Virus record (IMG/VR): IMGVR_UViG_3300029873_000373
DNA: 17,506 bases
From: a virus
Lineage: Duplodnaviria > Heunggongvirae > Uroviricota > Caudoviricetes
Strand: one strand, 5' to 3'
Shown here: one piece after another, positions 1-17,506 of the stretch
How the letters are laid out: every line of letters begins with the position of its first letter
How positions within the stretch are numbered: the first letter of the stretch is position 1
Made by a program: the position numbers and the translations under genes
Notes under the pieces: generated by a model
Databases searched by the model: none
What the model saw: the letters and a program-made list of their open reading frames with translations, nothing else
What the model was told of the DNA's origin: nothing

Positions 1-1083
1 ATGAAAAAATTAACAGTGGCAATTTCTGCTGTAGCTGCATCAGTACTGATGGCGATGTCTGCTCAGGCAGCTGAAATTTATAATAAAGACAGTAACAAGC
101 TGGATCTGTACGGGAAAGTTAATGCTAAGCACTATTTCTCCTCTAATGATGCAGATGATGGTGATACTACTTATGCCCGTCTTGGCTTCAAAGGTGAAAC
201 CCAAATCAACGATCAACTGACTGGTTTCGGTCAGTGGGAATATGAATTCAAAGGCAACCGCGCTGAATCTCAAGGTTCCTCCAAAGATAAAACCCGTCTT
301 GCCTTCGCTGGCCTGAAATTCGGTGACTACGGCTCAATCGATTACGGCCGTAACTACGGTGTAGCATACGACATCGGTGCGTGGACTGACGTTCTGCCAG
401 AATTCGGTGGCGATACCTGGACCCAAACAGATGTGTTCATGACTGGTCGCACCACTGGTGTTGCAACTTATCGTAACAACGACTTCTTTGGTCTGGTTGA
501 TGGTCTGAACTTTGCTGCTCAGTATCAGGGTAAAAATGACCGCACTGACGTAACTGAAGCTAATGGTGATGGTTTCGGTTTCTCCACTACTTATGAGTAT
601 GAAGGATTCGGTGTAGGTGCAACCTATGCTAAATCTGACCGCACTAATAATCAGGTTATCTACGGTAACAACAGCCTGAATGCATCTGGTCAAAATGCTG
701 AAGTATGGGCAGCTGGTCTGAAATATGATGCGAACAACATCTATCTGGCTACCACCTATTCTGAAACCCAGAACATGACTGTTTTTGGTAATAACCATAT
801 TGCCAACAAAGCACAAAACTTCGAAGTAGTTGCACAATATCAGTTCGACTTCGGTCTGCGTCCGTCCGTTGCTTACCTGCAATCTAAAGGAAAAGACTTG
901 GGTGCGTGGGGTGATCAGGACCTGGTTGAATATATTGATGTAGGTGCAACCTATTACTTCAACAAAAATATGTCCACTTTTGTTGATTACAAAATCAACC
1001 TGATTGATAAGAGCGATTTCACGAAAGCATCTGGCGTTGCTACCGATGATATCGTTGCTGTAGGTATGGTTTACCAGTTCTAA
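1..1083 (+). CDS. nmpC: Outer-membrane general porin (NmpC/Lc/OmpD-like), phage-encoded moron
   Basis: 360-aa ORF; N-terminal signal peptide ending AQA-AEIY; typical 16-strand porin features ([14 protein letters not shown], C-terminal ...VGMVYQF ending in Phe); sits next to Q as in DLP12. Symbol is from recollection of the NmpC sequence, not a search. Confidence 0.88.
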
Positions 1084-1098
1084 TTTGATTACTAAAAG

Positions 1099-1154
1099 AT
1101 ATGTTGCGGGAGGCTTTGCCTCCCCAACATATAAGTGGCTCCCTCAAGCCACTT
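1099..1154. other. Two consecutive stem-loops between the convergent porin and Q genes (possible minus-strand late-leader terminator / qut region)
   Basis: ATATGTTGCGGGAGGC-TTT-GCCTCCCCAACATAT (1099-1132, one bulge) and AAGTGGCT-CCCTCA-AGCCACTT (1133-1154). On the minus strand the first is followed by CUUUUAG. Confidence 0.4.
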
Positions 1155-1219
1155 CCTTTAGGAGCACAACCTTGCTTCTAACTATATAAACCTTCTGTTA
1201 TATATTACCCTTTATTTTT

Positions 1220-1254
1220 GGGGGCGTTGCAACGCCCCATTTTTAATAATTTTT
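1220..1254 (+). terminator. Rho-independent terminator downstream of the porin gene
   Basis: Perfect GC-rich palindrome GGGGCGTTGCAACGCCCC (1221-1238) followed by ATTTTTAATAATTTTT on the plus strand. Confidence 0.6.
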
Positions 1255-1271
1255 AGTAAACAATTGGCATA

Positions 1272-1655
1272 TTAATTAGAGTTATTAACAACGATATCCA
1301 TCTCTAACCGGATATCTAATGCCATTAACATCCCTTCAATTATGCCCTCAGCCTTCTGTAACCTTTTCCCGATATAACCATCAGAGCAGCAATGCTTACC
1401 TGCCAGTGACATGAATGTCATACCGACTACATAATAATCTACTAATAAATCGTGCAAATCGCTGTTGTTCTTTTTCAGACGGGCCATGCACCCGCAAATA
1501 ATCATCGCGTCATCGTCACAACATTGCGGGCGAGATTTTACTTTTGAAGTAATTAATCCCTTAAAACCGGCGGCAATGGACGACCAGGTCACATCTTCAT
1601 GATTATTAGCCGCCCACGCTCCCCAGCGTTCGAGAACCATCTGAATATCACGCAT
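1272..1655 (-). CDS. Q: Late-gene antitermination protein Q (phage 21 / DLP12 QuuD-like)
   Basis: 127 aa from ATG at 1655 (SD GGAG 7 nt upstream); the track ORF begins at TTG 1670. Cys-rich zinc-binding region ([19 protein letters not shown]); sequence recalled as QuuD-like; position immediately upstream of the porin/late region. Confidence 0.85.
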
Positions 1656-1672
1656 CAACTTTCTCCACAAAA

Positions 1673-2668
1673 TCAGGACAGCACACCAATCGCCAGCGCG
1701 CGATCGATAAAACGAAATATCAGCTCCAGTTGGGAACCATACTTCTCTTCAAATGCCACGGTATCCGCATGTAGTTCGTCATGGTGTTTTCTGCACAAAG
1801 GCAACACAAAAAGGTCATGCGCTTTTGTACCCATTCCACCCTGACCATGACCAATCAGGTGATGAGGATCGTCGGCTGGCTTACCACAACATGCACACGG
1901 CTGCGTCTTAACCCAGCGCGTGTACTTTTCATTAACCCAGCGACGACGTTTGGGGCGTAACATAAAAGACTCCGGCGACTCCGGATCCACTTTCAGCGCC
2001 AGCACCTTTTTCGCCTTATCCCGGATGATGCTGGTGGCAGGAACCGAAGGCACAAGGTCACCTTCCCGGGTGACAGACGGCACAACAGGCTTCGGTAATC
2101 TCAGTGCCTTACGGGCTGCACTTTCCGGTAAGGCATCCGCCAGGTCATTACGAACCAGCCACCAGCACAGTTCCGGCATTGTCACAACGTGGCTGTCATC
2201 AAAACCGAGATCACGACGGACTACGGACAACACCCAGCGGGCACAGTTATCCGTTGCCATTGATTCCAGACGTTCCGTGAACTGATCGCGAAGCAGGTTA
2301 TCGCAGTGCCAGCACAGACGGATTGCGCCCGGCGCGTGTCGCATTGTGGTCATGTTCTCGCTGTGCCATCCGGAATGAGGCCACTGGCAGCCTTTTTCAC
2401 GAAGTAACCAGCTCTCAAGGCATTCCACGCCACCAGCACGACGGATCACCGCCTCATGGCGGAACACGGCCCGAACGGCAGGATCATCCGCCAGCGGTTG
2501 TGATGCTGCCGGAACGGCACCACTGGCAAAAGATGAATAACGTTCCGGCTCAGGCTCCAGCAGGACACGCCCCTGCATAAACAGGGGCATCAGCTCTGAA
2601 CCGGGTCTGAACAAGACGATCCCCATACGCGGGGCAATTTCAGGGGTCAGCAGTGCTCTCACGGTCAC
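1673..2668 (-). CDS. Nin-region phage protein with C-terminal DUF968-like Cys/His motif (putative HNH-like nuclease fold)
   Basis: 331-aa ORF; C-terminus [43 protein letters not shown]. Start uncertain: GTG 2668 lies inside the GAGG of the SD; GTG at 2662 has better spacing. Confidence 0.7.
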
Positions 2669-2714
2669 CTCAGCGAACGGTATTGCATGAACGCAGGAGA
2701 AAAAAATTCAGCCA

Positions 2715-2972
2715 TCACGCAGTAAACTCCTTCACCAGCGTTTCAAACTGGCTTACCTGTCCTTCCAGTTCCGCCACGCAATCCACCAGCTCATCCACCG
2801 CCTTTTGTGTGCGGTGTTTTGCCTGCAGCAGATCACGAAGCGCCGGAGTAAGCTGCTTGCGGAGCGTATCTTTTTTCACGCTCGTTTTTTCCATCTGTTC
2901 AGCACAACGAAGCATCTCCTGCGCCTGCCGACGAAGTTGTTCCGGTGAAACAGTGATTGTTCTGTTGTTCAA
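2715..2972 (-). CDS. Hypothetical small phage protein (85 aa)
   Basis: ORF with TTG start overlapping the helicase stop (TTGA); GGAG 8-9 nt upstream; helical-looking sequence; function unknown. Confidence 0.45.
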   Translation of the reverse strand: MNNRTITVSPEQLRRQAQEMLRCAEQMEKTSVKKDTLRKQLTPALRDLLQAKHRTQKAVDELVDCVAELEGQVSQFETLVKEFTA

Positions 2973-4369
2973 AATAAACGCTCCGTTTTACTGCCCGACA
3001 TGCGGTTATTGCTGTATCTGCGCGGATTGCCCGGCGTCATGGGTGTGGAAAGAACCCGGGCACTCTCCTGGTCCACAGGCAGAAAATGTCCGTTATGAAA
3101 ACGCCGGTAAATGGTCCCGAGTGTGCCATTACGCTGTTTCGTGATGTTGATTTCTGCTATGCCTCTGGCCTGTGTATCCGGGTTATACACCTCATCCCTG
3201 TAAAGCATCAGAATGATGTCGGCATCAGCCTCTATTTCCCCGGAGTTTTTCAGGTCTGAGTTCATGGGACGTTTATTGGGTCTGGATTCCACGCCTCGGG
3301 AGAGCTGGCTCAGAGCAATCAGCGGGAAACCGCCGGATTTTGCCAGGCTTTTAAGTCCCTTTGAGATTTCCCCCACAGCAAGGTCGTGACGCCCCGTGCT
3401 GCGGGTTTTAATCAGACCGAGGTAATCGACCACCACCAGCGCCGTTTCCGGGTGTTTCATCCGGTGGTGCTTCGTGGTTGCACATATCTCATCAATGGTC
3501 AGGTTTGCCTGATCCACCATCCAGATATTACGCCCCGTCATTCGTCCCACGCCCTGCGAGAAACGCGCCCAGTCTTCATCTTCAAAACGGGCAACAGACT
3601 TAAGACGGGATACCGGCATTCCACCGGCAGCAGACACCATACGTTCACCAATCTGGATGTTCGCCATCTCCATGGTGAACAGAAGCACGCCATGCCCCTG
3701 CTCAGTCACCTTGTCGATGATGTCCAGCGCAAGTTCGGTTTTCCCCATCGAAGGACGGGCGGCAATGAATACCAGGTCACCGGGCTCCATACCGCCCGTT
3801 TTTGCGTCCAGTTCATCAATACCGGTCATCAGCGCCCTGGATTTCTCCAGTCCCTGATTGCGGCATTCAACACGGTCGACCACTTCCGGAAGGACATCAT
3901 CAATGTGAACCGGCTGAATGACGCCCTTTCCGGTCGACAGTGAGGCCATCATGTTCTGCACATCCTTCAGGGCATCCTCGGCTGCTTCACAGGTATACGC
4001 ATCACGTAAATTCTGTAATGCTTCAGTCAGTGTTTTTTCTGCATCGCGCAGTGCGGCATTGCGCCGCAACGCTGCGACATAGTGCTCCAGTGAAGACTTC
4101 ACCCAGGTTTTGCGTCCGGTGTCGGTAATCACCGGGGCAAGTTCCGGCATCTCATTGCACAGCAGTACGGGGTCAATGACGCCGGATATGCGAGCCTGTC
4201 TGCAAATCCCCGCGTAAATATCCCGGTACTGACGCACAAAAAATACATCCGCCGGAAGTGTGGCCAGAATATCCATCACTTCCGGATCGGCCCCACGCAG
4301 AAAAAACGCACCGATGACAGCGCCTTCCAGGTCATCGTTACGCCATGCCGGGGTGTTCTGGCTGGTCAT
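2969..4369 (-). CDS. Replicative DNA helicase, DnaB family (phage-encoded)
   Basis: 466 aa; Walker A in DnaB context (FIAARPSMGKTELALD); N-terminal DnaB-like helical domain; start ATGA-overlaps the stop of the upstream loader gene. Confidence 0.9.
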   Translation of the reverse strand: MTSQNTPAWRNDDLEGAVIGAFFLRGADPEVMDILATLPADVFFVRQYRDIYAGICRQARISGVIDPVLLCNEMPELAPVITDTGRKTWVKSSLEHYVAALRRNAALRDAEKTLTEALQNLRDAYTCEAAEDALKDVQNMMASLSTGKGVIQPVHIDDVLPEVVDRVECRNQGLEKSRALMTGIDELDAKTGGMEPGDLVFIAARPSMGKTELALDIIDKVTEQGHGVLLFTMEMANIQIGERMVSAAGGMPVSRLKSVARFEDEDWARFSQGVGRMTGRNIWMVDQANLTIDEICATTKHHRMKHPETALVVVDYLGLIKTRSTGRHDLAVGEISKGLKSLAKSGGFPLIALSQLSRGVESRPNKRPMNSDLKNSGEIEADADIILMLYRDEVYNPDTQARGIAEINITKQRNGTLGTIYRRFHNGHFLPVDQESARVLSTPMTPGNPRRYSNNRMSGSKTERLF

Positions 4370-5265
4370 GCGGCAACACCTCCGATACGAGAACGGTAGC
4401 TGGGCCAGTTAAACGACAACCAGTTGCGCCCGCCATCGGTGATCCTGTCGGCAATCCGGGGACTGATGAACGCCCACAATTCTTCCGGTGAAAGGTTGCT
4501 GATCAGGATAGTTGGCAAAATACCCTCATACCGGGCATTGATAATTTCCTGCAAAATGGCCATTTCAGCCGCACTGCCAAACTGAACGCCGACTTCGTCG
4601 ACAATCAGCAAATCCAGTGACGCATAATGCTCAATGACGTCATCCGCTGTTTTTTCACTGTCATTCCGCCAGCAGTTTTTCACAGCCCGGGTAAGGCGCA
4701 TCACGTCGGTGATCTCCACACTGGCCAGATAGTTACGGATGATGTGTTTTGCCATTGATACCGCCAGATGATTTTTCCCGGTACCGCAACTGCCGGTCAT
4801 AACAAGACTGGTACCGTTCTCCAGCATATCTGGCCAGTTCTCCGCATAGCGGCGACAGGCCGCAAGATTTCTGGCTGCGTCAGGATTAACCTCCAGATAA
4901 TTATCAAACTCGCAGTCCCGAAAACGCAGAGCAATTCCGGCGTTATCAGTCAGTTCTTCCGCCTTGAGGGACGACAGTTCCATGGTCAAATCACTGGCCT
5001 CAGCGATCAAGCAGTCAGGGCAGCATGAAATTTTTTCTCTGTCCTCGCCATTACGATCGATCCACACCAGTATATGCGTACGATATTTACCGTGTTTTTC
5101 GCAATATCCGCGACCTTCACGCATCAGGCAGGAACGATAAGGCCATGGCTTTTCGCCCTTCTGAGCAAATGCAATCTCTGCCCGTAACTCATCCATTTCT
5201 GCCCGTAACTCATCCATTCGCGCCTGTAGTCTTGTTTGTTTCTCACGTTGGTCAATCGTCATCAT
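4366..5265 (-). CDS. DnaC-like helicase loader / IstB-type AAA+ ATPase
   Basis: Walker A (TGSCGTGKNHLAVS) and Walker B (LLIVDEVG). The track starts at GTG 5274, but ATG 5265 has better SD spacing (GAGGTG-N6-ATG). Contains a 21-bp perfect tandem duplication (MDELRAE x2). Confidence 0.85.
   Translation of the reverse strand: MMTIDQREKQTRLQARMDELRAEMDELRAEIAFAQKGEKPWPYRSCLMREGRGYCEKHGKYRTHILVWIDRNGEDREKISCCPDCLIAEASDLTMELSSLKAEELTDNAGIALRFRDCEFDNYLEVNPDAARNLAACRRYAENWPDMLENGTSLVMTGSCGTGKNHLAVSMAKHIIRNYLASVEITDVMRLTRAVKNCWRNDSEKTADDVIEHYASLDLLIVDEVGVQFGSAAEMAILQEIINARYEGILPTILISNLSPEELWAFISPRIADRITDGGRNWLSFNWPSYRSRIGGVAA
5177..5218. repeat. Perfect 21-bp tandem duplication (TCTGCCCGTAACTCATCCATT x2) inside the DnaC-like gene
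   Basis: Two identical adjacent 21-mers at 5177-5197 and 5198-5218; in frame (7-aa repeat MDELRAE). Confidence 0.9.
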
Positions 5266-5275
5266 CGCTGTCACC

Positions 5276-6268
5276 TCAGAATGTCAATTTGTTACTGGAT
5301 TTACCGAATTTGTCAGACATGGCTCCCAGGCCAGCCAGGACATCGACCTGTCGCTGTCGCCCACCTCCGTGAGCGGCTGGCTGTTGCCAGTAATCTTCGA
5401 AGTGACGATCGGGTCCAAAGAACGTCGCAGCCTGCTTCACGAACTGTGTGCCGGTATTTCCTGTAGCACGTACCCAGGCGGCATACCGCTTCACGCCATC
5501 AAGCATGGTCTCCGGTTTTATTCCCTCCCTGATACGGGCTTTCCAGGCTTTGAAGGCTGCTGACTTGGAATTGCCACCAGCACGTTTGGGATATTCCTGC
5601 CAGGCCTGTTCAAATTCCGGTGAATATTCCTGTCGGGCAGAACGCGCTGGCGCAGACGCGTCAGCGGATGCATCAATAGTGTTTTTAGTCTCCGTTGTAA
5701 TCTCTGTAGTAATCTCTGTATTTGTATCAACATTCGGCGTATCCCCTGTTCCGTTATGACGTCGGGGGGTGTTCCGTTTTAACGTAATAGCTGTATCGCT
5801 GATTGCATTATTGCTGTTACTTTCTGGCGAAACAGAAGAAGGTGTGGTGATGGCCGCAATTGCCTGTGGGTTGATCCCGACAAACAAAATATTGCTGCAT
5901 TTCACCCCATCGAGCATTTCCACCGTGCGTAAATCCAGAGTAATAAACCCTGCATCGCGCAGACGCTTCAGCGCATCTGCGGTTTCCCTTTTCCCGAAAC
6001 CAAACTGCTCAGCAAACGCCTGGTAGCTTCTTTGCAGTTTGTCGCCCTGAAAACGCTTGCGATATCCCAGCAACGCTCCGGTGTGCTCATCCCTGACCTC
6101 TGTCGGGCGGTACCAGTAAACGATCTCTGAAAGCAGAGCGATAGCCGTCGCATCCGGACGCCCACTGGGTAGTCGAATATATTTCCACCAGTTCGCAGGT
6201 GTAACATTGCCGGAAATATTAATTTGACCAATAGCCATAACTTCCGGTGTGGGGGCGTAACGGCTCAT
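5276..6268 (-). CDS. Phage replication initiator (lambda O-like replisome organiser)
   Basis: 330 aa; strong SD AAGGAGGT before ATG 6268; N-terminal winged-helix-like domain; central low-complexity linker (TEITTEITTE) encoded by iteron-like DNA repeats; immediately upstream of the DnaC-like and DnaB-like genes. Confidence 0.65.
   Translation of the reverse strand: MSRYAPTPEVMAIGQINISGNVTPANWWKYIRLPSGRPDATAIALLSEIVYWYRPTEVRDEHTGALLGYRKRFQGDKLQRSYQAFAEQFGFGKRETADALKRLRDAGFITLDLRTVEMLDGVKCSNILFVGINPQAIAAITTPSSVSPESNSNNAISDTAITLKRNTPRRHNGTGDTPNVDTNTEITTEITTETKNTIDASADASAPARSARQEYSPEFEQAWQEYPKRAGGNSKSAAFKAWKARIREGIKPETMLDGVKRYAAWVRATGNTGTQFVKQAATFFGPDRHFEDYWQQPAAHGGGRQRQVDVLAGLGAMSDKFGKSSNKLTF
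5697..5720. repeat. Iteron-like 12-bp tandem direct repeat (GTAATCTCTGTA x2) inside the initiator gene; candidate origin element
   Basis: Two perfect 12-mers at 5697-5708 and 5709-5720 with related flanking partial copies; located in the inter-domain linker of the O-like gene, as lambda ori is in O. Confidence 0.45.
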
Positions 6269-6564
6269 ACAACCTCCTTCCGCGGCATGAGAATTGTGTA
6301 GCCACGCGCAGGTTGTAGTCTGGCTTTTGCATCAATAGTAAGCGTTGCAATTTTTCGGATATGAAGATAACCAGCTCTTTCCAGTGCCAGGGTTTCCCTG
6401 AATATCGCTTGCTTAGAACAACAGCAGAAATCAGCAAGCACCTGATGATCAATAACTCTCTCGCCTTCACCGTCTGAAGAACCCGACATCAAAACACGCA
6501 ACATAATCAGGCGCTGAATCGGGTTATCGAAAGCACATCCGCACACAAACTGAAAACAGTTCAC
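6265..6564 (-). CDS. Hypothetical early protein (99 aa), possible winged-helix DNA-binding
   Basis: GTG start with SD GGGAGGTG; GTGA overlap with the upstream gene and ATGA overlap with the initiator gene. Confidence 0.5.
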   Translation of the reverse strand: MNCFQFVCGCAFDNPIQRLIMLRVLMSGSSDGEGERVIDHQVLADFCCCSKQAIFRETLALERAGYLHIRKIATLTIDAKARLQPARGYTILMPRKEVV

Positions 6565-6785
6565 GCCACACCTCCCAGACGCTTAAACATTTTTCCAGAC
6601 AGAAATACCGCCAGAGGGTAACTGATGGTGTAGCTACGCCCCTGTAGTTCGCACACGACTTTCTGGCTTTCAGCGTTGACTAGGCAAACCCGCAGAACGT
6701 GACCGTTGCTGGTGGCGAACCACTGCCCCACACGGGGGCAACGGTTGTATCGGTGATACAGGGAATTAACGATGTGGCGGATCAT
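6561..6785 (-). CDS. Hypothetical small phage protein (74 aa)
   Basis: ATG 6785 preceded by GGCGGAGGTG; translationally coupled on both sides. Confidence 0.45.
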   Translation of the reverse strand: MIRHIVNSLYHRYNRCPRVGQWFATSNGHVLRVCLVNAESQKVVCELQGRSYTISYPLAVFLSGKMFKRLGGVA

Positions 6786-6976
6786 GGACGCACCTCCGCC
6801 GTAGTTACGTATTTAACCGGGCTACCTTTCATTGAGATGGTTTCACACATCTCTGCCGCTTTCAGTTCCGCTGTTTTTCTGGATTTATAGCGACGGTGCC
6901 AGACAGATACATCCGTGCGAACTGATACATCGTTTCTGTATTCCGTAGTGGAGATGATGATTTCGTAACTAATCAT
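6782..6976 (-). CDS. Hypothetical small phage protein (64 aa)
   Basis: ATG 6976 preceded by AAGGAGGT; ATGA overlap with the Rha-like gene stop. Confidence 0.45.
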   Translation of the reverse strand: MISYEIIISTTEYRNDVSVRTDVSVWHRRYKSRKTAELKAAEMCETISMKGSPVKYVTTAEVRP

Positions 6977-7833
6977 GGGCGAACCTCCTTGTCAGAACCA
7001 TTCAGCCTGGAATCAACAAGTGCAGCGCCAAAAACAGCATCACCAACACGGTCGTACAGTTTGCTAGCCAGCGGAGATTCAACGGCCTTAAGCATTGGAT
7101 AAAGCTGGCTTGTCCAGATTTGATGGATTTCACGCAAATGCAGGTATACGCCTCTGGCGTTTCGTGCGACAGCTGACATATCAGACGCATCGGCACCTGA
7201 TAAACTCTTCTCCATCAGGTTAAAGGCGTTGATGTATGCCTCTTTGAACCGGGCAGCACGTTTACCAGTGAAGCCCATGGCAAGAAACGCAAAACCGTCG
7301 CGGGTGATTTGGTAACAAGGGAGCTTGCGTGTACCACCGTTCGGTTGATTTACCGAAATCGATGTCTCCGCAAAATTGCGGGCACAAAACTCAGGGGAAC
7401 AATCCAGAGTGCGGATCTTTTTCAGCACATCGTCATGACGCTTGGAGAAGAAGTTGGCAACAGCCAAAGAAGTGGTAACGGCCTGGCCGTTGTCAATGGT
7501 GATTTCAGGTTGAGTGAGGGCTGGGATCGTAGCCATGATGGCAGCCTCCGTTGACAGTGAAAAACTTCCACCACCGGAAACGCCAATTTCACTGGTGGTG
7601 AACTGGACGGGGTTGGCGTAACCGGCGTCAACGGAGACCGGCGCACCTTTCGGTGCCCCCGCCCAGCCCACCATAATCTGGATGTGAGCAAATGCGGACG
7701 ATAAAAAAGACGCTGGCGCGTCATACATCGCCGTTGACAATTTCAGGACGCCAATCCCGGCACCCGCTTTATAAGGTGCGGAGACAGTGTAACGTCCCGG
7801 AATTGCAGAATCAATATGCTGGTGGCGGATCAT
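6973..7833 (-). CDS. Rha-family phage regulatory protein with a ~99-aa N-terminal module of unknown function
   Basis: Rha-like core ITIDNGQAVTTSLAVANFFSKRHDDVLKKI ... TRDGFAFLAMGFTGKRAARFKEAYINAFN; ATG 7833 has SD GGGAGGTG. An in-frame internal ATG at 7536 with SD GGAGG lies exactly at the module/Rha junction. Confidence 0.7.
   Translation of the reverse strand: MIRHQHIDSAIPGRYTVSAPYKAGAGIGVLKLSTAMYDAPASFLSSAFAHIQIMVGWAGAPKGAPVSVDAGYANPVQFTTSEIGVSGGGSFSLSTEAAIMATIPALTQPEITIDNGQAVTTSLAVANFFSKRHDDVLKKIRTLDCSPEFCARNFAETSISVNQPNGGTRKLPCYQITRDGFAFLAMGFTGKRAARFKEAYINAFNLMEKSLSGADASDMSAVARNARGVYLHLREIHQIWTSQLYPMLKAVESPLASKLYDRVGDAVFGAALVDSRLNGSDKEVRP
7537..7833. repeat. Copy 1 of a ~300-bp duplicated coding module (N-terminal domain of the first Rha paralog)
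   Basis: Near-identical DNA to 8193-8492, e.g. shared CCCGCTTTATAAGGTGCGGAGACAGTGTAACGTCCCG and GACGATAAAAAAGACGCTGGCGCGTCATA. Confidence 0.85.
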
Positions 7834-8492
7834 AGGTGCACCTCCCGTTGATTACGACGGAACGCGGAGTGACCCTGGACGGTTTCAGCCTCATGGAATG
7901 CTTCAATACAGCTCTCGTAGTACCGCATTGTGCGCAGACTTAACCCAAGCTGAAGCATCATCAGACCATCAAGGGTGATGTAATAACCACGCAGGGAGTC
8001 ACCGTAGATGTGATAAGTACCCGGTATGAAATTGCGGGTAAAAAACCCGCGTGAGCAGTTCAGATACTCGATTTTGTCAACGATGTTCTGGTGCATGCGC
8101 TTGAAATGGCAGGCAACATGCAGGGAGAAAATAACGGCCTTGCCGTTGACGACTTCGATTTTTAGGAATGGGGAAGTTAGGACAGTAGCCATGATGGCAG
8201 CCTCCGTATGCAATGGATAACTTCCACCACCGGAGCTGCGAAACTCATGGGTGGTGAACTGAACAGGGTTCGCAGTACCGGCGCATACGGAAACCGGCGA
8301 GCCTTTCGGCTCCCCTGCCCAGCCCACCATAATTCTGGCGTGCGTGAGCGCGGACGATAAAAAAGACGCTGGCGCGTCATATATCGCCGTATGCAATTCC
8401 GGGCTGCGACCCCCGGCACCCGCTTTATAAGGTGCGGAGACAGTGTAACGTCCCGAAATTGCAGAATCAATATTTGGTCTTGAAATGATCAT
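7830..8492 (-). CDS. Rha-family regulatory protein paralog (divergent Rha domain) carrying the same N-terminal module
   Basis: N-terminal 100 aa about 75% identical to the adjacent gene; Rha-like IEVVNGKAVIFSLHVACHFKRMHQNIVDKI. ATG 8492 has no SD; internal ATG 8192 has GGAGG and may be the true start. Confidence 0.6.
   Translation of the reverse strand: MIISRPNIDSAISGRYTVSAPYKAGAGGRSPELHTAIYDAPASFLSSALTHARIMVGWAGEPKGSPVSVCAGTANPVQFTTHEFRSSGGGSYPLHTEAAIMATVLTSPFLKIEVVNGKAVIFSLHVACHFKRMHQNIVDKIEYLNCSRGFFTRNFIPGTYHIYGDSLRGYYITLDGLMMLQLGLSLRTMRYYESCIEAFHEAETVQGHSAFRRNQREVHL
8193..8492. repeat. Copy 2 of the ~300-bp duplicated coding module
   Basis: Same as above; differences are substitutions only, many at third codon positions of the minus-strand frame. 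Confidence 0.85.
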
Positions 8493-8576
8493 ATAGCTGC
8501 TGATATCTTTAGAACTGTTCTTGGATGTTTCGGAGCCGTTTTATGCGAAACAGCTCCCCGTTATTGATGTTGAGTG

Positions 8577-8601
8577 AGCCGGGTTACTCCCGGCTTTTTT
8601 T
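8577..8601 (+). terminator. Intrinsic-terminator-like hairpin plus T7 run, oriented for the plus strand, between minus-strand genes
   Basis: AGCCGGG-TTACT-CCCGGCT followed by TTTTTTT (8595-8601), abutting the stop of the 8601-9308 gene; on the minus strand the hairpin is preceded, not followed, by the A/U run. Confidence 0.5.
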
Positions 8602-9308
8602 CACCGCTGCCAACCAATAACCTGAAATAACCCCATTTTCGGGTGATACCAGCGAGTCCCTCGCGGTTCTGCTTCCTCCATAATCCGATAAAAAGCAGCC
8701 ATAAACGGTTCCACAGCAACAATTGCGCGACGTGACAACAATCCGTCCGGCGTCATGAACTCATGGGTGTCTGTAGGAATCTGATAGGCGTTCACCAGAT
8801 TGCGGCATTTATCATCTGACAAACCGGTTTTTGCTTTCAGTTGGCGATATCCGGCATAGCCCTCACGAATAGTGCCCTTTTTAATTTGCTCGACTGTTTC
8901 AGCAACGTGGCTGACTTTTTCTTCCACCTGAGTGATCCGTTTCTGTTGGCGAACGGCTTCAAGAGCCATCGCGGCAACCATTTCGATTTCGCTCATTGGC
9001 TTACGGATCTGTTCTTCCAGTTCGCGCCAGCGATCTACCAGGCGAGCTGTGAATTCAGGACAGAGCTGTGCGACGACAATGATGCTGTCGCGCTTACCTC
9101 GTTCACCTTCGAATACATACGCGCTAGAAAATCGGCGAGGCCCAAGTGATTGTTTATTCTCAATTTCCACAGTCTGTGGAAATTGGATGATTCCCTTTTT
9201 AGCCAGTGTTTCAATAGTTCTCTTAACACTATCTGGTCGGCTTCCCACCAGCTCTGCGATCTCAACGCTGGTCATGGATGCTTTGCCGTTAAAAATTGCG
9301 GTGTTCAT
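8601..9308 (-). CDS. Rha-family phage regulatory protein (antirepressor-like)
   Basis: 235 aa; N-terminal MTSVEIAELVGSRPDSVKRTIETLAKKGII fits the Rha-domain pattern; coiled-coil-like middle; SD AGGAGA before ATG 9308. Confidence 0.7.
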   Translation of the reverse strand: MNTAIFNGKASMTSVEIAELVGSRPDSVKRTIETLAKKGIIQFPQTVEIENKQSLGPRRFSSAYVFEGERGKRDSIIVVAQLCPEFTARLVDRWRELEEQIRKPMSEIEMVAAMALEAVRQQKRITQVEEKVSHVAETVEQIKKGTIREGYAGYRQLKAKTGLSDDKCRNLVNAYQIPTDTHEFMTPDGLLSRRAIVAVEPFMAAFYRIMEEAEPRGTRWYHPKMGLFQVIGWQR

Positions 9309-9532
9309 TGTTGGTCTCCTGTGGGCTTGTCATCTTCTGTATTCGCTAGACTTGGGTGTGTATATGGAATGCTCGGATCCAGATGACAAAGAATGGCAAC
9401 ATCCTCCGGAACACCTCGCGTTTTCCACTTTCCAACACCTTGACTGCCACGAGGCCTTCCTTTCTTTGGGAACCTGCGACCAATAGCGGCATTGGTTTTA
9501 AATTGAATTTTTAATATTTCATAAAGGGTCAT
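9305..9532 (-). CDS. Candidate first ORF of the early-right operon (75 aa, basic, no recognisable HTH)
   Basis: ATG 9532 lies about 30 nt downstream of the predicted PR start; ATGA overlap with the Rha gene; weak SD; low-complexity basic sequence, so it may be non-coding leader. Confidence 0.3.
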   Translation of the reverse strand: MTLYEILKIQFKTNAAIGRRFPKKGRPRGSQGVGKWKTRGVPEDVAILCHLDPSIPYTHPSLANTEDDKPTGDQQ

Positions 9533-9549
9533 TCTTTAGTCTCACGCCA

Positions 9550-9622
9550 GATACTTTGTTATCCAACGATGTTAACCATAGGAACCCAAAGTATCAAGAA
9601 ATTCTGTTACTTTAGTATCAAC
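9550..9622. promoter_or_regulatory. Rightward-operator/promoter-like region (divergent PR/PRM analogue) with repeated operator motif
   Basis: Motif CAAAGTATCAA at 9587-9597, TTTAGTATCAAC at 9611-9622 and inverted GATACTTTG at 9550-9558. Candidate minus-strand promoter: -35 TTGATA (rc of 9592-9597), 17-bp spacer, -10 TAACAT (rc of 9569-9574). Confidence 0.5.
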
Positions 9623-9643
9623 AGCCATGAGAGGAGAAGAAAA

Positions 9644-10300
9644 ATGAAGTCTTTAGGTGAACGTCTCATCAACGCACGGCAAAAAGCTGGGTTAACACAA
9701 GATGCGTTGGCTAAAAAAGCTGGGGTCACCAGAGTTGCAATAAGTAAAGCCGAGCAAGGCCTTACAAAAAGTTTCAACGGTGACACCCTTTTTAAAGTTG
9801 CAGCTGCACTGCGGTGTTCACCGCAGTGGCTTCAGAACGGAGATGAAAAAGATAAGCATTGGGAAAATAATGTTAAGAGCTGCCCACAGAGAGACACAGC
9901 ACACTCTTACCCTGTAATTAACTGGGTTCAGGCAGGATTATTCGCAACTTCTGGTGATGACTACAACATGTATGATCAGGATAATTGGAGGCATTCTGTA
10001 AAATACGCTGGTGAGAGGGGGTTCTGGCTGGAAGTGCACGGAGACTCAATGACTTCGCCCGTAGGAATAACATTTCCTGAAGGAATGTCGATCCTTGTCA
10101 ACCCAGATAAAGAAGTTTTTTCAGGGTGTTACGTCATCGCCAGAAAAAAATCCACCAATGAAGCAACATTCAAAAAATATATTTCTGACATGGGAAAGGC
10201 GTTTCTAAAGCCCCTTAATCCACAATATCCAATCATAGAAATGGACAATGATTGCGAAATAGTAGGTGTTGTGGTTGATGCCAGATGGGATATTTTCTGA
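9644..10300 (+). CDS. cI: CI-like prophage repressor (XRE-family HTH plus LexA/S24 peptidase-like C-terminal domain)
   Basis: 218 aa; SD GAGGAGAAG before ATG 9644; HTH LINARQKAGLTQDALAKKAGVTRVAISKAEQG; S24 catalytic context GDSM ... ATFKKY; divergent from the early-right operon. Confidence 0.9.
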   Translation: MKSLGERLINARQKAGLTQDALAKKAGVTRVAISKAEQGLTKSFNGDTLFKVAAALRCSPQWLQNGDEKDKHWENNVKSCPQRDTAHSYPVINWVQAGLFATSGDDYNMYDQDNWRHSVKYAGERGFWLEVHGDSMTSPVGITFPEGMSILVNPDKEVFSGCYVIARKKSTNEATFKKYISDMGKAFLKPLNPQYPIIEMDNDCEIVGVVVDARWDIF

Positions 10301-10305
10301 CCAGA

Positions 10306-10333
10306 CACAAAACACAAAACACAAAACACAAAA
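10306..10333. repeat. Perfect heptamer tandem repeat (CACAAAA)x4
   Basis: Four exact 7-bp units directly after the cI stop codon and before the leftward operator motif. Confidence 0.9.
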
Positions 10334-10338
10334 AGAAA

Positions 10339-10386
10339 CCAAAGTATCAAAAATCACTTGCCACGACTTGATACCTTAGTTACCAT
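10339..10386 (+). promoter_or_regulatory. Leftward-operator/promoter-like region (PL/OL analogue)
   Basis: Same operator motif as the rightward region: CCAAAGTATCAA (10339-10350) and inverted TTGATACCTTAG (10368-10379). Candidate promoter -35 TTGCCA (10358-10363), 17-bp spacer, -10 TACCAT (10381-10386). Confidence 0.45.
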
Positions 10387-10417
10387 AAAACAAAGTTCGT
10401 AACTGAGGTATCATCTC

Positions 10418-10921
10418 ATGATCAATAAAGCTACAACTCTTGACTGTCTCGAAGAACTGAAAAACCTCGGCAGCCTCATTACACTAATAGCAAAAGCAAC
10501 ACCTGATGCTACGCTCTCTAGCGATATAGAGTCATGCGCAGGACTGGCATGGGATATGACAAATAGCATATCCAGAAAGCTATCGTCAGCAATGCTTTTA
10601 CAGAACAAAAATTCTGCAATCAACAACCGTCTTCGCACCCAACGCGAAGCCTGCGGCTTAACAACCGCCGAACTCGCCAGGCTGCTCGATCTCGATGAAG
10701 AAATCATCATTCAGTGGGAGAGCGGAGAGTATGAACCAACCATCAGTATGCTTATCCCACTGGCAAATATTCTTGGCTGCGATCCGATGTGGCTGTTAAC
10801 TGGCGAGGTTACTCCTCCGGAGCAACCAAAAAGTGAGGAGCAGCAACACCATGACGCATCTCAACAAGTTTGCCCCTTATCTCGCGAAGCTCTTCTGCGG
10901 AAGAACCAATACCAATGGTGA
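10418..10921 (+). CDS. XRE-family HTH protein with ~70-aa N-terminal extension, in the position lambda N occupies
   Basis: 167 aa; SD TGAGGT before ATG 10418; HTH LRTQREACGLTTAELARLLDLDEEIIIQWESGEYEPTISMLIPLANILGCDPMWLLTGE; no arginine-rich N-like motif. Confidence 0.6.
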   Translation: MINKATTLDCLEELKNLGSLITLIAKATPDATLSSDIESCAGLAWDMTNSISRKLSSAMLLQNKNSAINNRLRTQREACGLTTAELARLLDLDEEIIIQWESGEYEPTISMLIPLANILGCDPMWLLTGEVTPPEQPKSEEQQHHDASQQVCPLSREALLRKNQYQW

Positions 10922-11049
10922 CATAATCGCCGCTTCGCCCTTCAAGGTACATGCGAACATTTTTATCAATCATTGCGGAAACAGTCTCAATATGAAAACA
11001 CTTCTGAGACTCGCTATATAGCAGAACATATAAGTCAGCTGAGGAAGCC

Positions 11050-11415
11050 ATGAAAAAGTTCGAAAACATAACTGTTCTCCATGTTGATGACTTTGATTAT
11101 ACAAACCCGGAACTTCTCCCGGAGGTTGTAAAGGCAATAGATGTTGCCGATATAGTGATTAGAGAAAAGAGAATTGTCAAAAACAGGCTCGCATGCACTT
11201 CAGGAGCAATGACAGAAACAACCTCACAGCAAGATAATTACGAAGGCATTTGCCTGGAGCCTGATTCATTTGCAATAAATGTTTATCATTTATTGCATGC
11301 AACACAGGTATTACATATGTCCAGTAATCACGAAACGAAAACACTCGGCAGCGAAATTCTGAATTTTGCATGTGAGTATACAAAAGCTGCTGCCGAAAAA
11401 GAATTAGCGCAATAA
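11050..11415 (+). CDS. Hypothetical protein (121 aa), AT-rich accessory gene
   Basis: SD GAGGAAG before ATG 11050; about 35% GC; no recognisable motif. Confidence 0.6.
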   Translation: MKKFENITVLHVDDFDYTNPELLPEVVKAIDVADIVIREKRIVKNRLACTSGAMTETTSQQDNYEGICLEPDSFAINVYHLLHATQVLHMSSNHETKTLGSEILNFACEYTKAAAEKELAQ

Positions 11416-11493
11416 CAACAAATATGCCCTGAACGTTTATTGCGGTTTTATCGCCGGGGATTGTTACAACCTTAATCCACAGGAGGCTTTATT

Positions 11494-11607
11494 GTGACTT
11501 TTATAAAGAATATGGCATCACACAAGACCGCCTGCCTTATTGCACAATACGGTGAAAATTACATGCATATTGCCTGCTTATTTCTGCGTAAAGCATACGG
11601 GAGATAA
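11494..11607 (+). CDS. Candidate small ORF (37 aa) with perfect SD, absent from the ORF track
   Basis: AGGAGG, 7-nt spacer, GTG 11494; stops at TAA 11605-11607 just before the next gene's start. Confidence 0.3.
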   Translation: MTFIKNMASHKTACLIAQYGENYMHIACLFLRKAYGR

Positions 11608-11609
11608 TA

Positions 11610-11798
11610 ATGCATCAGAAAACAGCAGAACACGAACAAACCAGAGTATTGCTGACCATCAAAAACGGGAAAGTAATATTCATTCGCCATGTTCATGACG
11701 ATGAACTTGTAGGAAATCTTTCAACATTCCTGTTTATTGCAGAAAAGGCAGGATATGACGTTATTGCACCAGCAGATGAAGATGAAGATGAGGAATAA
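11610..11798 (+). CDS. Hypothetical small protein (62 aa) with acidic C-terminal tail (PADEDEDEE)
   Basis: SD GGGAGA before ATG 11610; highly acidic C-terminus. Confidence 0.55.
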   Translation: MHQKTAEHEQTRVLLTIKNGKVIFIRHVHDDELVGNLSTFLFIAEKAGYDVIAPADEDEDEE

Positions 11799-11803
11799 AT
11801 ATC

Positions 11804-12385
11804 ATGCAATACGATGAATTCCAGGCTGAAGCAACAGCCAATGGTATACGAACTGGCAGTATGACGATTGATTATCACGACGCCATACGTCGTCTGGATG
11901 CCGGAGAATTCGATACTCCTAATGTGCGAGGTTTACGTATCCTTCAGTGTCTGGCGCAAGCCGACGAAGCAGGATTACTGGGTAAACTTCCGGTTGAGAT
12001 GAAGGTTGCTCAGTGGCGATGGTTGTATGTGACGACATTCATCAACGAAGAAGAAGACAAGAACGGCACAATTGATATCCTGAATGAACACGGAACAACT
12101 GAACACGCCGTGGTATATAACGGGATGTATGGGTTTATGACGATATATCCCGGCCCCATTCGATTTGCCTTACAACAGTATATTGAATGGAATTTAATTC
12201 AAAAATACGGCGAAGCTGAAGGAATGGGAAGAGCGCTGTTTCTTTATCAGAAAATGCTCACTACTTCCCCTGATAAAGGTTTCATTCTTTCAGATATGGG
12301 TCGAGAAGGGCTTGAAATCCTTCTGGATGAAATTATTAACGAAATGAATACTCATGGCATGCAATCCGAAACAGATATTAAGTAA
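11804..12385 (+). CDS. Hypothetical protein (193 aa)
   Basis: ATG 11804 starts 5 nt after the previous stop; no recognised domain. Confidence 0.6.
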   Translation: MQYDEFQAEATANGIRTGSMTIDYHDAIRRLDAGEFDTPNVRGLRILQCLAQADEAGLLGKLPVEMKVAQWRWLYVTTFINEEEDKNGTIDILNEHGTTEHAVVYNGMYGFMTIYPGPIRFALQQYIEWNLIQKYGEAEGMGRALFLYQKMLTTSPDKGFILSDMGREGLEILLDEIINEMNTHGMQSETDIK

Positions 12386-12395
12386 AAGGGACCAC

Positions 12396-12644
12396 ATGAC
12401 CGTTATCGAGTATATCCAGGAAAATCCAGATTGCAGTAGAGAAGATATATCCCTCGCACTTGGAAGAAGCGCAACTTCTATCAGTAATGAATTATCACGG
12501 TTATTGTGGAATGGGTTAATAGTACGAACTGGAGAAAAAAACAAAATGATTCTGTACTGCGTAAACAATCTGCCGTTTGGATACAGCAATCCCCTAAGTG
12601 TTATGTTCAACCAGTTACTTAAACAGGTAAGAAATGGCAACTGA
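12396..12644 (+). CDS. Small winged-helix-like DNA-binding protein (82 aa)
   Basis: SD AAAGGGA before ATG 12396 (track ORF starts upstream at 12354, inside the previous gene); HTH-like CSREDISLALGRSATSISNELSRLLWNGLIV. Confidence 0.55.
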   Translation: MTVIEYIQENPDCSREDISLALGRSATSISNELSRLLWNGLIVRTGEKNKMILYCVNNLPFGYSNPLSVMFNQLLKQVRNGN

Positions 12645-12924
12645 CTCACAACTAACCATAGAAACGGCCCTGAATGTCGGCCTGGCGCTCCTTGGTTATT
12701 TTTACATCGTGTTCTGCAGCGGACGGTGGCTGTCGCTGTTGTTCCTGAAAAAATGGAATAAACGCCGTAAGCAGGATGAACGCCAGAAGGCATTAGAAGC
12801 GTTCTATGACGCATTTGAGCTTAGCCGCATTGAACCAGGTACAACAGCCAGGATAGCGACAAAAGGCGACCTGATGATAGTGATGTTCCGACAGGAGAGA
12901 GCAGAGAAAGGGGAATCAGCATGA
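12634..12924 (+). CDS. Small membrane protein (96 aa, one predicted transmembrane helix)
   Basis: Hydrophobic segment ALNVGLALLGYFYIVFCSGRWLSLLFL followed by a basic stretch; overlaps both neighbours (coupling). Confidence 0.55.
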   Translation: MATDSQLTIETALNVGLALLGYFYIVFCSGRWLSLLFLKKWNKRRKQDERQKALEAFYDAFELSRIEPGTTARIATKGDLMIVMFRQERAEKGESA

Positions 12925-13661
12925 AATTTTCCAAATTTTCTGAGTTGGTGAATCGTATTTTGTCCAACAACCACAGCCATCGTCGCGATATGGATGTAAC
13001 GATCGTTGTTCATTCGCCTGGCAGCATTGGTTCAACACCCTCAGTTGAAGTTCAGTCAATTCACGCTGGTTTTGATTGGGATTCCGGGAAAGTGCTGATT
13101 TTCCCAGCACAGCCACTGACCACTCTAACACCAGAACAGATTACTGATATTACTGATAGTGTGCGCAAAGGTCAGTCCTGGCACGCATATCAGGAATACA
13201 AGAAGCATAAAGAGCAGTTGGAAAAATTATCGATTGAACTTGATGCCGCAAAACAGCGCATTGCAGAGCTGGAGGGTAATTTCACGGCGCTGGCAGCGGA
13301 GAATGCGGGAATAAAGTCTGCAATTCCAGAATCACGGGATATTGAAGATGACAATGACAATATGGATGACGTATCTCTCGCGGAAGACTTCGGGTTCAAT
13401 CATGCAATAGAACGGATGAGGAGACAGATACCTGAAACGCCAACCACTGATGCTTTCCTGGCTGAAGTCCGGGCGCAGGGGGTGGATGCTGCTATAGAAG
13501 CTGCAAAAAATCTGGTGGCCCAAGAATATGAGTATAAGGATTTCAAAGCGGCGCAGAGTGATTGCTGTATGTACCCTGGTTCAGACCTGGTAGGGAAGGT
13601 TGAAATGACTGAGTGGTTAGTTGACTTTGCTGCCCAGCTTCGCAAAGGAGGCAACCAGTGA
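12921..13661 (+). CDS. Hypothetical coiled-coil phage protein (246 aa)
   Basis: ATGA overlap upstream; central heptad-like region (KEQLEKLSIELDAAKQRIAELEGNFTALAAENAGIK) and acidic stretch. Confidence 0.6.
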   Translation: MKFSKFSELVNRILSNNHSHRRDMDVTIVVHSPGSIGSTPSVEVQSIHAGFDWDSGKVLIFPAQPLTTLTPEQITDITDSVRKGQSWHAYQEYKKHKEQLEKLSIELDAAKQRIAELEGNFTALAAENAGIKSAIPESRDIEDDNDNMDDVSLAEDFGFNHAIERMRRQIPETPTTDAFLAEVRAQGVDAAIEAAKNLVAQEYEYKDFKAAQSDCCMYPGSDLVGKVEMTEWLVDFAAQLRKGGNQ

Positions 13662-14143
13662 GCGAAATTAATTACCAGGCACTGCGTGAGGTGGCGGAAC
13701 GTGCAATTCCAGCAATGGAACGCCTGTTAATGTTGCCAGCTGATGATGACTTGTTAAGTGAACAGGAACTTAAAGATTACGGTGTGGATATTGATGCGCT
13801 CAACGCCTTCAAATTTCTGACCGGACCAGAAACCGTGCTGGCACTGCTGGATGAACGGGAAAGAAACCTGCAATACATCAAAAGCCGCGATCAGGAGAAC
13901 GAGGATATTGCGCTAACGGTAGGGAAGCTGCGCGTTGAGCTTGAAGCAGAAAAACAGCGGGCAAAAGTTCTATTTATGGAAAATGCTCGGCTTAAGTCAG
14001 GCATAGCCGGTCTGATACACCTCGGTATTCGATATGCAGATGTTGAGGTCATGAAAATTGCTGGAGATGCCCAGCTTTCTACCCCATGCACTGACAGCAT
14101 CATAAACAGCATTGCAACAGGCATTCGCATCAAAGGAGAGTGA
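13658..14143 (+). CDS. Hypothetical coiled-coil protein, possibly Ead/Ea22-like (161 aa)
   Basis: GTG start with strong SD AAGGAGG and GTGA overlap; the N-terminus MSEINYQALREVAERA recalls Ea22-like prophage proteins (recollection only). Confidence 0.55.
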   Translation: MSEINYQALREVAERAIPAMERLLMLPADDDLLSEQELKDYGVDIDALNAFKFLTGPETVLALLDERERNLQYIKSRDQENEDIALTVGKLRVELEAEKQRAKVLFMENARLKSGIAGLIHLGIRYADVEVMKIAGDAQLSTPCTDSIINSIATGIRIKGE

Positions 14144-14144
14144 T

Positions 14145-14660
14145 ATGGCGTTAACACACCACGAACTCTGTCAGATTGCGTACAAGTTCCTTAAGCGCAA
14201 CGGGTTCAAGGTTTGCTTTCATGACCGCTTTGTTGCTGTAACCAGTACCGGAGAACAGCCAGATGCTATGGGATTCAGAAATTCAGCATCATGCCTGATA
14301 GAGGCGAAGTGTTCTCGTGCTGACTTGTTGGCAGATAGAAAAAAGCGTTTCCGTAAAAATCCCTCACTTGGCATGGGCGACTGGCGATTCTTTATTAGTG
14401 AGCCGGAAATTATTTCAGTTGAGGATTTACCTCCCGGCTGGGGATTACTTCACGTTGTTAACGGAAGAGTACGGAAAGTACATGGATGGCCCAGGGGTAA
14501 TTGCTGTTGGGGTAATCCTGACGATAAGCCATTTACTGGGAATAAGCAGGTTGAATGCGATTACATGTTATCTGCATTAAGGCGCATGGAGTTGAGAGGG
14601 CACCTTAATGAAATATATGACGGTGTGATTGTTAATAAGAAAGAAGGAAACGCGGCATGA
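14145..14660 (+). CDS. Candidate PD-(D/E)xK-fold nuclease (171 aa)
   Basis: SD AAAGGAGAG before ATG 14145; motif arrangement GEQPDAMGF ... CLIEAKCSRADL resembles the PD ... ExK catalytic core of restriction-endonuclease-like nucleases. Confidence 0.5.
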   Translation: MALTHHELCQIAYKFLKRNGFKVCFHDRFVAVTSTGEQPDAMGFRNSASCLIEAKCSRADLLADRKKRFRKNPSLGMGDWRFFISEPEIISVEDLPPGWGLLHVVNGRVRKVHGWPRGNCCWGNPDDKPFTGNKQVECDYMLSALRRMELRGHLNEIYDGVIVNKKEGNAA

Positions 14661-15415
14661 TCACTATTACCAAAGGGCGACTGCTGACAATCAAGCAGTG
14701 GCGCGAAACATACGGACCGGGTAGCAACGTTGTACTGCCAGCAGAAGAAGCGGAAGAACTGGCACGAATTGCACTGATATCGCTGGAAGCAGAGCCGGTG
14801 GCAAAGATTATAGCTCATTACCCATTAGGAGTTGACGTAGGCAAACAAAAGTTCGTGCAGGCCATTGGAGAGCTTCCTGACTTTGGCGGATATCTATTTG
14901 CCGCCCCGCCAGCGCCGGTAGTGCCGGAAGAAGCAACTCCGGAAAACGTAGAAATGCTCTCTGGCTATGTTTCCACGTACAAATTAACCGATAGCGAGCG
15001 CGATATTGCTGCCGAAATATGGAACGCCTGCCGCACCGCCATGCTTCAGTCCGGAAACTTTCGGGAAAGCAAGAATTCGTCAACCAATAATTTTCGGGAA
15101 ATCCCGGAAGCGTCAACCAGCTCTCCGGTAACTCCGGCTCTTCTGCCTGGTGGTTTCACCATTGAGGAGGCGAAGGAATTACATGAAGACCTGGTACGCA
15201 GCCACATAAGCAAGGCCTTAAGTGGCGAAAAGATGAAAAAGAAAGATCGCGATGCTGATTTGCGCTGGATTCATGGCGTTATAGTTCAGGCAGCGTGGTT
15301 TGTAAAAGCATCACTGGAGCAGAATGCACTATCGGGCAACTCTCCGGTAACTCCGGATGGTTGGATAAGCTGTAGTGAGCGAATGCCGGACGACAGGCAG
15401 GAGGTGAATCAATGA
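14657..15415 (+). CDS. Prophage protein with DUF551-like C-terminal motif (252 aa) and internal repeats
   Basis: ATGA overlap upstream; C-terminal PDGWISCSERMPDD resembles the start of the DUF551 domain (recollection); 33-bp imperfect tandem repeat and 17-bp exact repeat inside the gene. Confidence 0.6.
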   Translation: MITITKGRLLTIKQWRETYGPGSNVVLPAEEAEELARIALISLEAEPVAKIIAHYPLGVDVGKQKFVQAIGELPDFGGYLFAAPPAPVVPEEATPENVEMLSGYVSTYKLTDSERDIAAEIWNACRTAMLQSGNFRESKNSSTNNFREIPEASTSSPVTPALLPGGFTIEEAKELHEDLVRSHISKALSGEKMKKKDRDADLRWIHGVIVQAAWFVKASLEQNALSGNSPVTPDGWISCSERMPDDRQEVNQ

Positions 15416-15495
15416 GCTGGCCTGATGCAATCGTAACTCTGGGGGTGGTATTCGCAGCAGCGTTTGTTGTGTTCTCGATTTGTCGATGGGGATAA
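15412..15495 (+). CDS. Small hydrophobic peptide (27 aa, MSWPDAIVTLGVVFAAAFVVFSICRWG), absent from the ORF track
   Basis: Strong SD AGGAGGTGA 5-6 nt before ATG 15412, which overlaps the upstream stop (ATGA); one predicted transmembrane helix; ends 5 nt before the next gene. Confidence 0.45.
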   Translation: MSWPDAIVTLGVVFAAAFVVFSICRWG

Positions 15496-15499
15496 CCAC

Positions 15500-15742
15500 A
15501 TGTTCGCTTTGATTCAACGCGGTCAGATATACACGGACAGAGCCGGATACCCCGTGGTGATTACTCGCATCACTGAGCACTCAGTGTTCTTTCGACGGAT
15601 GGACGGACGATCCGGGCGGGTACGCATTGGTGAGTTAAACTGCCTGTTCGAACATATTGACCACCAGGAGTACCGCAAAATTCTCGCGGACACTGAGCAG
15701 GAAAAGCACCTGAAAAAATTACGAGCCATAAAAAGGAAGTAA
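15500..15742 (+). CDS. Small conserved prophage protein (80 aa; DUF4222-like by recollection)
   Basis: ATG 15500 directly after the small-peptide stop; MFALIQRGQIYTDRAGYPVVITRITEHSVFFRR-type sequence common next to xis in enterobacterial prophages. Confidence 0.6.
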   Translation: MFALIQRGQIYTDRAGYPVVITRITEHSVFFRRMDGRSGRVRIGELNCLFEHIDHQEYRKILADTEQEKHLKKLRAIKRK

Positions 15743-15745
15743 AGA

Positions 15746-15892
15746 ATGAATAAAGCATTTGAACGATGGGTCCACCAGCGTTACGGCAATCGCTATGACC
15801 TGACGCGAGATGTTGACGGCTTCTACTGTCGTGAAGTTGTGAAGCGAATGTTTGAAGTGTGGTGCCACTGCCGTGGGCTGAGTGTTGTGTGA
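15746..15892 (+). CDS. Small Cys/His-containing ORF (48 aa), absent from the ORF track
   Basis: SD AAGGAAG 7 nt before ATG 15746; MNKAFERWVHQRYGNRYDLTRDVDGFYCREVVKRMFEVWCHCRGLSVV; fills the gap up to xis exactly. Confidence 0.4.
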   Translation: MNKAFERWVHQRYGNRYDLTRDVDGFYCREVVKRMFEVWCHCRGLSVV

Positions 15893-15900
15893 GGTAATAC

Positions 15901-16137
15901 ATGGGCAATGTGATTCAACTGGCTCCCAATGAATGGGTTTGTGAAAGCGTTCTTATCGCAATTACCGGGCTCAAACCAGGCACAATTCTTCGGGCCCGGA
16001 AAGAATGCTGGATGGTTGGAAGAGAGTATATTCACGTATCACCAGACGGTAATCCAAAGCCTTCCAGTGAATGTATGTATAACAGAAAAGCAATAGATGC
16101 CTGGGTCGCCTCAATGAAAAACAAACAACCCAGGTGA
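15901..16137 (+). CDS. xis: Excisionase-like protein
   Basis: 78 aa directly upstream of the integrase; SD GAGG before ATG 15901; sequence type (...EWVCESVLIAITGLKPGTIL...GREYIHVSPDG...) matches enterobacterial prophage excisionase-like proteins. Confidence 0.75.
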   Translation: MGNVIQLAPNEWVCESVLIAITGLKPGTILRARKECWMVGREYIHVSPDGNPKPSSECMYNRKAIDAWVASMKNKQPR

Positions 16138-16192
16138 TTTAATATCATGAAATATGTAAGCTCGTATCGCTCTTGGGCGTCTGGAGGTATCG

Positions 16193-17506
16193 ATGGATAA
16201 AGTCAAATATCCAACAGGCGTCGAAAACCACGGCGGCACATTACGCATCTGGTTTAATTTTAAAGGTAAACGTGTCAGGGAAAATCTTGGTGTCCCTGAC
16301 ACTGCCAAGAACAGGAAGATCGCCGGGGAACTGCGGACATCAGTATGTTTTGCCATCCGCACAGGAAGCTTTGATTATGCTGCACAGTTCCCTGACTCCC
16401 CCAACCTTCAGGCTTTTGGGGTAAGTAAAAAAGAAATTACGGTGAAGGAACTTGAAGAAAAGTGGCTGGATCTGAAACGAATGGAAATCTCTGCAAATGC
16501 ATTCAATCGCTATGAATCCGTTGCAAGAACGATGGTTCCGAAAATTGGAGGCAGTAGACTGGTGTCATCGGTAACCAAAGAGGAATTGCTGTATATCAGG
16601 AAAGATTTGCTTACCGGGTATCAGAATTCAACGAAAAACAAAGTAGCAGCAAAAGGACGGAGCGTCGTTACTGTAAATTATTACATGACGACAATCGCTG
16701 GAATGTTTCAGTTTGCTGCAGATCACGGTTACTTAGAAGCAAATCCCTTCCAGGGAATTAAGCCTCTTAAAAGAGCCAGGGCAGAGCCAGATCCGCTAAC
16801 TCGTGACGAATTTATTCGCCTGATAGATGCTTGCCGACATCAGCAGACGAAAAACCTGTGGTCATTGGCTGTGTACACAGGAATGCGTCACGGTGAACTG
16901 GTCTCCCTGGCCTGGGAAGATATCGATCTGAAGGCAGGAACAATTACCATCAGGCGCAATTATACGAAACTTGGTGAGTTCACTCTACCGAAAACTGAAG
17001 CAAGCACAAACAGGGTTGTGCACCTTATCCAGCCCGCTATCAGTGTCCTGAAAAATCAGGCTGAAATGACAAGACTGGGTAAGCAGTACAACATCAAGGT
17101 GCAACTACGTGAATATGGACGTTCAGTGAACCATGAATGTACTTTCGTGTTTAACCCTCAAGTGGTTAGAAAAAGCGAACAGGTAGGTTTTGTCTACAAA
17201 GTCGATTCTGTAGGTGACTCATGGGAAACAGCCATTAAGCGTGCAGGGATCAGGCATCGAAAGGCATACCAGTCACGACACACTTATGCGTGCTGGTCAT
17301 TATCTGCCGGAGCAAACCCAAGCTTCATTGCCAGCCAGATGGGCCATGCAAGTGCCCAGATGGTATTCAATGTATACGGAGCATGGATGACTGACAGCAA
17401 TGCAGAACAGATCGCAATGCTGAATCAGAAGCTGACAGATTATGTCCCAATGATGCCCCATAGTCACCAAAGTGACACCAGAGGCTTATTAAAATCAGTA
17501 AGTTAA
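16193..17506 (+). CDS. int: Phage integrase, tyrosine site-specific recombinase
   Basis: 437 aa; SD GGAGG before ATG 16193; catalytic-domain signatures (TGMRHGEL, SRHTYACW, ASQMGHASAQMVFNVYGAWM); ends with TAA at the window edge. Confidence 0.93.
   Translation: MDKVKYPTGVENHGGTLRIWFNFKGKRVRENLGVPDTAKNRKIAGELRTSVCFAIRTGSFDYAAQFPDSPNLQAFGVSKKEITVKELEEKWLDLKRMEISANAFNRYESVARTMVPKIGGSRLVSSVTKEELLYIRKDLLTGYQNSTKNKVAAKGRSVVTVNYYMTTIAGMFQFAADHGYLEANPFQGIKPLKRARAEPDPLTRDEFIRLIDACRHQQTKNLWSLAVYTGMRHGELVSLAWEDIDLKAGTITIRRNYTKLGEFTLPKTEASTNRVVHLIQPAISVLKNQAEMTRLGKQYNIKVQLREYGRSVNHECTFVFNPQVVRKSEQVGFVYKVDSVGDSWETAIKRAGIRHRKAYQSRHTYACWSLSAGANPSFIASQMGHASAQMVFNVYGAWMTDSNAEQIAMLNQKLTDYVPMMPHSHQSDTRGLLKSVS

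Follow-up and report, generated by a model that had tools for sequence, protein, structure and literature searches.

We asked where the replication origin lies in the window, the 17,506-nucleotide stretch of tailed-phage DNA analysed here (IMG/VR record IMGVR_UViG_3300029873_000373), and what a pair of tandem 12-mers inside its replication initiator gene might contribute to it. On the plus strand, GTAATCTCTGTA stands at positions 5697-5708 and again at 5709-5720, perfect and adjacent, and Tandem Repeats Finder reports 5689-5720 as a repeat of period 12 with 2.7 copies and 90% matches. A first-pass annotation had taken these 12-mers for the iterons of a lambda-like origin, flanked by degenerate copies. 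The perfect pair is present as described; a degenerate copy lies on one flank only, and the other flank is a connector, ACAAAT (5725 to 5720). The annotation was right that the repeats fall in the linker of the initiator, where they encode T-E-I-T-T-E-I-T-T-E (residues 184-193 of 330), and that the unit lacks internal dyad symmetry. The consensus unit is ACAGAGAnTACT, with 33% GC per unit, and it occurs two to three times after ACAAAT in the window (5725 to 5681; Table 1). In 17.5 kb of random sequence, about 0.001 perfect adjacent pairs of 12-mers would be expected (17506 x 4^-12). The window holds a second perfect tandem duplication, 21 nt twice and in frame, at 5177-5218, so tandem repetition alone shows only replication slippage; evidence that the 12-mers mean more than chance has to come from comparison with other genomes rather than from the window itself.

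Table 1 Features of the initiator locus and its neighbours (all on the minus strand)
Feature	Position	Strand	Sequence or basis
Replication initiator gene, 330 aa	5276..6268	minus	ORF list and translation; phrog_270 match
N-terminal domain coding region, aa 1-135	5864..6268	minus	Homology and AlphaFold2 layout
C-terminal domain coding region, ~aa 203-330	5276..5660	minus	DNA homology, PHROGs, confident helical AlphaFold2 model
DnaC/IstB-like AAA+ helicase loader gene, next downstream	4366..5274	minus	Pfam IstB_IS21 4e-14; phrog_50 'DnaC-like helicase loader' 1e-87
DnaB-family replicative helicase gene	2969..4369	minus	Pfam DnaB_C 1e-73; TIGR00665 3e-92
Two candidate further iteron-period units, highly degenerate, weak	5792..5838	minus	…GATACA, …GTAACA
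Iteron 1	5770..5791	minus	Gene strand GCTATTACGTTAAAACGGAACA; dyad core CGTT-TT/AA-AACG
Iteron 2	5747..5769	minus	Gene strand CCCCCCGACGTCATAACGGAACA
Iteron 3, degenerate, proximal to the 12-mers	5723..5746	minus	Gene strand GGGGATACGCCGAATGTTGATACA; in register, 22-24-nt period
Conserved element (connector, 12-mers and degenerate third unit)	5681..5725	minus	Gene strand ACAAAT-ACAGAGATTACT-ACAGAGATTACA-ACGGAGACTAAA-AAC
12-mer unit 1, codon register	5719->5708	minus	ACAGAGATTACT
12-mer unit 2, codon register	5707->5696	minus	ACAGAGATTACA
12-mer unit 3, degenerate, 8/12	5695->5684	minus	ACGGAGACTAAA

The initiator is modular

The best PHROG match of the initiator was phrog_270, 'replication initiation protein' (E = 4.6e-78), and RefSeq labels it 'hypothetical protein' or 'replication protein'. 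Unlike the lambda initiator, it was not recognisable as a member of the lambda O Pfam family: a search with all 330 residues found no match in Pfam or NCBIfam, and 'O-like' PHROGs aligned weakly and over partial regions only (E = 6e-7 and 8e-5). In the protein, a disordered linker, specified by the putative origin sequences, joins an N-terminal DNA-binding domain to a helical C-terminal domain. The N-terminal domain shares 39-68% identity with homologues in Acinetobacter, Bacillus, Lachnospiraceae, Desulfosarcina and Chloroflexota. Its order of secondary structure in a low-confidence AlphaFold2 model (helix-helix-helix-strand-strand; pLDDT 30-66 with an enterobacterial alignment) suggests a winged helix, and a profile search of the PDB returned marginal GntR/YvoA winged-helix matches only, at E = 0.02 or worse. 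We presume that this domain binds the iterons. The linker, residues 140-212, is predicted to be disordered (pLDDT 26-35) and contains the TEITTEITTE segment.

The C-terminal domain, which presumably recruits the helicase loader or the helicase, matches phrog_1701 ('DnaD-like helicase loader') and phrog_26426 and behaves as a separately exchangeable module. It is also present in Burkholderia phage DC1, and its coding DNA is 92-99% identical to that of Stx-converting phages, phiP27 and PhiR49_2, in which the N-terminal halves differ. The phiP27 gene under this match is annotated 'hypothetical protein' or 'helix-turn-helix domain-containing protein'. As in lambda and P22, the helicase loader and/or the DnaB-type helicase is supplied by downstream genes.

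Dyad-symmetric iterons adjoin the 12-mers

Immediately upstream of the 12-mers in the gene lies an array of a different kind, three units of 22-24 bp with the dyad core ACGTTAAAACGG (5723-5791), a spacing of about two helical turns. Two of the units are good and one is degenerate, compared with four iterons in lambda. Iterons 1 and 2 form direct-repeat family D5 with a spacing of 23 nt, and their 16-mers are identical at 14 of 16 positions. Iteron 1 is invariant among E. coli variants down to 93% identity, and its position and core are homologous to the TACGTTGAAACGTA iterons of relatives in Serratia, Yersinia and Xenorhabdus. Relatives carry three to six clearer iteron copies, and the last iteron, the counterpart of our iteron 3, is clearer in four of them (L165-L168). 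Further upstream, at 5792..5838, the candidate units share only the register and an ACA at the 3' end with the array. A fragment covering 5600-5800 spans both the iterons and the 12-mer element.

Across lineages the iterons vary together with the N-terminal domain, which is the behaviour expected of a repeat specific to its cognate DNA-binding domain and is not that of the 12-mers. The distance between the two arrays is nearly fixed. From the end of the last iteron core to ACAGAG there are 5-9 nt, and from the end of the penultimate core 28-30 nt. These values come from an automatic nearest-palindrome search, which in many cases chose the penultimate iteron or a palindrome between iterons and found no perfect 5-bp arm in 24 of 64 contexts; the distances fall into those two groups all the same. 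In the window the 2.7 copies of the 12-mer start 6 nt after the last iteron.

The 12-mer element is conserved as nucleic acid

We found ACA GAG AnT ACT after the last iteron in initiator genes from phages of Proteobacteria, Bacillota, Cyanobacteria and Chloroflexota. Scans of viral contigs with the window protein heading the alignment returned near-identical E. coli contigs only, which we used for a census of copy number; the diversity set came from a scan with a re-ordered alignment. Across 45 distinct contexts (Gammaproteobacteria, Bacilli, Clostridia, Chloroflexota and Desulfobacterota), the successive codons were ACA in 45, GAG in 44, ACT in 40, ACA in 43 and GAG in 43. The third codon of the motif differs in its middle base (ATT, AAT, ACT), and the middle amino acid accordingly varies among I, N, T and S. 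The same five codons in 20 distinct genes were ACA (20/20), GAG (20/20), ACT (18/20), ACA (20/20) and GAG (20/20). As an internal control in these genes, an invariant glutamate of the N-terminal domain was encoded by GAA in 11 and GAG in 9, and an invariant threonine by ACC in 9, ACT in 7, ACA in 3 and ACG in 1; background GAG use in this set is 37%, and the loci range from 30 to 52% GC. Within the window's own subfamily, the share of the commonest codon is 0.78-0.88 at residues 151-195 (window 5684-5818) as against 0.51-0.63 in the N-terminal domain.

Retrieval by peptide patterns of the N-terminal domain alone, blind to the motif, gave 80 loci, 77 of which carry it; of the rest, two are truncated contigs and one is a degenerate variant. 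A Burkholderia phage of 65% GC, a Synechococcus phage of 57% GC and a Staphylococcus phage of 33% GC all retain the motif, preceded in each by the phage's own iterons. A DNA-pattern scan found the motif pattern inside initiator-like ORFs only, after many families of iterons. With a 42-nt DNA query we recovered 130 GenBank phage records and, among the matches listed, every annotation under the match was an initiator or a DNA-binding/regulator gene. Together, these comparisons show strong purifying selection on the element as a nucleic acid and not as a peptide, as read from its sequence, across phages and prophages of several phyla.

Carriers of the element differ both in their iterons and in their helicase-recruiting domains. 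The motif is followed by at least 11 unrelated C-terminal domain clusters, one of them lambda-O-like, and the helicase loaders of carriers are variously DnaC-like, G39P-like or lambda-P-associated. Some of the N-terminal domains give no direct pairwise BLAST alignment with one another, and single-linkage clustering joins 73 of 75 into one group. A loosely related N-terminal winged-helix superfamily is the only protein part common to all carriers. Whatever the iteron sequence or the C-terminal domain, the element adjoins the last iteron. Some plasmid relatives (Nostoc, Megaera and Protochlamydia) have the N-terminal domain without the motif, and other E. coli prophage initiators (P0091) have a window-type C-terminal domain without it, so the element is not indispensable to either protein module.

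Copy number varies and homology breaks at the element

Among E. coli prophage alleles, the 12-mer is present in one to five perfect units, two being commonest. The alleles are otherwise near-identical and differ by in-frame copies, as in a coding variable-number tandem repeat, showing that the element expands and contracts by slippage; because one to five copies are tolerated, its length is not critical. DNA homology between the window and Stx phages ends at 5719/5720, one edge of the element, and homology to phiP27 and PhiR49_2 ends at about 5678-5680, the other edge. One relative (P0039) has the window protein through TNTEITT and then a DUF6017 domain. In lambda, hybrid crossovers map to the junction of the iterons and the AT-rich region, and the lambda record places recombination points at 39157/8 and 39165/6, inside GATT/ATTCGTCA/GAG, the stretch most like the motif.

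The locus has the anatomy of a gene-internal origin

The iterons and the element (5681-5791) encode residues 160-196 and therefore lie between the codons of the DNA-binding domain (1-135) and those of the helicase-recruiting domain (~203-330). In all relatives examined, the element likewise falls between the DNA-binding N-terminal part and the C-terminal part of the initiator, beside the iteron array. The least stable 30-bp window of the gene is the element itself: at 5695-5725 the value is -1.15 kcal/mol per step, +2.6 SD from the mean of -1.43 for the gene. The low-stability region flanks the iterons on the side of the C-terminal domain, the position that it has in lambda and P22; a similar minimum across the family is partly built in by aligning the loci on the motif. 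The region is only moderately AT-rich, with 37-40% GC at 5660-5759 and 33% in each unit. The 12-mers, direct repeats that adjoin an iteron array at the stability minimum, thus resemble unwinding elements of the oriC and RK2 kind, and sequence beyond composition appears to be selected, with synonymous sites frozen across phyla at 30-65% GC.

The origins of lambda (in gene O) and P22 (in gene 18) also lie inside the initiator gene, between the regions that encode the N- and C-terminal domains, and have dyad-symmetric iterons followed by a low-stability region on the C-terminal side. Within O, ori-lambda comprises four iterons and 38 bp of AT-rich sequence (PMC3349717); for unwinding, a pair of iterons with the AT-rich region is enough, and O proteins bind the single-stranded DNA of this region (PMC7466680). 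The lambda and P22 records annotate the iterons and a rep_origin, and in both ori-lambda and ori-P22 the AT-rich region begins directly after the last iteron with two tandem A-rich units (ACAAAAGAC...), which read on the coding strand ACAAAAGACACTATT and ACAAAAGAAAAAAG in lambda and ACAAAAGACAATAT and ACAAAAGACAATAA in P22. We equate the element with this AT-rich region on the ground of its position directly after the last iteron; the resemblance was judged by eye and from a short alignment, which does not demonstrate homology. The window's element differs from the A-tracts of lambda and P22: its unit is the 12-mer ACAGAGAnTACT, which is kept base for base well outside the lambdoid phages. The window's iteron sequence is unrelated to theirs. 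Shiga-toxin phages 933W and P27, lambdoid prophages of E. coli, have lambda-type iterons (ATCCCTCAAAACGAGGGA) and a lambda-type AT-rich region, and their O proteins bind the iterons and the single-stranded AT-rich DNA (PMC7466680); by contrast, the phiP27 sequence in GenBank (AJ298298 / NC_003356) matches the window gene across its C-terminal half only.

Short repeats beside an initiator array recur in other origins. DnaA-trios stand next to such an array, are contacted as single strands and depend on their exact sequence. In the RepA_N plasmid replicons of Gram-positive bacteria (pAD1 and pSK41), a repeat-bearing origin lies in the central part of rep, the winged-helix domain that binds the repeats is N-terminal, and a C-terminal domain specific to the host brings in the replication machinery; the protein family and the repeats (TAGTARRR in pAD1) differ from those of the window, and the parallel is one of general description. 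Exact sequence matters in unwinding elements more widely: oriC, with three 13-mers, and RK2 oriV, also with 13-mers, carry short direct repeats beside the initiator-binding array, as the element does here, and initiators contact these repeats as single strands (PMC5043065). By inspection, neither GATCTnTTnTTTT nor the TAG/TAA trios are similar in sequence to the element, which also differs in being translated.

From its position at the domain boundary, the iteron array in relatives and the synonymous constraint over residues 151-195 (5684-5818), the region is very probably a gene-internal origin laid out like lambda ori, as the first-pass annotation had proposed. It had misassigned the parts. 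The 12-mer is common to many unrelated iteron families and to the C-terminal domain clusters described above, better dyad iterons that covary with the N-terminal domain are present at 5723-5791, and the 12-mers occupy the place of the AT-rich region of lambda and not of its iterons.

Weighing explanations for the 12-mers

That the 12-mers are nevertheless duplex sites bound specifically by the N-terminal domain is very improbable in our estimate. Direct repeats at a domain boundary of an initiator gene do recall lambda, and the N-domain family and the motif usually occur together, so a conserved domain could be binding a conserved site. Against this, the 12-mer is found beside dissimilar N-terminal domains and unrelated iterons (Stx phage L002, P0070, P0082, Staphylococcus phage 37 and Burkholderia DC1), a separate dyad array that changes with the N-terminal domain adjoins it, and it lacks the dyads of iterons in the winged-helix initiator superfamily; a range of one to five copies among near-identical prophages is also hard to square with such sites. 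We give slightly less credence still to a repeat with no function as DNA, a run of slippage-prone, low-complexity codons for a flexible Thr/Glu-rich linker. This would account for the variable copy number in E. coli prophages and the predicted disorder of the encoded segment, and the other in-frame perfect tandem in the window (5177-5218) is a precedent, but it predicts free synonymous sites and conserved residues. We see the reverse, synonymous sites frozen from 33 to 65% GC and a third residue that varies among I, N, T and S, and the fixed spacing to the last iteron is left unexplained.

Could the element persist mainly because it offers shared homology for swapping initiator modules through homologous recombination? 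The breaks at 5719/5720 and ~5678-5680 coincide with both of its edges, P0039 switches domains just after TNTEITT, at least 11 C-terminal clusters share the motif and the annotated recombination points of lambda fall in a motif-like stretch. However, the prospect of later recombination exerts too weak a selection to hold some 27 nt constant across phyla, any conserved sequence would collect such breakpoints as a side effect just as readily, and the fixed spacing to the last iteron does not follow from it; we regard this as unlikely, and exchange at the element is compatible with a role in unwinding as a consequence rather than a cause. A constraint on the mRNA seems to us more doubtful than exchange; the element might pause translation so that the nascent N-terminal domain can bind the iterons in cis, or might serve in processing or regulation. 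Frozen codons fit such a constraint equally well, and the motif lies ~45-60 codons past the end of the N-terminal domain, which would be about where the ribosome stands when that domain has fully emerged. Yet folding of RNA 5650-5800 gave no structure (z-score 0.21, motif unpaired), no Rfam family matched and, by inspection, the motif is unlike a Shine-Dalgarno sequence; host phyla differ in their tRNA pools, and nothing about an RNA element calls for a constant distance of 5-9 nt to the last iteron in the DNA. At a permissive threshold, Rfam returned only a chance snoRNA match for 5200-6400 (19.8 bits against a gathering score of 90 bits), and a scan for promoters and terminators found nothing at the element.

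Several known sites were also considered. The DnaA box was rejected by inspection, as TTATCCACA does not match TTACTACAG, and DnaA-trios, a sigma-70 promoter, a Shine-Dalgarno-like pause and MazF-type ACA/UACAU sites were dropped in the same way. The trinucleotides CTG, CTA and TTA used by DnaG are present but too common to carry meaning.

A model for origin opening

The explanation we favour, at a probability of roughly 55%, is a lambda-type origin within the initiator gene in which the 12-mers form a conserved element that we propose to be the site of DNA unwinding and helicase entry. For the element itself, our best reading of these analyses is that it most likely is a sequence-conserved DNA-unwinding and helicase-entry element. 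Initiator dimers would bind the iterons and distort the DNA, and the adjoining 12-mer array would melt. One strand would then be held sequence-specifically by a conserved component, either the N-terminal domain of the initiator in a single-strand mode or the helicase-loading complex, and the C-terminal domain would bring the DnaC-like loader and the DnaB-like helicase, encoded by the next two genes, onto the bubble. The TEITTE peptide may be a passive, disordered linker, its residues following from what the DNA requires. Conservation base by base goes beyond what easy melting could account for, so a sequence-specific reader has to be assumed.

More tentatively, at somewhat worse than even odds, ACAGAGAnTACT repeats may be a sequence-specific, near-universal core of the origins of phages that have an initiator and a DnaB-type helicase. 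A conserved surface of O/DnaD-like winged-helix initiators, or the helicase-loading complex, would recognise this core as single-stranded or distorted DNA, and the core would also serve as a joint for module swaps, even across phyla.

Implications

We did not find the element described in the searchable literature (queries with 18-mers of both strands, the peptides TEITTEIT and TENTTEIT, and DUF6017); older work on lambdoid phages is under-covered there, and an earlier description is possible. The literature found on gene-internal phage origins comprised work on lambda and Stx phages and general reviews only.

Our analysis places a probable prophage origin at ~5681-5791 and corrects the roles of its repeats: the 22-24-bp dyad repeats are the determinants of specificity, and the 12-mers are the shared element next to them. 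Regions at which origins open are usually called just 'AT-rich'; here, a defined 12-nt unit is kept base for base, against codon bias. If DNA unwinds or the helicase enters at this unit, its sequence must have a conserved reader, and how iteron-type initiators open DNA and pass it to the helicase becomes directly testable. The element supplies a mechanistic footing for mosaic swaps between initiator modules, as well as a simple sequence signature for phage and prophage origins. If it does prove to be a near-universal core, thousands of these origins would be locatable from sequence alone, and studies of origin opening would gain one defined DNA ligand.

Setting of the initiator gene

A prophage of E. 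coli O55:H7 RM12579 matches the window at 100% identity. Neighbouring genes encode a repressor, Rha/Ash regulators, RusA, a DUF968-family protein (not NinG) and a methyltransferase, a set that identifies the early-right region of a lambdoid prophage. Where the window has three Rha/Ash-family genes, the RM12579 prophage has only two at the corresponding place (6973-9308). Searches with the initiator gave a match to phrog_270 'replication initiation protein' (E 4.6e-78) and none in Pfam or NCBIfam. The 99-aa open reading frame beside it aligns with phrog_4617 'replication initiation protein' over just positions 1-93 of 223 and could represent a relic, or a split-off N-terminal part, of a different kind of initiator.

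Coordinates of features in the window
Feature	Position	Strand	Remark
DnaB-family helicase gene	2969-4369		downstream of initiator, after loader
DnaC/IstB-like loader gene	4366-5274		next gene downstream of initiator
21-nt tandem	5177-5218	-	perfect, TCTGCCCGTAACTCATCCATT x2; N-terminal part of loader gene, in frame, 7 aa duplicated
Initiator gene	5276-6268	-	330 aa
20-nt direct repeat	5650-5669, 5957-5976		GCGCAGACGCGTCAGCGGAT / GCGCAGACGCTTCAGCGCAT; 90% identity, 307 nt apart, flanking the origin region within the initiator gene
Conserved element	5681-5725		12-mers, connector, degenerate third unit
Period-12 tract	5689-5720		2.7 copies (Tandem Repeats Finder)
12-mers	5697-5720	+	GTAATCTCTGTA x2, perfect, adjacent (read directly)
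Iterons	5723-5791		three units
Iteron repeat pair	5747-5762, 5770-5785		TGTTCCGTTATGACGT, TGTTCCGTTTTAACGT; spacing 23 nt
99-aa open reading frame	6265-6564		4-nt overlap with initiator start codon
Rha/Ash-family regulator genes	6973-7833, 7830-8492, 8601-9308		consecutive, between immunity region and replication genes
LexA/CI-like repressor gene	9569-10300
Heptamer array	10305-10333		perfect, ACACAAA x4.1; 5 nt past repressor stop codon

The 12-mers adjoin the iterons

The first-pass annotation had described two perfect adjacent 12-mers with degenerate copies on their flanks, and had taken them as iteron-like repeats marking a probable origin inside the gene. The perfect pair was confirmed both in the plus-strand sequence and by Tandem Repeats Finder, and a degenerate copy was found at one flank but not at the other. 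On the gene strand the three units read ACA GAG ATT ACT / ACA GAG ATT ACA / ACG GAG ACT AAA and encode TEITTEITTETK. AlphaFold2 predicted disorder across residues 140-212 and a confident helical bundle for the C-domain; its N-domain model was poor.

Repeat finding over 5000-6600 returned a different pair of repeats. On the gene strand this region resolves into three units, GCTATTACGTTAAAACGGAACA, CCCCCCGACGTCATAACGGAACA and GGGGATACGCCGAATGTTGATACA, which measure 22-24 nt and have a core that is partly palindromic (CGTT..AACG). At the same place, relatives with 38-70% protein identity (Salmonella/Citrobacter-type viral contigs, Serratia, Yersinia, Xenorhabdus and Providencia) carry three to five clearer copies of a (C/T)-rich spacer plus TACGTTGAAACGTA. 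The gene-strand order in the window is three iteron units, AAT and then the 12-mers. Across loci that carry the motif, the last iteron core ends 5-9 nt and the penultimate core 28-30 nt before ACAGAG. The true iterons are these units and not the 12-mers; the probable gene-internal origin stands, the repeat assignment moves, and the 12-mers belong to the adjoining conserved element.

The motif is shared by initiators with unrelated C-terminal modules

In Stx-converting phages, DNA similarity spans the C-terminal half of the initiator gene and ends at 5719/5720. Stx2_EH2201 has an N-domain and iterons (GGTTTCCC..CCGCGG type) that differ from those of the window, and between these and the C-domain lies the repeat ACAGAGAATACA ACAGAGATTACT TCAGAGAATACT ACAGAG. 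A sensitive DNA search matched Acinetobacter phages exactly over 5680-5786; these encode a homologous N-domain followed by GTACGTTAGAACGTAGGAGGGTG iterons and then ACAGAGACTACTACAGAGAATACTACAGAT. In an alignment of 17 homologous proteins, T184 and E185 never vary and T187 and T191 hardly ever do, even where the N-terminal domain is of another type.

Viral contigs scanned for exact DNA matches to ACAGAGANTACTACAGAGANTAC gave at least 80 loci. In all 80 loci read, the motif lies in frame (T-E-x-T) within an initiator-sized open reading frame, behind iterons of widely differing type. By single-linkage clustering, the N-terminal parts make up one loose superfamily with a common helix (hydrophobic-x-Q-hydrophobic-x-Y-W). 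The C-terminal parts make up at least 11 clusters unrelated to one another, and one of these is homologous to the lambda O C-domain; Pfam assigned DnaB_2 (DnaD-like) to a Bacillus member and DUF6017 to one from Lachnospiraceae. A 42-nt query matched 130 GenBank phage records, from Acinetobacter, Bacillus, Staphylococcus, Klebsiella, Stx phages, Pseudomonas, Burkholderia, Vibrio, Synechococcus, Geobacillus and others; among the matches listed that are annotated at this place, the annotation was replication initiator, 'O', 'DnaD-like', 'primosomal' or occasionally 'transcriptional regulator'.

Plasmid relatives from Vagococcus and Deinococcus have iterons and a degenerate form of the motif. Large plasmids found in intracellular bacteria and cyanobacteria encode much longer proteins of 500-680 aa that begin with the N-domain and lack the motif (Protochlamydia pPNK, L331, gene 274-1872; Megaera, L332; Nostoc, L329); one of the genes stands first in its record, and another has the annotation 'DnaA'. 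Because these three genes showed neither the 12-mer element nor obvious in-gene iterons, their products probably initiate plasmid replication at an origin outside the gene. One 39-kb contig binned as archaeal (L069, NODE_11, from a MAG labelled Candidatus Syntrophoarchaeum) has a bacterial-type initiator N-domain, iteron-like repeats and ACAGAGACTACTACAGAGACTACTACAGAA; it may have been binned wrongly, or may come from a virus or plasmid whose host range is unexpected.

Constraint acts on the nucleic acid

Among near-identical E. coli alleles, the perfect 12-mer is present in 1, 2, 3, 4 or 5 copies between unchanging flanks, two being by far the commonest, and it behaves as a variable-number tandem repeat. 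Some alleles also have a 6-nt deletion (CCAGCG) adjoining the first 20-nt repeat copy. Taken alone, the copy-number variation would suggest that the tract is a meaningless linker prone to slippage. A genome scan baited with the peptide motif yielded 80 loci, from Serratia, Yersinia, Xenorhabdus, Marinomonas, Acinetobacter, Bacillus, Lysinibacillus, Clostridium, Lachnospiraceae, Caldanaerobacter, Desulfosarcina, Chloroflexota and one archaeal MAG. In 45 distinct contexts, the first codon was ACA (45/45), the second GAG (44/45), the third AnT (n being A, T or C), the fourth ACT (40/45), the fifth ACA (43/45) and the sixth GAG (43/45). Synonymous third positions are therefore fixed, and one second position, where changes are non-synonymous, varies freely (I/N/T, and S in other loci). 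Since the bait was the motif itself, the retrieval was repeated with N-domain-only patterns, and ACAGAGAnTAC directly followed an iteron array in 77 of 80 loci (46 distinct contexts); of the other three, two are on contigs that stop short of the site and one is a degenerate variant.

As an internal control in 20 distinct genes, invariant N-domain residues used all codons (Glu, GAA 11 and GAG 9; Thr, ACC 9, ACT 7, ACA 3 and ACG 1), with entropies of 0.9-2.4 bits, whereas the motif codons were ACA 20/20, GAG 20/20, ACT 18/20, ACA 20/20 and GAG 20/20, with Ile always ATT and Asn always AAT. Outside the motif, GAG makes up 37% of Glu codons in these genes. The motif is kept at extremes of GC content (Burkholderia phage DC1, 65%; Synechococcus phage Ssp-JY37, 57%; Staphylococcus phage 37, 33%). 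At conserved residues of 11 genes from the window's own subfamily (26-70% identity), the share of the commonest codon was 0.51-0.63 over residues 1-135, 0.78-0.88 over residues 151-195 (5684-5818) and about 0.6 beyond, which marks iterons and element as a single zone constrained at the DNA level. These codon patterns argue firmly that the constraint on the motif acts on the nucleic acid.

The element marks a point of exchange

Where other prophages and phages share DNA homology with the window, that homology breaks off at one or the other edge of the element, 5719/5720 or about 5678-5680. The metagenome protein P0039 is identical to the window initiator up to TNTEITT and continues into a DUF6017 domain; P0091 combines the window's C-domain with a different N-domain and has no motif. 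Together, these junctions indicate that the element travels with the iteron and N-domain side and marks the exchange point. P0039-P0042 all have this identity through TNTEITT followed by a DUF6017 C-terminal domain, a type also seen beside a ParB-like gene in a Lachnospiraceae element (L031), which suggests that enterobacterial and Firmicute-type replication modules were exchanged at the 12-mer. P0091 and its relatives (E. coli; 532 member sequences) have an HTH_36/GntR/PaaX-like N-terminal domain and no TExT motif; the P0091 linker has its own peptide repeats (DPSDSEPSKSEPSES…DPSDSGKN), beneath which a different DNA repeat array may be hidden.

Comparison with lambda and a candidate function

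Ori-lambda comprises four 18-bp iterons and a 38-bp AT-rich sequence (39034-39160; PMC3349717). In lambda, annotated iterons 1-4 (39034-39118) lead directly into ACACAAAAGACACTATTACAAAAGAAAAAAGAAAAGATTATTCGTCAGAGAATTCT, and in P22 the rep_origin annotated within gene 18 consists of iterons followed by ACAAAAGACAATAT ACAAAAGACAATAA ATACAAATACC, so that in both a tandem pair of A-rich units, each starting with ACA, takes exactly the place of ACAGAGATTACT x2 in the window. The lambda, P22 and window units align in register, and a Geobacillus unit (ACAAAGACTACT) looks intermediate; we regard this as resemblance, short of homology. Just past the A-rich units, lambda TCAGAGAATTCT equals ACAGAGAATACT at 10 of 12 positions. 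The lambda record (L457, NC_001416) has two 'misc_recomb' features at 558-567 (lambda 39157-39166), within GATTATTCGTCAGAG, the lambda stretch most like the ACAGAGAAT unit. These points fall in GATT/ATTCGTCA/GAG, just past the AT-rich region, and the record does not note which hybrids they refer to.

Within the initiator gene, 5695-5725 is the least stable 30-bp window (-1.15 against a mean of -1.43 kcal/mol per step, +2.6 SD), and GC content around the element is 0.37-0.40. The family-wide stability minimum also falls at the motif, which is partly built in by aligning the loci on it. At the element, no RNA structure was predicted, an Rfam search of the region gave no family and a promoter scan found none. 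Its description was not found in the searchable literature, whose coverage largely leaves out older lambdoid papers.

Published work offers a functional analogy. For unwinding, two iterons with the AT-rich region are enough, and this region is bound in single-stranded form by O proteins (PMC7466680); the open region is contacted by O, P and DnaB, the exact sequence of unwinding elements matters, and OriC and RK2 have repeated 13-mers (PMC5043065). We interpret the element as the probable unwinding and helicase-entry region of the origin, read sequence-specifically by a presumed conserved partner. We give this mechanism a probability of roughly 55%; we are far surer that the element functions as some kind of nucleic-acid signal.

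Follow-up and report, generated by a model that had tools for sequence, protein, structure and literature searches.

The window analysed here is a stretch of 17,506 nt from a virus of the Caudoviricetes (IMG/VR record IMGVR_UViG_3300029873_000373). Positions 6265-6976 hold three small genes on the minus strand, encoding proteins of 64 aa (6782..6976; PGAP WP_000626792), 74 aa (6561..6785; WP_000618007) and 99 aa (6265..6564; WP_000995578), the last with a GTG start. Upstream lie two further minus-strand ORFs, an 'Ash + weak Rha' ORF of 220 aa (7830..8492) and an 'Ash+Rha' ORF of 286 aa (6973..7833) in which the Pfam Rha domain begins at residue 120 (E 3.9e-27). Downstream follows, again on the minus strand, a replication initiator of 330 aa (5276..6268; phrog_270) with an N-terminal domain that varies and a DnaD-like/'LvrA C-terminal' domain that is conserved. 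A first-pass annotation of this DNA had placed small genes of 64, 74 and 99 aa between the Rha genes and the initiator; we confirm the sizes and find these to be genuine genes with tight stop-start junctions in the early-right operon. All three are conserved coding genes, with dN/dS values of 0.24 for the 64-aa gene (compared to the related prophage L014) and 0.13-0.32 for the 74-aa gene, and a pN of 0.17-0.38 versus a pS of 0.67-0.93, i.e. saturated synonymous sites, for the 99-aa gene. Each of the exact proteins is known from at least 1000 contigs. A match to the region is present in 408 of 5426 complete E. coli genomes, among them ST131 and Stx-phage relatives. No excess of promoters or terminators was found within 6265-6976.

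Architecture of the gene junctions

We identified a common arrangement, i.e. GGAGGT followed by 3-8 nt and an ATGA or GTGA stop-start overlap, at six consecutive minus-strand junctions with starts at 7833, 6976, 6785, 6564, 6268 and 4369 (J1 to J6). At all six, the upstream stop codon overlaps the downstream start by 4 nt, and the Shine-Dalgarno (SD) sequence lies at functional spacing within the upstream coding sequence. The initiation cassette with stop-start overlap that had been described at the first four of these starts is present at each of them, with the 4-nt overlap. The pattern GGAGGT-N3-8-RTGA occurs at seven sites in the window compared to 0.28 expected from shuffles, a count of seven being reached in none of 200 shuffles; one of the sites lies on the plus strand (15400-15415). 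On the minus strand GGAGGT is found nine times, six of these sites being the SD of consecutive genes.

J4, between the 74- and the 99-aa gene (6561..6575, minus strand; GGAGGTGTGGCGTGA), takes its SD from the codons for the conserved Leu-Gly-Gly with which the 74-aa protein ends. J4 as well as J5, which joins the 99-aa gene to the initiator (6265..6277, minus strand; GGAGGTTGTATGA), have SD and overlap in common with the other junctions and differ in the spacer; J6 lies between a DnaC-like and a DnaB-like gene (4366..4383, minus strand; GGAGGTGTTGCCGCATGA). The ATGA overlap of J5 is kept in Enterobacter, Salmonella, Serratia, Pantoea and a JGI contig despite a different surrounding sequence, and it is also kept, with differing flanks, in the homologous junctions of the loci L137 and L138.

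With the SD placed in the last codons and the stop overlapping the next start, there is no untranslated gap from Rha to the initiator. We sought SD-sequestering structures at five junctions, none of which folds better than shuffled sequence (z -0.4 to +0.8). A strong SD that is not masked by structure, as found at every junction, makes independent initiation possible, and coupling may not be strict.

The upstream antirepressor region

The first ~100 codons of the 286-aa ORF overlie two minus-strand RNA genes, an isrK RNA (7779..7703; Rfam 62.2 bits, gathering threshold 50) with its terminator (7722..7709) and a C4-like RNA (7678..7591; 81.4 bits, gathering threshold 45). This module is duplicated as a 294-nt repeat of 82% identity, the first isrK/C4 module being located in the 220-aa ORF (isrK 8435..8359, C4 8334..8247, minus strand); the other isrK and C4 matches score 58.8 and 83.3 bits, respectively, above the same thresholds. 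An isrK RNA and a C4-type RNA thus lie upstream of a Rha gene, as in the P1 immI/Gifsy-1 isrK-type modules. A lenient-threshold Rfam search of 6100-7600 yielded no RNA family in the target region and no isrJ.

Within these ~100 codons, substitutions are distributed evenly over the codon positions without a third-position excess. This, together with the overlap with isrK and C4, suggests that a selected protein is unlikely to begin at 7833: the junction is a true copy of the cassette described below, in a region evolving like RNA, and the real Rha start is probably the ATG at 7536 with the SD GGAGG at 7549, on the same strand.

The locus belongs to the same family as the isrK operon of Gifsy-1, with an isrK RNA, a Rha/AnrP-type antirepressor and an AUGA stop-start overlap, for which translational coupling of orf45 and anrP was shown experimentally (Hershko-Shalev et al. 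2016, PMC4825925). Conservation of orf45 is seen at the nucleotide and not at the amino-acid level, and some strains carry it as a fusion with anrP (PMC4825925), which matches the fused 286-aa ORF observed here. Unlike in Gifsy-1, the isrK/C4 module is present twice, a perfect SD is found at each junction, and the ATGA chain runs on across another four junctions, via three additional small genes, as far as the initiator, coupling beyond the antirepressor being a prediction.

The 64- and 74-aa proteins

The three proteins had been reported to match nothing recognisable, which we can maintain for the 64-aa protein only. It belongs to phrog_7046 (function unknown; E 2.2e-48), and its homologs form 14 clusters, all from E. 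coli. Its AlphaFold2 (AF2) model (pLDDT 95) shows a strand-strand-helix-strand-strand arrangement that has no match in the PDB (best E 0.45) and matches uncharacterised viral proteins only in BFVD. The 64-aa gene is an optional accessory gene encoding an E. coli-only orphan with a confidently predicted fold. For all three families, sequence-profile searches of the PDB returned nothing useful, and NCBIfam gave no meaningful matches for the three proteins.

The 74-aa protein (phrog_1153) appears to be a borderline member of the DUF4222 family with a small SH3/KOW-like barrel. Compared to Pfam DUF4222 it reaches 14.1 bits (E 0.034), below the cutoff of 27, and hhalign aligns the two over 42 columns (probability 59%, E 9e-5); nine of the 15 members of its family match DUF4222 at E<=1, the best at 0.0033. 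The exact sequence carries the UniRef label 'DUF4222 domain-containing protein', and jackhmmer started from DUF4222 seeds does not reach the protein. Its AF2 model (pLDDT 79) consists of an N-terminal helix and a small SH3/KOW-like β-barrel, for which the Spt5 KOW domain is the best PDB match (E 9e-3, TM ~0.5). We rejected a KOW/NusG-like function, as this likeness is that of a generic small barrel (E >= 9e-3, TM ~0.5). An exhaustive profile search yielded 22 representatives only; profile matches in Ig/FN3-repeat proteins of 1100-2300 aa were judged to be spurious β-strand matches.

DUF4222 (PF13973) is the domain family of RgdR, the EHEC O-island 51 regulator (PMC10877973). DUF4222 proteins and the 74-aa protein are alike in their small size (57-74 aa), their location in the prophage early region, the β-rich core, a profile likeness that is sub-threshold but consistent, and the slot before the 99-aa gene; they differ in that the 74-aa protein scores 14 bits compared to the 27 of Pfam and has an extra N-terminal helix of ~15 residues. 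The gene order is always Rha-74-initiator, the 74-aa gene lying between the Rha gene and the initiator, and in Serratia, Pantoea, Salmonella and Superficieibacter (there as a pseudogene) a DUF4222 gene occupies the same slot before the 99-aa homolog. The 74-aa protein, with its DUF4222-like barrel encoded directly upstream of the 99-aa gene, may be a small regulatory or adaptor protein.

It is conceivable, and in our assessment rather unlikely, that the 64- and 74-aa proteins act as morons in host takeover or anti-defence, riding on the expression of the antirepressor and unrelated to phage regulation. Both genes lie directly downstream of the Rha antirepressor and are joined to it, which would place them under the isrK/C4 switch, relatives have Lar restriction-alleviation genes in the equivalent region, and the optional, E. 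coli-restricted 64-aa gene encodes a protein without homology to known regulators. However, a 74-aa or DUF4222 gene is near-constant before the 99-aa gene and the initiator across genera, fitting a core rather than an accessory gene, and the one DUF4222 protein that has been characterised acts as a regulator (PMC10877973). None of the three proteins matched the PADLOC models, a library of defence and not of anti-defence proteins, at E<=0.1.

The 99-aa protein

The 99-aa protein matches phrog_4617, annotated as 'replication initiation protein', with an E-value of 2e-29 over profile positions 3-93 of 223, and profile-profile comparison by hhalign relates it to the N-termini of neighbouring initiators (HTH_36; probability 78%, E 1.9e-5). 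Its Pfam HTH matches are sub-threshold only, and public records name it 'transcriptional regulator'. It aligns with the N-terminal domain of lambdoid, lambda O-like initiators (HTH_36, phrog_4617, phrog_391), and its gene likewise heads the replication module. Unlike such an initiator, it is a separate polypeptide without the linker and the C-terminal domain recruiting the helicase loader: a C-terminal helicase-loader/helicase-recruiting domain is absent, the protein ending at residue 99. As it covers only the N-terminal domain, it is not an initiator; its homologies identify it as a predicted stand-alone winged-helix protein and a paralog of the DNA-binding domain that phage replication initiators have at their N-terminus.

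The homologs are 97-107 aa long, occur in at least seven enterobacterial genera and have 20 invariant columns, with an invariant FCCCS(K/R)Q and a near-invariant DGEGER motif. In every locus with a readable junction (87 of 89; seven genera) the stop codon overlaps the initiator start by 4 nt. A tblastn search with the 99-aa protein against the INPHARED phages gave no match, though the 64- and 74-aa genes are represented there at the DNA level. The initiators encoded behind the 99-aa homologs have three unrelated N-domains and two C-domains, while the putative recognition helix of the 99-aa protein is invariant. It therefore cannot be the determinant of origin specificity, which rules out a function as origin-specificity partner of the initiator. 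A putative ori iteron in the window has two copies only, both inside the initiator gene. We infer that the 99-aa protein is a sequence-specific DNA-binding regulator acting at or beside the replication/immunity decision, its gene having a fixed place as the first of the replication module.

In lambda and CP-933P, the slot of CII or the Rac-type YdaT follows the order cro, regulator, initiator. The first-pass annotation had assigned all three small genes to this cII/regulatory slot and had read them as possible lysogeny-establishment or host-interference factors, roles that our results neither favour nor contradict. In positional terms the assignment applies to the 99-aa family alone and to Enterobacter, Salmonella and Superficieibacter, in which the 99-aa homolog alone, among intact annotated genes, separates cro from the initiator and the order is cro, a ~100-aa HTH protein, initiator and helicase loader; the gap also holds a 42-aa DUF4222-like ORF in Salmonella and the DUF4222 pseudogene in Superficieibacter. 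It does not apply to the window, where the 99-aa gene lies 3 kb from cI and three Rha-family genes part it from cro.

This raises the question of whether the 99-aa protein is a functional equivalent of lambda CII or of YdaT of Rac/CP-933P, i.e. a transcription factor for the establishment of lysogeny, which we regard as doubtful and unlikely. In its favour are the position between cro of the YdaS, P22_Cro or Cro type and the initiator in these three genera, the size of ~100 aa with an HTH as in CII, the conservation of the putative recognition helix irrespective of the initiator type, and the finding that prophages with a 186-type CII (CP76) are devoid of the 99-aa gene (L014-L016). However, searches of Pfam and NCBIfam with the three proteins returned no match at E<=0.1 to the CII-type families Phage_CII, C1, CP76 (186 CII) and YdaT, the homology of the 99-aa protein being to initiator DNA-binding domains instead. 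Several relatives, moreover, have neither the 99-aa gene nor CP76, the Rha-family genes intervene in the window, and the stop is tied to the initiator start in all readable loci.

A reiterated cassette at mosaic breakpoints

A tighter cassette, GGAGGTKCRYCCATGAT, is present in three copies (at most one mismatch) in the window compared to 0.01 expected, and a repeat search independently recovered a 24-nt three-copy family at 6774-6797, 6965-6988 and 7822-7845 with 75-88% identity. The copies correspond to J1 between the 220-aa ORF and the 286-aa Ash-Rha ORF (7822..7845; GGAGGTGCACCTATGATCCGCCAC), J2 between Rha and the 64-aa gene (6965..6988; GGAGGTTCGCCCATGATTAGTTAC) and J3 between the 64- and the 74-aa gene (6774..6797; GGAGGTGCGTCCATGATCCGCCAC), all on the minus strand. 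The near-identical joint of 17-24 nt, GGAGGTGCGYCCATGATYCGCC, encodes ...EVRP and the stop of one protein and MI(R/S)... of the next; ATGATCCGCCAC (MIRH) is common to J1 and J3.

The borders of homology coincide with these sequences. J1 is homologous to the L16-74 junction of phiP27, the homology block shared with phiP27 comprises exactly 6797..6561, the homology to PhiR49_2 stops at 6568, and the 64-aa gene is an exact 191-nt indel with a cassette copy at either border. On IMG/VR contigs, the same 17-mer cassette joins ten of the 12 possible donor x acceptor pairings of Rha, Ash-Rha, 64 and 74, supporting that it marks mosaic breakpoints besides its presumed part in translational coupling. 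Of 161 IMG/VR cassette sites, ~144 fall within this gene set; this tally results from a search by the cassette itself and cannot tell how often these genes join without it.

The homology blocks stop at gene boundaries, and genes are gained, lost and permuted as units, as known from the mosaic genomes of lambdoid phages under the modular genome hypothesis and relaxed homologous recombination (PMC3945230, PMC9836094). Unlike at mosaic boundaries in general, a specific reiterated SD/stop-start sequence of 17-24 nt is common to several unrelated genes, and a short direct repeat is visible at each breakpoint, yet this repeat falls short of the minimal length reported for pairing: perfect identity between the copies extends over 6-12 nt only, whereas the minimal efficient pairing segment of Red-beta is 23-27 bp (PMC3945230). 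It may be that the cassette indicates where breakpoints survived without having promoted them; a causal part in recombination would be an additional role.

The likeness of the cassette copies might also be purely convergent, efficient coupling needing GGAGGT, ~6 nt and ATGA, with neither common descent nor a part in recombination. The junctions J4, J5 and J6 and the plus-strand site, which have SD and overlap in common with different spacers, the ATGA kept in distant relatives amid different sequences, the ~17 IMG/VR cassette matches in unrelated genes and the perfect identity below the minimal efficient pairing segment would all agree with this. We nevertheless consider convergence improbable, since the spacer (GCGYCC) and up to 12 nt past the ATG (ATGATCCGCCAC) are shared as well, the homology blocks and the 64-aa indel end exactly within the cassette, and one 17-mer links ten of 12 combinations of the same four units.

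Discussion

On balance, we favour with moderate confidence a model in which 6265-6976, as part of the early-right operon of a lambdoid prophage widespread in E. coli, forms the seam joining the RNA-controlled isrK/C4-Rha antirepressor module to the replication module and holds three separate, selectable small genes with the identities suggested above. The last codons of each gene carry the consensus SD (GGAGGT) for the next, with TGA overlapping the following ATG or GTG, so that a ribosome finishing one gene, or another that the unmasked SD has freshly recruited, would start the next gene; it is from this architecture that we infer translational coupling. The joint of 17-24 nt would be common by descent and would represent the point at which Rha, Ash-Rha, 64 and 74 units were inserted, deleted and permuted.

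That the 99-aa gene is the decaying remnant of a displaced initiator, i.e. an N-terminal fragment without a function of its own, is an idea suggested by its match to just the first 93 of 223 phrog_4617 positions, the complete initiator directly behind it and the visible mosaicism of lambdoid initiator genes, but we reject it as highly improbable, given the length of 97-107 aa and the 20 invariant columns across at least seven genera, the low pN at saturated synonymous sites, the exact protein on at least 1000 contigs and the pairing with three initiator types.

A much bolder extension of the seam model, which we offer as speculation and consider very unlikely to hold in full, is that the SD/ATGA chain makes antirepressor to initiator one translational unit gated by the isrK/C4 switch, similar to P4 CI RNA and P1 C4. 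A block of Rha translation would then silence the 64-, 74- and 99-aa genes as well as the replication genes by polarity, and the cassette would be a dedicated in-frame recombination linker by which phages exchange antirepressor and accessory genes while keeping the chain intact. The 99-aa protein, in turn, would have arisen by domestication of an origin-binding domain and would exert a new regulatory or exclusion function via its invariant Cys-Cys-Cys.

The region is of ordinary lambdoid phage architecture with some modestly interesting details, and none of these findings overturns the current understanding. Identification at the domain level would relieve a very common prophage of three 'hypothetical' labels. 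The 99-aa family would provide a clean example of an initiator DNA-binding domain present as an independent, strongly conserved protein at the boundary of immunity and replication, and it is a good candidate for a missing CII-like or replication-modulating regulator in prophages of the YdaS/Cro type. The cassette offers a countable case for the question of whether mosaic joints in lambdoid phages arise at short, conserved boundary sequences or by selection after random joining.

Gene order and coding status

The window represents an E. coli lambdoid prophage. Strains CE10, AR_0013 and others share its region 6200-7050 at 100% identity, and this region is matched in 408 of 5426 complete E. coli genomes, at least 80% of the region being covered in 119 of these. 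The early-right operon occupies the minus strand, running from a cro-like gene (9532..9305) via a Roi/Rha-like 235-aa gene, two 'Ash+Rha' ORFs (8492..7830 and 7833..6973) and three small ORFs of 64 (6976..6782), 74 (6785..6561) and 99 aa (6564..6265) to a 330-aa replication initiator (6268..5276), followed by a DnaC-like gene, a DnaB-like gene, an 85-aa ORF, a DUF968 gene and a Q-like gene. The divergent gene at 9569..10300 encodes a LexA-like repressor.

The three small ORFs, labelled hypothetical proteins by PGAP, are genuine genes. Each exact protein sequence occurs in at least 1000 contigs, the 64-aa gene has a dN/dS of 0.24 and the 74-aa gene one of 0.13-0.32, and the 99-aa gene combines saturated synonymous sites (pS 0.67-0.93) with a pN of 0.17-0.38. 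Neither an Rfam family, a promoter excess nor a terminator was found within 6265-6976.

Elsewhere in the window, an OmpC/NmpC-like porin gene (360 aa; 1-1083, plus strand) lies just past the Q-like antiterminator gene (1272-1670, minus strand), a lysogenic-conversion porin arrangement in which Porin_1 adjoins antitermQ also in the relative loci L010-L012. The 85-aa ORF (2715-2972, minus strand) after the DnaB-like gene matches phrog_2565 (E 1e-30) over the C-terminal 83 of 204 positions only and may be a truncated or split gene.

A reiterated stop-start cassette at mosaic boundaries

All four initiation cassettes quoted in the first-pass annotation (starts at 7833, 6976, 6785 and 6564) occur in the sequence exactly as given, with an overlap of 4 nt in every case, and the reiteration is statistically solid and longer than claimed, the 99-initiator (6268) and DnaC-DnaB (4369) junctions also having the pattern. 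GGAGGT-N3-8-RTGA occurs at seven sites in the window vs 0.28 expected, with 0 of 200 shuffles reaching seven, and of nine GGAGGT sites on the minus strand, six serve consecutive genes as Shine-Dalgarno sequences (SDs). The stricter 17-mer GGAGGTKCRYCCATGAT is present in three copies (0.01 expected), and an independent repeat search grouped three 24-nt copies, at 6774-6797, 6965-6988 and 7822-7845, into one family; the 74-99 and 99-initiator junctions have only SD and overlap in common with this cassette. A further GGAGGT-N6-ATGA junction on the plus strand (15400-15415), between an ORF that stops at 15415 and the gene after it, indicates that this coupling style extends beyond the early-right operon.

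The SD within the last codons and the ATGA overlap are kept at homologous junctions despite differing sequence, suggesting selection for coupled translation or for translation without gaps. No SD-masking structure is predicted at the junctions, so initiation may also be independent of translation upstream.

The near-identical E. coli version of the cassette coincides with mosaic breakpoints. The match to phiP27 extends exactly from the SD of the 64-74 junction (6797) to the stop at the 74-99 junction (6561), the end of the PhiR49_2 match falls within the latter, and the junction at 7833 is the phiP27 L16-74 junction followed by the Ash ORF, whose native start is also ATGATCCGC (L010). The 64-aa gene is optional, relatives passing directly from Rha to the 74-aa gene, and in alignments it is an exact 191-nt indel flanked by two cassette copies. 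In a scan of IMG/VR, the 17-mer occurred at 161 sites distributed over 120 loci, and about 144 sites fell within this gene set; in this tally, which is conditioned on cassette presence, the cassette joins 10 of 12 possible combinations of donor (Rha, 64, Ash219) and acceptor (64, 74, Ash-Rha short, Ash-Rha long). The cassette may promote these exchanges. Equally well, microhomology events may have been rare and functional joints selected afterwards. Perfect identity between cassette copies is only 6-12 nt, below the minimal efficient pairing segment of Red-beta of 23-27 bp (PMC3945230).

A stand-alone winged-helix protein heading the replication module

The 99-aa protein, described as unmatched in the first-pass annotation, does have a recognisable match, as does, at the level of a DUF4222 signal below the Pfam cutoff, the 74-aa protein; for the 64-aa protein the description holds. 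Homologs of the 99-aa protein keep to 97-107 aa between E. coli and Serratia, Pantoea and Yersinia; 20 of their alignment columns are invariant, those of FCCCS(K/R)Q among them, and a DGEGER motif is nearly so. It matches phrog_4617, 'replication initiation protein', with E 2e-29 at positions 3-93 of 223 only, shares 33% identity with residues 16-61 of the initiator of PhiR49_2, and aligns in profile-profile comparison with the N-terminal HTH_36 domains of neighbouring initiators (probability 78%, E 1.9e-5). The protein thus has the DNA-binding part of an initiator but no C-terminal recruiting domain. An initiator itself is ruled out, this defining domain being absent.

The 99-aa stop overlaps the initiator start in every context examined (Enterobacter, Salmonella, Serratia, Pantoea, Superficieibacter and a JGI contig) and in all 76 IMG/VR loci with a readable downstream start (78 classified). 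The initiators following it have three unrelated N-domains and two C-domains, and phiP27 and PhiR49_2 carry the same initiators without the 99-aa gene; the invariant putative recognition helix thus does not track origin specificity. We conclude from these comparisons that the protein is probably a conserved stand-alone DNA-binding regulator heading the replication module, which may act like CII, modulate replication or take part in exclusion.

The proposed cII slot applies to the 99-aa family in relatives only: in Enterobacter, Salmonella and Superficieibacter prophages its homolog occupies the lambda cII position, no other intact gene being annotated between cro and initiator. Pfam and NCBIfam searches revealed no relationship to CII families. 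The first-pass interpretation is right in part, products of a regulatory type being plausible for both the 99- and the 74-aa gene. E. coli loci L014-L016 (2597-3467) carry a phage-186-type CII (Phage_CP76) followed by a DUF4222 gene and lack the 99-aa gene, and loci with the 99-aa gene lack CP76, hinting, in few loci, at mutual exclusion.

The FCCCS(K/R)Q motif (6404-6424, residues 46-52), invariant in 28 of 28 aligned homologs, lies in the predicted turn/recognition helix. Three consecutive conserved cysteines are unusual in HTH proteins and might confer metal or redox sensitivity.

Within the adjoining initiator gene, at 5700-5790 (minus strand), two 16-nt repeats ACGTYAWAACGGAACA (coding strand), the only two copies found, lie 23 nt apart and are followed, in the linker-coding part, by an A/T-rich stretch with ACAGAGATTAC repeats, resembling an origin of the lambda type located within the gene.

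The 74- and 64-aa proteins

The 74-aa protein belongs to phrog_1153, a small family of unknown function (22 representatives in an exhaustive search). Its AF2 model (pLDDT 79) shows an N-terminal helix followed by a five-strand small barrel, the best PDB matches being KOW/SH3/Tudor domains with non-significant E-values. The sole consistent Pfam signal is DUF4222, with a score of 14.1 bits that stays below the cutoff of 27 (nine of 15 family members match, best E 0.0033); hhalign against DUF4222 ORFs gives a probability of 59% (E 9e-5), and in UniRef the exact sequence is named DUF4222. A bona fide DUF4222 gene directly precedes the 99-aa homolog in Serratia and Pantoea, an unannotated 42-aa DUF4222-like ORF does so in Salmonella (L007 4876-5004) and a pseudogene with an in-frame stop in Superficieibacter (L140 3830-4000), the latter two suggesting that the order DUF4222, winged-helix, initiator is wider than annotated. 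RgdR, the only DUF4222 protein studied so far, is prophage-encoded and regulates the LEE type III secretion system (PMC10877973). Even in relatives 50-60% identical, the 74-aa gene always lies between Rha and the initiator or 99-aa gene with 4-nt overlaps, and its conserved Leu-Gly-Gly C-terminus encodes the SD of whichever gene comes next.

The 64-aa protein (phrog_7046) is restricted to E. coli, with 14 clusters. Its very confident AF2 model (pLDDT 95) is strand-strand-helix-strand-strand; a PDB search with it gave no match (best E 0.45), and BFVD returned uncharacterised viral proteins only.

The isrK/C4 region and the 7833 start

Above the Rfam gathering score, isrK RNA (7779..7703 and 8435..8359) and C4 antisense RNA (7678..7591 and 8334..8247, all minus strand) form two tandem modules. 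Together with the isrK terminator they lie in the N-terminal 'Ash' portions of the two long ORFs (286 and 220 aa), where they coincide with the Pfam 'Phage_ASH' domains (7534-7833 and 8190-8492, respectively, minus strand). Among copies and relatives, the three codon positions carry similar numbers of substitutions (23/16/23, 34/40/40 and 10/8/12), which argues that this region evolves as RNA; the reading frame is open in five of five variants compared despite the absent codon-position bias. For the most part, the Ash family of Pfam may be an RNA locus read as protein. The Pfam Rha domain starts at residue 120 of the 286-aa ORF, and an ATG at 7536 with a strong internal SD fits the real Rha start. 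The arrangement is that of Gifsy-1 isrK-orf45-anrP and P1 immI; in Gifsy-1, orf45 and anrP overlap by AUGA with demonstrated coupling, and orf45 is conserved in nucleotides, not amino acids, with a 287-aa fusion in Shigella (PMC4825925).

The two modules are linked by a 294-nt direct repeat of 82% identity (7524-7817 vs 8180-8473). E. coli AF57 (L001 3730-4578) and PhiR49_2 have a single Rha gene with a 5' end like the first module of the window and a 3' end like the second, which fits a deletion or duplication through recombination between the repeated RNA genes.

As a summary, the 64-, 74- and 99-aa genes are of a known kind, i.e. translationally coupled early-operon accessory genes, and the cassette joints are mosaic gene-boundary joints as known in lambdoid phages. 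The countable reiterated joint, the domesticated initiator DNA-binding domain with its invariant CCC motif and the orphan fold of the 64-aa protein are modestly interesting details.

Follow-up and report, generated by a model that had tools for sequence, protein, structure and literature searches.

The locus examined here raises the question of what follows the immunity switch in a lambdoid prophage whose early operon appeared to carry a row of Rha genes in place of cro. In the 17,506-nucleotide stretch of viral DNA that was analysed (IMGVR_UViG_3300029873_000373; hereafter the window), three consecutive ORFs occupy the minus strand at 6973–7833 (286 aa), 7830–8492 (220 aa) and 8601–9308 (235 aa), as the initial annotation had described. 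That annotation read them as a tandem array of three Rha-domain proteins, found no classic small HTH Cro, and proposed an atypical lysis-lysogeny circuit or a set of host-interference factors.

The host element is a phiP27-like lambdoid prophage at yecE; phiP27 matches the window at 90% identity over 77% coverage. This prophage type is present in about 100–200 of 5,426 complete E. coli genomes, ST131 strains included. The segment 6973–9308 is the start of the rightward early operon, which here lies on the minus strand. The operon would read from PR through a Cro-like gene (75 aa) and an Ant-like gene (235 aa) into two cassettes, A and then B, with small ORFs and then the replication genes and Q downstream. 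It was borne out that Rha/antirepressor-type genes fill the interval from the cro position to the replication genes, and the data support the view that these genes form an extra regulatory layer on the CI/Cro switch. What had been taken for an array of three Rha genes is instead one Ant-like gene followed by two composite cassettes of RNA plus protein.

Domain content of the three ORFs

The ORFs and their short forms were evaluated against the curated Rha cut-offs of Pfam (PF09669, 29.9 bits) and TIGR02681 (45.95 bits). Among the three, only ORF 6973–7833 passed, with 95.1 and 88 bits, respectively; its short form, RhaB (187 aa; 6973–7536, minus strand), scored 96.3 and 89.4 bits. ORF 7830–8492 fell under both cut-offs (26.4 and 32.6 bits), as did its short form, RhaA (120 aa; 7830–8192, minus strand; 28.4 and 34.9 bits). 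Nevertheless, by sequence comparison ORF 7830–8492 is a clear paralogue of ORF 6973–7833: RhaA and RhaB are 36% identical (BLASTP E 2e-18). Both proteins are presumably antirepressors or DNA-binding regulators of the Bro/KilA-N/Rha network.

The third ORF (8601–9308, minus strand) has PHROG 63, 'anti-repressor Ant', as its best family (4e-46), and its homologue in phiP27, L14, is annotated Ant. Its winged-helix, Rha-like N-terminus scored 25.6 bits with Pfam Rha, under the 29.9 cut-off, and 24.8 bits with HTH_Crp_2; TIGR02681 gave no match, and BLASTP against RhaB returned an E value of 0.06. Judged by these profiles, the three ORFs are one firm Rha protein, one divergent Rha protein and one protein of the Ant type whose N-terminus is Rha-like. 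The Ant-like gene has no RNA module upstream.

A GC-rich hairpin followed by a T-run (8576–8604, plus strand; terminator scan) stands between the Ant-like gene and cassette A. Its orientation suits termination of plus-strand, antisense transcription, and a promoter-like site on the same strand (8480–8509) lies upstream of it.

The CI repressor and a Cro-like gene

A CI-type repressor gene (9644–10300, plus strand) is divergent from the minus-strand operon. The protein combines HTH_3 (Pfam, 53.8 bits) with Peptidase_S24 (78.5 bits) and matches PHROG 4, 'transcriptional repressor', at 2e-52; its PGAP homologue starts at the corresponding Met. The cI-cro intergenic control region (9533–9643, no strand assigned) was delineated from the promoter scan, the sequence and its repeats. 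It contains a minus-strand promoter resembling PR (-35 TTGATA at 9597–9592, -10 TAACAT at 9574–9569; promoter scan) and repeated AAAGTATC motifs, which are putative operators.

The first gene of the rightward operon (9305–9532, minus strand) begins 111 bp from the cI start at 9644 and is divergent from cI. It encodes the 75-aa protein that had been set aside as dubious. The protein has 42 homologues and falls in the conserved family phrog_4749 (7e-49); its predicted fold is a Cro-like helix-turn-helix resembling solved Cro structures of the all-alpha P22/N15 type. On a Cro helix-turn-helix protein in 9309–9560, the sequence searches and the model diverge: the 75-aa protein had no Pfam match at E values up to 10 and no NCBIfam match, and its family profile matched no PDB sequence, whereas structure prediction returned the Cro-like fold. 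The stop codon of this gene overlaps the start of the Ant-like gene (ATGA), an arrangement by which the two appear to be translationally coupled. On the strength of the predicted fold, the prophage retains a conventional CI/Cro pair, so the Rha genes would be an added, RNA-gated layer and not a replacement for Cro.

Tandem cassettes and their RNA elements

The RNA elements of the two Rha ORFs lie in a 656-bp tandem direct repeat that spans the -35 hexamer of an internal promoter to the Shine-Dalgarno (SD) sequence and ATG of the Rha ORF. The alignment between the cassettes begins at the -35 hexamer and stops at GGAGGCTGCCATCATGGCTAC. Within the repeat, four Rfam matches occur in register, exceeding their gathering scores (45 for C4, RF01695; 50 for isrK, RF01394) by 9–38 bits. 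In each long ORF, the approximately 100 N-terminal codons that Pfam assigns to 'Ash' coincide with the isrK and C4 elements. The c4-a1b1 model (RF03163) remained below its gathering score within the window.

Each cassette opens with a putative promoter on the minus strand. In cassette A (8442–8470), the -35 TTGATT (8470–8465) and -10 TACACT (8447–8442) are separated by 17 nt, and the RNA 5' end is predicted at 8435. The same hexamers recur in cassette B (7786–7814; -35 at 7814–7809, -10 at 7791–7786), with a predicted 5' end at 7779. The TTGATT-17-TACACT arrangement matches 8 of 12 consensus positions and is absent from the promoter-scan list; its hexamers share register with those of Gifsy-1 PisrK and P4 PLE.

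Downstream of each promoter lies an IsrK element, also called a seqA or a1b1-type RNA. IsrK-A (8359–8435, minus strand; RF01394, 58.8 bits) carries boxes a1, TCGCAG (8409–8404), and b1, GCATACGG (8394–8387), and ends in an intrinsic terminator (8378–8365 plus U-run; terminator scan). IsrK-B (7703–7779, minus strand; RF01394, 62.2 bits) has the same layout, with a1 TTGGCGT (7754–7748), b1 GTCAACGG (7738–7731) and a terminator at 7722–7709 plus U-run (terminator scan).

The C4 antisense RNAs, homologues of P4 CI, follow on the same strand and match RF01695 over its full length (1–87 of 87). C4-A (8247–8334; 83.3 bits, E 2e-15) has a predicted folding energy of -46.2 kcal/mol and presents b', CCGTATGC (8290–8283), in the hairpin-2 loop, followed by a', CTGCGA (8275–8270). 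C4-B (7591–7678; 81.4 bits, E 6e-15) carries b' CCGTTGAC (7634–7627) and a' ACGCCAA (7619–7613). Its stems depart from those of C4-A by compensatory changes, with an A-U to G-C exchange in the outer stem and two swapped pairs in hairpin 1. The minus-strand target regions complete the cassettes. In A (8190–8243), a2 is TCGCAG (8241–8236) and b2 is GCATACGGAGG (8211–8201), ahead of the ATG at 8192–8190; in B (7534–7586), a2 is TTGGCGT (7586–7580) and b2 is GTCAACGGAGG (7555–7545), ahead of the ATG at 7536–7534. In both cassettes, b2 overlaps the SD.

An obvious tandem repeat in which one product is short and below the curated Rha cut-offs could reflect decay, with rhaA a truncated pseudogene and cassette B alone functional. 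We consider this barely credible. Cassette A retains every RNA element, with scores on a par with those of B, and its boxes are internally matched. Moreover, the 120-aa form is the commonest effector in related cassettes (20 of 53 open-frame modules; 16 distinct protein sequences), and the sole cassette of phiP27, L16, is of this type. The duplication is not recent, because the two Rha proteins share only 36% identity.

Box complementarity and covariation

The differences between cassettes A and B cluster in two boxes, each of which occurs three times per cassette: once in IsrK, once in a loop of C4 and once where ribosomes would bind ahead of the Rha ORF. The box sequences are matched within each cassette and differ between the two; each C4 should therefore act on its own cassette only. 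RNAduplex gave -41.3 kcal/mol for the cassette A target with the C4-A core versus -29.6 with the C4-B core, and -44.3 kcal/mol for the cassette B target with its cognate core versus -29.5 with the non-cognate one. Overall, C4 cores paired with target or IsrK at -37 to -44 kcal/mol for cognate and -28 to -30 kcal/mol for non-cognate combinations.

The arrangement extends beyond the window. Of 100 unique related cassettes taken from viral contigs, 94 repeat both boxes downstream, b2 adjoining the start codon; these comprise 9 a-alleles and 18 b-alleles in 27 combinations. Covariation was evaluated in a gap-free alignment of 45 sequences (44 distinct related cassettes), using slid pairings as controls. 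Pairing across the C4 stems, a'-a2 and b'-b2 together reached 99.9%, against 31–45% in the corresponding slid controls, and 13 pairs had changed on both sides. Specifically, the long closing stem and two hairpins of C4 (27 pairs) were 100% paired, with 4 pairs changed on both sides; a'-a2 (7 pairs) was 99.7% paired with 4 covarying; and b'-b2 (10 pairs), in which b2 overlaps GGAGG, was 99.8% paired with 5 covarying. Pairing of the IsrK boxes with C4 was 95.8% for a1-a' and 100% for b1-b', with 9 covarying pairs jointly. The slid controls were 31–47% paired, versus 96–100% for the actual box pairings.

Related cassettes occur in about a quarter of complete E. coli genomes, at up to 6 places per genome, and cassettes that share a genome never have both boxes in common (both boxes differ in the window and in L010, box a only in L060). 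The box alleles, highly diverse and freely recombined on a conserved scaffold, show a pattern that immunity specificities would be expected to produce. These observations raise the prospect that the cassettes serve mainly in interactions between phages rather than in the phage's own lysis-lysogeny decision, the two cassettes providing two specificity classes. Resident C4 would then silence in trans the same-allele Rha, Ant or Kil genes of incoming phages and satellites, and the IsrK of an incoming relative would titrate resident C4, switching on the resident Rha gene. P1/P7 immI and P4 immunity are trans-acting systems, which counts in favour of this proposal, as does the action of Gifsy-1 IsrK in trans (PMC4825925). 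However, the embedding of the cassettes in the PR operon and the eta-like coupling described below point to participation in the lytic programme of the phage itself. We regard a mainly inter-phage function as unlikely; it is compatible with the RNA-immunity reading developed below and does not exclude it.

In a bolder and likewise doubtful form of the proposal, the two non-cross-reacting alleles would act as a two-channel RNA 'barcode' for recognising kin phages. If so, resident C4 would silence Bro/Rha/Kil-type effectors of incoming same-allele elements, and same-allele IsrK, whether incoming or co-resident, would titrate C4 and fire the resident Rha gene. The 27 combinations among 94 Enterobacterales prophage cassettes would then constitute an immunity-type code under diversifying selection, Ash would be a dual-use sequence, and translation from PR transcripts would be the override switch.

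The long 'Ash-Rha' ORFs

The long ORFs 7830–8492 and 6973–7833 begin 57 and 54 nt upstream of the respective predicted RNA 5' ends and share their reading frame with the short ORFs. Pfam Phage_ASH matches both, as well as P4 Eta. In cassette B, the upstream ATG (7833) is preceded by a GGAGG SD, and the rhaA stop codon overlaps it (ATGA). The corresponding ATG of cassette A (8492) is devoid of an SD and follows the preceding gene after a 108-nt gap, uncoupled. By analogy, the long 'Ash-Rha' ORFs appear to be the counterpart of P4 eta.

These features bear on whether the ORFs are simply ordinary Rha-family genes, with 'Ash' a genuine domain, the RNA matches incidental, and Cro/CII replaced in an atypical switch. 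PGAP and Pfam annotate the ORFs in this way, surveys of Stx phages describe 'Rha/Ash' proteins beside cI (PMC8951638), and the cassette B start has the strong SD and stop overlap noted above. In addition, the long frame is open in 62 of 94 related cassettes, and the 'Ash' part may therefore have a role as protein. In the other 32, however, the frame is closed 15–36 nt upstream of the start codon and the RNAs are intact. Stems and three-way box pairing in the RNAs are maintained by compensatory changes that alter amino acids non-conservatively, and the same sequences are experimentally defined RNAs in P4 and Gifsy-1. Together with the margins of the Rfam scores and the predicted presence of a Cro-fold protein, these observations make an ordinary-protein origin of the whole pattern very unlikely.

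A model for RNA-gated expression of Rha

With a probability of about 0.75, each cassette is an RNA-immunity module of the P4/P1 type that gates a Rha-domain protein, beside Cro-like and Ant-like genes. From 5' to 3', the module would comprise a sigma-70 promoter, the 77-nt IsrK/seqA RNA with its terminator, the C4/CI-type RNA, the a2 and b2 boxes, and the ATG.

By analogy with P1 c4, P4 CI and Gifsy-1 IsrK, PR would be shut by CI in the lysogen while the internal promoters fire. Most transcripts would end as IsrK, and those that read through would be processed to C4. Pairing of C4 with a2 and b2 would mask the ribosome-binding site and, because the site is hidden, prevent Rha synthesis; premature termination is a probable consequence of this block. 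Since the boxes of IsrK are the same as those of the target, IsrK would compete for C4 and open the structure, and the ratio of IsrK to C4 would therefore gate Rha expression. On PR-derived transcripts, ribosomes starting at the upstream ATG would pass through the C4 structure and the IsrK terminator and so override the RNA block, yielding an N-terminally extended Rha protein and allowing transcription onward to the replication genes. This eta-like override is clearest in cassette B; it is weakly supported in cassette A because the ATG at 8492 has no SD and is uncoupled.

This model has implications for annotation. ORFs beside cI that are labelled 'ash family protein' or 'Rha/Ash' conceal a putative promoter and two regulatory RNAs, which is probably why the Ash 'domain' has been assigned no function; the habit stands corrected for this prophage type and for many Stx phages. 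The heterospecific cassette pair and the allele table also provide natural compensatory variants for dissecting C4/IsrK specificity, and the allele set could be used to study cross-talk among co-resident prophages, toxin-converting ones included.

Comparison with known systems

The circuit that had been called atypical is of the kind known from the RNA immunity modules of P4, P1 immI and Gifsy-1 IsrK, and the cassettes are homologous to those of P4 and Gifsy-1. The mechanisms described for these systems are not alike: translation is blocked in P1, transcription terminates in P4, and IsrK activates in Gifsy-1. One of the closest systems is the P4 immunity region (PLE - seqA - CI RNA - seqC/timm, inside the eta/kil ORF), which has the same isrK (seqA) and C4 (CI) Rfam elements, identically ordered and enclosed by a long ORF whose start lies upstream of the internal promoter. 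P4 Eta matches Pfam Phage_ASH at 82 bits, as the cassette ORFs do, whereas epsilon is unmatched, and the SD-ATG block GGAGGCTGCCATCATGGCTAC is identical and invariant between the P4 kil start and the Rha starts. The logic of eta and kil is summarized in PMC10111431. P4 differs in that its effector is the 65-aa Kil instead of a Rha-domain protein of 120 or 187 aa, in its isrK-to-C4 spacing, and in being a satellite; here, two tandem cassettes of different specificity follow cro in a lambdoid PR operon, ahead of the replication genes.

Gifsy-1 likewise has isrK, then C4 (STnc1160/orf45), then an antirepressor-type gene, and an intrinsic terminator that allows partial read-through marks the end of its IsrK. 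The isrK, C4 and c4-a1b1 models all match upstream of anrP. In that system, IsrK in trans raises orf45/anrP translation about 140-fold (PMC4825925), and a processed RNA of ~80 nt, STnc1160, was detected (PMC4825925; Hershko-Shalev et al. 2016). AnrP is an ORF6N protein rather than a Rha protein and is unrelated to RhaA and RhaB (BLASTP E 2.1), so its function is not transferable to them. Furthermore, orf45 ends at the anrP start (AUGA), whereas the equivalent frame here is fused in-frame to rha; and the Gifsy-1 locus is a single cassette downstream of Q, in contrast to the pair here, which precedes the replication genes.

The immI locus of P1/P7 (c4 RNA - icd - ant) shares a C4-family antisense RNA co-transcribed with its target. 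In P1/P7, the a' and b' loops of C4 pair with a2 and b2 where ribosomes bind ahead of the first downstream ORF; Citron and Schuster (1990, cited in PMC7313666) reportedly traced P1/P7 heteroimmunity to matched box changes. In place of the icd-ant pair, the Rha ORF itself bears the targeted ribosome-binding site here, boxes a1 and b1 lie upstream in a terminated sRNA of the IsrK type, and the context is lambdoid, with an SOS-cleavable CI.

The Stx phages 'Eru6/7/9' and phiP27 (L14–L16) have the same gene neighbourhood, with Rha/'Ash' ORFs beside cI/cro; phiP27 has the single cassette L16, of the 120-aa type, compared with two in the window. A survey of Stx phages described Rha or Rha/Ash proteins adjoining cI; there, Ash figures as a protein domain without known function and the RNAs go unmentioned (PMC8951638). 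The locus in the window is probably a duplicated member of an already known RNA-immunity system, with Rha proteins as its effectors.

Gene map of the prophage

A gene map of the window was built from Pfam and PHROGs. The window is a lambdoid prophage, close kin of yecE-integrated Escherichia coli prophages, including those of ST131 strains (98% identity), and its nearest sequenced phage is the Stx2e phage phiP27 (77% coverage, 90% identity). The minus strand encodes a Q antiterminator (1272-1670), a DUF968/HNH protein (1673-2668), a DnaB helicase (2969-4369), a DnaC-like loader (4366-5274) and a replication initiator (5276-6268). Three small ORFs lie between the last of these and position 6973, followed by the region of interest (6973-9308) and a 75-aa ORF (9305-9532). 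The plus strand encodes a CI-type repressor (9644-10300), a CII-like HTH protein (10418-10921; phrog_4836, 1e-40), ea22-type genes and, beyond them, an integrase (16193-17506). Based on this map, the operon that the initial annotation called rightward is on the minus strand.

The CII-like regulator is in the leftward operon, left of cI, and not in the usual place after cro. At 1-1083 (plus strand), a porin gene of the Gram-negative type, complete and scoring 510 bits against PF00267, adjoins the Q antiterminator gene and is convergent with it. This gene has the look of a porin moron carried by the phage; in the closest E. coli relative, DUF262, HEPN nuclease and cytosine methyltransferase genes take its place.

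The 75-aa protein

The view that an array of Rha genes replaces Cro proved largely wrong: a Cro candidate is present, and the "Ash" halves of two of the ORFs coincide with RNA elements. The 75-aa ORF belongs to phrog_4749 (7e-49), and its 42 homologues, from Escherichia, Klebsiella, Yersinia, Providencia, Photorhabdus and Xenorhabdus, share 24 invariant positions. Sequence searches with Pfam (E up to 10) and NCBIfam, and a comparison of an HMM profile with PDB sequences, returned nothing useful, and fold comparison was the one informative route to identification. An AlphaFold2 model built from the homologue alignment was a small helical bundle, confident over residues 1-60 (mean pLDDT 83), whose top Foldseek match was the Xfaso-1/Pfl-6 Cro hybrid (E 0.94, probability 0.66). 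The position also fits Cro: the gene comes first behind a PR-like promoter (TTGATA-17-TAACAT, 9597-9569), at a distance of 111 bp from cI. The 75-aa protein is thus probably the Cro of this phage; its conservation, Cro-like predicted fold and position contradict the claim that Cro is missing.

Copies of the motif AAAGTATCAA flank cI, one at 9587-9597 and one at 10339-10349, and a further copy, inverted, occupies 9550-9558. These are candidate operator half-sites of OR and OL. A (CACAAAA)x4 tandem repeat immediately follows the cI stop codon.

Rha membership of the three ORFs

The observation of three consecutive Rha genes was partly confirmed. The ORFs are present as described at 6973-9308, but membership of the family is firm, by Pfam and TIGR02681, for ORF 6973-7833 only (95 and 88 bits, respectively). 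ORF 7830-8492 scored under both curated Rha cut-offs, yet is a clear paralogue of ORF 6973-7833 (E 2e-18). ORF 8601-9308 matched PHROG 63 (4e-46), reached 25.6 bits against Pfam Rha (cut-off 29.9) and had no match in a TIGR02681 search; by these profile scores, it is better described as Ant-like than as Rha. The RefSeq (PGAP) labels for the three ORFs are "Rha family phage regulatory protein", "ash family protein" and "Rha family transcriptional regulator".

RNA elements within the "Ash" halves

The locus belongs, as a duplicated and heterospecific member, to a well-known family of RNA-immunity cassettes that standard protein annotation hides. Rfam placed two isrK and two C4 elements, all over the gathering score, within the first ~100 codons of both ORF 7830-8492 and ORF 6973-7833. 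The two sets form a direct repeat with a spacing of 656 bp. When the units, cassettes A (upstream) and B, were aligned, homology began at the -35 hexamer of a predicted promoter (TTGATT-17-TACACT, ending seven bases upstream of the RNA 5' end) and stopped just past GGAGGCTGCCATCATGGCTAC, the Shine-Dalgarno (SD) sequence and ATG of the Rha-coding part (8192-8190 in A, 7536-7534 in B). Given these limits, each repeat comprises the predicted promoter, IsrK with an intrinsic terminator, C4, and the ribosome-binding site and start of a Rha ORF. The ORFs so begun encode RhaA (120 aa) and RhaB (187 aa). The IsrK terminator, found by a terminator scan, is invariant, and the C4 stems of the two copies differ in a compensatory manner.

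Pfam PF10554 (Phage_ASH) and the PGAP "ash family protein" correspond to the conceptual translation of a promoter, IsrK/seqA and C4/CI RNA (window 6973-8492, minus strand; P4 1669-2313, minus strand). The Phage_ASH model matched the P4 Eta ORF (82 bits) but gave no match to epsilon, a PF25738 protein, although PF10554 has been taken as an epsilon marker in at least one paper. A survey of Stx phages published in 2022 reported proteins termed "Rha" and "Rha/Ash" beside cI, with Ash lacking a known function (PMC8951638), and both RNAs are already annotated in one GenBank Stx-phage record. The notion that annotation alone created the long ORFs was softened by the precedent of P4 eta and by the frame staying open in 62 of the 94 related cassettes.

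Antisense to the operon, at 8480-8604 (plus strand) in the space separating the Ant-like gene from cassette A, a promoter-like TTGAAA-18-TATCTT with an upstream TG is followed ~70 nt on by a strong hairpin and T-run. An antisense sRNA resembling oop may be made here, or the hairpin may just be a terminator shielding the operon from antisense transcription. A gene-junction motif, GGAGGTGCnnCnATGATCCGCCAC, containing an SD sequence, an ATGA overlap and an "MIRH" N-terminus, occurs on the minus strand at three gene boundaries, 7845-7822, 6797-6774 and 6988-6965, with 75-88% identity. Cassette B may have entered through this motif as a recombination joint.

Specificity boxes

Differences between the cassettes cluster in two short boxes, each occurring three times per cassette: in IsrK (a1, b1), in C4 (a', b') and ahead of the rha ATG (a2, b2). 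In this order, box a reads TCGCAG, CTGCGA and TCGCAG in cassette A, and TTGGCGT, ACGCCAA and TTGGCGT in cassette B. Box b reads GCATACGG, CCGTATGC and GCATACGGAGG in cassette A, and GTCAACGG, CCGTTGAC and GTCAACGGAGG in cassette B; its downstream copy overlaps the SD sequence. Predicted duplexes of the C4 core were -37 to -44 kcal/mol for cognate pairs versus -28 to -30 kcal/mol for non-cognate pairs. When RNAduplex was run over the whole window to find further C4 targets, none that was credible emerged, the output being mostly GC-rich noise and self-antisense matches.

Related cassettes

An exact-word scan of viral contigs identified 120 loci, representing 100 unique modules. Both boxes were repeated 3' of C4, beside a start codon, in 94 of these, which together carried 9 a-alleles and 18 b-alleles in 27 combinations. 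When 45 cassettes were aligned without gaps, pairing reached 99.9% over the C4 stems together with a'-a2 and b'-b2, with 13 pairs changed on both sides, as compared to 31-45% pairing in slid controls. None of 500 shuffles reached the observed covariation. The a1-a' and b1-b' pairings were 96-100% paired, with nine covarying pairs. The downstream effectors included Rha, Bro-N, KilA-N, ORF6N and Kil-like peptides of 62-64 aa, among others; with the effector so varied, the RNA unit is a portable gate.

The number of cassettes varies among relatives. PhiP27 has one. Two viral contigs, L010 and L060, have two each, like the window; these are 1312 and 656 bp apart, respectively, and differ in at least one box. 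The L060 cassettes share box b and have different boxes a, suggesting that a mismatch in a single box may suffice for insulation.

Proposed working of the cassettes

In the lysogen, the internal promoters would give IsrK, and read-through and processing would give C4. Pairing of C4 with a2 and b2 would mask the rha SD sequence, such that Rha is not made, and IsrK, having the boxes of the target, would counteract C4. After induction, PR transcripts would reach the cassettes and the long ORFs would be translated through the RNA elements, as for P4 eta, overriding the block and the IsrK terminators toward the replication genes. Cassette B is the clearest case for such translation: its ATG at 7833 is preceded by GGAGG and overlaps the rhaA stop codon. 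The override is less secure in cassette A because its upstream ATG is without an SD sequence and uncoupled to the preceding gene.

Comparison with P4 and Gifsy-1

The main value of these results is corrective, concerning what "Ash" means; the locus and its relatives also supply naturally occurring specificity variants that experiments can draw on. In Gifsy-1, isrK, c4-a1b1 and C4 lie upstream of anrP. IsrK ends at its own terminator with partial read-through, an ~80-nt processed RNA, STnc1160, arises from downstream of it, and IsrK in trans raises orf45/anrP translation ~140-fold (PMC4825925). In this locus (34131-34329, minus strand), Rfam placed C4 (69 bits) exactly on the published "orf45"/STnc1160 region and c4-a1b1 on isrK. 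The pairing of IsrK with orf45 described for Gifsy-1 is thus the one between a1b1 and C4 in the P1/P4 systems. AnrP, which at 187 aa matches RhaB in length, was rejected as its orthologue (BLASTP E 2.1). Because AnrP is an unrelated ORF6N protein, its function is not transferable to the Rha proteins of the window.

In P4, the same two Rfam elements lie within the eta ORF, as in the window cassettes, and kil starts at the invariant SD-ATG block that the latter share. A constitutive promoter lies within eta, termination requires CI and seqA, and Kil is a truncated product; full-length Eta is made only from an upstream promoter, its translation being coupled to the gene before it and blocking termination (PMC10111431). 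The promoter hexamers of the window cassettes are in the same register as those of PisrK of Gifsy-1 and PLE of P4. Overall, the locus lies close to these known systems.

Follow-up and report, generated by a model that had tools for sequence, protein, structure and literature searches.

The targets of the C4 antisense RNA of phage P1 reportedly flank the RNA itself, with the downstream one lying over the ribosome-binding site, as Citron and Schuster are said to have described in 1990. C4 and its relatives act in different ways: P1 C4 blocks translation, P4 CI leads to termination, and Gifsy-1 IsrK activates (PMC4825925, PMC10111431, PMC8198154). In P4, one account (PMC10111431) describes eta/kil as a long ORF that encloses a short one in the same frame, and states that both products are made and that translation of the long product overrides the RNA immunity. 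In Gifsy-1, the nucleotides of orf45 are conserved while its amino acid sequence varies (PMC4825925), and in the Shigella dysenteriae version of this locus orf45 is fused to the gene, giving a product of 287 aa (Hershko-Shalev et al. 2016, PMC4825925). Ash is still described as a domain of unknown function in work on Stx phage regulatory regions (PMC8951638). For P4-like satellites, in which "Ash pseudogenes" are common, "ash" is also in use as a core protein marker (PMC13586616).

The locus described here lies in the window, a 17,506-nucleotide stretch of viral DNA (IMG/VR record IMGVR_UViG_3300029873_000373), and a search of 5426 complete E. coli genomes matched the region in 1425. The window also encodes a CI-like repressor (9569-10300). 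Two ORFs follow each other on the minus strand, to which all features below belong: copy A at 6973-7833 (286 aa) and copy B at 7830-8492 (220 aa), both beginning with a homologous 5' segment of about 300 nt. We conclude, with a probability that we put at roughly 0.8, that each of these modules is a cassette for RNA-based immunity and control of translation, of the P4 CI, P1 C4, or Gifsy-1 IsrK type. The cassettes precede Rha-type (Bro-network, antirepressor-like) genes of an E. coli lambdoid prophage, within its early-right operon. The RNAs, the RNA processing, and the start sites used at the locus we infer from sequence analysis.

The resemblance between the two modules is well above chance (nhmmer, E about 1e-110), and the repeat of homologous parts of about 300 nt that the initial annotation had reported is real, but "near-identical" was too strong a description: 245 of 309 nucleotides (79%) and 72% of the protein residues are identical. 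The copies were also said to differ by substitutions alone, and there is in addition a 3-nt indel. Third-position differences had been read as coding constraint. Codon positions 1/2/3 account for 24/16/24 of the differences, and 29 codons carry amino acid changes versus 12 that are synonymous, so that a comparison of the two copies gives no third-position sign of such constraint. Two identical runs within the module, of 44 and 32 nt, are longer than the 23-nt block ACGGAGGCTGCCATCATGGCTAC that both junctions share (7551-7529 and 8207-8185). This block is identical in the two copies and does supply a Shine-Dalgarno (SD) sequence and an ATG (7536-7534 in copy A, 8192-8190 in copy B), as proposed, but the spacing in both is GGAGG-N8-ATG rather than N7. 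The ATG of the long, eta-like copy A ORF overlaps the stop codon of copy B (ATGA) and has GGGAGGTG just upstream; a protein entry identical to its 286-aa product carries the name "Rha family phage regulatory protein." The ATG of the copy B long ORF is without an SD sequence, with the preceding gene 108 nt upstream, and a homologue of its product is annotated "ash family protein" by PGAP.

The module had been thought to belong to no recognizable family, and profile searches overturn this. Pfam PF10554 (Phage_ASH) matches both long ORFs, with 73.5 and 62.7 bits (cutoff 26; E values of 1e-15 to 1e-20), and PHROG families span Ash plus Rha full-length. The same DNA also matches two Rfam models, isrK and then C4 within each copy. 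RF01394 (isrK; gathering score 50 bits) identifies an IsrK/P4 SeqA-like RNA at 7703-7779 in copy A (62.2 bits) and at 8359-8435 in copy B (58.8 bits), both matching model positions 1-77 of 77. RF01695 (C4; gathering score 45 bits) identifies a C4/P4 CI-type antisense RNA at 7591-7678 in copy A (81.4 bits) and at 8247-8334 in copy B (83.3 bits), both matching positions 1-87 of 87. When homologues were first sought with the 103-aa module, no protein longer than 181 aa was returned, so that Ash-Rha fusions could not show up; it was the Ash-Icd-like partners in that search that led to the RNA idea. The predicted C4 RNAs have minimum free energies of -52.2 kcal/mol (copy A) and -46.2 kcal/mol (copy B). 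When the expected architecture, a long closing stem around two hairpins, was tested on 48 homologues, 12 of the 28 consensus pairs showed compensatory changes on both sides, with about 0 to 2 broken cells per pair among the 48 sequences. The invariance of the hairpin-2 stem and its loop UCC is no evidence for this structure, because both were fixed by the DNA pattern used to collect the homologues.

Each isrK match is accompanied by a promoter-like site, TTGATT-17 nt-TACACT, read from the sequence at 7786-7814 (copy A) and 8442-8470 (copy B). It has 8 of 12 consensus bases, falls in DNA blocks that are identical between the copies, and is well conserved in close homologues. The long ORF of copy A encloses this site, which precedes the start of the isrK match by 7 nt; in copy A, transcription from it would begin near 7779, the first matched base. 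Its position is analogous to that of PisrK in Gifsy-1 and to that of PLE in P4, which the P4 account places "internal to eta" (PMC10111431). Since a promoter scan of the region left the proposed isrK promoter below threshold and uncalled, we treat it as putative. A terminator scan identified a Rho-independent terminator, made up of the hairpin GACGCGCCAGCGTC and a U6 tract after it, at 7722-7703 in copy A and 8378-8359 in copy B.

Each copy contains a set of short sites through which its RNAs could pair. In copy A, the IsrK-like RNA includes two putative target mimics, a1 (UUGGCGU, 7754-7748) and b1 (UGUCAACGG, 7739-7731); the C4-like RNA presents a loop, b' (UCUCCGUUGACG, 7637-7626), and a single-stranded segment, a' (ACGCCAA, 7619-7613); and the downstream targets (7545-7586) comprise a2 (7586-7580) and b2 plus the SD sequence (UGUCAACGGAGG, 7556-7545), the latter capable of a 14-bp helix with b'. 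The equivalent sites in copy B are a1 (UCGCAG, 8409-8404) and b1 (UGCAUACGG, 8395-8387) inside the IsrK-like RNA, b' (UUUCCGUAUGCG, 8293-8282) and a' (CUGCGAA, 8275-8269) in C4, and downstream targets (8201-8242) consisting of a2 (UUCGCAG, 8242-8236) and b2 plus SD (UGCAUACGGAGG, 8212-8201). Pairing was assessed with ungapped helix scans and short-segment duplexes; RNAduplex runs of the whole C4 against the whole leader were dropped, as they unfold C4 and are uninformative. In the helix scans, C4 b' pairs over 14 bp with b2/SD and over 9 bp with b1, and a' pairs over 7 bp with both a1 and a2. The b2 site adjoins and includes the GGAGG, 8 nt before the short-ORF ATG.

The two copies differ in their a and b alleles, which are mutually compensating. 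Copy A's cognate duplexes have energies of -18.9 (b2) and -10.8 (a2) kcal/mol, versus -10.3 and -2.5 kcal/mol with the sites of copy B; for copy B, the cognate values are -16.7 and -10.5 kcal/mol, versus -8.5 and -4.2 kcal/mol with the sites of copy A, such that cognate duplexes are more stable by 6 to 8 kcal/mol. The 69 homologous leaders compared combine 18 b alleles with 11 a alleles in 33 ways, the targets matching in every case, and wherever homologous leaders stand in tandem in one genome, their alleles differ without exception. Since both the a and the b alleles differ between the two tandem cassettes, each RNA is expected to act on its own gene alone. For a1 and b1 the evidence consists of positional matches across leaders, since a longest-helix metric is too noisy: within the region of about 140 nt, and with G-U pairs allowed, 53 to 77% of non-cognate pairs reach the cognate minimum.

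The internal SD-ATG opens a short ORF in each copy. That of copy A (6973-7536), at the kil/anrP position, encodes a 187-aa Rha-family protein, and that of copy B (7830-8192) a divergent, short Rha-like protein of 120 aa. Both had been taken to carry Rha-type domains. This stands for copy A, in which long-ORF residues 120-209 match the full length of Pfam PF09669 (Phage_pRha) with 95.1 bits, but the copy B score of 26.4 bits falls below the cutoff of 29.9, and its TIGR02681 score of 32.6 is likewise below 45.95. The ATG is not at the first Rha residue, as had been supposed, given that the Pfam domain begins about 20 residues past it. Some annotations of identical E. coli sequences start at the SD-ATG and give the 187-aa and 120-aa proteins, and by homology with the start of P4 kil the internal SD-ATG is to all appearances a genuine start site. 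The suggestion that each gene might yield both a long and a short product has a precedent in P4 eta/kil, but the module does not hold up as a coding domain. A further AUG, the counterpart of the first orf45 AUG in Gifsy-1, lies at the 5' edge of C4 and in the Rha frame in copy A (7672-7674) and at 8330-8328 in copy B; it is present in all 77 homologous leaders examined and opens an in-frame fusion to the gene in 67 of them. At least six different downstream proteins follow the same leader, bearing out the earlier idea that the cassette has been shuffled. Gifsy-1 AnrP, an ORF6N-domain protein, was considered as a homologue of the window's Rha proteins and rejected, as no similarity between them was detectable.

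The leader could alternatively be conserved, at least in part, for the protein that it encodes. On this reading, Ash is a true N-terminal domain of Bro-network regulators that overlaps RNA genes, and the 286- and 220-aa fusions are functional. The curated Pfam match and the full-length PHROG families point in this direction, as do the long forms annotated by PGAP and the report that in P4 the long form, Eta, is translated (PMC10111431). Against it, codon-position diversity across the 77 homologous leaders is flat (0.32/0.34/0.33), whereas the genes 3' of the ATG give 0.06/0.05/0.18, 0.18/0.16/0.37, and 0.23/0.26/0.46, a 2- to 3.5-fold third-position excess that begins at the short-ORF ATG. The conserved blocks of the leader coincide with the Rfam isrK and C4 matches, the promoter-like site, and the terminator, and the patches of it that vary are precisely the sites of RNA pairing, where amino acid changes are radical. 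The first 18 or so codons of the long ORF are promoter-like DNA, 5' of the inferred transcription start; N-termini vary among the annotated cluster members (286 to 321 aa); and in Gifsy-1 a stop codon lies two codons 5' of the orf45 AUG. Structure prediction gave no confident fold for the module: AlphaFold2 pLDDT is below 50 throughout residues 1-106, a result that is supportive but weak because the input was a shallow, heterogeneous alignment of 15 sequences and even the Rha part was only moderately confident. The view that coding constraint preserves the leader as a protein domain does not hold, and we consider an Ash domain of this kind unlikely.

The reading frame of the leader is nevertheless kept open. 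In the orf45-equivalent part of the leader frame we observed 0 stop cells versus 62 expected, and 5' of it 15 versus 65, while in the other two frames the numbers are close to expectation; the ORF is open for at least 100 codons in 66 of the 77 leaders, but in 10 of the 77 the leader is out of frame with the downstream gene. This avoidance of stops also fits a functional N-terminal extension. Given the evolutionary pattern described above, the leader is probably translated merely for the act of translation, the encoded peptide being incidental. That the short Rha proteins are the sole products and the long ORFs annotation artefacts of a stop-free structured leader is very unlikely: the short-form annotations, the strong GGAGG-N8-ATG at the short start, the copy B upstream ATG devoid of an SD sequence, and the unprotein-like evolution of the leader would all suit this view, but stop depletion is confined to one frame, in 42 of 74 leaders (copy A, with its ATGA and GGGAGGTG, among them) the long ORF has its first ATG directly against the stop codon of the upstream ORF, translation of Gifsy-1 orf45 is experimentally established and needed for anrP (PMC4825925), and Eta translation has a reported role in P4 (PMC10111431). 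An early version of this idea, in which the long ORF was a pure artefact, was dropped on the strength of the stop-codon test and the P4 eta precedent.

The RNA cassette that we favor would be laid out, from 5' to 3', as a promoter-like site, an IsrK/SeqA-like RNA of about 77 nt, a C4/CI-like RNA of about 88 nt, and the a2/b2 targets. By analogy with its relatives, the C4-like RNA would derive from the leader by RNase P-dependent processing, as expected of a C4 RNA, pair with a2/b2, and occlude the SD sequence, switching the Rha protein off, and it may add premature termination. The a1/b1 decoys of the IsrK-like RNA would titrate C4 or remodel the leader, switching translation on. The open long ORF may let ribosomes from upstream cross and melt the leader, bypassing RNA control in the manner of P4 Eta. 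In copy A, such ribosomes would enter at the ATGA overlap with copy B. For copy B a role in ribosome transit is doubtful, since its long ORF has neither an SD sequence nor upstream coupling. Taken further, the tandem arrangement might form a translational relay. Stx-type and lambdoid prophages would then have an ordered switch with two keys for their antirepressor-like proteins, a proposal that we regard as speculative and rather improbable. In such a relay, de-repression of the copy B Rha gene would allow ribosomes to reinitiate at the ATGA and translate the copy A long ORF; as they traversed the copy A promoter-like site, IsrK terminator, and C4, they would override the RNA immunity of copy A. 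Were this true, the widely used Ash family, which also supplies the marker for P4 satellites, would amount to an RNA gene that is translated without its peptide having any sequence-specific function.

These results amount to a correction of annotation, in that "Ash" behaves here as an IsrK/SeqA plus C4/CI RNA cassette. With matches to this region in more than a quarter of complete E. coli genomes, many Rha, Icd, and antirepressor genes are probably annotated with wrong start sites and products. The combinatorial a and b alleles, together with orthogonal tandem copies, make up a natural set of mutually insulated antisense switches, and the alleles suggest a way in which co-resident prophages and satellites could escape cross-immunity.

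The closest parallel is the P4 immunity region (PLE, seqA, CI RNA = seqB, seqC, eta/kil), where the two Rfam RNAs follow each other as they do here, the P4 isrK and C4 matches falling at the experimentally defined seqA/CI region. There, too, the long ORF contains the promoter and both RNAs, and the historic P4 "cI protein" ORF, which overlies the CI RNA, itself matches Pfam Phage_ASH. P4 eta ends ...EAAIMATTLTPSHPEF...; the junction EAAIMAT is shared, and the short gene begins at the Met within it, so that kil starts at the same junction. The downstream product in P4 is a 65-aa Kil/Icd-like killer, whereas here it is a Rha-family regulator; P4 is a satellite, whereas this is the early operon of a lambdoid prophage; and, unlike P4, the locus has two tandem cassettes of different specificity.

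The isrK-orf45-anrP locus of Gifsy-1 is alike in having a promoter, a 77-nt IsrK with its terminator, and an SD-led antirepressor-type gene, and a processed RNA of about 80 nt, STnc1160, occupies the C4 position (PMC4825925). The orf45 AUG corresponds to those at 7674 and 8330, with the same ATTATGG context and frame. In Gifsy-1, however, orf45 stops on the anrP start codon (AUGA, out of frame), whereas here there is an in-frame fusion; since the orf45 equivalent runs on into the gene instead of ending at its start codon, coupling cannot work in exactly the Gifsy-1 way. The Gifsy-1 cassette is also a single copy, beside antQ, whereas here the cassettes are in tandem. The immI operons of P1 and P7 (c4, icd, ant1/ant2) share the C4 RNA family, whose Rfam model is named after P1 C4, and in them as well an antirepressor is controlled and specificity is set by the antisense sequences. 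They have an icd gene, and many of the homologous leaders precede Icd-like genes; at this locus there is no icd and the leader is joined straight to the Rha gene. The two Ant products of P1 arise from starts within ant, not 5' of the RNA. Compared with Pfam PF10554 (Phage_ASH) and the NCBI "ash family protein," the segment here behaves as RNA and regulatory DNA. As its module is a duplicated form of a known phage regulatory RNA cassette, the locus adds to the instances of a known switch and does not represent a new protein domain, and its mechanism belongs to a class already established in P1, P4, and Gifsy-1.

Two minus-strand ORFs, ORF A (6973-7833, 286 aa) and ORF B (7830-8492, 220 aa), can be aligned over about 100 N-terminal codons. 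The initial annotation described this module as two near-identical copies with many of their substitutions at third codon positions. The repeat is real, but its closeness was overstated: the copies are separated by one 3-nt indel and are identical at 245/309 nucleotides (79%) and 72% of residues, and their differences, 24/16/24 at codon positions 1/2/3, do not bear out the third-position signature. Invariant blocks, with identical runs of 44, 32, 23, 17, 17, and 16 nt, alternate with short, strongly diverged patches, and this pattern without third-position bias is unlike that of a protein-coding duplicate. The 23-nt block ACGGAGGCTGCCATCATGGCTAC is indeed the same at 7551-7529 and 8207-8185 and provides GGAGG-N8-ATG (not the N7 spacer claimed), with ATGs at 7536 (A) and 8192 (B).

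Over the module, which the initial annotation could not assign to a family, both ORFs match Pfam PF10554 (Phage_ASH); ORF A also carries a full Rha domain (95 bits), and the Rha match of ORF B is subthreshold (26.4 versus a cutoff of 29.9 bits). PHROG families span the Ash-plus-Rha architecture entirely, and RefSeq homologues are named "ash family protein" and "Rha family phage regulatory protein." A search with the module alone retrieved "ash family" proteins of ~180 aa in which the nearly invariant motif EAAIMAT always joins the module to its C-terminal partner, either an Icd-like cell-division inhibitor (NF033153) or another short domain. In phage P1, the c4 antisense RNA is followed by the icd gene, and these Icd-like partners together with the P1 gene order led us to search the module for RNAs. 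Against Rfam gathering scores of 50 for isrK (RF01394) and 45 for C4 (RF01695), both RNAs were matched at full length on the minus strand, in the order isrK-C4, in copy A (7703-7779, 62.2 bits, and 7591-7678, 81.4 bits) and in copy B (8359-8435, 58.8 bits, and 8247-8334, 83.3 bits). Both isrK matches have terminator hairpins and U-runs at their 3' ends, and a promoter-like TTGATT-17-TACACT lies under the first ~18 codons of the leader (the module region 5' of the SD-ATG), 7 nt 5' of the first isrK-match base. The predicted C4 fold is two hairpins inside one long stem; among 48 homologues, compensatory changes on both sides affect 12 of 28 pairs and broken pairs are almost absent, the hairpin-2 stem having been fixed by the search pattern. 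A terminator-like hairpin with ATTTTCT at 8133-8147 (minus strand), within the short Rha ORF of copy B, may be a chance match.

The loop of the second C4 hairpin (b') is complementary over 14 bp, including G-U pairs, to a site (b2) that continues into the SD preceding the "internal" ATG, and also to a 9-nt site (b1) within the isrK part; the single-stranded C4 tail (a') is complementary to 7-nt sites in each of these two areas, a1 in the isrK part and a2 downstream. Copy A carries b' GUUGAC and a' ACGCCAA and copy B carries GUAUGC and CUGCGAA, and all four target sites switch in concert with them, with short-duplex energies of -19 to -10.5 kcal/mol for cognate and -10 to -2.5 kcal/mol for noncognate pairings. 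A gene-call-independent DNA pattern scan of viral contigs, followed by a profile built from the two leaders, yielded 77 distinct homologous leaders. The loop was readable in 69, which combine 18 b alleles with 11 a alleles in 33 ways; in every one of these b2 adjoins the SD, and targets of both types, a and b, match the RNA of the same leader. Tandem cassettes (two or three) occur at nine loci, always with different co-resident alleles. One viral contig (L027, 9638-11266) carries three, each with a distinct a/b pair.

A protein domain under coding constraint, as originally proposed, is not supported. Codon-position diversity is flat across all 77 leaders (0.32/0.34/0.33), in close relatives (0.19/0.17/0.18), and in distant ones (0.36/0.37/0.33), whereas the genes from the ATG onward show the usual third-position excess (0.06/0.05/0.18, 0.18/0.16/0.37, and 0.23/0.26/0.46). 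AlphaFold2, run with a shallow alignment, gave pLDDT below 50 for residues 1 to 106 and a recognisable helical/sheet domain beyond. Nevertheless, the leader reading frame is not accidental. Stop-codon cells number 0 (62 expected) in the 47 codons between the C4 5'-edge AUG and the Rha ATG and 15 (65 expected) over the 53 codons upstream, with stops at expectation in the other two frames. In 67/77 leaders the downstream gene continues this frame, and the first ATG of the long ORF adjoins an upstream ORF stop in 42/74, including copy A, where ATGA overlaps the B stop with GGGAGGTG upstream. Stop avoidance, frame fusion, and this geometry suggest that the leader is translated, apparently into a peptide whose sequence is of no importance.

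In nine leaders (L011, L083, L007, L061, L088, L033, L080, L023, and L109), a 1-nt difference leaves the SD-ATG gene, which is Icd-like (64 to 81 aa), in another phase than the leader frame. That frame nonetheless stays open for 364 to 1111 nt beyond the ATG; it overlaps the short gene in a second frame and, in two cases (L011 and L007), extends into the next gene, integrase-like by eye. Such openness points to selection for ribosomes passing without interruption or to an overlapping gene. One annotated "ash family protein" (P0026) diverges from its relatives over ~35 residues (ASFYRPHLLTSRLWWAGRGHRKVRRCS) before matching them again, a pattern consistent with a compensated frameshift spanning C4 and with a peptide free of selection.

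The proposals of long and short products, as in P4 eta/kil, and of a shuffled cassette are both reasonable and have precedents. The long proteins and the short forms (187 and 120 aa) all have exact matches, under differing names, in public E. coli annotations. Within the protein clusters of ORF A and ORF B, identical or near-identical sequences bear conflicting names ("peptidase," "antirepressor from phage," "ash family protein," "Rha family transcriptional regulator"), related Ash modules are also called "host cell division inhibitor Icd-like protein," and annotated lengths run from 120 up to 321 aa, reflecting the start codon chosen. The conserved cassette reaches the first 8 to 10 codons past the ATG (7506-7536, 8162-8192, and homologues), MAT[VIT]P[TA]L..., before Rha, Icd-like, 77-aa, 81-aa, or unassigned 253-aa (L052) proteins, placing the shuffling joint just inside the coding sequence rather than at the ATG. 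At L060:3125-3800, the Rha gene of the first cassette is cut short after ~20 codons, and the ORF carries on in frame through a second leader to a 121-aa Rha gene, a hybrid that looks like a recombination product of tandem cassettes.

In an E. coli lambdoid prophage, the window corresponds to the immunity and early-right region; besides the two cassettes it holds a CI-like repressor (9569-10300, plus strand), a Cro-like gene, and replication genes, among them a DnaC-like loader and a DnaB helicase. Of 5426 complete E. coli genomes, 1425 match the region, and in 74 of these the match covers 80% or more of its length. A third Rha-like/HTH gene (8601-9308, minus strand, 235 aa) occupies the cII position, matching HTH_Crp_2 and, below cutoff, Pfam Rha (25.6 bits); PGAP names its homologue "Rha family transcriptional regulator." It, copy B, and copy A are thus three consecutive Rha-type genes. 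In the 108-nt gap between this gene and cassette B, a strong hairpin followed by a T-run (GAGCCGGGTTACTCCCGGCTT TTTTT; 8576-8596, plus strand) resembles a terminator; it faces opposite to every neighbouring gene and might stop antisense transcription.

Overall, the repeat first noticed is genuine but was misdescribed as a protein domain: we interpret each copy as an RNA immunity cassette of a known kind, in which a short ORF nests inside a long one; here the cassette is joined to Rha-type proteins and is duplicated, with apparently orthogonal specificities. Control may follow any one of three published modes. In P1, shut-off of icd and the ant1/ant2 antirepressor needs C4 RNA (PMC8198154). In P4, the old "cI gene product" ORF matches Phage_ASH over the CI RNA (C4 match, 74.9 bits), and seqA matches isrK. 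RefSeq NC_001609 (L124) retains this 1980s CDS (AA 1-137; 8168-8584) as "transcriptional repressor," although the immunity factor is the CI RNA inside it, and annotates no eta, kil, or RNAs. The P4 long ORF ends ...EAAIMATTLTPSHPEF..., so that the 65-aa Kil begins at the Met flagged initially. The CI RNA is encoded inside the Bro-network gene eta, which has an internal constitutive promoter; Kil is a truncated form translated on read-through, and full-length Eta, made only from an upstream promoter and coupled to the preceding gene, blocks termination by its translation (PMC10111431). The Gifsy-1 locus comprises a promoter, the 77-nt IsrK, orf45, a processed ~80-nt RNA (STnc1160), and the antirepressor AnrP; IsrK activates in trans, AnrP production requires orf45 translation, orf45 is conserved in nucleotides and not in amino acids, and Shigella dysenteriae has a 287-aa fused version (PMC4825925). 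The first AUG of Gifsy-1 orf45 is the same AUG as that at 7674/8330 in the window.

Follow-up and report, generated by a model that had tools for sequence, protein, structure and literature searches.

The locus and its neighborhood

Within the window (the whole 17,506-nucleotide stretch of phage DNA that was analyzed), the site under study has an Ant/Roi-like gene on one side and, on the other, the first of two isrK-C4-ant cassettes (Table 1). The Ant/Roi-like gene is labeled in related records as Roi, as a DNA-binding protein, or as a Rha family regulator. Two Rfam-supported pairs of isrK and C4 lie immediately to the left of the site, and the isrK terminators, at 8378-8359 and 7722-7703, are in line with the operon. 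The true start of ant1 is at 8192, with the Shine-Dalgarno (SD) sequence GGAGG, downstream of isrK and C4. RefSeq carries no RNA feature at this locus, not even the Rfam-matched C4 and isrK.

Table 1. Features of the locus, in coordinates of the window
Feature	Position	Strand	Remarks
isrK promoter, TTGATT-N17-TACACT	8442-8470	-	Start at 8435, which is the start of the Rfam isrK match; 11.21 bits
-35 hexamer TTGAAA	8480-8485	+	Predicted; 6/6 identical in types A, B, and C
Extended -10, TGaTATCTT	8501-8509	+	Predicted; TG 8501-8502, hexamer 8504-8509, 18-bp spacer to the -35 hexamer
Predicted noncoding RNA, ~85 nt	8517-8601	+	Antisense to the interval that separates the Ant/Roi-like gene from the isrK promoter
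5′ box, GTTCTTGGAT	8517-8526	+	At or near the predicted start; 10/10 identical in types A, B, and C
Internal hairpin 1, GGAGCcGTTTTatgcGAAACaGCTCC	8532-8557	+	From the predicted fold
Single-stranded box (box 1), ATGTTGAGTGA	8567-8577	+	Directly 5′ to the terminator; type A agrees with types B/C at 9/11 positions
Intrinsic terminator	8576-8601	+	Stem 5′ arm GAGCCGGG (8576-8583), loop TTACT (8584-8588), 3′ arm CCCGGCTT (8589-8596), T7 8595-8601
Ant/Roi-like gene, 235 aa	8601-9308	-	phrog_63 (anti-repressor Ant), E = 4e-46; weak Rha/HTH Pfam matches

The best terminator-like site of the window

The original prediction described a GC-rich hairpin followed by seven T's as a plus-strand terminator that abuts the stop codon of a minus-strand gene. 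Both elements are present as placed. The plus-strand stem comprises 8 pairs, 6 of them G-C (-14.5 kcal/mol), and is followed by T7; the last T of this run coincides with base one of the Ant/Roi-like TGA stop codon, so that run and codon share one base, TGA being the reverse complement of 8601-8603. A consensus terminator scan listed the hairpin first among 29 sites in the window, a noisy measure in that shuffled sequences give 17.4 ± 3.4 sites. In a stricter test, which folded the hairpin in the 30-nt window upstream of each run of at least six T's on both strands (n = 23), the 8576 hairpin is the most stable (-14.7 kcal/mol), with the runner-up at -9.0 kcal/mol and both Rfam-supported isrK terminators at -8.3 kcal/mol. 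As 0.37% of random 30-nt windows of the sequence fold at -14.5 kcal/mol or below, about 0.085 chance coincidences are expected over the 23 T-runs. The 8576 site is the best terminator-like site in the 17.5-kb window.

It is extremely unlikely that the site is an inverted repeat that happens to stand beside a T-run. The generic scan does find many sites (29 versus 17.4 expected), but a hairpin of -14.7 kcal/mol abutting T7 is set against the 0.085 cases expected in the window, the hairpin is kept across diverged types of the locus while its loop varies, and the top-ranking promoter-like site lies 67 nt upstream. The hairpin cannot end an ordinary plus-strand gene either, since the nearest upstream plus-strand open reading frame (ORF) of any length, 1-1083, is more than 7 kb away and has its own terminator-like hairpin at 1221-1238.

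A promoter-like site on the same strand

One explanation offered in the original prediction was an antisense transcript arising within 8493-8576. Our analysis favors this option, as a sigma-70-like site at 8480-8509 has a predicted start at about 8516-8517, and its -35 and -10 hexamers and TG are kept across three diverged types of the locus while the spacer between them is not. Scored with a matrix that is our own approximation, and in which the bonus for the TG is a choice, the site reaches 13.95 bits and ranks first among 174,660 placements on both strands of the window. Without the TG bonus it scores 11.95 bits, which is below the PR-like site (12.68 bits) and level with a plus-strand site at 10358 (11.92 bits), and it stays in the top three. 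The same matrix ranks the expected promoters high, namely the PR-like site at 9597 on the minus strand, adjoining cro, and both isrK promoters. The end of the -10 hexamer and the terminator stem are 67 nt apart with no ORF between them, and the strongest terminator-like and the strongest promoter-like sites of the window share one strand. The predicted -35 hexamer is separated by 9 bp from the -35 hexamer of isrK (8470-8465, minus strand), so that the two promoters are back-to-back and divergent. The -10 hexamer is in noncoding DNA, provided that the start of an 'Ash' ORF at 8492 is spurious.

The predicted RNA

Transcription from this promoter to the terminator would produce an RNA of about 85 nt that overlaps 1 to 3 nt of the Ant/Roi-like coding sequence and covers no start site. 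A small protein was rejected as its product: the only ATG (8525) has no SD sequence, its reading frame runs past the terminator to 8620, and it is absent in type B. The predicted plus-strand RNA folds into a 5′ tail, hairpin 1, a linker, and the terminator (z = -2.8), and the 5′ box is single-stranded or weakly paired in the predicted folds. This box is a candidate for a seed or for an unpaired 5′ terminus of the RNA. Hfq-dependent small RNAs (sRNAs) usually run from a single-stranded 5′ box through an internal hairpin and a U-rich linker to a terminator with U7. In terms of layout features only, the predicted RNA agrees with this class, having U7, a U-rich stretch after the internal hairpin (UUAUUGAU in type A, UGUAUCAA in type B, and UUUACCAA in type C), and an invariant 5′ box.

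Rfam searches at gathering thresholds over the window and six related loci returned only isrK and C4, which are on the other strand. At E ≤ 10, the interval 8380-8720 gave only terminator-driven subthreshold matches, the best being sroD (24.5 bits versus a threshold of 50), which aligns at the terminator end only. Full-text literature searches with the hairpin, 5′ box, and hairpin 1 sequences returned no relevant match.

No conserved trans target was found in the phage window. The sole extra complement there is CTCACTCAAC at 7518-7509, a perfect 10-nt complement to box 1 at codons 7 to 10 of ant2. It was rejected as a phage trans target, as it occurs in one ant allele only; it is absent from most type A phages, and it shows no covariation in types B and C. 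A duplexfold scan of translation start regions returned only unrealistic long-range structures.

Three diverged types and the pattern of conservation

The unit formed by the predicted promoter, RNA, and terminator occurs in about 237 of 5,426 E. coli genomes, in three diverged types (A, B, and C). Strains with type A include E. coli O111:H- 11128 (NC_013364, 2,433,094-2,433,204), O7:K1 CE10, ST131 isolates, and O26:H11 FWSEC0001. Between types A and B, the kept elements are the -35 hexamer (6/6), the TG, the -10 hexamer (5/6), the 5′ box (10/10), the box preceding the terminator (9/11), and the stem arms (6/6 each). The diverged elements are the promoter spacer (10/18 identical between type A and types B/C), the interval from the -10 hexamer to the 5′ box (2/7), hairpin 1 (about 12/26), and the terminator loop, which varies in sequence and length. 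Types B and C carry the extended -10 TGgTATTTT (14.42 bits), and the two rare variants at the -35 element are TTGGAA and a C-to-A change just upstream of an unchanged TTGAAA. The flanks of the 5′ box are only 2/7 and 2/5 identical between types, and one variant of the box itself was seen (GTTCTTGGCT). The counterpart of the 8567-8577 box in types B and C is ACGTTGAGCGA, with the adjoining linker 5/9 identical. Hairpin 1 has its sequence swapped in type B (GGCCTGCtttatGCAGttGCC) and type C (GGCttaCTTCtttgtGAAGttGCC) with the hairpin retained, and one compensatory pair (G-C to U-A) distinguishes B from C. This pattern of conservation is that which would be expected of a transcribed plus-strand sRNA gene.

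The stem and a T-run of 6 to 8 are present in all of the approximately 120 related copies examined (20 distinct sequences). The GCCGGG/CCCGGC stem core is found in all copies except for one C-to-T (G-U) variant, GCTGGG, whereas the loop is variable (TTACT, TCACTA, TTACTA, TCACTC, and CCACTC). Two independent one-sided changes of the terminator stem, GCTGGG (L064/L107) and GGTCGG (phiP27-type L225), give U-G in the plus sense and C-A in the minus sense, and a third one-sided change that pairs in the plus-strand RNA is in hairpin 1 of type C. On the other side, two type A variants of hairpin 1 (GGAACC and CAGAGCC) keep pairing only in the minus-strand RNA. A strand call from G-U wobbles was therefore rejected as not decisive, with three for plus versus two for minus. 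The low diversity, three types with minor variants, makes the covariation thin, at the one compensatory pair.

Genomic context and distribution

The unit is not a feature of the isrK module, being absent from 82 of 125 isrK-promoter contexts, and its type does not covary with the C4 specificity loops. The unit was likewise rejected as a feature of the Ant/Roi-like gene: next to distant homologs from Yersinia, Providencia, Proteus, Atlantibacter, Klebsiella phages, phi467, and phage D6, the following gene adjoins directly and there is no hairpin. This indicates that the element is an inserted unit and not part of the Ant/Roi-like gene. In related Stx1 and Stx2 phages, the Ant/Roi-like gene is followed by isrK and the element is missing. 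No copies were found in other contexts by nhmmer over 1.8 Mb of fetched loci or by a pattern scan of viral contigs. Because the approximately 120 copies all share one context, the comparison cannot separate the unit from its neighbors.

The sequence to the left of the site has at least three arrangements, namely types A to C, phiP27 (L15), and a directly abutting ORF. In phiP27, a hairpin of other sequence stands at the same place, GGCCGG...CCGGCC with the T-rich tail TTTCTTATTT, and a promoter-like TTGATT-N18-TGaTATTGT (12.5 bits) lies upstream amid otherwise unrelated sequence. The phiP27 RNA would cover the SD sequence and GTG of the next ant gene, a geometry like that of sar.

These arrangements also bear on the idea that the promoter and terminator are leftovers of a plus-strand moron or gene lost at a mosaic junction, with no current function, which we consider very unlikely. 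The site is indeed a module boundary with at least three arrangements to its left, and common ancestry could explain part of the conservation, given that the copies all come from closely related E. coli prophages. However, the types differ by about 30 to 50% in the body of the unit, yet intact promoter hexamers, stem, and T-run are found in 20 distinct variants; the slippage-prone T-run is never shorter than 6; and the different hairpin of phiP27 still forms a stem with a T-rich tail.

The hairpin on the minus strand

On the minus-strand RNA the A-run precedes the hairpin, from which the original prediction concluded that early-right transcription should be terminated poorly. That conclusion stands, because the U-tract is missing on that strand. 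The minus-strand RNA forms the same hairpin (-13.4 kcal/mol) with A7 before it and CACUCAAC after it (one U in eight); the posthairpin sequence is CACUCAAC in type A and CGCUCAAC in types B and C, with no U-tract in either, and the hairpin does not have the makeup of a bidirectional terminator.

The minus-sense RNA folds as two clean hairpins, 19 nt apart, with z = -5.2 in type A (the minimum-free-energy structure accounting for 51% of the ensemble) and z = -3.1 and -3.7 in types B and C. A functional minus-strand RNA, in which the hairpins and boxes (CUCRCUCAAC and AUCCAAGAAC) constitute a cis element of the early-right transcript, is in our judgment quite unlikely. Such an element could be a 3′ stabilizer of the Ant/Roi-like mRNA, a processing site, or a put- or nut-like signal for read-through past the two isrK terminators. 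The clean two-hairpin folds are consistent with it, as are the two type A variants that pair only in the minus sense and the location of the element, which occupies the first gap between genes after the PR-like promoter and precedes two intrinsic terminators. However, any such element, including the RNA stability element that the original prediction had offered as an option, leaves the conservation of T6-T8 and the top plus-strand promoter unexplained; the three one-sided stem changes pair only in the plus sense; and the Stx1 and Stx2 relatives without the element face the same terminators.

A lambdoid nut site was rejected, as the loop (AGUAA or UAGUGA) lacks the GNRNA form of boxB and the box follows the hairpin, whereas in lambdoid nut sites boxA comes first. 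Sites of the nutL/nutR or putL/putR kind come as a pair, but no second copy of the hairpin within 2 mismatches was found in a sensible place in the window, and no N-like protein was found among the 10 early ORFs scanned. In HK022, put consists of two adjacent stem-loops about one base apart, downstream of both early promoters. A search of the phage collection found no DNA similarity to HK022, which counts against a functional minus-strand RNA.

A putative countertranscript against the early operon

With somewhat better than even probability, the 8576 hairpin would be the terminator of a self-contained plus-strand unit that makes a countertranscript of about 85 nt against the early operon. The best reading of the unit is a putative OOP/sar-like countertranscript with no Rfam match, and homology to oop is not claimed. 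The extended -10 promoter would start rightward transcription at about 8516-8517, and the hairpin with U7 would release the RNA at about 8599-8601, at the stop codon of the Ant/Roi-like gene. Release at this point would keep the countertranscript out of the Ant/Roi-like gene, cro, the operators, and cI. As the hairpin lacks a U-tract on the minus strand, leftward transcription from the PR-like promoter would continue into the isrK-C4-ant cassettes and on to the replication genes.

For the target and role of the RNA, we infer that it may pair over about 85 nt with the PR-like read-through mRNA in the gap that separates the Ant/Roi-like gene from isrK. Such pairing could lead to cutting of the duplex, in the manner of RNase III on OOP-cII, and cleavage would lower expression of the Ant/Roi-like gene, uncouple the downstream genes, or both. 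Strong leftward transcription may in turn shut the countertranscript promoter by interference, making the RNA mainly a product of the lysogen. An additional role in trans through the invariant 5′ box is possible. An OOP-type effect on the Ant/Roi-like gene is less obvious, since the coding overlap is 1 to 3 nt, compared with about 50 nt of cII for oop.

The same elements could also serve as an insulator, in which the hairpin stops stray antisense transcription (including that from 8480-8509) from entering the Ant/Roi-like gene, cro, the operators, and cI, with the RNA as a by-product. We regard this as unlikely. It would account for a terminator placed exactly at the gene boundary, where it shields the immunity region, and it is in keeping with the lack of an RNA target in our searches and with the confinement of the unit to one context. 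However, an accidental promoter is cheaper to lose by mutation than a terminator is to keep by selection. The -35 hexamer, TG, and -10 hexamer are kept across types around a spacer with 10/18 identity, and the kept 10-nt 5′ box and 11-nt preterminator box would be superfluous for an insulator.

Beyond the countertranscript itself, a more speculative reading, doubtful although it deserves some weight, is a lysogen-expressed sRNA gene placed backwards in the early operon. Such a gene would be turned off at induction by head-on PR-like transcription and so report the state of the immunity switch, and its RNA might act in trans on host or prophage mRNAs through the 5′ box GUUCUUGGAU while the early mRNA is cleaved in cis. 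If this is true, a three-gene antirepressor array would be under a third layer of RNA control, in addition to IsrK and C4.

If the RNA is real, it would represent an undescribed countertranscript in the lysis-lysogeny control region of an E. coli prophage family, where its neighbors are three antirepressor-type genes and two C4/IsrK RNA cassettes, and the predicted 85-nt gene has been wholly missed by current annotation. Among the carriers are phages that convert to Stx2a, Stx2d, or Stx2e, along with prophages from ST131, O111, and O26 strains, and about 4% of complete E. coli genomes contain the element. In the Stx phages, a real RNA of this kind could affect the frequency of induction and hence toxin release. 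It would also act as the functional counterpart of lambda OOP in phages with neither cII nor oop in the usual position.

Comparison with known systems

The unit shares its neighborhood with RNAs of the P1/P7 c4 and Gifsy-1 IsrK kind (PMC4825925, PMC12197685) and is located within an RNA-rich antirepressor control region. The c4 and IsrK RNAs share the minus strand with the operon and arise from the ant leader by processing or termination, whereas the predicted RNA is on the opposite strand and unrelated in sequence. In the Gifsy-1 IsrK paper the upstream context differs, with antQ.

Stand-alone sRNAs with intrinsic terminators are carried by lambdoid prophages of pathogenic E. coli (PMC13502914, PMC12197685). 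The predicted RNA resembles these prophage sRNAs (HnrS/EcOnc10-12, AgvB, AsxR, and StxS) in being a stand-alone short RNA with an intrinsic terminator. Identity with HnrS/EcOnc10-12 was rejected, as it is a different RNA, HnrS being 66 nt long and located in the late region.

The sar RNA of P22 is a small antisense RNA that pairs with ant mRNA and represses antirepressor synthesis (PMC12197685). Common to sar (immI, 68 to 69 nt) and the predicted RNA are a small antisense RNA, an antirepressor region, and a promoter facing the ant operon. The two differ in that sar covers the ribosome-binding site of ant, whereas the predicted RNA covers none in the window and the phiP27 variant alone does. 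The setting is also unlike that of sar, in that the ant genes here are already under C4-type RNAs. Neither the Rfam gathering score nor E ≤ 10 on 8380-8720 yielded a sar match, provided that sar is in the library.

Lambda OOP is an antisense RNA to cII mRNA that acts through RNase III (PMC12197685). It is flanked by O and by cII, overlapping the 3′ part of the cII coding sequence by about 50 nt, whereas the predicted RNA lies between the Ant/Roi-like gene and isrK, and the operon in the window has no cII gene. Homology to oop was not supported: global alignment against shuffles gave z = 3.7 (type A), 3.5 (type B), and 1.8 (type C), compared with 8.6 to 14 among types A to C, and the alignment score to oop derives largely from common terminator features. 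The likeness between OOP and the predicted unit is one of layout: each has its own TG-extended -10 promoter and a short noncoding RNA against the PR operon, which stops at a strong hairpin with a T-run where an early regulatory gene ends. As a control, the same scripts were applied to lambda (37800-39300), where they return pO (TTGAGT-17-TGtCATAAT) at 11.7 bits and the oop hairpin at -15.1 kcal/mol with T6 and a length of 77 nt; the corresponding values for the unit are 13.95 bits, -14.5 kcal/mol, T7, and about 85 nt. On these values, the unit has the OOP layout of its own promoter and an intrinsic terminator directed against the PR operon, with a predicted noncoding RNA of about 80 nt.

An antisense terminator and predicted promoter in the early operon

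The window corresponds to the early region of a lambdoid prophage of E. coli, in which a leftward operon runs from a cro-like gene through an Ant/Roi-like gene, two tandem cassettes, and small open reading frames (ORFs) to O-like and helicase-type replication genes. Over the 221 bp surrounding the hairpin under study (8440-8660), identity is 100% with phage ASU11 and with several phages that convert for Stx2a or Stx2d, and 99.5% with PhiR49_2; phiP27, an Stx2e phage, is related in the junction region as well. If cI began at its listed ORF start, 9569, no more than 36 bp (9533-9568) would separate it from cro. An ATG behind GAGGAGAAG is the likelier start, and the operator region then spans ∼110 bp and holds the PR-like promoter.

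Features of the early region and of the predicted antisense unit (window positions)
Feature	Position	Strand	Remark
CII-like HTH regulator	10418-10921	+	Downstream of cI; phrog_4836, E = 1e-40
cI-type repressor	9644 (likely start)	+	S24 and HTH domains
PR-like promoter	9597-9569	-	Drives leftward operon
cro-like gene	9532-9305	-	First gene of leftward operon
Ant/Roi-like gene	9308-8601	-	235 aa; phrog_63, E = 4e-46
Terminator hairpin and T-run	8576-8601	+	Adjoins Ant/Roi-like stop
Predicted RNA	∼8517-8601	+	∼85 nt
Predicted promoter	8480-8509	+	TTGAAA-N18-TATCTT
Cassette 1	8435-7830	-	immI-like; antirepressor gene
isrK-1	8435-8359	-	Rfam match
isrK-1 terminator	8378-8359	-	GACGCGCCAGCGTC, then T6
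C4 antisense RNA 1	8334-8247	-	Rfam match
Cassette 2	7779-6973	-	immI-like; antirepressor gene
isrK-2	7779-7703	-	Rfam match
isrK-2 terminator	7722-7703	-	GACGCGCCAGCGTC, then T6
C4 antisense RNA 2	7678-7591	-	Rfam match

Read directly, the plus strand at 8576-8596 is GAGCCGGG-TTACT-CCCGGCTT, with TTTTTTT at 8595-8601; this T-run touches the TGA stop of the minus-strand ORF, which is the reverse complement of 8601-8603. A consensus scan placed the site first of 29 terminator-like sites in the window, but the scan is noisy (17.4 sites expected from shuffles), and upstream folding was therefore evaluated at all 23 runs of at least six T's on both strands. The hairpin at 8576 was by far the most stable (−14.7 kcal/mol; next best, −9.0; the two isrK terminators, −8.3). 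Of random 30-nt windows drawn from the sequence, only 0.37% reach this stability, which puts the expected number of such coincidences across the window at ∼0.085. The original prediction of a plus-strand terminator abutting the stop codon of a minus-strand gene is thus upheld by the stem, the T-run, and its rank. In the minus-strand RNA, A7 comes before the same hairpin (−13.4 kcal/mol) and CACUCAAC after it; the hairpin is therefore not an intrinsic terminator in the operon direction, and leftward transcription should pass it for want of a U-tract, as had also been proposed. The nearest plus-strand ORF of any length upstream, 1-1083, lies >7 kb away and is followed by a terminator-like hairpin of its own at 1221-1238.

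The promoter-like site upstream was flagged by a consensus scan and, alone among the 18 sites of that scan, has a TG preceding the −10. Under an approximate sigma-70 position matrix built for this analysis, with every placement on both strands scored, the site reached 13.95 bits and ranked first of 174,660 placements, above the PR-like promoter (12.68 bits) and both isrK promoters (11.21 bits each). The high rank of these expected promoters lends some confidence to the matrix. The second-best plus-strand site, at 10358, precedes the CII-like regulator. As a control, the same scripts were applied to lambda 37800-39300, where they selected PR on one strand and pO on the other (TTGAGT-17-TGtCATAAT, 11.7 bits) and recovered the oop terminator (−15.1 kcal/mol, T6). 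The best promoter-like and best terminator-like sites of the window lie on the same strand, and 67 nt separate the −10 hexamer from the stem downstream. The RNA predicted between them contains no ORF; its fold comprises a 5′ tail, internal hairpin 1 at 8532-8557, a linker, and the terminator (z = −2.8). An antisense transcript ended by the hairpin, one of the roles first suggested for it, is accordingly the best-supported reading.

Distribution and conservation of the element

Downstream of their stop codon, ∼80 viral-contig genes closely related to the Ant/Roi-like gene have either a gap occupied by one of three diverged versions of the element (type A, as in the window, B, or C) or no gap, the next ORF abutting the stop. 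In a separate sample, the element was present in 43 of 125 isrK-promoter contexts, each time beside an Ant/Roi-like gene; the other 82 had different upstream neighbors and lacked the hairpin. An nhmmer search over 1.8 Mb of fetched loci, together with a pattern scan, found no copy outside this context. Of 5426 complete E. coli genomes, about 237 have the element, in 204 cases as type A. Ant/Roi-like homologues in Yersinia, Providencia, Proteus, Atlantibacter, Klebsiella phages, phi467, and the P1-like phage D6 are followed directly by the next gene, which argues that the element is an inserted unit of ∼125 bp, bounded by the Ant/Roi-like stop codon and the isrK −35 region.

Other sequences occupy this position elsewhere. 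In Stx1a and some Stx2a phages (loci L002/L003, 2500-2727), ∼230 bp without the hairpin abut the Ant/Roi-like stop (GGTAATTATGCTCAC...) and read as N-terminal coding sequence of the annotated Ant ORF. Further loci (L103, near 4666; L113; L159; L125; L195) have a divergent protein gene before the isrK promoter; the L103 product, starting MNYTIEYYSEEV..., may be a RelE/HigB-type toxin. Palindromes lie between this gene and the promoter, either ATAAC-N6-GTTAT or CTTGTTGT...ACAACAAG (L125, L195).

Identity of element segments between types A and B
Segment	Identity
−35 hexamer	6/6
Promoter spacer	10/18
TG of extended −10	kept
−10 hexamer	5/6
−10 to 5′ box	2/7
5′ box, GTTCTTGGAT	10/10
Hairpin 1	about 12/26
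Box before terminator	9/11
Stem arms	6/6 + 6/6

This is the pattern that would be expected of a sigma-70-transcribed small RNA gene on the plus strand. Between types, the terminator loop differs in both length and sequence, the T-run is 6 to 8 long, and the sequence of hairpin 1 is swapped while its capacity to form a hairpin is retained; from B to C, one of its pairs is changed on both sides (G-C to U-A).

In phiP27 and 16 related contigs, a hairpin of other sequence occupies the same place (GGCCGG...CCGGCC, then TTTCTTATTT). The otherwise unrelated sequence upstream holds TTGATT-N18-TGaTATTGT, of the same geometry (12.5 bits), and the predicted RNA of ∼60 nt would cover the Shine-Dalgarno (SD) sequence and GTG of the next ant gene (L15). 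This arrangement (L004, 2436-2530) is shorter, with the promoter-like site inside the first codons of L15 and the T-rich tail of the hairpin at the stop codon of the Ant/Roi-like homologue.

An RNA acting in the minus sense was weighed as well, since the two hairpins form in both senses and the type A minus-sense RNA folds very cleanly (z = −5.2). Two independent terminator-stem changes, GCTGGG (L064/L107) and GGTCGG (phiP27-type L225), and a one-sided change in type C hairpin 1 stay paired in the plus RNA only; GGAACC and CAGAGCC in type A hairpin 1 stay paired in the minus RNA only. These one-sided changes, three against two, do not decide the strand. The plus strand is favored by features that would have no role on a minus RNA: conservation of the T-run, a stem that is invariant while its loop is free, and the promoter.

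The adjoining isrK-C4-ant cassettes

Both cassettes combine matches to isrK and C4 with an ant gene; the specificity sequences of the two are distinct. In cassette 1 the C4 loop is CCGUAUGC, and its match GCAUACGG occurs within isrK-1 as well as at the ant1 SD (CAUUGCAUACGGAGG); in cassette 2 the loop is CCGUUGAC, and GUCAACGG occurs within isrK-2 as well as at the ant2 SD. Among related phages the number of cassettes ranges from one to three, and further C4 loops occur (CGATAAC, CTTGATC). The long minus-strand ORFs 7830-8492 and 6973-7833, which match Pfam Phage_ASH and are named "ash family protein" in RefSeq, are in-frame 5′ extensions across the isrK and C4 genes, so the "Ash" domain looks like translated RNA genes rather than a real domain. 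The true ant starts are likely ATG 8192 and ATG 7536, each behind an SD GGAGG that C4 could pair with. Both isrK terminators are in line with the early-right operon and upstream of the replication genes, which must be reached from the PR-like promoter by read-through of both, or else from another promoter.

A candidate countertranscript

Sequence and comparison reveal a canonical plus-strand terminator, a top-ranked and conserved predicted promoter upstream, and a noncoding interval with conserved boxes between them. The unit would yield an RNA antisense to the spacer of the read-through early mRNA. The duplex may be cut, by analogy with OOP and cII (PMC12197685), with consequences for the Ant/Roi-like mRNA or for genes downstream. 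The countertranscript promoter may in turn suffer interference from leftward transcription begun at the PR-like promoter, and the terminator at the stop codon would prevent the countertranscript from entering the Ant/Roi-like gene, cro, and the operators. We consider this full account, a short transcript from 8480-8509 that ends at the hairpin and acts in cis on the read-through mRNA, to have somewhat better than even chances; we rate the bare existence of the transcript somewhat higher, and the cis-antisense role taken alone considerably lower.

The 5′ box may, in addition, mediate a role in trans. The only additional complement to the predicted RNA in the window is CTCACTCAAC (7518-7509, minus strand; codons 7-10 of the true ant2), which is perfectly complementary over 10 nt, CUCACUCAAC, to the conserved box. 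It occurs with a single ant allele, in 20 of ∼99 type A loci, is missing in types B and C, with which it does not covary, and is therefore probably due to chance. The unit would be of greater interest if its RNA coupled the immunity switch with the antirepressor array or with targets in the host.

Comparison with known systems

No Rfam family matches the element, its sequence was not found in a full-text literature search, and RefSeq annotates no RNA feature at its position. A nut site was rejected (no second copy, wrong loop, wrong box order). The evidence, strong but purely computational, makes a previously undescribed OOP/sar-like countertranscript gene the most likely identity. The unit shares with P22 sar an association with antirepressor genes; however, the window RNA covers no ribosome-binding site, and only the phiP27 variant would cover one. 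The unit has other flanking genes than lambda OOP and overlaps only a stop codon, and homology is unsupported by alignment; the architecture of the unit, as predicted here from sequence, matches lambda pO/OOP almost feature for feature.

Follow-up and report, generated by a model that had tools for sequence, protein, structure and literature searches.

Six imperfect dyads around the cI gene of a yecE-integrated lambdoid prophage are the probable operators of the phiP27 immunity type

Introduction

Which DNA sites does the repressor of a phiP27-type prophage read, and how are they arranged around its gene? The question is raised by a stretch of 17,506 nucleotides from a virus of the Caudoviricetes (IMG/VR record IMGVR_UViG_3300029873_000373), here called the window, in which a short motif recurs on both sides of a lambda cI-type gene. 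The original prediction, made from the letters of the sequence, described three copies of this motif upstream of cI and two downstream, each group overlapping a plausible sigma-70 promoter, and read the half-site and its spacing as a hint of an unusual binding geometry.

Papers on Stx phages sort CI proteins into clades or types and report Rha genes beside cI. The open full-text literature that we searched offered such CI classification only and no operator mapping for the CI type of the window, and the operator sequence of the phiP27-type immunity group seems to be previously undescribed.

Results

The immunity module of a phiP27-type prophage

Over its whole length the window is 98-99% identical to E. 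coli chromosomal prophages integrated beside yecE/yecN, in which the genes follow the order integrase and excisionase, early-left genes, cI, a divergent small gene, Rha, replication genes and Q. The nearest deposited phages are phiP27 (94.6% DNA identity), with the same immunity region and a cI that is 98% identical, and then a set of Stx1a/Stx2a phages of this CI type (~85% DNA and 93% cI identity); phiP27 and the Stx phages carry the same six sites that we describe below for the window. The window carries the immunity region of a lambdoid prophage that sits at yecE and belongs to the phiP27 type of immunity; unlike the Stx1a/Stx2a phages, it holds no stx gene. Its OR region was present in 197 of the 5,426 complete E. 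coli genomes. Three genes frame the two intergenic regions of interest:

9305..9532, minus strand: Cro-position gene, 75 aa, divergent from cI and the first gene under the predicted PR
9644..10300, plus strand: cI repressor gene, 218 aa, with Pfam domains HTH_3 (1.6e-14) and Peptidase_S24 (3.2e-22)
10418..10921, plus strand: first PL gene, 167 aa, with a C-terminal HTH_3 domain, at the position of lambda N

The cI protein is homologous to the full-length lambda repressor (3bdn, E 9e-34) and keeps the Ala-Gly cleavage site (QAG), the serine of GDSM and the lysine of FKK. Its N-terminal domain matched 434 Cro (7e-9) and P22 c2 (1e-8), and is closer to that type than to lambda. The nearest characterised repressor among phage records was P22 c2, at 44.5% identity over the full length and with a homologous N-terminal domain, and no repressor in these records fell between 60 and 90% identity to the cI of the window. 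These matches describe a homologue of lambda cI whose DNA-binding domain resembles that of P22 c2. Its C-terminal domain, ~50% identical to that of lambda cI, still has both the Ala-Gly site and the Ser/Lys dyad; the protein would therefore be expected to dimerise, to bind with pairwise cooperativity and to cleave itself under stimulation by RecA, allowing SOS induction.

An in-frame ATG at 9569, which would add 25 codons to cI, was rejected as the start because it overlaps the predicted PR -10, and all annotations use 9644, which has a Shine-Dalgarno sequence; automatic ORF callers could nevertheless mis-start the gene there. The 167-aa protein belongs to phrog_4739 (without assigned function) and its C-terminal half resembles a PHROG annotated as 'CII-like regulator'. 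This half of the gene shares 91-99% DNA identity with otherwise unrelated phages, and the N-terminal half is variable.

Each copy of the motif is one arm of a dyad

The five motif copies reported in the original prediction were all recovered, with 0-2 mismatches each:

9550-9558: GATACTTTG, exact reverse complement of CAAAGTATC
9587-9597: CAAAGTATCAA, exact
9611-9622: TTTAGTATCAAC, two mismatches, in the AAA part
10339-10350: CCAAAGTATCAA, exact
10368-10379: TTGATACCTTAG, reverse complement CTAAGGTATCAA, one mismatch

Counted across the whole window, the 9-mer with one mismatch occurred 7 times against 4.07 expected, a number reached in 19 of 200 shuffles and thus not significant, so that a dyad pattern was needed to reveal the signal. 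Every copy proved to be the more conserved of the two arms in a 14-bp dyad, GATAC-N4-GTATC, which together with its flanks spans 18 bp (TTGATAC-N4-GTATCAA; consensus TTGATAC-TTTA-GTATCAA). Six such dyads were found, all imperfect, with the arm consensus G-A-(T/A)-A-C N4 G-T-(A/T)-T-C. They are given here with the scores of a weight matrix that was trained on relatives only:

9550-9563: O-a (OR1-like), GATAC-TTTG-TTATC, 9/10 arm matches, matrix score 12.8, fifth best in the window
9582-9595: O-b (OR2-like), GAACC-CAAA-GTATC, 8/10 arm matches, matrix score 15.6
9606-9619: O-c (OR3-like), GTTAC-TTTA-GTATC, exact GWWAC-N4-GTATC, matrix score 20.0, the site nearest cI
10335-10348: OL-a, GAAAC-CAAA-GTATC, matrix score 21.2, the top score of the window
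10370-10383: OL-b, GATAC-CTTA-GTTAC, matrix score 19.2
10399-10412: OL-c, GTAAC-TGAG-GTATC, exact dyad pattern, matrix score 10.5, marginal alone

The sixth site, OL-c, amends the predicted count: the three sites to the left of cI stood, and the two to its right proved to be three. Weak dyads occur on both sides, O-b being the weakest of the three left-hand sites and OL-c the weak one on the right.

Several counts set these dyads apart from the rest of the window. The pentamers GTATC/GATAC were concentrated in the two intergenic regions, whose 228 nt hold 6 of the 37 in the window (P = 8e-6), and GWWAC-N4-GTATC occurred four times, always in these regions, against 0.10 expected. In the arms opposite the exact pentamers, 21/30 positions agreed with GATAC (P = 3e-7); every one of these six partner arms had the outer G as well as the inner C. 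Within the two intergenic regions only these six positions reached at least 8/10 arm matches, and no other repeated dyad was found there. The weight matrix ranked exactly these six first in the 17.5 kb (scores 21.2-10.5, next 5.6), a test that is not fully independent of the window because the training relatives are homologous DNA; the score of OL-c was no better than the top match of a typical shuffle.

The original prediction had seen no obvious palindrome in the motif. We therefore weighed the possibility that (C)AAAGTATCAA is a truly non-palindromic element in mixed orientation, bound in an unusual manner by monomers or through asymmetric, tandem contacts rather than by a dimer on a dyad. 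As an exact direct repeat, CCAAAGTATCAA is indeed found at both O-b and OL-a, and in every site the GTATC arm is far better conserved than its partner. In lambda operators, however, a consensus arm paired with a weaker one is the norm. Every copy in the window faces an inverted G(A/T)(A/T)AC arm across a fixed 4-bp gap, perfect palindromes stand at these positions in relatives, and operators of the P22 c2 type share the arm-N4-arm geometry; moreover, the repressor has a DNA-binding domain of the P22 c2/434 type, known from solved structures as a dimer on dyad operators. A non-palindromic element is, on this evidence, very unlikely, and the notion of an unusual geometry was not borne out.

Between the cI stop codon and OL-a lies a perfect heptamer repeat, (ACACAAA) x 4.1 (10305-10333), whose copy number varies among otherwise near-identical prophages.

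The sites are conserved at fixed positions in diverged relatives

We aligned eight loci, comprising the window, phiP27, two Stx phages and four E. coli chromosomes. Exactly three dyad sites flanked cI on each side in 8/8 of these, with centres 32 and 24 bp apart on the cro side (8/8); on the other side, the centres of OL-a and OL-b were 35-36 bp apart and those of OL-b and OL-c 29 or 26 bp. Two relatives carry perfect palindromes, GATACTTAAGTATC at the O-a position of Stx2_12E129 and GATACTTTAGTATC at the OL-a position of strain JNEC-KY171 (locus L041), whose OR region is only 71% identical. The OL-c core was unchanged in 8/8 aligned loci.

A wider set of variants, comprising 26 distinct OR and 30 distinct OL sequences from 75 loci, allowed single columns to be compared. 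Only 12/60 arm columns varied, compared with 74/104 of the other intergenic columns (Fisher P = 2e-10), and the 4-bp centres were intermediate. OL-c was again unchanged in 28/30 distinct OL sequences, the other two having TGGG for TGAG in the uncontacted centre.

Beyond E. coli, relatives in Klebsiella, Salmonella, Citrobacter, Yersinia, Providencia and Photorhabdus were reached via homologues of the Cro-position protein and their contigs; a scan of species-representative genomes with cI itself returned nothing closer than 51% identity. In the seven enterobacterial genera in which the cI helix reads V(T/S)RVAISKAE(Q/L)G, the three OR sites at 32/24 bp and the OL-a/OL-b pair were kept in intergenic DNA that has otherwise diverged. 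O-a was present at the same position in all seven, GAATCCAAAGTATCAA was identical at O-b in 5/7, and O-c was conserved in all relatives. As to the third right-hand site, Photorhabdus and Providencia have a strong GAAACCAAAGTATC at the equivalent place downstream of PL, and no equivalent was found in the relatives from Klebsiella, Salmonella, Citrobacter and Yersinia. A motif search in related prophages, one of the checks proposed with the original prediction, thus found the sites at the same positions both in E. coli loci and in other genera.

The arms change together with the recognition helix of cI

If cI is the protein that reads these sites, the arms should differ where its recognition helix differs. 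A Serratia prophage offers this comparison: its cI is 51% identical to that of the window and has the helix VSRMAISKIEMG, and TAAAC-N4-GTTTA stands at the same three OR positions (32/24 bp) as well as at the OL positions (34 bp), two of the Serratia sites being perfect palindromes. In P22-type phages, a further helix, SN(V/A)AISQWER, goes with the arms TTAAG-N4-CTTAA. That the arms change when the recognition helix of cI changes supports cI as their reader, although the co-variation comes from one clear heteroimmune relative (Serratia) and a less clear one (L136) and so represents few independent changes.

Taken together, we put the probability that the six dyads are the operators of the cI repressor at roughly 80%. 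Each would most likely be bound by a cI dimer through its P22 c2/434-like helix-turn-helix.

Sites of this kind could also be genuine operators whose main or only ligand is another regulator, with the target of cI lying elsewhere, and three further proteins of DNA-binding type (the Cro-like protein, the 167-aa HTH protein and Rha) are encoded beside them. The first of these has no Pfam or PDB match by sequence, and its sole PHROG match, phrog_4749, is annotated as 'unknown function'. Given that no sequence match was informative, its fold had to be predicted, and the model obtained is Cro-like. Where the turn from helix 2 to helix 3 is usually short, this family has a basic insertion of nine residues (PKKGRPRGS). 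The predicted helix 3, SQ(G/A)VGKW, was unchanged in all homologues (P0001-P0042), including those of phages with different arms, as was the inner core AC-TTTA-GT of the sites, which would be compatible with a Cro-like reader. The arms, however, co-vary with the recognition helix of cI and not with that of the Cro-like protein. Relatives from Klebsiella, Salmonella and Citrobacter retain the sites but have unrelated genes in place of the 167-aa HTH gene, and the two intergenic regions contain no second repeated dyad. Another main ligand is hence unlikely. Because Cro normally shares the repressor sites in switches of this sort, binding by the Cro-like protein, which is probable, would add to the reading of the dyads as cI operators and not compete with it.

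The sites overlap the predicted early promoters

A promoter scan returned both of the sigma-70 pairs that had been proposed, each with 9/12 matches:

9569..9597, minus strand: predicted PR, -35 TTGATA (9597..9592), 17-bp spacer, -10 TAACAT (9574..9569)
10358..10386, plus strand: predicted PL, -35 TTGCCA, 17-bp spacer, -10 TACCAT

The predicted PR points leftward to the cro-like gene and the predicted PL rightward to the early-left genes. At the position of PR, the top-scoring pair of the intergenic region was found in 8/8 genera examined, reading TTGATA-17-TAnnnT in the seven that share the recognition helix and TTGCCA-17-TACCTT in Serratia. The position of PL held the top-scoring pair in 5/8 genera, and in Serratia this pair was shifted by 1 bp; among the 30 distinct E. 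coli OL sequences its -10 was unchanged in 30/30 and its -35 in 24/30, single-base variants accounting for the other six.

On the cro side, the PR -35 falls in the right arm of O-b and its flank, the -10 occupies the 14-bp gap between the predicted footprints of O-a and O-b, and the predicted start (~9562) is covered by O-a at its edge. On the opposite side, OL-a stops 10 bp short of the PL -35, OL-b fills the spacer and overlaps the -10, and OL-c falls at about +7 to +20 of a transcript predicted to start at ~10393, where it covers the GAGG that forms the ribosome-binding site for the first PL gene. Such an arrangement is consistent with repression of the two predicted early promoters. With O-a on the predicted PR start and O-b on its -35, occupancy would shut off cro and the Rha/replication operon. 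The right-hand sites may act similarly, from upstream of the PL -35 (OL-a), in its spacer and -10 (OL-b), and on the early transcript with its ribosome-binding site (OL-c). O-c, next to cI, would limit cI transcription at high repressor levels.

The overlap of arms and promoters raises the possibility that TTGATA/GTATCAA is conserved only as a promoter -35 element, the dyads being a by-product. The predicted PR -35 hexamer is indeed the TTGATA that flanks O-b, and the arm consensus TTGATAC resembles TTGACA. On the other hand, a -10 partner stands at the proper distance for only 1/6 sites, the -35 of PL is a separate hexamer (TTGCCA) between two sites, and arms lying outside any predicted promoter hexamer are equally conserved. 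We regard it as the least probable of the explanations considered.

A pair scan of the window OR and of its relatives returned no convincing maintenance promoter for cI, nor could activation by the middle site be placed. The best plus-strand pair in the window OR is a low-confidence candidate:

9591..9618, plus strand: candidate cI maintenance promoter, GTATCA-16-TAGTAT, 7/12

No other candidate recurred at one position throughout the relatives. Its -35 coincides with that of PR on the opposite strand, and its -10 is overlapped by O-c. Serratia has an equivalent, GTGGCA-16-TAGTTT (7/12); the other genera have GTATCA-16-TAGT(A/T)T at that position, but other plus-strand pairs score higher in them. 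Of three possibilities weighed for the -10 or the whole of PRM, none was accepted. TACTTT (9608-9613) is unchanged as a -10 in 26/26 OR sequences, but the middle operator would cover its own -35; TAGTAT (9613-9618), the -10 of the low-confidence candidate, varies at its key second position among E. coli variants; and TTGTAT-17-TAGAAT, which scores 8/12 in four other genera, is degenerate in E. coli and would be repressed by cI. This last element lies on the plus strand in Salmonella, Klebsiella, Citrobacter and Yersinia (L126, L129, L134, L135), where it overlaps PR back to back; the pair draws on the right arm of O-a together with the left arm of O-b, 'weak' yet conserved. Its degenerate counterpart in the window is TTGTTA-17-TAGGAA (9557-9585).

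Likeness to the P22 and lambda switches

A scan of a P22-type genome showed two arms around a 4-bp centre and three sites between cro and c2, as in the window, and the two share the gene layout with a divergent cro. The P22-type OL pair, 35 bp apart and straddling the PL -35, also matches the spacing of OL-a and OL-b. The two systems differ in their arms (GATAC in the window, TTAAG in P22) and recognition helices (TRVAISKAEQ and SNVAISQWER, respectively), and in the spacing of the OR sites, which is 32/24 bp in the window compared with 23/25 bp in P22. The third OL site lies downstream of the predicted PL start in the window and upstream in P22. In addition, a leader of ~25 nt that includes a Shine-Dalgarno sequence precedes cI in the window, whereas in the P22-type genome OR3 lies directly against the start codon of c2, and the Cro-like protein belongs to a different, unannotated family from P22 Cro.

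With lambda, the window shares three operators on each side of cI that overlap divergent early promoters (predicted in the window), with one consensus and one weaker arm per operator. Lambda operators are 17 bp long, with arms unlike those found here, and are spaced 24/23 bp apart. Because O-a and O-b are 32 bp apart, as opposed to 23-24 bp in P22 and lambda, pairwise cooperativity between them cannot simply be assumed.

The early operons diverge further from lambda in gene content. The window has no N-like gene at the PL position, and at the position of lambda cII its PR operon carries Rha and Ash/Rha genes with small RNAs; O/P-like replication genes follow further downstream, as in lambda. 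The RNAs comprise two tandem copies of the C4 antisense RNA (RF01695, 81 and 83 bits), each preceded by isrK (RF01394, 62 and 59 bits):

7591-7678 and 7703-7779, minus strand: one of the two RNA pairs
8247-8334 and 8359-8435, minus strand: the other RNA pair

They are situated within the 5' parts of two tandem 'Ash + Rha' ORFs (6973..7833 and 7830..8492), so that the Pfam Phage_ASH 'domain' coincides here with RNA genes of the P1/P7 c4-ant and Gifsy-1 isrK type. This arrangement suggests that the PR operon may be under a second, RNA-based layer of antirepressor control.

Discussion

The dyads found here place three sites of one consensus on either side of cI, tripartite on each side as in P22-type phages and lambda. 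They flank a lambda cI-type gene and overlap the best sigma-70-like promoters of their regions, and in this in silico form the lambda-like OR/OL logic of the original prediction holds. In layout, the locus thus looks to be an ordinary lambda/P22-type tripartite switch, with modest points of difference: the 32-bp spacing of O-a and O-b, the third right-hand site, downstream of the predicted promoter, a cI promoter with only a weak candidate, and a Cro-like helix that does not follow the arms.

A more far-reaching interpretation is that the switch is wired unlike that of lambda in three linked ways. First, the PR-side operators, 32 bp or three helical turns apart, would leave the PR -10 exposed between them. 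Second, PR and the only candidate cI promoter would use one common -35 region of the middle operator, each on its own strand. Third, the Cro-like family, for which there is no Pfam model, may combine its basic insertion with a helix held constant while the cI helix and the arms have changed; such constancy across differing cI helices and arms suggests that Cro reads the inner core AC-TTTA-GT and cI the outer bases. If true, heteroimmune phages of this family would share a cross-acting Cro. We consider this combined interpretation doubtful.

The sites may bear on a phenotype of Stx phages. The CI-4 type has been linked to higher induction, Stx2 production and virulence in mice (Nakamura et al., bioRxiv 10.1101/2024.03.06.583675), with the molecular basis in the early region stated by its authors as unknown (bioRxiv 10.1101/2024.03.06.583675). 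Judging by the phage name and the reported distribution, CI-4 is probably the CI of Stx2_12E129_yecE, which is 93% identical to that of the window and has the same operators.

What the analysis provides is a consensus for the operators, with the coordinates of six sites, in an immunity type that is frequent among E. coli genomes and occurs in phiP27 and in Stx1a/Stx2a phages. The lambda/P22 paradigm gains a member by this, rather than a new mechanism or principle, and with the operators known, induction-threshold experiments and predictions of cross-immunity would become straightforward.

Follow-up and report, generated by a model that had tools for sequence, protein, structure and literature searches.

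In the immunity region of phage lambda the repressor gene is followed, in the same direction of transcription, by rexA, rexB and tImm and then by three leftward operators and their promoter (OL/PL), a second three-operator cluster with a divergent promoter lies on the other side of cI, and the OR-OL distance is 2.3-2.4 kb. Bacterial VNTR loci, such as those used for E. coli MLVA typing, consist of perfect head-to-tail short units, differ in copy number between near-identical sequences, gain and lose copies recurrently and spread variant units within the array. Repeats of a related kind act as phase-variable promoter elements in contingency loci, as in Neisseria promoters, with their homopolymer tracts, and in Haemophilus hif, where a (TA)n tract sits between -35 and -10. 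Here we describe a heptamer repeat in the immunity region of a 17,506-nucleotide stretch of viral DNA (Caudoviricetes; IMG/VR record IMGVR_UViG_3300029873_000373; hereafter the window). This region shares with lambda the same-direction order of repressor gene, three leftward operators and promoter, as well as the second three-operator cluster with a divergent promoter beyond cI, but it lacks rex genes and any recognisable intrinsic terminator, places only 34 nt between the stop codon and the first operator core (28 of them occupied by the array), spans about 0.75 kb from OR to OL, and carries operators of the GATAC-N4-GTATC type, unlike those of lambda. The repeat behaves like the VNTR loci in all of the respects listed above, although its array is very short (1-4 copies) and slowly changing. 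It also resembles the contingency-locus repeats in being prone to slippage and in occupying a regulatory intergenic stretch, but it lies neither between -35 and -10 hexamers, nor inside an ORF, nor between an operator and its promoter, its copies are too few for fast switching, and no on/off geometry can be defined for it. We found no description of a repeat of this kind next to an operator in a prophage immunity region in the searchable literature, and nothing on the heptamer repeat or on the operators of phiP27.

Direct reading of the bases shows that positions 10306-10333 are the unit CACAAAA repeated four times with zero mismatches. TRF reports the same tract (10305-10333, period 7, 4.1 copies, 100% matches, score 58), and in 200 shuffles of the window that preserved its dinucleotides the 28-mer had no match at up to three mismatches. 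Chance cannot account for the array, which is real, and the perfect fourfold repeat reported in the first-pass annotation of this DNA is confirmed. The surrounding features are listed below, with the strand given where it applies.

9305-9532, minus strand: divergent ORF in the cro position, 75 aa, no Pfam match
9550-9619: OR-like control region with three operator copies, a, b and c
9550-9563: operator a, one mismatch to the pattern (repeat analysis)
9582-9595 and 9606-9619: operators b and c (repeat analysis and pattern search)
9597-9569, minus strand: PR-like promoter TTGATA-17 nt-TAACAT, within the OR-like region
9644-10300, plus strand: gene of a cI-type, LexA-family repressor, 218 aa, stop codon TGA at 10298-10300 (HTH_3, PF01381, 1.6e-14; Peptidase_S24, PF00717, 3.2e-22)
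10306-10333: perfect tandem array (CACAAAA)x4, a variable heptamer microsatellite (TRF, shuffles, copy number in relatives)
10335-10348: operator d, GAAACCAAAGTATC, 14-bp pseudo-palindrome, the promoter-distal OL site, at -58 to -45
10358-10386, plus strand: predicted PL-like sigma-70 promoter TTGCCA-17 nt-TACCAT (promoter prediction; kept in relatives)
10370-10383: operator e, GATACCTTAGTTAC, overlapping the spacer and -10 hexamer of the PL-like promoter (repeat analysis and pattern search)
10399-10412: operator f, GTAACTGAGGTATC, 3' of the predicted start, where it overlaps the next gene's Shine-Dalgarno sequence
10418-10921, plus strand: first gene of the leftward operon, 167 aa, C-terminal XRE-type HTH (PF01381, 3.8e-11; annotated in relatives)

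The array begins 5 nt past the cI stop codon and ends 1 nt short of the first OL-like operator core (10335), which bears out both the distance and the placement between repressor gene and leftward operator that had been claimed for it, with the lambda-like layout intact. It thereby lies within the 3' untranslated region of the cI message, and at -87 to -60 relative to the predicted leftward promoter if +1 is set at 10393, a numbering that puts the -35 hexamer at -35 to -30. No operator, -35 or -10 hexamer or plausible ORF overlaps it. The array does not itself supply extra operators, there being no match to GWWMC-N3R-GTWWC within 10306-10333, and a coding or phase-variable ORF over it was likewise rejected, the only candidates being minus-strand frames with TTG or GTG starts, antisense to cI and with low-complexity translations (the frames crossing the array shift between alleles, the unit being 7 nt). 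We consider it likely that the array is a VNTR made by slippage in a weakly constrained spacer, with a copy number close to neutral and no role beyond that of a spacer.

Our sequence analysis places the window within a phiP27-like lambdoid prophage. A 1.7-kb query matched phage phiP27 at 94.6% identity over 86% of its length and several Stx1a/Stx2a phages at about 85% identity, and prophages in many E. coli chromosomes are 98-99% identical; in strain MLI109 the prophage ends with xis and int, adjoining yecN/cmoA. The HTH_3 and Peptidase_S24 domains of the 9644-10300 product indicate a cI/LexA-type cleavable repressor, and its counterparts in relatives are annotated as 'LexA family protein' or 'phage repressor protein CI'. 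Repeat analysis and pattern searches define the operator type as a 14-bp pseudo-palindrome, GATAC-N4-GTATC, and GWWMC-NNNR-GTWWC gives nine strand-matches in the window against 0.30 expected, all of them at 9582-9595, 9606-9619, 10335-10348, 10370-10383 and 10399-10412. With operator a included, three operator-like sites lie on each side of cI, and a perfect palindrome, GATACTTTAGTATC, occupies the operator d position in the relative L194. The description of cI followed by OL/PL in the same transcription direction, as in lambda, is right. Behind the 75-aa divergent ORF follow Rha/Ash-type regulators, replication genes and a Q antiterminator.

Several further features of the prophage were recorded alongside this map. 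The first leftward gene (10418-10921) measures 504 nt in the window, against 417 nt for its version in phiP27 and in several E. coli prophages and 651 nt in the O145 group, with its start region kept among the relatives L001, L003 and L006; these length differences point to a mosaic junction inside or just after the gene, and not at the repeat. Within the early-right operon, two C4 antisense RNAs (RF01695, 81-83 bits; 7591-7678 and 8247-8334, minus strand) and two isrK RNAs (RF01394, 59-62 bits; 7703-7779 and 8359-8435, minus strand) form tandem pairs inside or upstream of the adjacent Ash/Rha-type genes (7830-8492 and 6973-7833, minus strand), and look like a duplicated c4-ant module of the P1/P7 ImmI kind. 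A perfect 21-bp x2 tandem repeat, TCTGCCCGTAACTCATCCATT, at 5177-5218 and a 12-bp x2.7 repeat, TCTCTGTAGTAA, at 5689-5720 fall inside or next to two ORFs of the replication region on the minus strand (4366-5274 and 5276-6268) and are possible origin iterons. At its left end, next to Q, the window carries an ORF on the plus strand (1-1083) and one on the minus strand (1272-1670), which differ from the DUF262/HEPN-like nuclease pair found in MLI109 beside the same cytosine methyltransferase (window 1-1700 compared with L002 1-1643); this end looks like a variable slot for cargo or defence genes.

A comparison of copy number across relatives, which had been proposed earlier, revealed 1, 2, 3 or 4 copies of the tract among about 280 related loci, so that the number is not invariant. 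Two copies occur in roughly 77% of these loci, three in a few and four in the window only. For the E. coli census a 331-bp query centred on the array was run against 5,426 complete genomes, of which 195 matched; none of the 195 has four copies and one has three (O111:H21 strain 15A). The best match spans 324 bp (three copies), the remaining top matches span 317 bp (two copies) and none spans 331 bp. Length classes were taken from an evenly spread sample of 60 of the 195 genome matches, each class being checked by alignment.

324 bp span: 3 copies, 1 of 60
317 bp span: 2 copies, 45 of 60
316 bp span: 2 copies plus a 1-nt deletion elsewhere, 1 of 60
310 bp span: 1 copy, 8 of 60
311 bp span: 1 copy plus one extra A, 2 of 60
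313-314 bp span: divergent, no repeat, 3 of 60

A search with exact flanks and a variable gap yielded 53 IMG/VR loci and 20 metagenome contigs, which were pooled with annotated loci to give the following alleles.

ACACAAAACACAAAA: 2 copies, 51 pooled loci
ACTCAAAACACAAAA: 2 copies with a SNP, 11 pooled loci
3 copies: 6 pooled loci
ACACAAAA: 1 copy, 4 pooled loci
ATACAAAA: 1 copy, T variant, 3 pooled loci
ACACAAAAA: 1 copy plus an extra A, 2 pooled loci
2 copies plus an extra A: 1 pooled locus
ATACAAAATACAAAA: 2 copies, T variant, 1 pooled locus
AACGAAAA: no repeat, 2 pooled loci
4 copies: 1 pooled locus, the window itself

A scan for the bare repeat added a seventh three-copy allele. The four-copy allele was found nowhere else in the 195 E. 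coli genomes, IMG/VR, the metagenome contigs or the phage collection, and the GTDB representative genomes gave no match to the locus at all. That the four-copy allele recurs in no other of the roughly 280 related loci would fit an assembly or sequencing error over a true allele of two or three copies; we regard this as extremely unlikely, however, because a 28-bp array is far below read length, no error mode is known for such arrays, and three-copy alleles occur independently in isolates and in metagenomes, so that expansion past two copies is real.

The alleles with one, two, three and four copies align in register as whole units, and the C-to-T variant of the unit was found both as one copy and as two identical copies, as unit duplication or loss predicts. 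Fitch parsimony on a neighbour-joining tree of 77 flanks requires at least seven copy-number changes, a count that prophage recombination can inflate. One-copy alleles belong to no fewer than two distinct clades, and a single 1,250-bp flank haplotype is found with three copies in four loci and with two copies in one. The proneness to slipped-strand copy-number change that had been suggested from the sequence alone is thus borne out, and the array appears to be an ordinary simple-sequence repeat of the slippage type (a VNTR). The window is nested inside a large two-copy clade, and its nearest neighbour, MLI109, has two copies and differs at 0.12-0.15% of flank sites; the four-copy state of the window is best read as a recent expansion from the common two-copy state, unique so far. 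The mutability of a contingency locus was not seen in the 1-4 copies of these relatives: large groups of near-identical prophages, many of them from ST131, are uniformly two-copy, which indicates that change is slow and that the array is no fast phase-variation switch. The dominance of two copies (about 77%) could be due to stabilising selection and not to common descent, such as that of the many ST131 genomes.

The comparison of relatives also suggests that the spacer is weakly constrained and that the architecture does not require it. Within-unit SNPs occur in relatives (ACTC, ATAC, AAAG) and the A-run of the spacer shows 1-nt changes in some of them. The repeat is wholly absent from the Stx-phage relatives at 85% identity, and in L194, whose cI is 86% identical, the stop codon lies 4 nt from operator d, leaving almost no spacer. 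Operator cores, -35, -10 and Shine-Dalgarno sequences are conserved in repeat-bearing and repeat-less relatives alike. Indels in a few sequences distorted the per-site diversity of the OL/PL segment, and that comparison served here only for its list of alleles.

These same alleles bear on whether a protein specific for tandem 7-bp units could bind the heptads. Such a protein is the omega repressor of inc18 plasmids, which binds WATCACW heptads, and in the register AAACACA the unit fits this consensus at six of seven positions; the array also lies upstream of a promoter. The omega system, however, belongs to Gram-positive plasmids, a scan of eight neighbouring proteins turned up no ribbon-helix-helix protein and no other candidate binder, one-copy and no-repeat alleles are common, and units carry SNPs. 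Such a role is barely credible.

The first-pass annotation had also suggested that the periodic A-tracts could confer intrinsic curvature, and repeated A4-5 tracts upstream of a promoter do recall curved DNA of the kinetoplast type and upstream curved activating sequences. The period is 7 bp, however, and not 10-11 bp as in phased A-tract arrays, which sets successive tracts two thirds of a helical turn apart, so that they fall out of helical phase and each set of three copies has no net bend: with 10.5 bp per turn, equal bends add up vectorially to 1, 1, 0, 1, 1, 0 for one to six copies. In a dinucleotide wedge model, the overall bend in the native context is 4-24 degrees and cycles with a period of three copies, and in a straight context 4, 6 or 9 copies give 9.5-13 degrees, compared with 61-97 degrees for A-tracts of similar length phased at 10-11 bp. 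A curved A-tract array was accordingly rejected, the phasor sum and the wedge model showing no cumulative bend.

The absence of curvature weighs on the possibility that the PL-like promoter is modulated by the A-rich array, whether through DNA shape or because the alpha C-terminal domain of RNA polymerase contacts the array as a distal UP-like element, with copy number tuning early-left transcription. There is a precedent in lambda PL, which IHF and a distant A+T-rich element stimulate from upstream, and the array, with its A4-5 tracts, lies directly upstream of the promoter region (-87 to -60). This is nevertheless upstream of the canonical UP element position (-40 to -60), which is taken by operator d. 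Moreover, the modelled bend does not accumulate (4-24 degrees against the 61-97 degrees of phased tracts), each added copy turns the upstream tracts by 240 degrees so that no face of the helix is kept, and relatives that have no repeat retain the same promoter and operators. We therefore hold promoter modulation to be quite unlikely.

It had further been claimed that copy-number change would alter operator spacing. This does not apply to operator-operator or operator-promoter distances within OL, since the array lies outside that cluster, but it does hold for the distance between OR and OL. The distance from operator b to operator d is 732, 739, 746 and 753 bp for one to four copies, and each copy also lengthens the cI 3' untranslated region. 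As cI is 657 nt in all annotated relatives, the array is the sole length-variable element between OR and OL. Together with three operators per end, arranged as in lambda, this would allow the 7-bp steps to set the helical phase of an OR-OL loop and, through it, cooperative repression and lysogen stability, making the array a contingency locus for induction. The energetics leave some room for such an effect: absorbing 120 degrees of twist in a loop of this size (about 740 bp) is estimated to cost 0.6-0.9 kT and would change the looping probability at most about two-fold. Looping by this repressor is hypothetical, however, and supercoiling and protein flexibility would weaken so small a predicted effect still further. 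All three helical phases are represented among natural alleles (one and four copies being in phase) with no compensating indels, which gives no sign of a phase constraint, the nearly spacer-less L194 likewise speaks against an effect on looping or PL activity, and the low copy numbers and invariant large clonal groups imply slow switching. A looping function appears very improbable.

At the RNA level, the first-pass annotation had stated that only the repeat separates cI from the operator, and indeed no terminator-like site or rex-like gene precedes the next promoter. No intrinsic terminator was found on the plus strand over 9644-10921, and a search of 10290-10420 at the Rfam gathering threshold returned no family. 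On the minus strand, a candidate terminator made up of a TTTTGTG run after a weak, AT-rich, long-loop stem was rejected, as it is not favoured in the predicted fold. In contrast to the window, cI relatives at 40-51% identity (L196-L208) have a GC hairpin and T-run terminator directly past the stop codon. The main rival to the spacer reading is that the spacer with its array is the rut region of a Rho-dependent terminator, which would replace the intrinsic terminator of these distant relatives, end PRM-cI transcripts before the leftward operon and terminate more strongly as copies are added.

The composition of the spacer RNA is compatible with this proposal. The 78 nt past the cI stop codon contain 21 C and 6 G, in the top 0.2% of windows on this strand, and they have the features of a rut-type region, an untranslated and unstructured stretch of some 70-80 nt in which C far outnumbers G, the pairing probability being 0.03. 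In the predicted fold of 10285-10440 (z-score -3.45) the array is entirely unpaired, and both the C/G ratio and the unpairedness increase with copy number. A C-rich, G-poor spacer RNA that follows cI in place of an intrinsic terminator may thus have a role in termination, and one that is stronger in longer arrays. YC dinucleotides, however, are the preferred motif of the Rho primary site, and the unit CACAAAA contains none, so that the YC count in the 78-nt window drops as copies rise. One-copy alleles and a nearly spacer-less relative exist, and repressor bound at OL could by itself block read-through. In addition, the ribosome-binding site of the next gene would already be hidden in read-through RNA by a hairpin within 10369-10413. 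We give Rho-dependent termination a small chance, and any regulatory effect of copy number is probably small.

The hairpin just mentioned lies 3' of the array in the predicted fold, where 10369-10383 pairs with 10399-10413 over 15 bp through operators e and f, which are inverted copies of each other. One arm is predicted to cover the Shine-Dalgarno sequence of the gene at 10418, in the cI read-through RNA only; the predicted PL start (+1 at about 10393) falls in the hairpin loop and the PL transcript would not include the 5' arm. The hairpin may provide promoter-specific translation, or may be a mere by-product of operator symmetry.

Returning to the array as a slippage-made spacer, replication slippage would both make and remodel the tract, in the stretch from the cI stop codon to operator d. 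The alleles are probably close to neutral; in the DNA the tract would be no more than spacer, and in the cI message an unstructured, G-poor part of the 3' untranslated region. The sole geometric effect of a change in copy number would be a displacement of OL with respect to OR, 7 bp for each copy. That copy number serves instead as a slow tuning knob for lysogeny, through Rho-dependent termination, the phase of an OR-OL loop or both, is a long shot. Were it true, E. coli lineages with one to four copies would show heritable differences in the level of repressor, in spontaneous induction or in read-through into the leftward operon.

The phiP27-like prophage family is widespread: it occurs in 195 of the 5,426 complete E. 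coli genomes, including many from ST131, and also in relatives of some Stx phages. For this family, the analysis provides a clean map of the immunity region, with three operators per end and neither rex genes nor a terminator, and the main practical value of the array would be as a small typing marker. If, against the balance of the present evidence, copy number did alter repressor termination or looping, the array would offer a rare example of prophage stability tuned by a microsatellite, with four natural alleles.

Follow-up and report, generated by a model that had tools for sequence, protein, structure and literature searches.

The window, by which we mean the whole stretch of 17,506 nucleotides that was analysed, is a lambdoid prophage of E. 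coli of the phiP27/PPyecE type, and the region at 10418-12924, called the block here, opens directly 3' of cI. DNA identity is 87-99% to phiP27, to the Stx1 and Stx2 'PPyecE' phages, to PhiR49_2 and to numerous E. coli chromosomes, and the gene order at yecE is cI, the block, Ea22-like genes, xis and int. In the window cI, the operator/promoter-like site, genes A to G, the Ea22-like genes, xis and int are all on the plus strand. The features are as follows.

9644-10300, plus strand: cI-type repressor (HTH and S24 peptidase), immediately upstream of the block
10337-10413, plus strand: candidate OL/PL, operator-like repeats and a promoter-like site (consensus matches)
10418-10921, plus strand: gene A, XRE-family HTH regulator, 167 aa (Pfam HTH_3; phrog_4739 over its full length)
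10809-11069, minus strand: as86, 86 aa (phrog_6104, E 1.4e-49; dN/dS 0.17)
11050-11415, plus strand: gene B, two-domain protein, 121 aa (phrog_5451 full length; phrog_4587 on the C-terminal half)
11152-11180, minus strand: candidate as86 promoter inside gene B, TTGACA (11180-11175), 17-nt spacer, CACTAT (11157-11152)
11494-11607, plus strand: gene C, 37 aa, GTG start with AGGAGG 8 nt upstream
11610-11798, plus strand: gene D, 62 aa, acidic tail of variable length (phrog_340, E 2.4e-21)
11804-12385, plus strand: gene E, conserved, 193 aa, no Pfam family
12396-12644, plus strand: gene F, winged-helix (MarR-like) protein, 82 aa (phrog_1687)
12634-12924, plus strand: gene G, DUF4752 / P22 EaF-like small membrane protein (PF15944, E 1.8e-40)
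12921-14143, plus strand: two Ea22-like genes, with which the operon continues toward xis/int (Pfam Ead_Ea22, E 3.8e-9 and 4.2e-31; RefSeq annotation)
15901-16137, plus strand: xis
16193-17506, plus strand: int

The seven plus-strand ORFs had been listed in the first-pass annotation with correct coordinates, and they are real genes, as every one of them, the 37-aa ORF included, is under purifying selection (dN/dS 0.07-0.47). That annotation had also proposed an accessory cluster headed by an XRE regulator just past the leftward operator, in the position that N occupies in lambda, and the data support this. Genes A to G lie between the leftward promoter-like site and xis/int on the same strand, which is the placement of early-left ('ea' or exo-xis-type) genes, and the first gene after the promoter-like site encodes an XRE HTH protein and does not start a lambda-type N module. 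Family membership agrees with this placement: G belongs to PF15944, the two genes that come next to PF13935, and EaF-annotated matches were obtained by tblastn. Neither an N-like protein nor exo, bet, recT or erf was found among the left-arm proteins scanned against Pfam and PHROG, as had been stated earlier.

The leftward operator that had been placed upstream of the block is plausible. The repeat AAYYAARGTATCA is present there in three copies (10337-10349, 10369-10381 on the minus strand, and 10401-10413), and amid them is a promoter-like site, TTGCCA (10358-10363) and TACCAT (10381-10386) with a 17-nt spacer. Two further copies of this 13-mer are between cI and cro (9584-9617), and 5 of its 6 matches in the window fall inside the cI-cro and cI-gene A regulatory gaps; the total count in the window is by itself not significant (6 versus 2.7 expected), and the operator and promoter assignments are consensus matches only. 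No terminator was predicted after cI, and therefore read-through of the cI transcript could express the block in lysogens. RNA genes were also searched for; no Rfam match came near any gathering score and no tRNA was found.

The block had been described as a low-GC region. Its GC content is 43% (38.5-49.5% per gene) compared to 52.7% in the replication genes, 42% in cI/cro and 47% in the remaining left arm. It is thus lower in GC than the replication genes, but it is not a distinct island, because the cI/cro region is equally AT-rich, and this rules out low GC as the mark of a separately acquired segment.

In gene A the HTH had been placed behind an N-terminal extension of roughly 70 aa, and this layout was confirmed: the extension covers residues 1-70, the HTH residues 72-126 (Pfam HTH_3, E 3.8e-11, 43.3 bits, which is above the gathering score of 23) and a C-terminal tail residues 131-167 or thereabouts. 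The core of the gene is conserved with dN/dS of 0.11-0.12. The last ~37 codons, which overlap as86, are unconstrained in the HTH frame with dN > dS, and across the tail this frame is broken by stop codons in ASU11. From these sequence comparisons the tail of gene A is read as unconstrained read-through across the antisense gene as86. The N-terminal part of gene A, to about 10600, is exchanged jointly with the immunity cassette.

The gene as86 is absent from the first-pass annotation and is unannotated in the RefSeq and GenBank records inspected. It converges with gene A (113-nt overlap) and meets the start of gene B head-to-head (20-nt overlap). GGAG is found 7 nt upstream of its ATG (11069), and compared to ASU11 the dN/dS is 0.17 and the ORF is unbroken despite 60 substitutions. 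The core of the AF2 model has a pLDDT of about 90 and the order beta-beta-alpha-beta-alpha. The as86 superfamily comprises 372 clusters at 50% identity, has no Pfam family, and includes one member that is fused with an HTH_3 domain. Its distant relatives are placed co-directionally in phage replication modules, and hence only one clade has the antisense arrangement; a DNA pattern scan of the sequence collection gave no matches to distant relatives, and a second DNA pattern mostly recovered the same prophage family. The candidate as86 promoter scores below the scan threshold, and a second -10-like site, TATAAT, is present at 11101-11096. The candidate -35 is retained in E. coli, phage ASU11, Salmonella and Citrobacter, yet it lies within conserved codons of gene B (VKN), and its conservation could merely mirror the coding constraint on gene B.

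Gene B (dN/dS 0.13-0.25) consists of an N-domain, about residues 1-50, and a C-terminal 'X domain', about residues 57-121, and either of these is found alone in other prophages; what PGAP annotates as gene B is only the C-terminal 68 aa. The X-domain profile matches the N-termini of other gene A alleles (E 1.7e-12 and about 3e-8). Homology of the X domain with the N-terminus of the window's own gene A was not detected (no BLAST match; hhalign probability 2%). The A/as86/B geometry is kept in Salmonella and Citrobacter prophages and in one further locus, L168, beside different repressors, and this includes the exact 20-nt head-to-head overlap of the as86 and B starts. We infer a regulatory role for the conserved trio A, as86 and B. 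Because the ribosome-binding site of as86 is complementary to that of B, and as86 converges on A, transcription of the opposite strands should be mutually antagonistic, and as86 would be favoured while the early promoter is repressed.

Gene C has no family match in PHROG or PADLOC, it carries an annotation in the Stx1 phages, and compared to its phiP27 counterpart the amino-acid identity is 70% and dN/dS is 0.07. Gene D ends, as had been noted, in a poly-acidic tail, PADEDEDEE, which is coded by (AGATGA)x3, and size variants of 60, 62, 64 and 66 aa were found. Its homologues are in the same operon in phiP27, ASU11 and in Klebsiella, Salmonella and Citrobacter prophages. We considered whether D is a fragment of a larger anti-repressor, as it matches weakly the C-terminal parts of anti-repressor PHROGs; no larger relative was found in the fetched loci and there was no Pfam or PDB match, and this candidate was rejected. 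Gene E has about 458 homologues, which in every locus inspected lie between the repressor and xis/int. The structure model of E is confident, and it has no convincing relative among solved structures and no recognisable enzymatic or DNA-binding fold. Homologues of D and E occur in the same repressor-to-int operon of Klebsiella, Aeromonas, Salmonella and Citrobacter phages, and at a dN/dS of about 0.15 both are strongly conserved across genera.

The first-pass annotation had taken 12396-12644 and 12634-12924 as a translationally coupled pair of a winged-helix-like protein and a single-pass membrane protein. The final 11 nt of F do overlap the start of G. Gene F (dN/dS 0.25) matches phrog_1687, 'MarR family', with an E of about 1.3e-24 over the C-terminal half of the profile, and its Pfam scores are 22.9 bits for MarR_2 (cut-off 27) and 19.8 for HTH_24 (cut-off 21.9). 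Homologues of F that are about 45% identical are found in the early operons of P88-like phages; that of phage P88 is in a different early operon, where it adjoins an Ea22-like gene and has no annotated DUF4752 neighbour. Gene G has, by hydropathy, one hydrophobic segment at residues 9-38 or so, which is followed by KKWNKRRK, and it matches DUF4752 with 137.3 bits (cut-off 27) over profile positions 2-83 of 84. It is also present in VT2-Sakai, in P22-like phages under the annotation EaF, and in P1-like phage-plasmids, and its tblastn matches carry EaF or DUF4752 annotation or have Ea22 neighbours. No paper naming DUF4752, any of the RefSeq accessions or PhiR49_2 was found in the literature. Gene G is chimeric with a junction near 12800: the 5' half travels with A-F, and the 3' half matches prophages without A-F at 96-100% identity. 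In 45 of 80 loci G is present without the winged-helix gene, and its neighbours there are Ea22-like, exonuclease-like or HD-domain-like. These co-occurrence counts and the junction mapping rule out F-G as a conserved pair of a regulator and a membrane effector, and G belongs to the downstream Ea22-type cluster and is no partner of F.

The same pattern extends over the block. Identity profiles against 83 related loci, from which the mosaic was mapped, revealed five or more recombination junctions (at about 10600, 10790-10960, 11200, 11450, 12390 and 12800), one of them within G, and with G lacking A-F in the 45 loci mentioned, the genes do not co-occur as a unit across genomes. None of the proteins other than the HTH protein had been recognised from the sequence. 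This held in part, since G is DUF4752 and all ORFs but gene C were assigned to existing PHROG families, while most of the proteins have no assigned function; characterised matches for all members were not obtained. The genes are conserved, selected and singly exchangeable genes of temperate phages of enterobacteria that are swapped independently, and they form no unitary cassette.

We consider it likely that 10418-12924 forms the leftward early operon's promoter-proximal part in an E. coli prophage of the phiP27/PPyecE type, made up of exchangeable accessory or regulatory genes and not of one cassette. Judged from position and from analogy with the lambda and P22 ea and exo-xis genes, an early regulatory or accessory role is most likely for the genes of the block. 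Once the operator is free of cI, upon induction or infection, A-G would be co-transcribed with the Ea22-like genes, xis and int, and their products may then adjust early regulation and host physiology, like the lambda exo-xis and P22 ea genes. The exo-xis/ea22 genes of lambda and of Stx phages belong to the early genes and influence the choice between lysis and lysogeny (PMC3824215, PMC7093339, PMC8614690).

A different reading, possible though rather doubtful, is that one or more of C, D, E and F neutralises host defence or repair at the onset of lytic growth and serves in host takeover. Lambda Ral and Gam and P22 Abc are examples of such early neutralisers, and the position behind an early promoter, the mosaic gene content with its fast turnover, the acidic tail of D with its varying length, and the wide occurrence and conservation of E, a protein of no recognisable enzymatic or DNA-binding fold, would all be consistent with it. 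However, none of the proteins resembles any characterised inhibitor, the conservation of D and E across genera (dN/dS about 0.15) is at odds with the fast divergence that arms-race genes often show, and the only neighbours that have been studied experimentally, Ea22 and the exo-xis genes, act on lysogeny and not on defence. For individual genes this reading is compatible with that of an early accessory operon.

It is unlikely, though conceivable, that A/as86/B is an undescribed switch module that serves as a gate on the leftward early operon or has its role in the lysogen, with as86 founding a superfamily of small early phage proteins that is absent from Pfam and E having a fold unseen among solved structures. 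In that case many enterobacterial prophages would carry A/as86/B next to the immunity region, with reciprocal overlap of the ribosome-binding sites.

The first-pass annotation had favoured a single acquired defence, exclusion or anti-defence module, and this was left unsupported by the mosaic structure of the block, the frequent occurrence of G without F and the lack of any specific PADLOC match. When the proteins were scanned with the PADLOC-DB v2 models, no system-specific component of a defence system was found: gene A gave generic HTH matches only (RmrA, capH, HTH_VI), gene F winged-helix matches only (CARF/CasR C-termini) and as86 a marginal Cas11a match only (E 0.03), and B, C, D, E and G gave no match. 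A role in defence or superinfection exclusion, in which F regulates or senses and G is the effector, or in which as86, expressed from a promoter of its own in the lysogen, excludes other phages, is in our view improbable. It would account for the 11-nt F/G overlap, for the small size and membrane location of G and its basic juxtamembrane stretch, which is probably cytoplasmic, and for as86 being the only gene oriented for possible expression while the early promoter is repressed. Against it are the PADLOC result, the loci with G and no F (45 of 80) together with the junction inside G, the F-like genes that have no annotated DUF4752 neighbour, and the membership of G in the P22 EaF type, which is frequent next to Ea22-like genes in temperate phages of several types. 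Moreover, F and G are 2 kb into an operon that is probably under repressor control; being behind an operator-controlled early promoter, A-G would be expected to be repressed in the lysogen and therefore unsuited to prophage defence. A toxin-antitoxin-like addiction pair, with A as antitoxin or repressor and as86 or B as toxin, is highly improbable, for although the HTH of A weakly matches antitoxin-type models (HipB- and MqsA-like) and the three genes are tightly overlapped, these matches cover the generic HTH only, the NCBIfam antitoxin models score 20-25 bits versus cut-offs of 62-335, the two genes of a type II pair normally share direction and transcript while these converge, neither as86 nor B matches a toxin family, and the relatives of as86 in phage replication modules have no HTH partner.

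On the reading as an early accessory operon, the block is no new defence system and joins the early-left accessory genes of temperate coliphages, which are ordinary and highly mosaic. The analysis provides a corrected gene map, with a selected antisense gene added, for the prophage family to which Stx1- and Stx2-converting phages belong. The conserved overlapping A/as86/B arrangement is a candidate additional layer in the control of lysis and lysogeny, of importance for the induction of Stx prophages, and as86, D and E, being three families without Pfam coverage or relatives among solved structures, could be given priority in function screens.

Compared with known systems, exclusion genes of the RexAB and SieB type are likewise beside the immunity repressor and involve a membrane protein. 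RexAB shares a transcript with cI upstream of the operator, while the block genes follow the operator and promoter. Their membrane protein, G, is an EaF-family member 2.3 kb past cI, and the block has no RexAB or SieB family match in Pfam, PHROG or PADLOC. Antisense or convergent control is known in temperate phages from lambda OOP RNA against cII, P22 sar against ant, and the face-to-face promoters of coliphage 186. As in these, a predicted opposite-strand unit shares sequence with the 3' end of an early regulator and with the site where translation of the following gene begins, a geometry that would allow mutual interference. Unlike these, as86 encodes a conserved 86-aa protein (dN/dS 0.17) and not an RNA alone, and there is no sequence similarity between those systems and the as86 arrangement.

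The closest likeness in gene content is with phiP27, where the homologues are in the same order (A is L10, B is L08, D is L07 and E is L06) and all are annotated as hypothetical; homologues of L06-L10 are also in the Stx1 and Stx2 'PPyecE' prophages with order and annotation retained. What differs is that phiP27 has no F and G and has a replacement of roughly 480 bp at the site of the 3' part of the window's as86, and that in Stx1 phages A has two HTHs and B is reduced to its X-domain half. Compared to the early-left region of lambda and P22, the operon here has no N, cIII, kil, exo/bet/gam or erf among the left-arm proteins scanned, and thus the accessory genes begin directly at the promoter, and A, as86, B, C, D and E have no lambda or P22 family match in Pfam or PHROG. 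The lambda exo-xis and P22 ea genes (Ea22, Ead, EaF) are likewise between the leftward early promoter and xis/int, they are likewise small, mosaic and non-essential-looking, and with the P22 ea genes the likeness extends to the families themselves, as G shares the DUF4752/EaF type and the next two genes of the window are Ea22-like.

All seven ORFs that the first-pass annotation had called on the plus strand of the block (about 10418-12924, probably the promoter-proximal part of the leftward early operon of this lambdoid prophage) were found at the same coordinates. The list was incomplete, as an 86-aa gene on the minus strand, here called as86, had been overlooked. The plus-strand genes are, in order, A (XRE-HTH), B (121 aa), C (37 aa), D (62 aa), E (193 aa), F (winged-helix-like) and G (membrane protein), and the following features were assigned.

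10418-10921, plus strand: A; Pfam HTH_3 at residues 72-126 (E 3.8e-11), after an extension of about 70 aa
10809-11069, minus strand: as86; 86 aa, phrog_6104 (E 1.4e-49)
11610-11798, plus strand: D; C-terminal PADEDEDEE, encoded by the hexanucleotide repeat (AGATGA)x3 at 11774-11791
12396-12644, plus strand: F; winged-helix-like, PHROG 1687 (E 1e-24), with Pfam MarR_2 under its cut-off
12634-12924, plus strand: G; 11-nt overlap with F, a single hydrophobic segment, then KKWNKRRK

These assignments bear out the earlier descriptions of the 70-aa extension of A, the poly-acidic tail of D, the winged-helix-like nature of F, and the single-pass membrane character of G and its overlap with F. Pairwise codon comparison with diverged homologues gave dN/dS values of 0.07-0.47 across every ORF, that of the 37-aa ORF (C) being 0.07 against phiP27, and therefore all seven are real genes. 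N-like and recombination genes had been thought absent, and the left-arm proteins that were scanned matched no such family.

The 4.2 kb around the block are 99% identical in DNA to phage PhiR49_2 (from ECOR13) and 87-92% identical to phage phiP27 and the Stx1/Stx2-converting 'PPyecE' prophages, and 10300-13000 matched prophages in the best-matching E. coli chromosomes with 98-99.6% identity across 99% of its length. Coverage of the block was at least 80% in 119 of 5426 genomes, and parts of it were present in 1024 of the 5426. Databases hold hundreds to thousands of copies of its sequences, nearly all labelled as hypothetical or with a generic domain only. In strain JKHS016 the prophage sits at yecE and the order, in the direction of the window's plus strand, is a LexA-like cI repressor, the block, two Ea22-like genes and a few small genes, an excisionase and an integrase; the opposite arm holds the replication genes and a Q-type antiterminator. 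The block had been singled out as low in GC, and its 43% is indeed below the 52.7% of the replication genes, but cI/cro have 42% and the remaining left arm 47%, and thus it is not a compositionally separate island. At 14145-14660 a 171-aa protein (phrog_9263/631) with no Pfam match is encoded, whose D...ExK-like motif (DAMGF...CLIEAKC) suggests a PD-(D/E)xK nuclease fold; the counterpart of this gene is frameshifted in JKHS016. In the rightward arm (minus strand 6973-9308), the cro-like gene is directly followed by three genes in a row, with no canonical cII evident among them.

8601-9308, minus strand: Rha/Ash/anti-repressor-like gene
7830-8492, minus strand: Rha/Ash/anti-repressor-like gene
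6973-7833, minus strand: Rha/Ash/anti-repressor-like gene

Between cI and A, three copies of the 13-mer AAYYAARGTATCA (10337-10413) flank a promoter-like TTGCCA-17-TACCAT, and the gap between cI and cro holds two more, so that these two regulatory gaps account for five of the window's six matches; the total of 6 against 2.7 expected is not significant as a count alone. To place the block downstream of the leftward operator, as had been done, is reasonable given these operator-like repeats and the promoter-like site, which are consensus matches only. The promoter-like region and, on the other side, the Shine-Dalgarno and start codon of A form the two arms of a 22-nt inverted repeat (10362-10420, 82% complementary), which coincides with two oppositely oriented operator-like copies; it may represent operator sites rather than an RNA hairpin. 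Directly 3' of the cI stop, ahead of the operator-like repeats, is a perfect tandem repeat, (ACACAAA)x4.1 at 10305-10333, that is C/A-rich and G-poor. No intrinsic terminator was predicted between cI and A, and hence the block may be expressed to some degree by read-through in lysogens. The plus-strand genes would be expressed from the leftward early promoter once cI is inactivated, and their products would probably have early regulatory or accessory functions. That individual genes have anti-defence or host-takeover roles is compatible with the data and fits their position and turnover, but no homology supports it.

E has 458 homologues, in Enterobacterales and beyond. Klebsiella phage KPP5665-2, Aeromonas phage AsXd-1, E. 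coli phage ASU11, and prophages of Salmonella and Citrobacter all carry it in the same operon between repressor and integrase, with D-like genes upstream of it in most of those loci. E has no Pfam family, a confident AlphaFold2 model (pLDDT 89) was obtained from 40 sequences, and the name 'polyprenylphenol hydroxylase-related' protein in some records is unsupported. In more distant phages of Klebsiella, Aeromonas and Citrobacter (L084, L085, L089) the E homologue is preceded by a conserved pair, an arginine-rich protein of about 72-76 aa and a protein of about 140 aa, which is absent from the window, where D directly adjoins E. D is in phrog_340, with weak matches to C-terminal parts of anti-repressor PHROGs, and its acidic tail varies in two-residue steps (database variants of 60, 62, 64 and 66 aa); these variants suggest that slippage of the encoding repeat alters the tail length.

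The block is not a single system. When every window gene was scored against 80 fetched viral contigs, each encoding a relative of G, G was found without any of A-F in 45 of the 80, and upstream of it in those 45 was an Ea22-like (at least 23 loci), a 3'-5' exonuclease-like (15 loci) or an HD-domain-like protein. G belongs to Pfam DUF4752 (E 1.8e-40), and by tblastn it was found in VT2-Sakai and other Stx phages, P22-like phages (annotated EaF), BTP1, the P1-like phage D6 and IncY phage-plasmids, mostly beside Ea22-like genes among the matches with annotation listed. In a 100-bp identity profile the 5' half of G, which matches phiP27-like prophages, travels with A-F, whereas from about 12800 onwards its 3' half, together with some 400 bp at the start of the Ea22-like gene that follows, shows 96-100% identity to unrelated prophages without A-F. 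Thus there is a recombination junction inside G, near 12800, and G is chimeric. Other junctions are as follows.

About 10600: the N-terminal part of A is exchanged along with the immunity cassette
10790-10960: as86 3' cassette
About 11200: in Stx1 phages B is reduced to its C-terminal half
About 11450: further junction
About 12390: further junction

P88-type (P2-like) phages carry F-like genes (about 45% identical) in their early operon, where an Ea22-like gene is adjacent and no neighbour is annotated as DUF4752. Elsewhere, a single protein with two winged helices was found upstream of a DUF4752 gene, and it had no detectable relation to F. The first-pass annotation had proposed an acquired defence, exclusion or anti-defence module with F as regulator and G as membrane effector, for which it suggested a PADLOC-style HMM scan and presence/absence mapping. 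Both went against it: PADLOC models matched nothing but A, through its generic HTH, and F, through its winged helix, and G occurs without A-F and junctions fall within the block, so that the F-G reading fails on membership and on co-occurrence. For a defence or exclusion module built on as86 there was nothing in support.

The most distinctive feature of the block is the trio of A, as86 and B. From its homologue in phage ASU11, as86 differs by 60 substitutions and its frame stays open, with dN/dS of 0.17, whereas the same DNA read in A's frame has stop codons in ASU11 and dN > dS; therefore as86 is a real antisense gene, over which the last 37 or so codons of A read through without constraint. 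The 3' part of as86 is replaced in phiP27 and two other loci, and A is 138 aa there. In the RefSeq/GenBank records inspected (PGAP for JKHS016; PhiR49_2) as86 is unannotated. By a full HMMER search it belongs to a broader group of small proteins (372 clusters at 50% identity, 60-110 aa, consensus VLLWSxSQxCFHIET...DY, proteins P0225-P0373) that has no Pfam family. One member, P0250, is fused to an XRE HTH (HTH_3) domain, and two distant members in low-GC phage contigs (L096, L190) are co-directional, within replication modules, beside helicase and primase genes.

Homologues of as86 (62-68% identical) are found in the same setting in Salmonella and Citrobacter prophages, where an A-like HTH gene (30-46% identical) is convergent with as86 and shares about 100-120 nt with it, a B-like gene of 121 aa (31-33% identical) is divergent from as86 with start regions overlapping by exactly 20 nt, and the trios adjoin different repressors. 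Locus L168 has the same geometry with a convergent overlap of 59 nt, and in ASU11 this overlap is only about 11 nt; thus the A/as86 overlap varies. The 20-nt head-to-head overlap of as86 and B was identical in every locus measured, and because of it the Shine-Dalgarno of each lies within the other's first ten codons; transcripts of opposite strands would be complementary over both translation starts. Sequences from E. coli, phage ASU11, Salmonella and Citrobacter all retain a minus-strand -35 TTGACA followed, after a 17-nt spacer, by CACTAT or TACGAT, and this candidate promoter lies inside conserved B codons and under the threshold of the promoter scan. A profile of the C-terminal part of B, the X domain, matched A alleles at their N-terminus, both in ASU11 (E 1.7e-12) and in four prophages whose immunity region differs (E ~3e-8), and each half of B is also found alone in other prophages; the window's own A N-terminus had no detectable similarity to the X domain (nothing by BLAST; hhalign probability 2%). 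A toxin-antitoxin pair is argued against by the gene orientation and by the lack of a match to any toxin family. The trio is probably a small regulatory switch: transcription of as86 would counteract that of the early operon, and vice versa.

The block is one more instance of a well-known type of prophage region, and its modest novelty is confined to the unannotated antisense gene as86 and the conserved overlapping trio. By analogy, its plus-strand products would act like those of the lambda exo-xis region and the P22 ea genes; for such genes, early transcription and a shift in the lysis-lysogeny balance have been reported (PMC3824215, PMC7093339, PMC8614690).

Follow-up and report, generated by a model that had tools for sequence, protein, structure and literature searches.

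The window analyzed here, a 17,506-nucleotide stretch of DNA from a Caudoviricetes virus (IMG/VR record IMGVR_UViG_3300029873_000373), carries among its early-left genes a short gene that the first-pass annotation had read, from a sequence motif, as a candidate PD-(D/E)xK nuclease. The locus raises two questions: whether this motif belongs to a genuine nuclease fold with a complete active site, and what such an enzyme would do for the phage. Literature searches on the phage family, on the exo-xis region of Stx phages, and on MmcB in phages retrieved no study of the gene.

Gene Organization and Coupling to Neighboring Genes

The target gene belongs to a plus-strand chain that opens with a cI-like repressor (9569..10297), continues with two Ea22-like genes, and reaches xis (15901) and int (16193). 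The coordinates of the gene, its junctions, and its functional segments are listed in Table 1. A scan of the plus strand around the target for promoters and terminators revealed nothing beyond chance, which fits a polycistronic unit. Combined with the single base that separates the gene from its upstream neighbor and the ATGA overlap with the downstream one, this makes the target a link in a tightly packed chain, and the tight coupling described in the first-pass annotation was thus borne out. The upstream neighbor (13658..14143, plus strand) proved to be Ea22-like, as had been proposed (PF13935, E 4e-31). It is the second of two consecutive Ea22/Ead-like genes, the first of which (12921..13661, plus strand; PF13935, E 4e-9) overlaps it by 4 nt (GTGA). 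The target protein itself gave no match to PF13935.

The proposed DUF551-like identity of the downstream gene was only partly retained. In the ORF at 14657..15415 (plus strand, 252 aa), the extreme C-terminal residues 235-250 match positions 1-16 of DUF551, a profile of 68 positions, and the ORF then ends, so that the rest of DUF551 is absent. This truncated DUF551 looks like a deletion or recombination scar. The counterpart of the same ORF is annotated as 'Ea22' in Escherichia phage PhiR5_1. Approximately 84 nt of noncoding DNA separate the ORF from a DUF4222 gene, whose PHROG match starts from residue 13, at about nt 15500.

Table 1. Coordinates of the target gene, its junctions, and its conserved segments in the window
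Feature	Position	Strand	Basis
Target gene, 171 aa plus stop codon; predicted phage MmcB-like PD-(D/E)xK nuclease-fold protein	14145..14660	+	ORF reading
Shine-Dalgarno AGGAG, 6 nt 5' of the target ATG, within the 3' end of the Ea22-like gene	14134..14138	+	Sequence
Upstream junction: Ea22-like TGA (14141-14143), 1 base, target ATG (14145-14147)	14141..14147	+	Sequence
Downstream junction ATGA: start of the next ORF (14657..15415) overlaps the target stop codon	14657..14660	+	Sequence
D27 codon, conserved acidic residue, strand 1	14223..14225	+	Aligns with invariant E28/E29 of MmcB-like proteins
Predicted catalytic core segment GEQPDAMGFRNSASCLIEAK, residues 36-55: E37, P39, D40 (strand 2), E53-x-K55 (strand 3)	14250..14309	+	
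Post-catalytic helix and loop CSRADLLADRKKRFRKNPSLGMGDWR, residues 56-81	14310..14387	+	
C-terminal helical region, residues ~119-160, with conserved E137 and R146-R147 (SALRR)	14499..14624	+	

Conservation of the Predicted Catalytic Residues

The two elements on which the nuclease assignment had originally been based, GEQPDAMGF and IEAK, were located at residues 36-44 and 52-55, respectively, with 13 residues from D40 to E53. The bare pattern D-x(9-16)-[DE]-x-K was found in 39.6% of 2000 shuffles of the target protein and in 5 of the 21 other proteins of the window. Since about 40% of shuffles carry it, the motif alone was rejected as evidence of a nuclease. The observation is raised above chance by residue conservation, the predicted fold, and profile homology, all three of which support the PD-(D/E)xK assignment.

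Conservation was counted over 149 family representatives, non-redundant at 50% identity, with denominators that vary by alignment column. The predicted catalytic residues were preserved almost without exception: D40 in 144 of 145 representatives, and E53 and K55 each in 146 of 147. Outside this triad, residue 27 was acidic (D or E) in 138/139 representatives, E37 was kept in 144/145, D60 in 147/147, D64 and R81 each in 148/149, and K67 and R70 each in 148/148. In an alignment of 40 members with 34-55% identity to the query, D40, D60, G78, and R81 were invariant. Near-invariant positions in the same 40-member alignment were H5, E37, P39, E53, K55, S57, D64, K67, and R70 and, further toward the C-terminus, W99, G100, E137, R146, and R147. 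The segment CSRADLLADRKKRFRKNPSLGMGDWR accounts for many of these positions, its near-invariant residues being S57, R58, D60, D64, K67, R70, G78, and R81, whereas the conserved basic set of the family (R58, K67, R70, R81, R146, and R147) extends into the C-terminal helices. D27 is a probable additional metal ligand. One family representative, P0147, carries H where the others have E53 and V at the K55 position, and its FR...P loop is missing; it is probably an inactive nuclease variant.

Homology to the MmcB-Like Family

Standard family models were uninformative for the target protein. The Pfam scan returned no family at E <= 1, PF06319 included, the NCBIfam scan gave no match, and the PADLOC scan gave no match for the target and only chance-level matches for its neighbors. 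The best PHROGs were 9263 and 631, both of 'unknown function', accompanied by a faint match to PHROG 5429, 'DNA repair protein'. PF06319, formerly DUF1052, corresponds to COG5321 and to the MmcB-like family, whose founding member is Caulobacter crescentus MmcB.

Searches of PDB sequences depended on the depth of the query. The target as a single sequence obtained chance-level matches only, and a shallow alignment reached 3dnx, the MmcB-like structure SPO1766 of Ruegeria pomeroyi, at a non-significant E of 0.43. With a diverse family alignment, 3dnx was matched at E 1.1e-4 and the Hjc resolvases at E 0.12-0.29, so that significance in this search came from the diverse alignment only. Weak Pfam matches of 40 individual family members pointed in the same two directions, with Hjc recorded for 24 of the 40 and the MmcB-like family for 13 (best MmcB-like E 2.9e-4).

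Direct comparison of alignments by hhalign matched the phage family with the MmcB-like family at 97.7% probability (E 1.6e-12, 102 columns), and in global mode the two were collinear over 140 columns (97.8%). The global alignment paired D40/E53/K55/R58/D60/D64/R81 of the target family with D39/E53/K55/R58/D60/D64/R76 of MmcB-like proteins, and it also set the AARRL helix of the latter against the C-terminal SALRR helix. The core segment GEQPDAMGFRNSASCLIEAK thereby aligns with D39/E53/K55 of MmcB-like proteins, as well as with the IPD...E-x-K of Hjc. We conclude that the target is a full-length, divergent homologue of the MmcB-like/DUF1052 proteins within the PD-(D/E)xK superfamily. The phage MmcB-like clade is best regarded as a divergent branch of a known kind of nuclease rather than as a new mechanism.

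The divergence between the two groups is considerable. The target shares SRxDFxxDxK with MmcB-like proteins, but overall identity is just ~25-30%, and PF06319 does not score the target. Two insertions set the target apart, one of ~7 residues (FRKNPSL) and one of ~8 residues that precedes the last helix. H5 and E37 occur in the target family only, whereas the GQxLARG and RGLR motifs, invariant in MmcB-like proteins, are absent from it. The lack of H5 and E37 in MmcB-like proteins means that the chemistry or the substrate of the phage proteins may differ. Regulation and setting differ as well: MmcB is SOS-regulated in Caulobacter (PMC9578287), whereas the target family is read from phage early operons; MmcB-like proteins are chromosomal and mostly alphaproteobacterial (PMC3424549), whereas the target family resides in phages and prophages of Enterobacterales, Vibrio, and others. 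A superfamily survey placed DUF1052/COG5321 next to the archaeal Holliday-junction resolvases (PMC1189080). Hjc (PF01870; e.g., 1hh1) has the same fold as the target, shares with it the IPD...(I/L)E-x-K signature on strands 2 and 3, and is likewise a small stand-alone protein. Hjc cuts four-way junctions.

Predicted Structure

The AlphaFold2 model obtained on the close alignment had a mean pLDDT of 83.6 and a pTM of 0.79. Its N-terminal part is composed of a helix (residues 5-18), a short strand (22-23), and a strand (41-45) that begins right after D40. The next strand (48-54) holds E53 at its end and is followed by K55, a helix (58-65), and a further strand (80-85), while the C-terminal part consists of a hairpin (100-105/108-113) and three helices (119-123, 134-150, and 154-159). 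The alpha-beta-beta-beta-alpha-beta core, for which structure prediction had been suggested as a check, is present in the model, and D40 and E53/K55 map to strands 2 and 3 of this core.

The Foldseek search of the PDB gave no match at E <= 0.001, and every top match was a PD-(D/E)xK protein. We regard the target as resembling the solved member 3dnx, although 3dnx was not in the PDB listing of Foldseek. Among the significant Foldseek matches to viral predicted structures (BFVD) were several entries named 'MmcB-like DNA repair protein'. We hold with high confidence that the target possesses the nuclease fold with an intact site.

Family Size and Distribution

A word-index search identified 308 close relatives, all of them named 'hypothetical protein', and a HMMER profile search of 1.84 billion representatives collected 3307 clusters (at 50% identity) at E <= 1e-3 and 2438 at E <= 1e-10. 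The window region is 99.5% identical at the DNA level to Escherichia phage PhiR5_1, in which the target is annotated as a 'hypothetical protein' flanked by two genes called 'Ea22'. The gene is present in 928 of 5426 complete Escherichia coli genomes (17%), where it occupies 1297 places, 248 of them on plasmids of ~60-125 kb, and invariably bears the PGAP name 'hypothetical protein'. By tblastn, it was found in 643 phage records, including Stx1- and Stx2-converting phages, and matches were also obtained in phages of Klebsiella, Salmonella, Vibrio, Dickeya, Pseudomonas, and Tenacibaculum. The homologue in Enterobacteria phage P7 is upf89.5 (89016..89528), which, along with the plasmid places, indicates that the same predicted nuclease is carried by P1/P7-type phage-plasmids and by integrated lambdoid prophages.

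In the ~157-kb Ackermannviridae phages, the tblastn match was limited to residues 4-113, i.e., to the core without the C-terminal helices. Such a short version is carried by Ackermannviridae and related large virulent phages, for example at 8021..8353 of Salmonella phage vB_SalM-LPST94. Some of the short-version loci are labeled 'adenylosuccinate synthase', 'structural protein', 'minor tail protein', or 'valyl-tRNA synthetase'; these odd labels look like annotation errors or overlapping features. Across the phage records and the few contigs from which the taxonomic range was taken, the family occurs in both temperate (lambdoid and P7-like) and virulent phages and is almost entirely phage-borne.

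Genomic Context of the Homologues

The IMG/VR scan provided 480 confirmed loci. Neighboring genes at the best 80 of these were clustered, and the recurrent clusters were annotated. Neither an obligatory partner nor a conserved immunity, sensor, or modification gene was found at these 80 viral loci. The surroundings are mosaic, with an Ea22-like or coiled-coil gene upstream in ~25 of the 80 and a DUF551-type gene downstream in 24. These flanks are thus seen at ~30% of the viral loci, where the trio is located near int or in the nin region. Homologues were int-proximal, as in the window, at 24 loci; the other site is the nin region, between the replication genes and NinB/NinG/Q. Within 4 kb of the homologue, NinG was encountered at 13 loci, NinB at 7, and RusA at 3, where it lay 2.7-2.8 kb downstream of the homologue.

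Prophages gave a similar picture of the nin region, in which the homologues of Rahnella prophages also reside. In a Providencia prophage (GCA_041094335.1, 7001..7868), a homologue 67% identical to the query is placed between Dam/Lar and RusA; its 3' end overlaps the start of the RusA Holliday-junction resolvase gene, and the genes for the Dam methylase and a Lar-like restriction-alleviation protein are upstream. The four Providencia genes make up a compact nin-region cluster of DNA-transaction genes. A more distant member (34% identical) was found on a phage-like contig with PhoH, a T4-type RNA ligase, and a metallophosphatase.

RusA (PF05866) and Rap/NinG (PF05766) are also small accessory nucleases of lambdoid phages and belong to the nin region, where many of the target homologues sit, although their folds and families are unrelated to the target. 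For the target, too, a part in handling recombination intermediates is plausible. A plain replacement for RusA or NinG was rejected, because the gene co-occurs with both (NinG at 13 loci and RusA at 4).

Other Features of the Window

The sole other nuclease-like gene of the window encodes a DUF968/HNH protein (1673..2668, minus strand). No exo/bet/gam, RecET, or Erf recombinase was found in the early-left chain (9569..16134, plus strand), and no NinB, NinG, or RusA was found in the region 1272..6564 (minus strand) before the Q-like antiterminator (1272..1670). Three tandem genes of Rha/Ash-family regulators (6973..7833, 7830..8492, and 8601..9308, all on the minus strand) have the replication genes on one side and the cI-like repressor on the other; this triplication is unusual for a site at which cro/cII-type genes would be expected.

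The window starts with the ATG of a porin gene and ends with the stop codon of the integrase. The porin gene (1..1083, plus strand) is complete, encodes a Gram-negative porin (PF00267, E 3e-153), and adjoins the Q-like antiterminator in the opposite direction; as a porin carried by a phage, it recalls Lc/NmpC. Long antisense ORFs were noted at 12290..12814 (minus strand, 174 aa), 2653..3144 (plus strand, 163 aa), and 14808..15116 (minus strand, 102 aa), and ORF 2653..3144 had no PHROG match. Most likely, none of the three is coding, each being a shadow of the genes on the opposite strand.

Proposed Function and Alternative Explanations

By analogy with its relatives, we favor, with moderate confidence, a lesion- or structure-specific metal-dependent endonuclease that would act in repair or recombination of phage DNA. 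By what is established for the superfamily, the acidic residues would coordinate one or two divalent metal ions and the lysine of the site would orient the water for the attack, with the DNA backbone contacted by arginines and lysines, leading to a metal-dependent cut of a phosphodiester bond. The enzyme would act on neither a particular sequence nor bulk DNA but on distorted or branched DNA, examples being crosslinks or other damage, stalled forks, flaps, and junctions. A narrow substrate is preferred over a destructive nuclease, given the lack of a partner gene, the presence of the family in both temperate and virulent phages, the recombination genes in its neighborhood, and its co-occurrence with RusA and NinG. 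The closest characterized precedent is MmcB of Caulobacter, an SOS-induced PD-(D/E)XK endonuclease on which resistance to mitomycin C and cisplatin depends and which has been proposed to work on interstrand crosslinks in concert with translesion synthesis (PMC9578287; bioRxiv 10.1101/2022.06.10.495655). The protection phenotype against these two agents is on record for the Caulobacter protein alone (PMC9578287). For the phage, the enzyme would provide an accessory repair or recombination function, plausibly useful when DNA damage induces the prophage; this link to induction is limited by the occurrence of the gene in virulent phages, which are never 'induced'.

The target could instead be a Holliday-junction resolvase in the strict sense, acting as an Hjc-like homodimer to cut four-way junctions symmetrically and filling the role that RusA or Rap/NinG have in other lambdoid phages. 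RusA and NinG co-occur with the gene in the same phages, and this fact, along with the missing partner and the spread over temperate and virulent phages, makes a plain 'second resolvase' less likely. We therefore consider a dedicated resolvase rather unlikely.

Still less likely, in our assessment, is a nuclease of genetic conflict, serving either superinfection exclusion and defense of the lysogen or anti-defense and host takeover by the phage. Such genes are common in the accessory, mosaic, 'moron-rich' ea and nin regions, PD-(D/E)xK domains are frequent defense effectors (e.g., Can2 and Cdn1, both among the matches of the target), and the presence in virulent phages suits anti-defense or takeover. 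Against these points stand the PADLOC result for the target and its neighbors and the lack of a conserved adjacent sensor, immunity, or modification partner at the 80 viral loci. Defense of the lysogen is further disfavored by the position of the gene in an early-left unit without its own promoter, which suggests expression in the lytic cycle rather than from the repressed prophage. Lambdoid phages are also not known to degrade host DNA.

A protein that keeps the fold without cutting, i.e., a DNA-binding or regulatory protein comparable to those PD-(D/E)xK-fold proteins in which catalysis has been lost, appears quite improbable. The reported role of Ea22 and other neighbors in the exo-xis region is in tuning the choice between lysis and lysogeny and not in DNA metabolism (PMC7093339, PMC3824215), and representative P0147 without E53 and K55 would conform to such a role. 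However, the near-total conservation of the catalytic residues at 34-55% identity is what would be expected of an active enzyme. Finally, the view that the motif arose by chance in a protein with no nuclease fold at all, which could appeal to the shuffling result and to the empty Pfam, NCBIfam, and single-sequence PDB searches, is almost certainly wrong, being contradicted by the conservation, the modeled fold, and the profile homology.

Implications

That an accessory region of a phage should encode a PD-(D/E)xK nuclease is in itself unsurprising, and the gain lies in better annotation. A widespread gene of E. coli and Stx phages that lacks annotation, and whose database records read 'hypothetical' or bear a wrong automatic name, receives a testable identity, namely the metal-dependent cutting of damaged or branched DNA. 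The assignment also extends the mostly alphaproteobacterial MmcB-like family into a large phage clade.

A more far-reaching reading, to which we attach little credence at present, is that the phages carry an MmcB-type nuclease for lesion repair that rescues crosslinked or otherwise damaged phage genomes and thereby raises the yield of viable phage, and with it of Shiga toxin, after induction. The setting would be Stx and other lambdoid prophages, and the inducers would be mitomycin C, quinolones, and oxidative damage. If true, the gene would be a phage counterpart of bacterial SOS repair that has escaped annotation in about one-sixth of E. coli genomes. A repair role, if correct, could by itself influence the productivity of Stx prophage induction by DNA-damaging drugs.

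Follow-up and report, generated by a model that had tools for sequence, protein, structure and literature searches.

The window, by which we mean the whole 17,506-nucleotide stretch of Caudoviricetes DNA that was analyzed (IMG/VR record IMGVR_UViG_3300029873_000373), carries a single train of genes on its + strand, from about 10.4 kb to the window end. A repressor gene (9569-10300) precedes accessory genes, Ea22-like genes, the open reading frame (ORF) that is our subject, a DUF4222 gene and a gene for a 48-amino acid protein, after which come genes for an excisionase (15901-16137, + strand) and an integrase (16193 to the window end, + strand). This order, from repressor to xis-int, corresponds to the leftward early operon of lambda and has lambda's leftward direction, as an earlier sequence-only reading of the locus had placed it.

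The ORF occupies 15412..15495 on the + strand, ends in a TAA codon at 15493-15495 and encodes a 27-residue peptide, MSWPDAIVTLGVVFAAAFVVFSICRWG. The gene before it encodes a 252-amino acid Ea22-like protein (14657..15415, + strand) with a C-terminal DUF551 that is cut to the first 16 of its 68 positions. Start and stop overlap as ATGA (15412..15415, + strand), with the ATG of the peptide gene at 15412-15414 and the upstream TGA at 15413-15415 – a candidate junction for translational coupling. A 9-nt Shine-Dalgarno (SD) site, AGGAGGTGA (15399..15407, + strand), is contained within the last codons (Q-E-V-N-Q) of the upstream gene; it ends 4 nt 5' of the ATG, its GGAGG core lies 7 nt 5' of the same ATG, and we take it to be a perfect 9-nt complement of the 16S rRNA 3' end (the anti-SD sequence). 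The region around the gene start reads …gacaggcAGGAGGTGAatcaATGAgctgg…. The 27-codon ORF with its strong ribosome-binding site, and the ATG that overlaps the upstream stop, had both been picked out by the sequence-only reading, and the sequence and the ORF list bear this out. The next gene, DUF4222 (15500..15742, + strand), begins with an ATG at 15500, 4 nt past the peptide stop, and the last codons of the peptide gene contain TGGGGA, a candidate SD for DUF4222.

A short ORF is by itself unremarkable here, since 3.5 kb of this DNA holds 61 ORFs of at least 20 amino acids. Three features do stand above chance: the SD site, with one copy of AGGAGGTGA in the window where shuffled sequences predict 0.10; the ATGA junction; and a frame that homologues conserve. 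Flanking the ORF we found neither a promoter-like nor a terminator-like site, no Rfam family matched at 15300-15600 and the local mRNA fold is ordinary (z -0.09). The missing adjacent promoter and terminator, together with the lack of a special RNA fold, indicate that the peptide gene is internal to the operon.

Loss of the frame in homologues had been named beforehand as the outcome that would count against the gene. Near-identical or identical E. coli prophages and phage PhiR5_1 have an unannotated 84-nt gap exactly at the peptide gene, and in YYZ-2008, a diverged phage, this gap contains a 28-codon ORF, MMNWPEAFTAVGVAIAVAFILYSLFRWG, preceded by AGGAGGTGA and joined to the upstream gene by an ATGA overlap. 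Using tblastn and locus retrieval, we located the 27-codon ORF in 933W between L0139 and hokW/sokW, in Stx2 phage II, ArgO145, several vB_Eco phages and PhiR49_2, and in the virulent Vequintavirinae Av-05 and vB_EcoM_TH18. Throughout 386 related loci the frame is 27-28 codons long, and in diverged homologues the ATG, an SD-like site and the stop sit at fixed places. An intact ATG, 27 codons and a stop were present in 102 of 104 distinct 130-nt contexts, a sample biased towards intact copies because its loci were partly collected by peptide patterns; the other two each carry a single-base indel, in one case within a G-run. Among loci found through the neighboring DUF4222 protein alone, a set chosen with no regard to the peptide and so unbiased, the ORF was present in 80 of 80 and intact in 79.

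The substitutions among these loci bear the mark of selection on the protein. The 386 loci contain 66 distinct 84-nt alleles that collapse to 24 peptides. For one of these, MTWPEAFTTVGIAMAVALVVYSICRWG, there are 25 alleles; they vary at 17 sites, and 16 of the 17 are third codon positions. Counting changes along a minimum spanning tree gave S=101.5 for 19.8 synonymous sites and N=60.5 for 58.2 non-synonymous sites, hence a dN/dS of ~0.20 in the sense frame (binomial p 9e-24), and no allele contains a stop. The other two sense frames show a dN/dS of ~1.8 and many stops. Conservation of the frame, whose absence the earlier reading had named as a refutation, is what we found, and the pattern indicates that the 27-codon ORF is a genuine gene under protein-level purifying selection, not a chance ORF.

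The abundance of short ORFs speaks for a chance ORF, and the constraint could instead be owed to an antisense gene or RNA on the opposite strand. All alleles leave the wobble-aligned antisense frame open, with a dN/dS of 0.22, and one old record (ORF C38, Stx2 phage II) annotates a long antisense ORF at the site. We attribute the openness of that frame to sense codon choice (CTG for Leu, TCG for Ser), and the antisense dN/dS matches that of the sense frame because of geometry, the wobble positions of the two frames coinciding. The dN/dS pattern alone does not fix the strand; the sense strand is identified by its conserved ATG, SD and stop, with length and signals fixed in 102 of 104 contexts, whereas there is no conserved antisense start – 149 of 194 contexts lack an ATG-started antisense ORF, and lengths range from 0 to 143 amino acids. 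With no minus-strand promoter nearby and no Rfam match, we regard a chance or antisense origin as extremely unlikely.

The junction with the upstream gene is conserved nearly as strictly as the frame. Of 172 resolvable distinct contexts, 170 have the ATGA overlap: it is direct in 146, whereas the other 24, of the YYZ type, have two ATGs, and it is the first that overlaps the upstream stop. Across homologous contexts an SD of the GGAGG type is found 6-10 nt 5' of the peptide ATG. A stop/start overlap whose SD falls within the upstream ORF, kept from homologue to homologue, is the arrangement expected of a coupled pair, in which reinitiation would follow termination. ATGA termination-reinitiation coupling is described by Huber et al. 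2019 (Nat Commun 10:4006), as cited in PMC11188072. The peptide gene resembles such systems in its four-base overlap and in the SD within the upstream coding sequence, and differs from them in that the junction travels with the small gene, so that unrelated upstream proteins end in …EVNQ, EVK or EVNR.

The upstream genes themselves are diverse. A complete DUF551 C-terminus is present in 65 distinct contexts and a DUF551 truncated as in the window in 46; a LISVEDILR-type gene lacking a Pfam match accounts for 34, a 933W L0139-type gene for 16, and several others for about 11. The SD and ATGA are thus kept behind at least six unrelated upstream genes, and they are kept before differing downstream genes as well. 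The unrelated upstream proteins nonetheless share C-termini (…EVNQ in 79, QEVK in 18, EVNR in 10 and EVRQ in 9), because the codons concerned are also the SD of the peptide. These common endings imply that recombination breakpoints fall upstream of the SD and that SD, ATGA and ORF move as one piece; retention of the SD and ATGA while the neighbors change therefore marks the unit as a self-contained mosaic module.

The modularity bears on whether the peptide might be a dedicated membrane partner or anchor of the upstream DUF551-type (Ea22-like C-terminal) protein, made in a fixed ratio to it through translational coupling. A DUF551-type gene does lie upstream in 111 of 172 resolvable contexts (about two thirds), and the ATGA coupling is nearly universal. 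However, the module also follows at least five unrelated non-DUF551 proteins, the window and the 46 contexts with truncated DUF551 keep an intact peptide though the domain is deleted to 16 residues, and K-12 YfdS, a DUF551 protein, has no peptide after it. We therefore consider such a partnership improbable. A related candidate, that the helix is a C-terminal anchor fused to DUF551, was rejected: the 121-aa and 185-aa mates in the 90% clusters end in …PPQEVNQ without the helix. The clustering of DUF551 with the peptide is explained as an artefact of partial ORFs. The DUF551 name borne by some nr entries and protein clusters with the peptide was taken from the neighboring gene, and the DUF551 profile (PF04448) gave no match to the peptide.

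On the downstream side, DUF4222 follows at +4 nt in 107 of 194 contexts and a mok/hok cassette at ~+150 nt in roughly 40 of 194; the remaining arrangements include other toxin-antitoxin pairs, an overlapping ORF in Av-05 and a convergent KilA-N gene. The tight spacing to DUF4222 in those 107 contexts, the possibility that TGGGGA serves as its SD and the strong conservation of the peptide C-terminus would suit a cis-acting relay or leader ORF, of which translation alone matters (ribosome hand-over, anti-polarity or a stall at RWG-stop) and the peptide is functionless. Yet purifying selection on amino acids spans the whole peptide, including the N-terminal WP[D/E]A, and the peptide is kept where the next gene lies ~150 nt off with its own promoter (hok), is on the opposite strand or is unrelated. 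We judge a purely cis-acting role very unlikely.

The module is widespread in E. coli. By blastn, 1007 of 5426 complete E. coli genomes – about one in five – carry it, in up to four copies per genome, and 150 of the blastn places are on plasmids. One plasmid carrier, of 96 kb, has a DNA polymerase III theta gene and is thus P1-like. Carriers include the Stx2 phages 933W and VT2-Sakai (Sp5) and the O104:H4 outbreak lineage. A scan of genome contigs returned Escherichia and Shigella only, apart from two tiny contigs in Acinetobacter and Xanthomonas assemblies, an occurrence that we set aside as contamination-like, and three further viral scans with different lead sequences recovered the same clades. 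To judge from these searches, the peptide family, which has no name, appears confined to phages of Escherichia and Shigella. The K-12 prophage region CPS-53 (yfdS-yfdT) has no copy of the peptide gene, which would explain why K-12 small-protein studies lack the peptide.

The prediction that the gene would be missing from annotations stood for RefSeq/PGAP and for nearly all the GenBank phage annotations examined, in which the peptide gene is absent; none of 40 RefSeq rows sampled across the ranking of genomes had a CDS for it. It did not stand for the non-redundant protein collection (nr), where some homologues are entered as 27-aa hypothetical or prophage proteins. A collection of 15 billion proteins lacked an exact MSWPDAIVTLGVVFAAAFVVFSICRWG and contained three homologues of 27 or 28 amino acids, named 'hypothetical protein', 'bacteriophage protein' or 'prophage protein'. 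One CDS that is annotated at the site, URC08898.1 (36 aa, phage vB_EcoS-689R5), was rejected as a shifted frame that results from a 1-base deletion and does not represent the peptide. A full-text literature search for substrings of the peptide returned nothing, and the peptide was not found in the supplements of EHEC translatome papers, of an Enterobacteriaceae microproteome preprint or of Pro-SMP finder; no Ribo-seq or proteomic record of it was found in the literature and supplements searched.

The earlier description of the product as essentially one transmembrane helix agrees with our prediction. A hydrophobic stretch of 19 residues, 6-24 of MSWPDAIVTLGVVFAAAFVVFSICRWG, lies between W3 and W26 and is predicted to span the membrane; this stretch has a GRAVY of 1.46 and a summed Hessa-scale value of -1.85 kcal/mol, and across peptide variants these range over 0.91-1.46 and -1.85 to +1.6 kcal/mol. 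One predicted bilayer-spanning hydrophobic segment with little else places the peptide among small (≤50 aa) single-pass membrane proteins, a class that is functional and not a homology family. Because the net charges flanking the helix are nearly balanced, the topology is uncertain, with a slight preference for the C-terminus inside.

Conservation within the peptide is concentrated at the two ends of the helix. M1, W3, P4, A6, A15, S22, R25 and W26 are invariant, and G11, C24 and G27 nearly so. The interface motifs W3-P4-[D/E]5-A6 and S22-x-C-R25-W26-G are conserved, and the core tolerates V/I/L/M/F/A/T swaps, with positions 7-14 varying while remaining hydrophobic throughout. Three small residues, G11, A15 and S22, follow one another at i, i+4, i+11. 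We do not claim a single conserved helix face, since the entropy profile of conservation lacks a peak near 100 degrees and so shows no clean helical periodicity.

Nothing above threshold came from Pfam, PHROGs, NCBIfam, PADLOC or PDB sequences; KdpF, DUF883_C, B12D and phrog_35838 appeared at noise level. The best of these hits, to the KdpF profile (TIGR02115), scored 14.7 bits, below its cutoff of 26.85, over 12 residues only; one homologue has a non-significant match (E 0.085) to an unannotated PHROG, and the window peptide matches no PHROG. PADLOC defence families were likewise without a match.

The best-known membrane peptides of this size are the type I toxins (TisB has 29, DinQ 27 and ShoB 26 amino acids), and the phage peptide could be a membrane-depolarising or pore-forming toxin of that kind, made early after induction or infection, that shuts down host energy metabolism or times lysis. 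Such a toxin would come near to the toxic host-interference factor suggested by the sequence-only reading. Like TisB, DinQ, ShoB and Hok/Gef, it is short, hydrophobic and predicted to reside in the inner membrane, and toxin-antitoxin cassettes often adjoin it – hok/sok about 150 nt downstream in roughly 40 of 194 contexts, or other pairs. The hok cassettes are, however, independent units, and the peptide occurs equally without them. It has no Pfam or NCBIfam match at E up to 1 to Hok/Gef, Ldr, TisB, Ibs or other toxins. Between 15300 and 15600 there is no Rfam antisense RNA family, and no minus-strand promoter-like site lies near the ORF, though an RNA not yet described is possible. Its maximal-strength SD contrasts with the occluded, repressed translation typical of type I toxins, and the particular residues held invariant at either end of the helix point to a defined partner. 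On this evidence a toxin is unlikely, if still a reading to be taken seriously.

A closer parallel to the proposed function is found in the small single-pass modulators of E. coli, which bind and modulate larger membrane proteins: KdpF (29 aa), AcrZ (49 aa), MgtS (31 aa), MgrB (47 aa) and PmrR (29 aa), with YohP (27 aa) as a match in size. The phage peptide resembles them in length, single helix, interfacial Trp and charged flanks, and also in strong translation signals, neglect by annotation and the proposed binding through a transmembrane helix. It differs from them in being phage-borne, in belonging to an early accessory operon and in its ATGA coupling, and it has no sequence relationship to any of them.

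The sequence-only reading had offered lambda Kil as an example of a small membrane peptide from this operon, which is inexact. Kil is likewise a small early-left operon product of a lambdoid phage, but it is a soluble 47-residue inhibitor of FtsZ assembly and not a transmembrane peptide; no PHROG or Pfam family, any Kil family included, matched the peptide at E up to 1. Lambda itself was not seen among the 60 phage records listed of the 70 with a tblastn match. The peptide is probably a phage-encoded small membrane protein that annotation has missed, it falls outside all the families compared, and it is not Kil-like.

The neighborhood of the gene is that of the exo-xis region of lambda and Stx phages, whose genes orf60a, orf63, orf61, orf73, ea22 and ea8.5 have been studied (PMC3824215, PMC10789677, PMC10834534). 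Genes of this region influence lysogeny and Stx prophage induction. The gene lists of the three papers do not include the peptide among the named exo-xis genes. Its gene directly follows Ea22-like/DUF551 genes, and in 933W the order is L0141 (orf73-like), L0140 (ea22-like), L0139 and then the peptide gene.

We judge with moderate confidence that the ORF is genuinely coding and that its product is a single-pass inner-membrane microprotein of 27 residues, expressed early and by coupling, which acts through helix-helix contact with a membrane partner. Building on the sequence features, conservation, purifying selection, modular context and distribution, we propose the following course for its expression timing, translation, membrane insertion and partner binding. 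The gene would be transcribed after induction or infection as an internal part of the early accessory operon stretching between the immunity region and xis-int. Translation would be efficient, driven by the gene's own very strong SD, by ATGA termination-reinitiation coupled to whichever gene lies upstream, or by both. The peptide would then probably be inserted into the membrane post-translationally, since 27 residues are too short to exit the ribosome tunnel before termination; YohP, also of 27 amino acids, is a precedent. Residues 6-24 would span the membrane, with Trp3 and Trp26 at the two interfaces.

Once inserted, the peptide would make a specific helix-helix contact with a host or phage membrane protein during early lytic development and would not act by non-specific disruption of the membrane. 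Specific contact is suggested by the invariants at both interfaces and the small residues G11, A15 and S22, set against a hydrophobic core that varies, and the copies in virulent Vequintavirinae argue for a role in the lytic cycle. We advance more tentatively, as a possibility that we ourselves hold to be doubtful, that the peptide serves as an early effector dedicated to a single host inner-membrane protein – perhaps a transporter, a sensor kinase, a division or envelope factor, or a phage receptor or entry component – and that temperate lambdoid phages and Stx phages share it with P1-like phage-plasmids and with virulent phages of the rV5-like kind. Such an effector may contribute to phenotypes ascribed to annotated exo-xis genes, such as the balance between lysis and lysogeny or the induction of Stx prophages.

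Predictions of conserved microprotein families run into the thousands (e.g., PMC11188072), and the present family is distinguished mainly by its prevalence in pathogenic E. coli prophages and by its tidy mobile coupling cassette. Should the peptide prove to be one more small membrane protein, the value of the finding would lie mainly in corrected annotation, for which the cassette of SD, ATGA and 27 codons is a simple, testable target for annotation pipelines. By rewriting the last codons of whichever gene precedes it, the same cassette is a clear example of small genes as travelling mosaic modules. A membrane peptide that is probably strongly translated and has been overlooked in the exo-xis/ea region would also be a plausible hidden contributor to the lysogeny and Stx induction effects of that region.

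The Ea22-like gene upstream of the 27-codon peptide ORF (window 14657-15415, plus strand) ends in a remnant of DUF551 – its C-terminus (15358-15415) retains the first 16 of 68 domain positions and reads GWISCSERMPDDRQ followed by EVNQ and the stop. Since the full DUF551 domain is present in related loci, including L115 and gp05 of phage YYZ-2008, the window allele has lost some 45-55 codons in frame, and this deletion leaves intact the Shine-Dalgarno sequence and ATGA start/stop overlap joining the two genes. The shortened form is widespread: 46 distinct contexts carry it.

Two copies of the peptide ORF are frame-broken. The sole annotated CDS found at the peptide site, URC08898.1 (36 amino acids; 1196-1306 in phage vB_EcoS-689R5, ON470583.1), was rejected as an annotated peptide gene, as a 1-base deletion directly behind the ATG makes it an out-of-frame reading. 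A second copy (locus L072) contains an additional G within a G-run. Either sequencing error or rare decay would seem to account for both indels.

Some records that encode the peptide fall outside Escherichia/Shigella. Phage vB_Apl-pPE4 (PP818812.1) carries the upstream gene, the peptide ORF, and a Hok/Gef gene at 659-1651, and this module is of the E. coli type, though the record gives an Actinobacillus as the host. Across the peptide ORF and the preceding 30 nt, a single base separates it from E. coli phage ArgO145 – a near-identity that suggests either that the stated host is doubtful or that the module was transferred very recently. The peptide is also encoded on tiny contigs from Acinetobacter idrijaensis (L097, 369 bp) and Xanthomonas pisi (L099, 431 bp), which most likely represent E. 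coli phage contamination of non-enterobacterial assemblies.

The peptide ORF often ends ~130-155 nt 5' of a mok/hok-sok cassette, as in phage 933W (locus positions 1501-1950) and about 40 further loci. Given this spacing, the hok promoter region should adjoin the 3' end of the peptide ORF in such loci. We treat the cassette as an independent insertion at the module boundary.

Between the DUF4222 and excisionase genes lies a 48-amino acid ORF (15746-15892, plus strand) that has an end-to-end match to phrog_3871 (E 5e-35) and that RefSeq, unlike the peptide ORF, annotates (WP_001030156.1). It is a further small conserved gene in the same gene train, with no function assigned.

Elsewhere in the window, the minus strand of 7591-8435 encodes an Hfq-binding isrK sRNA (7703-7779 and 8359-8435) and a C4 antisense RNA (7591-7678 and 8247-8334) as a pair repeated in tandem, spaced ~656 nt apart. 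Together these units constitute a duplicated P1/P7-type c4-ant immunity element within a lambdoid prophage.

Some nr entries of the peptide carry the name 'DUF551 domain-containing protein', and the 90%-identity clusters of two peptide entries in our protein collection (P0005 and P0020) group 27-amino acid peptides with 121-185-amino acid DUF551 proteins. We reject the peptide as a DUF551 protein and consider the association a clustering and naming artefact, because the sequences of the longer cluster members lack the helix. The DUF551 label on 27-amino acid peptides could mislead annotation transfer.
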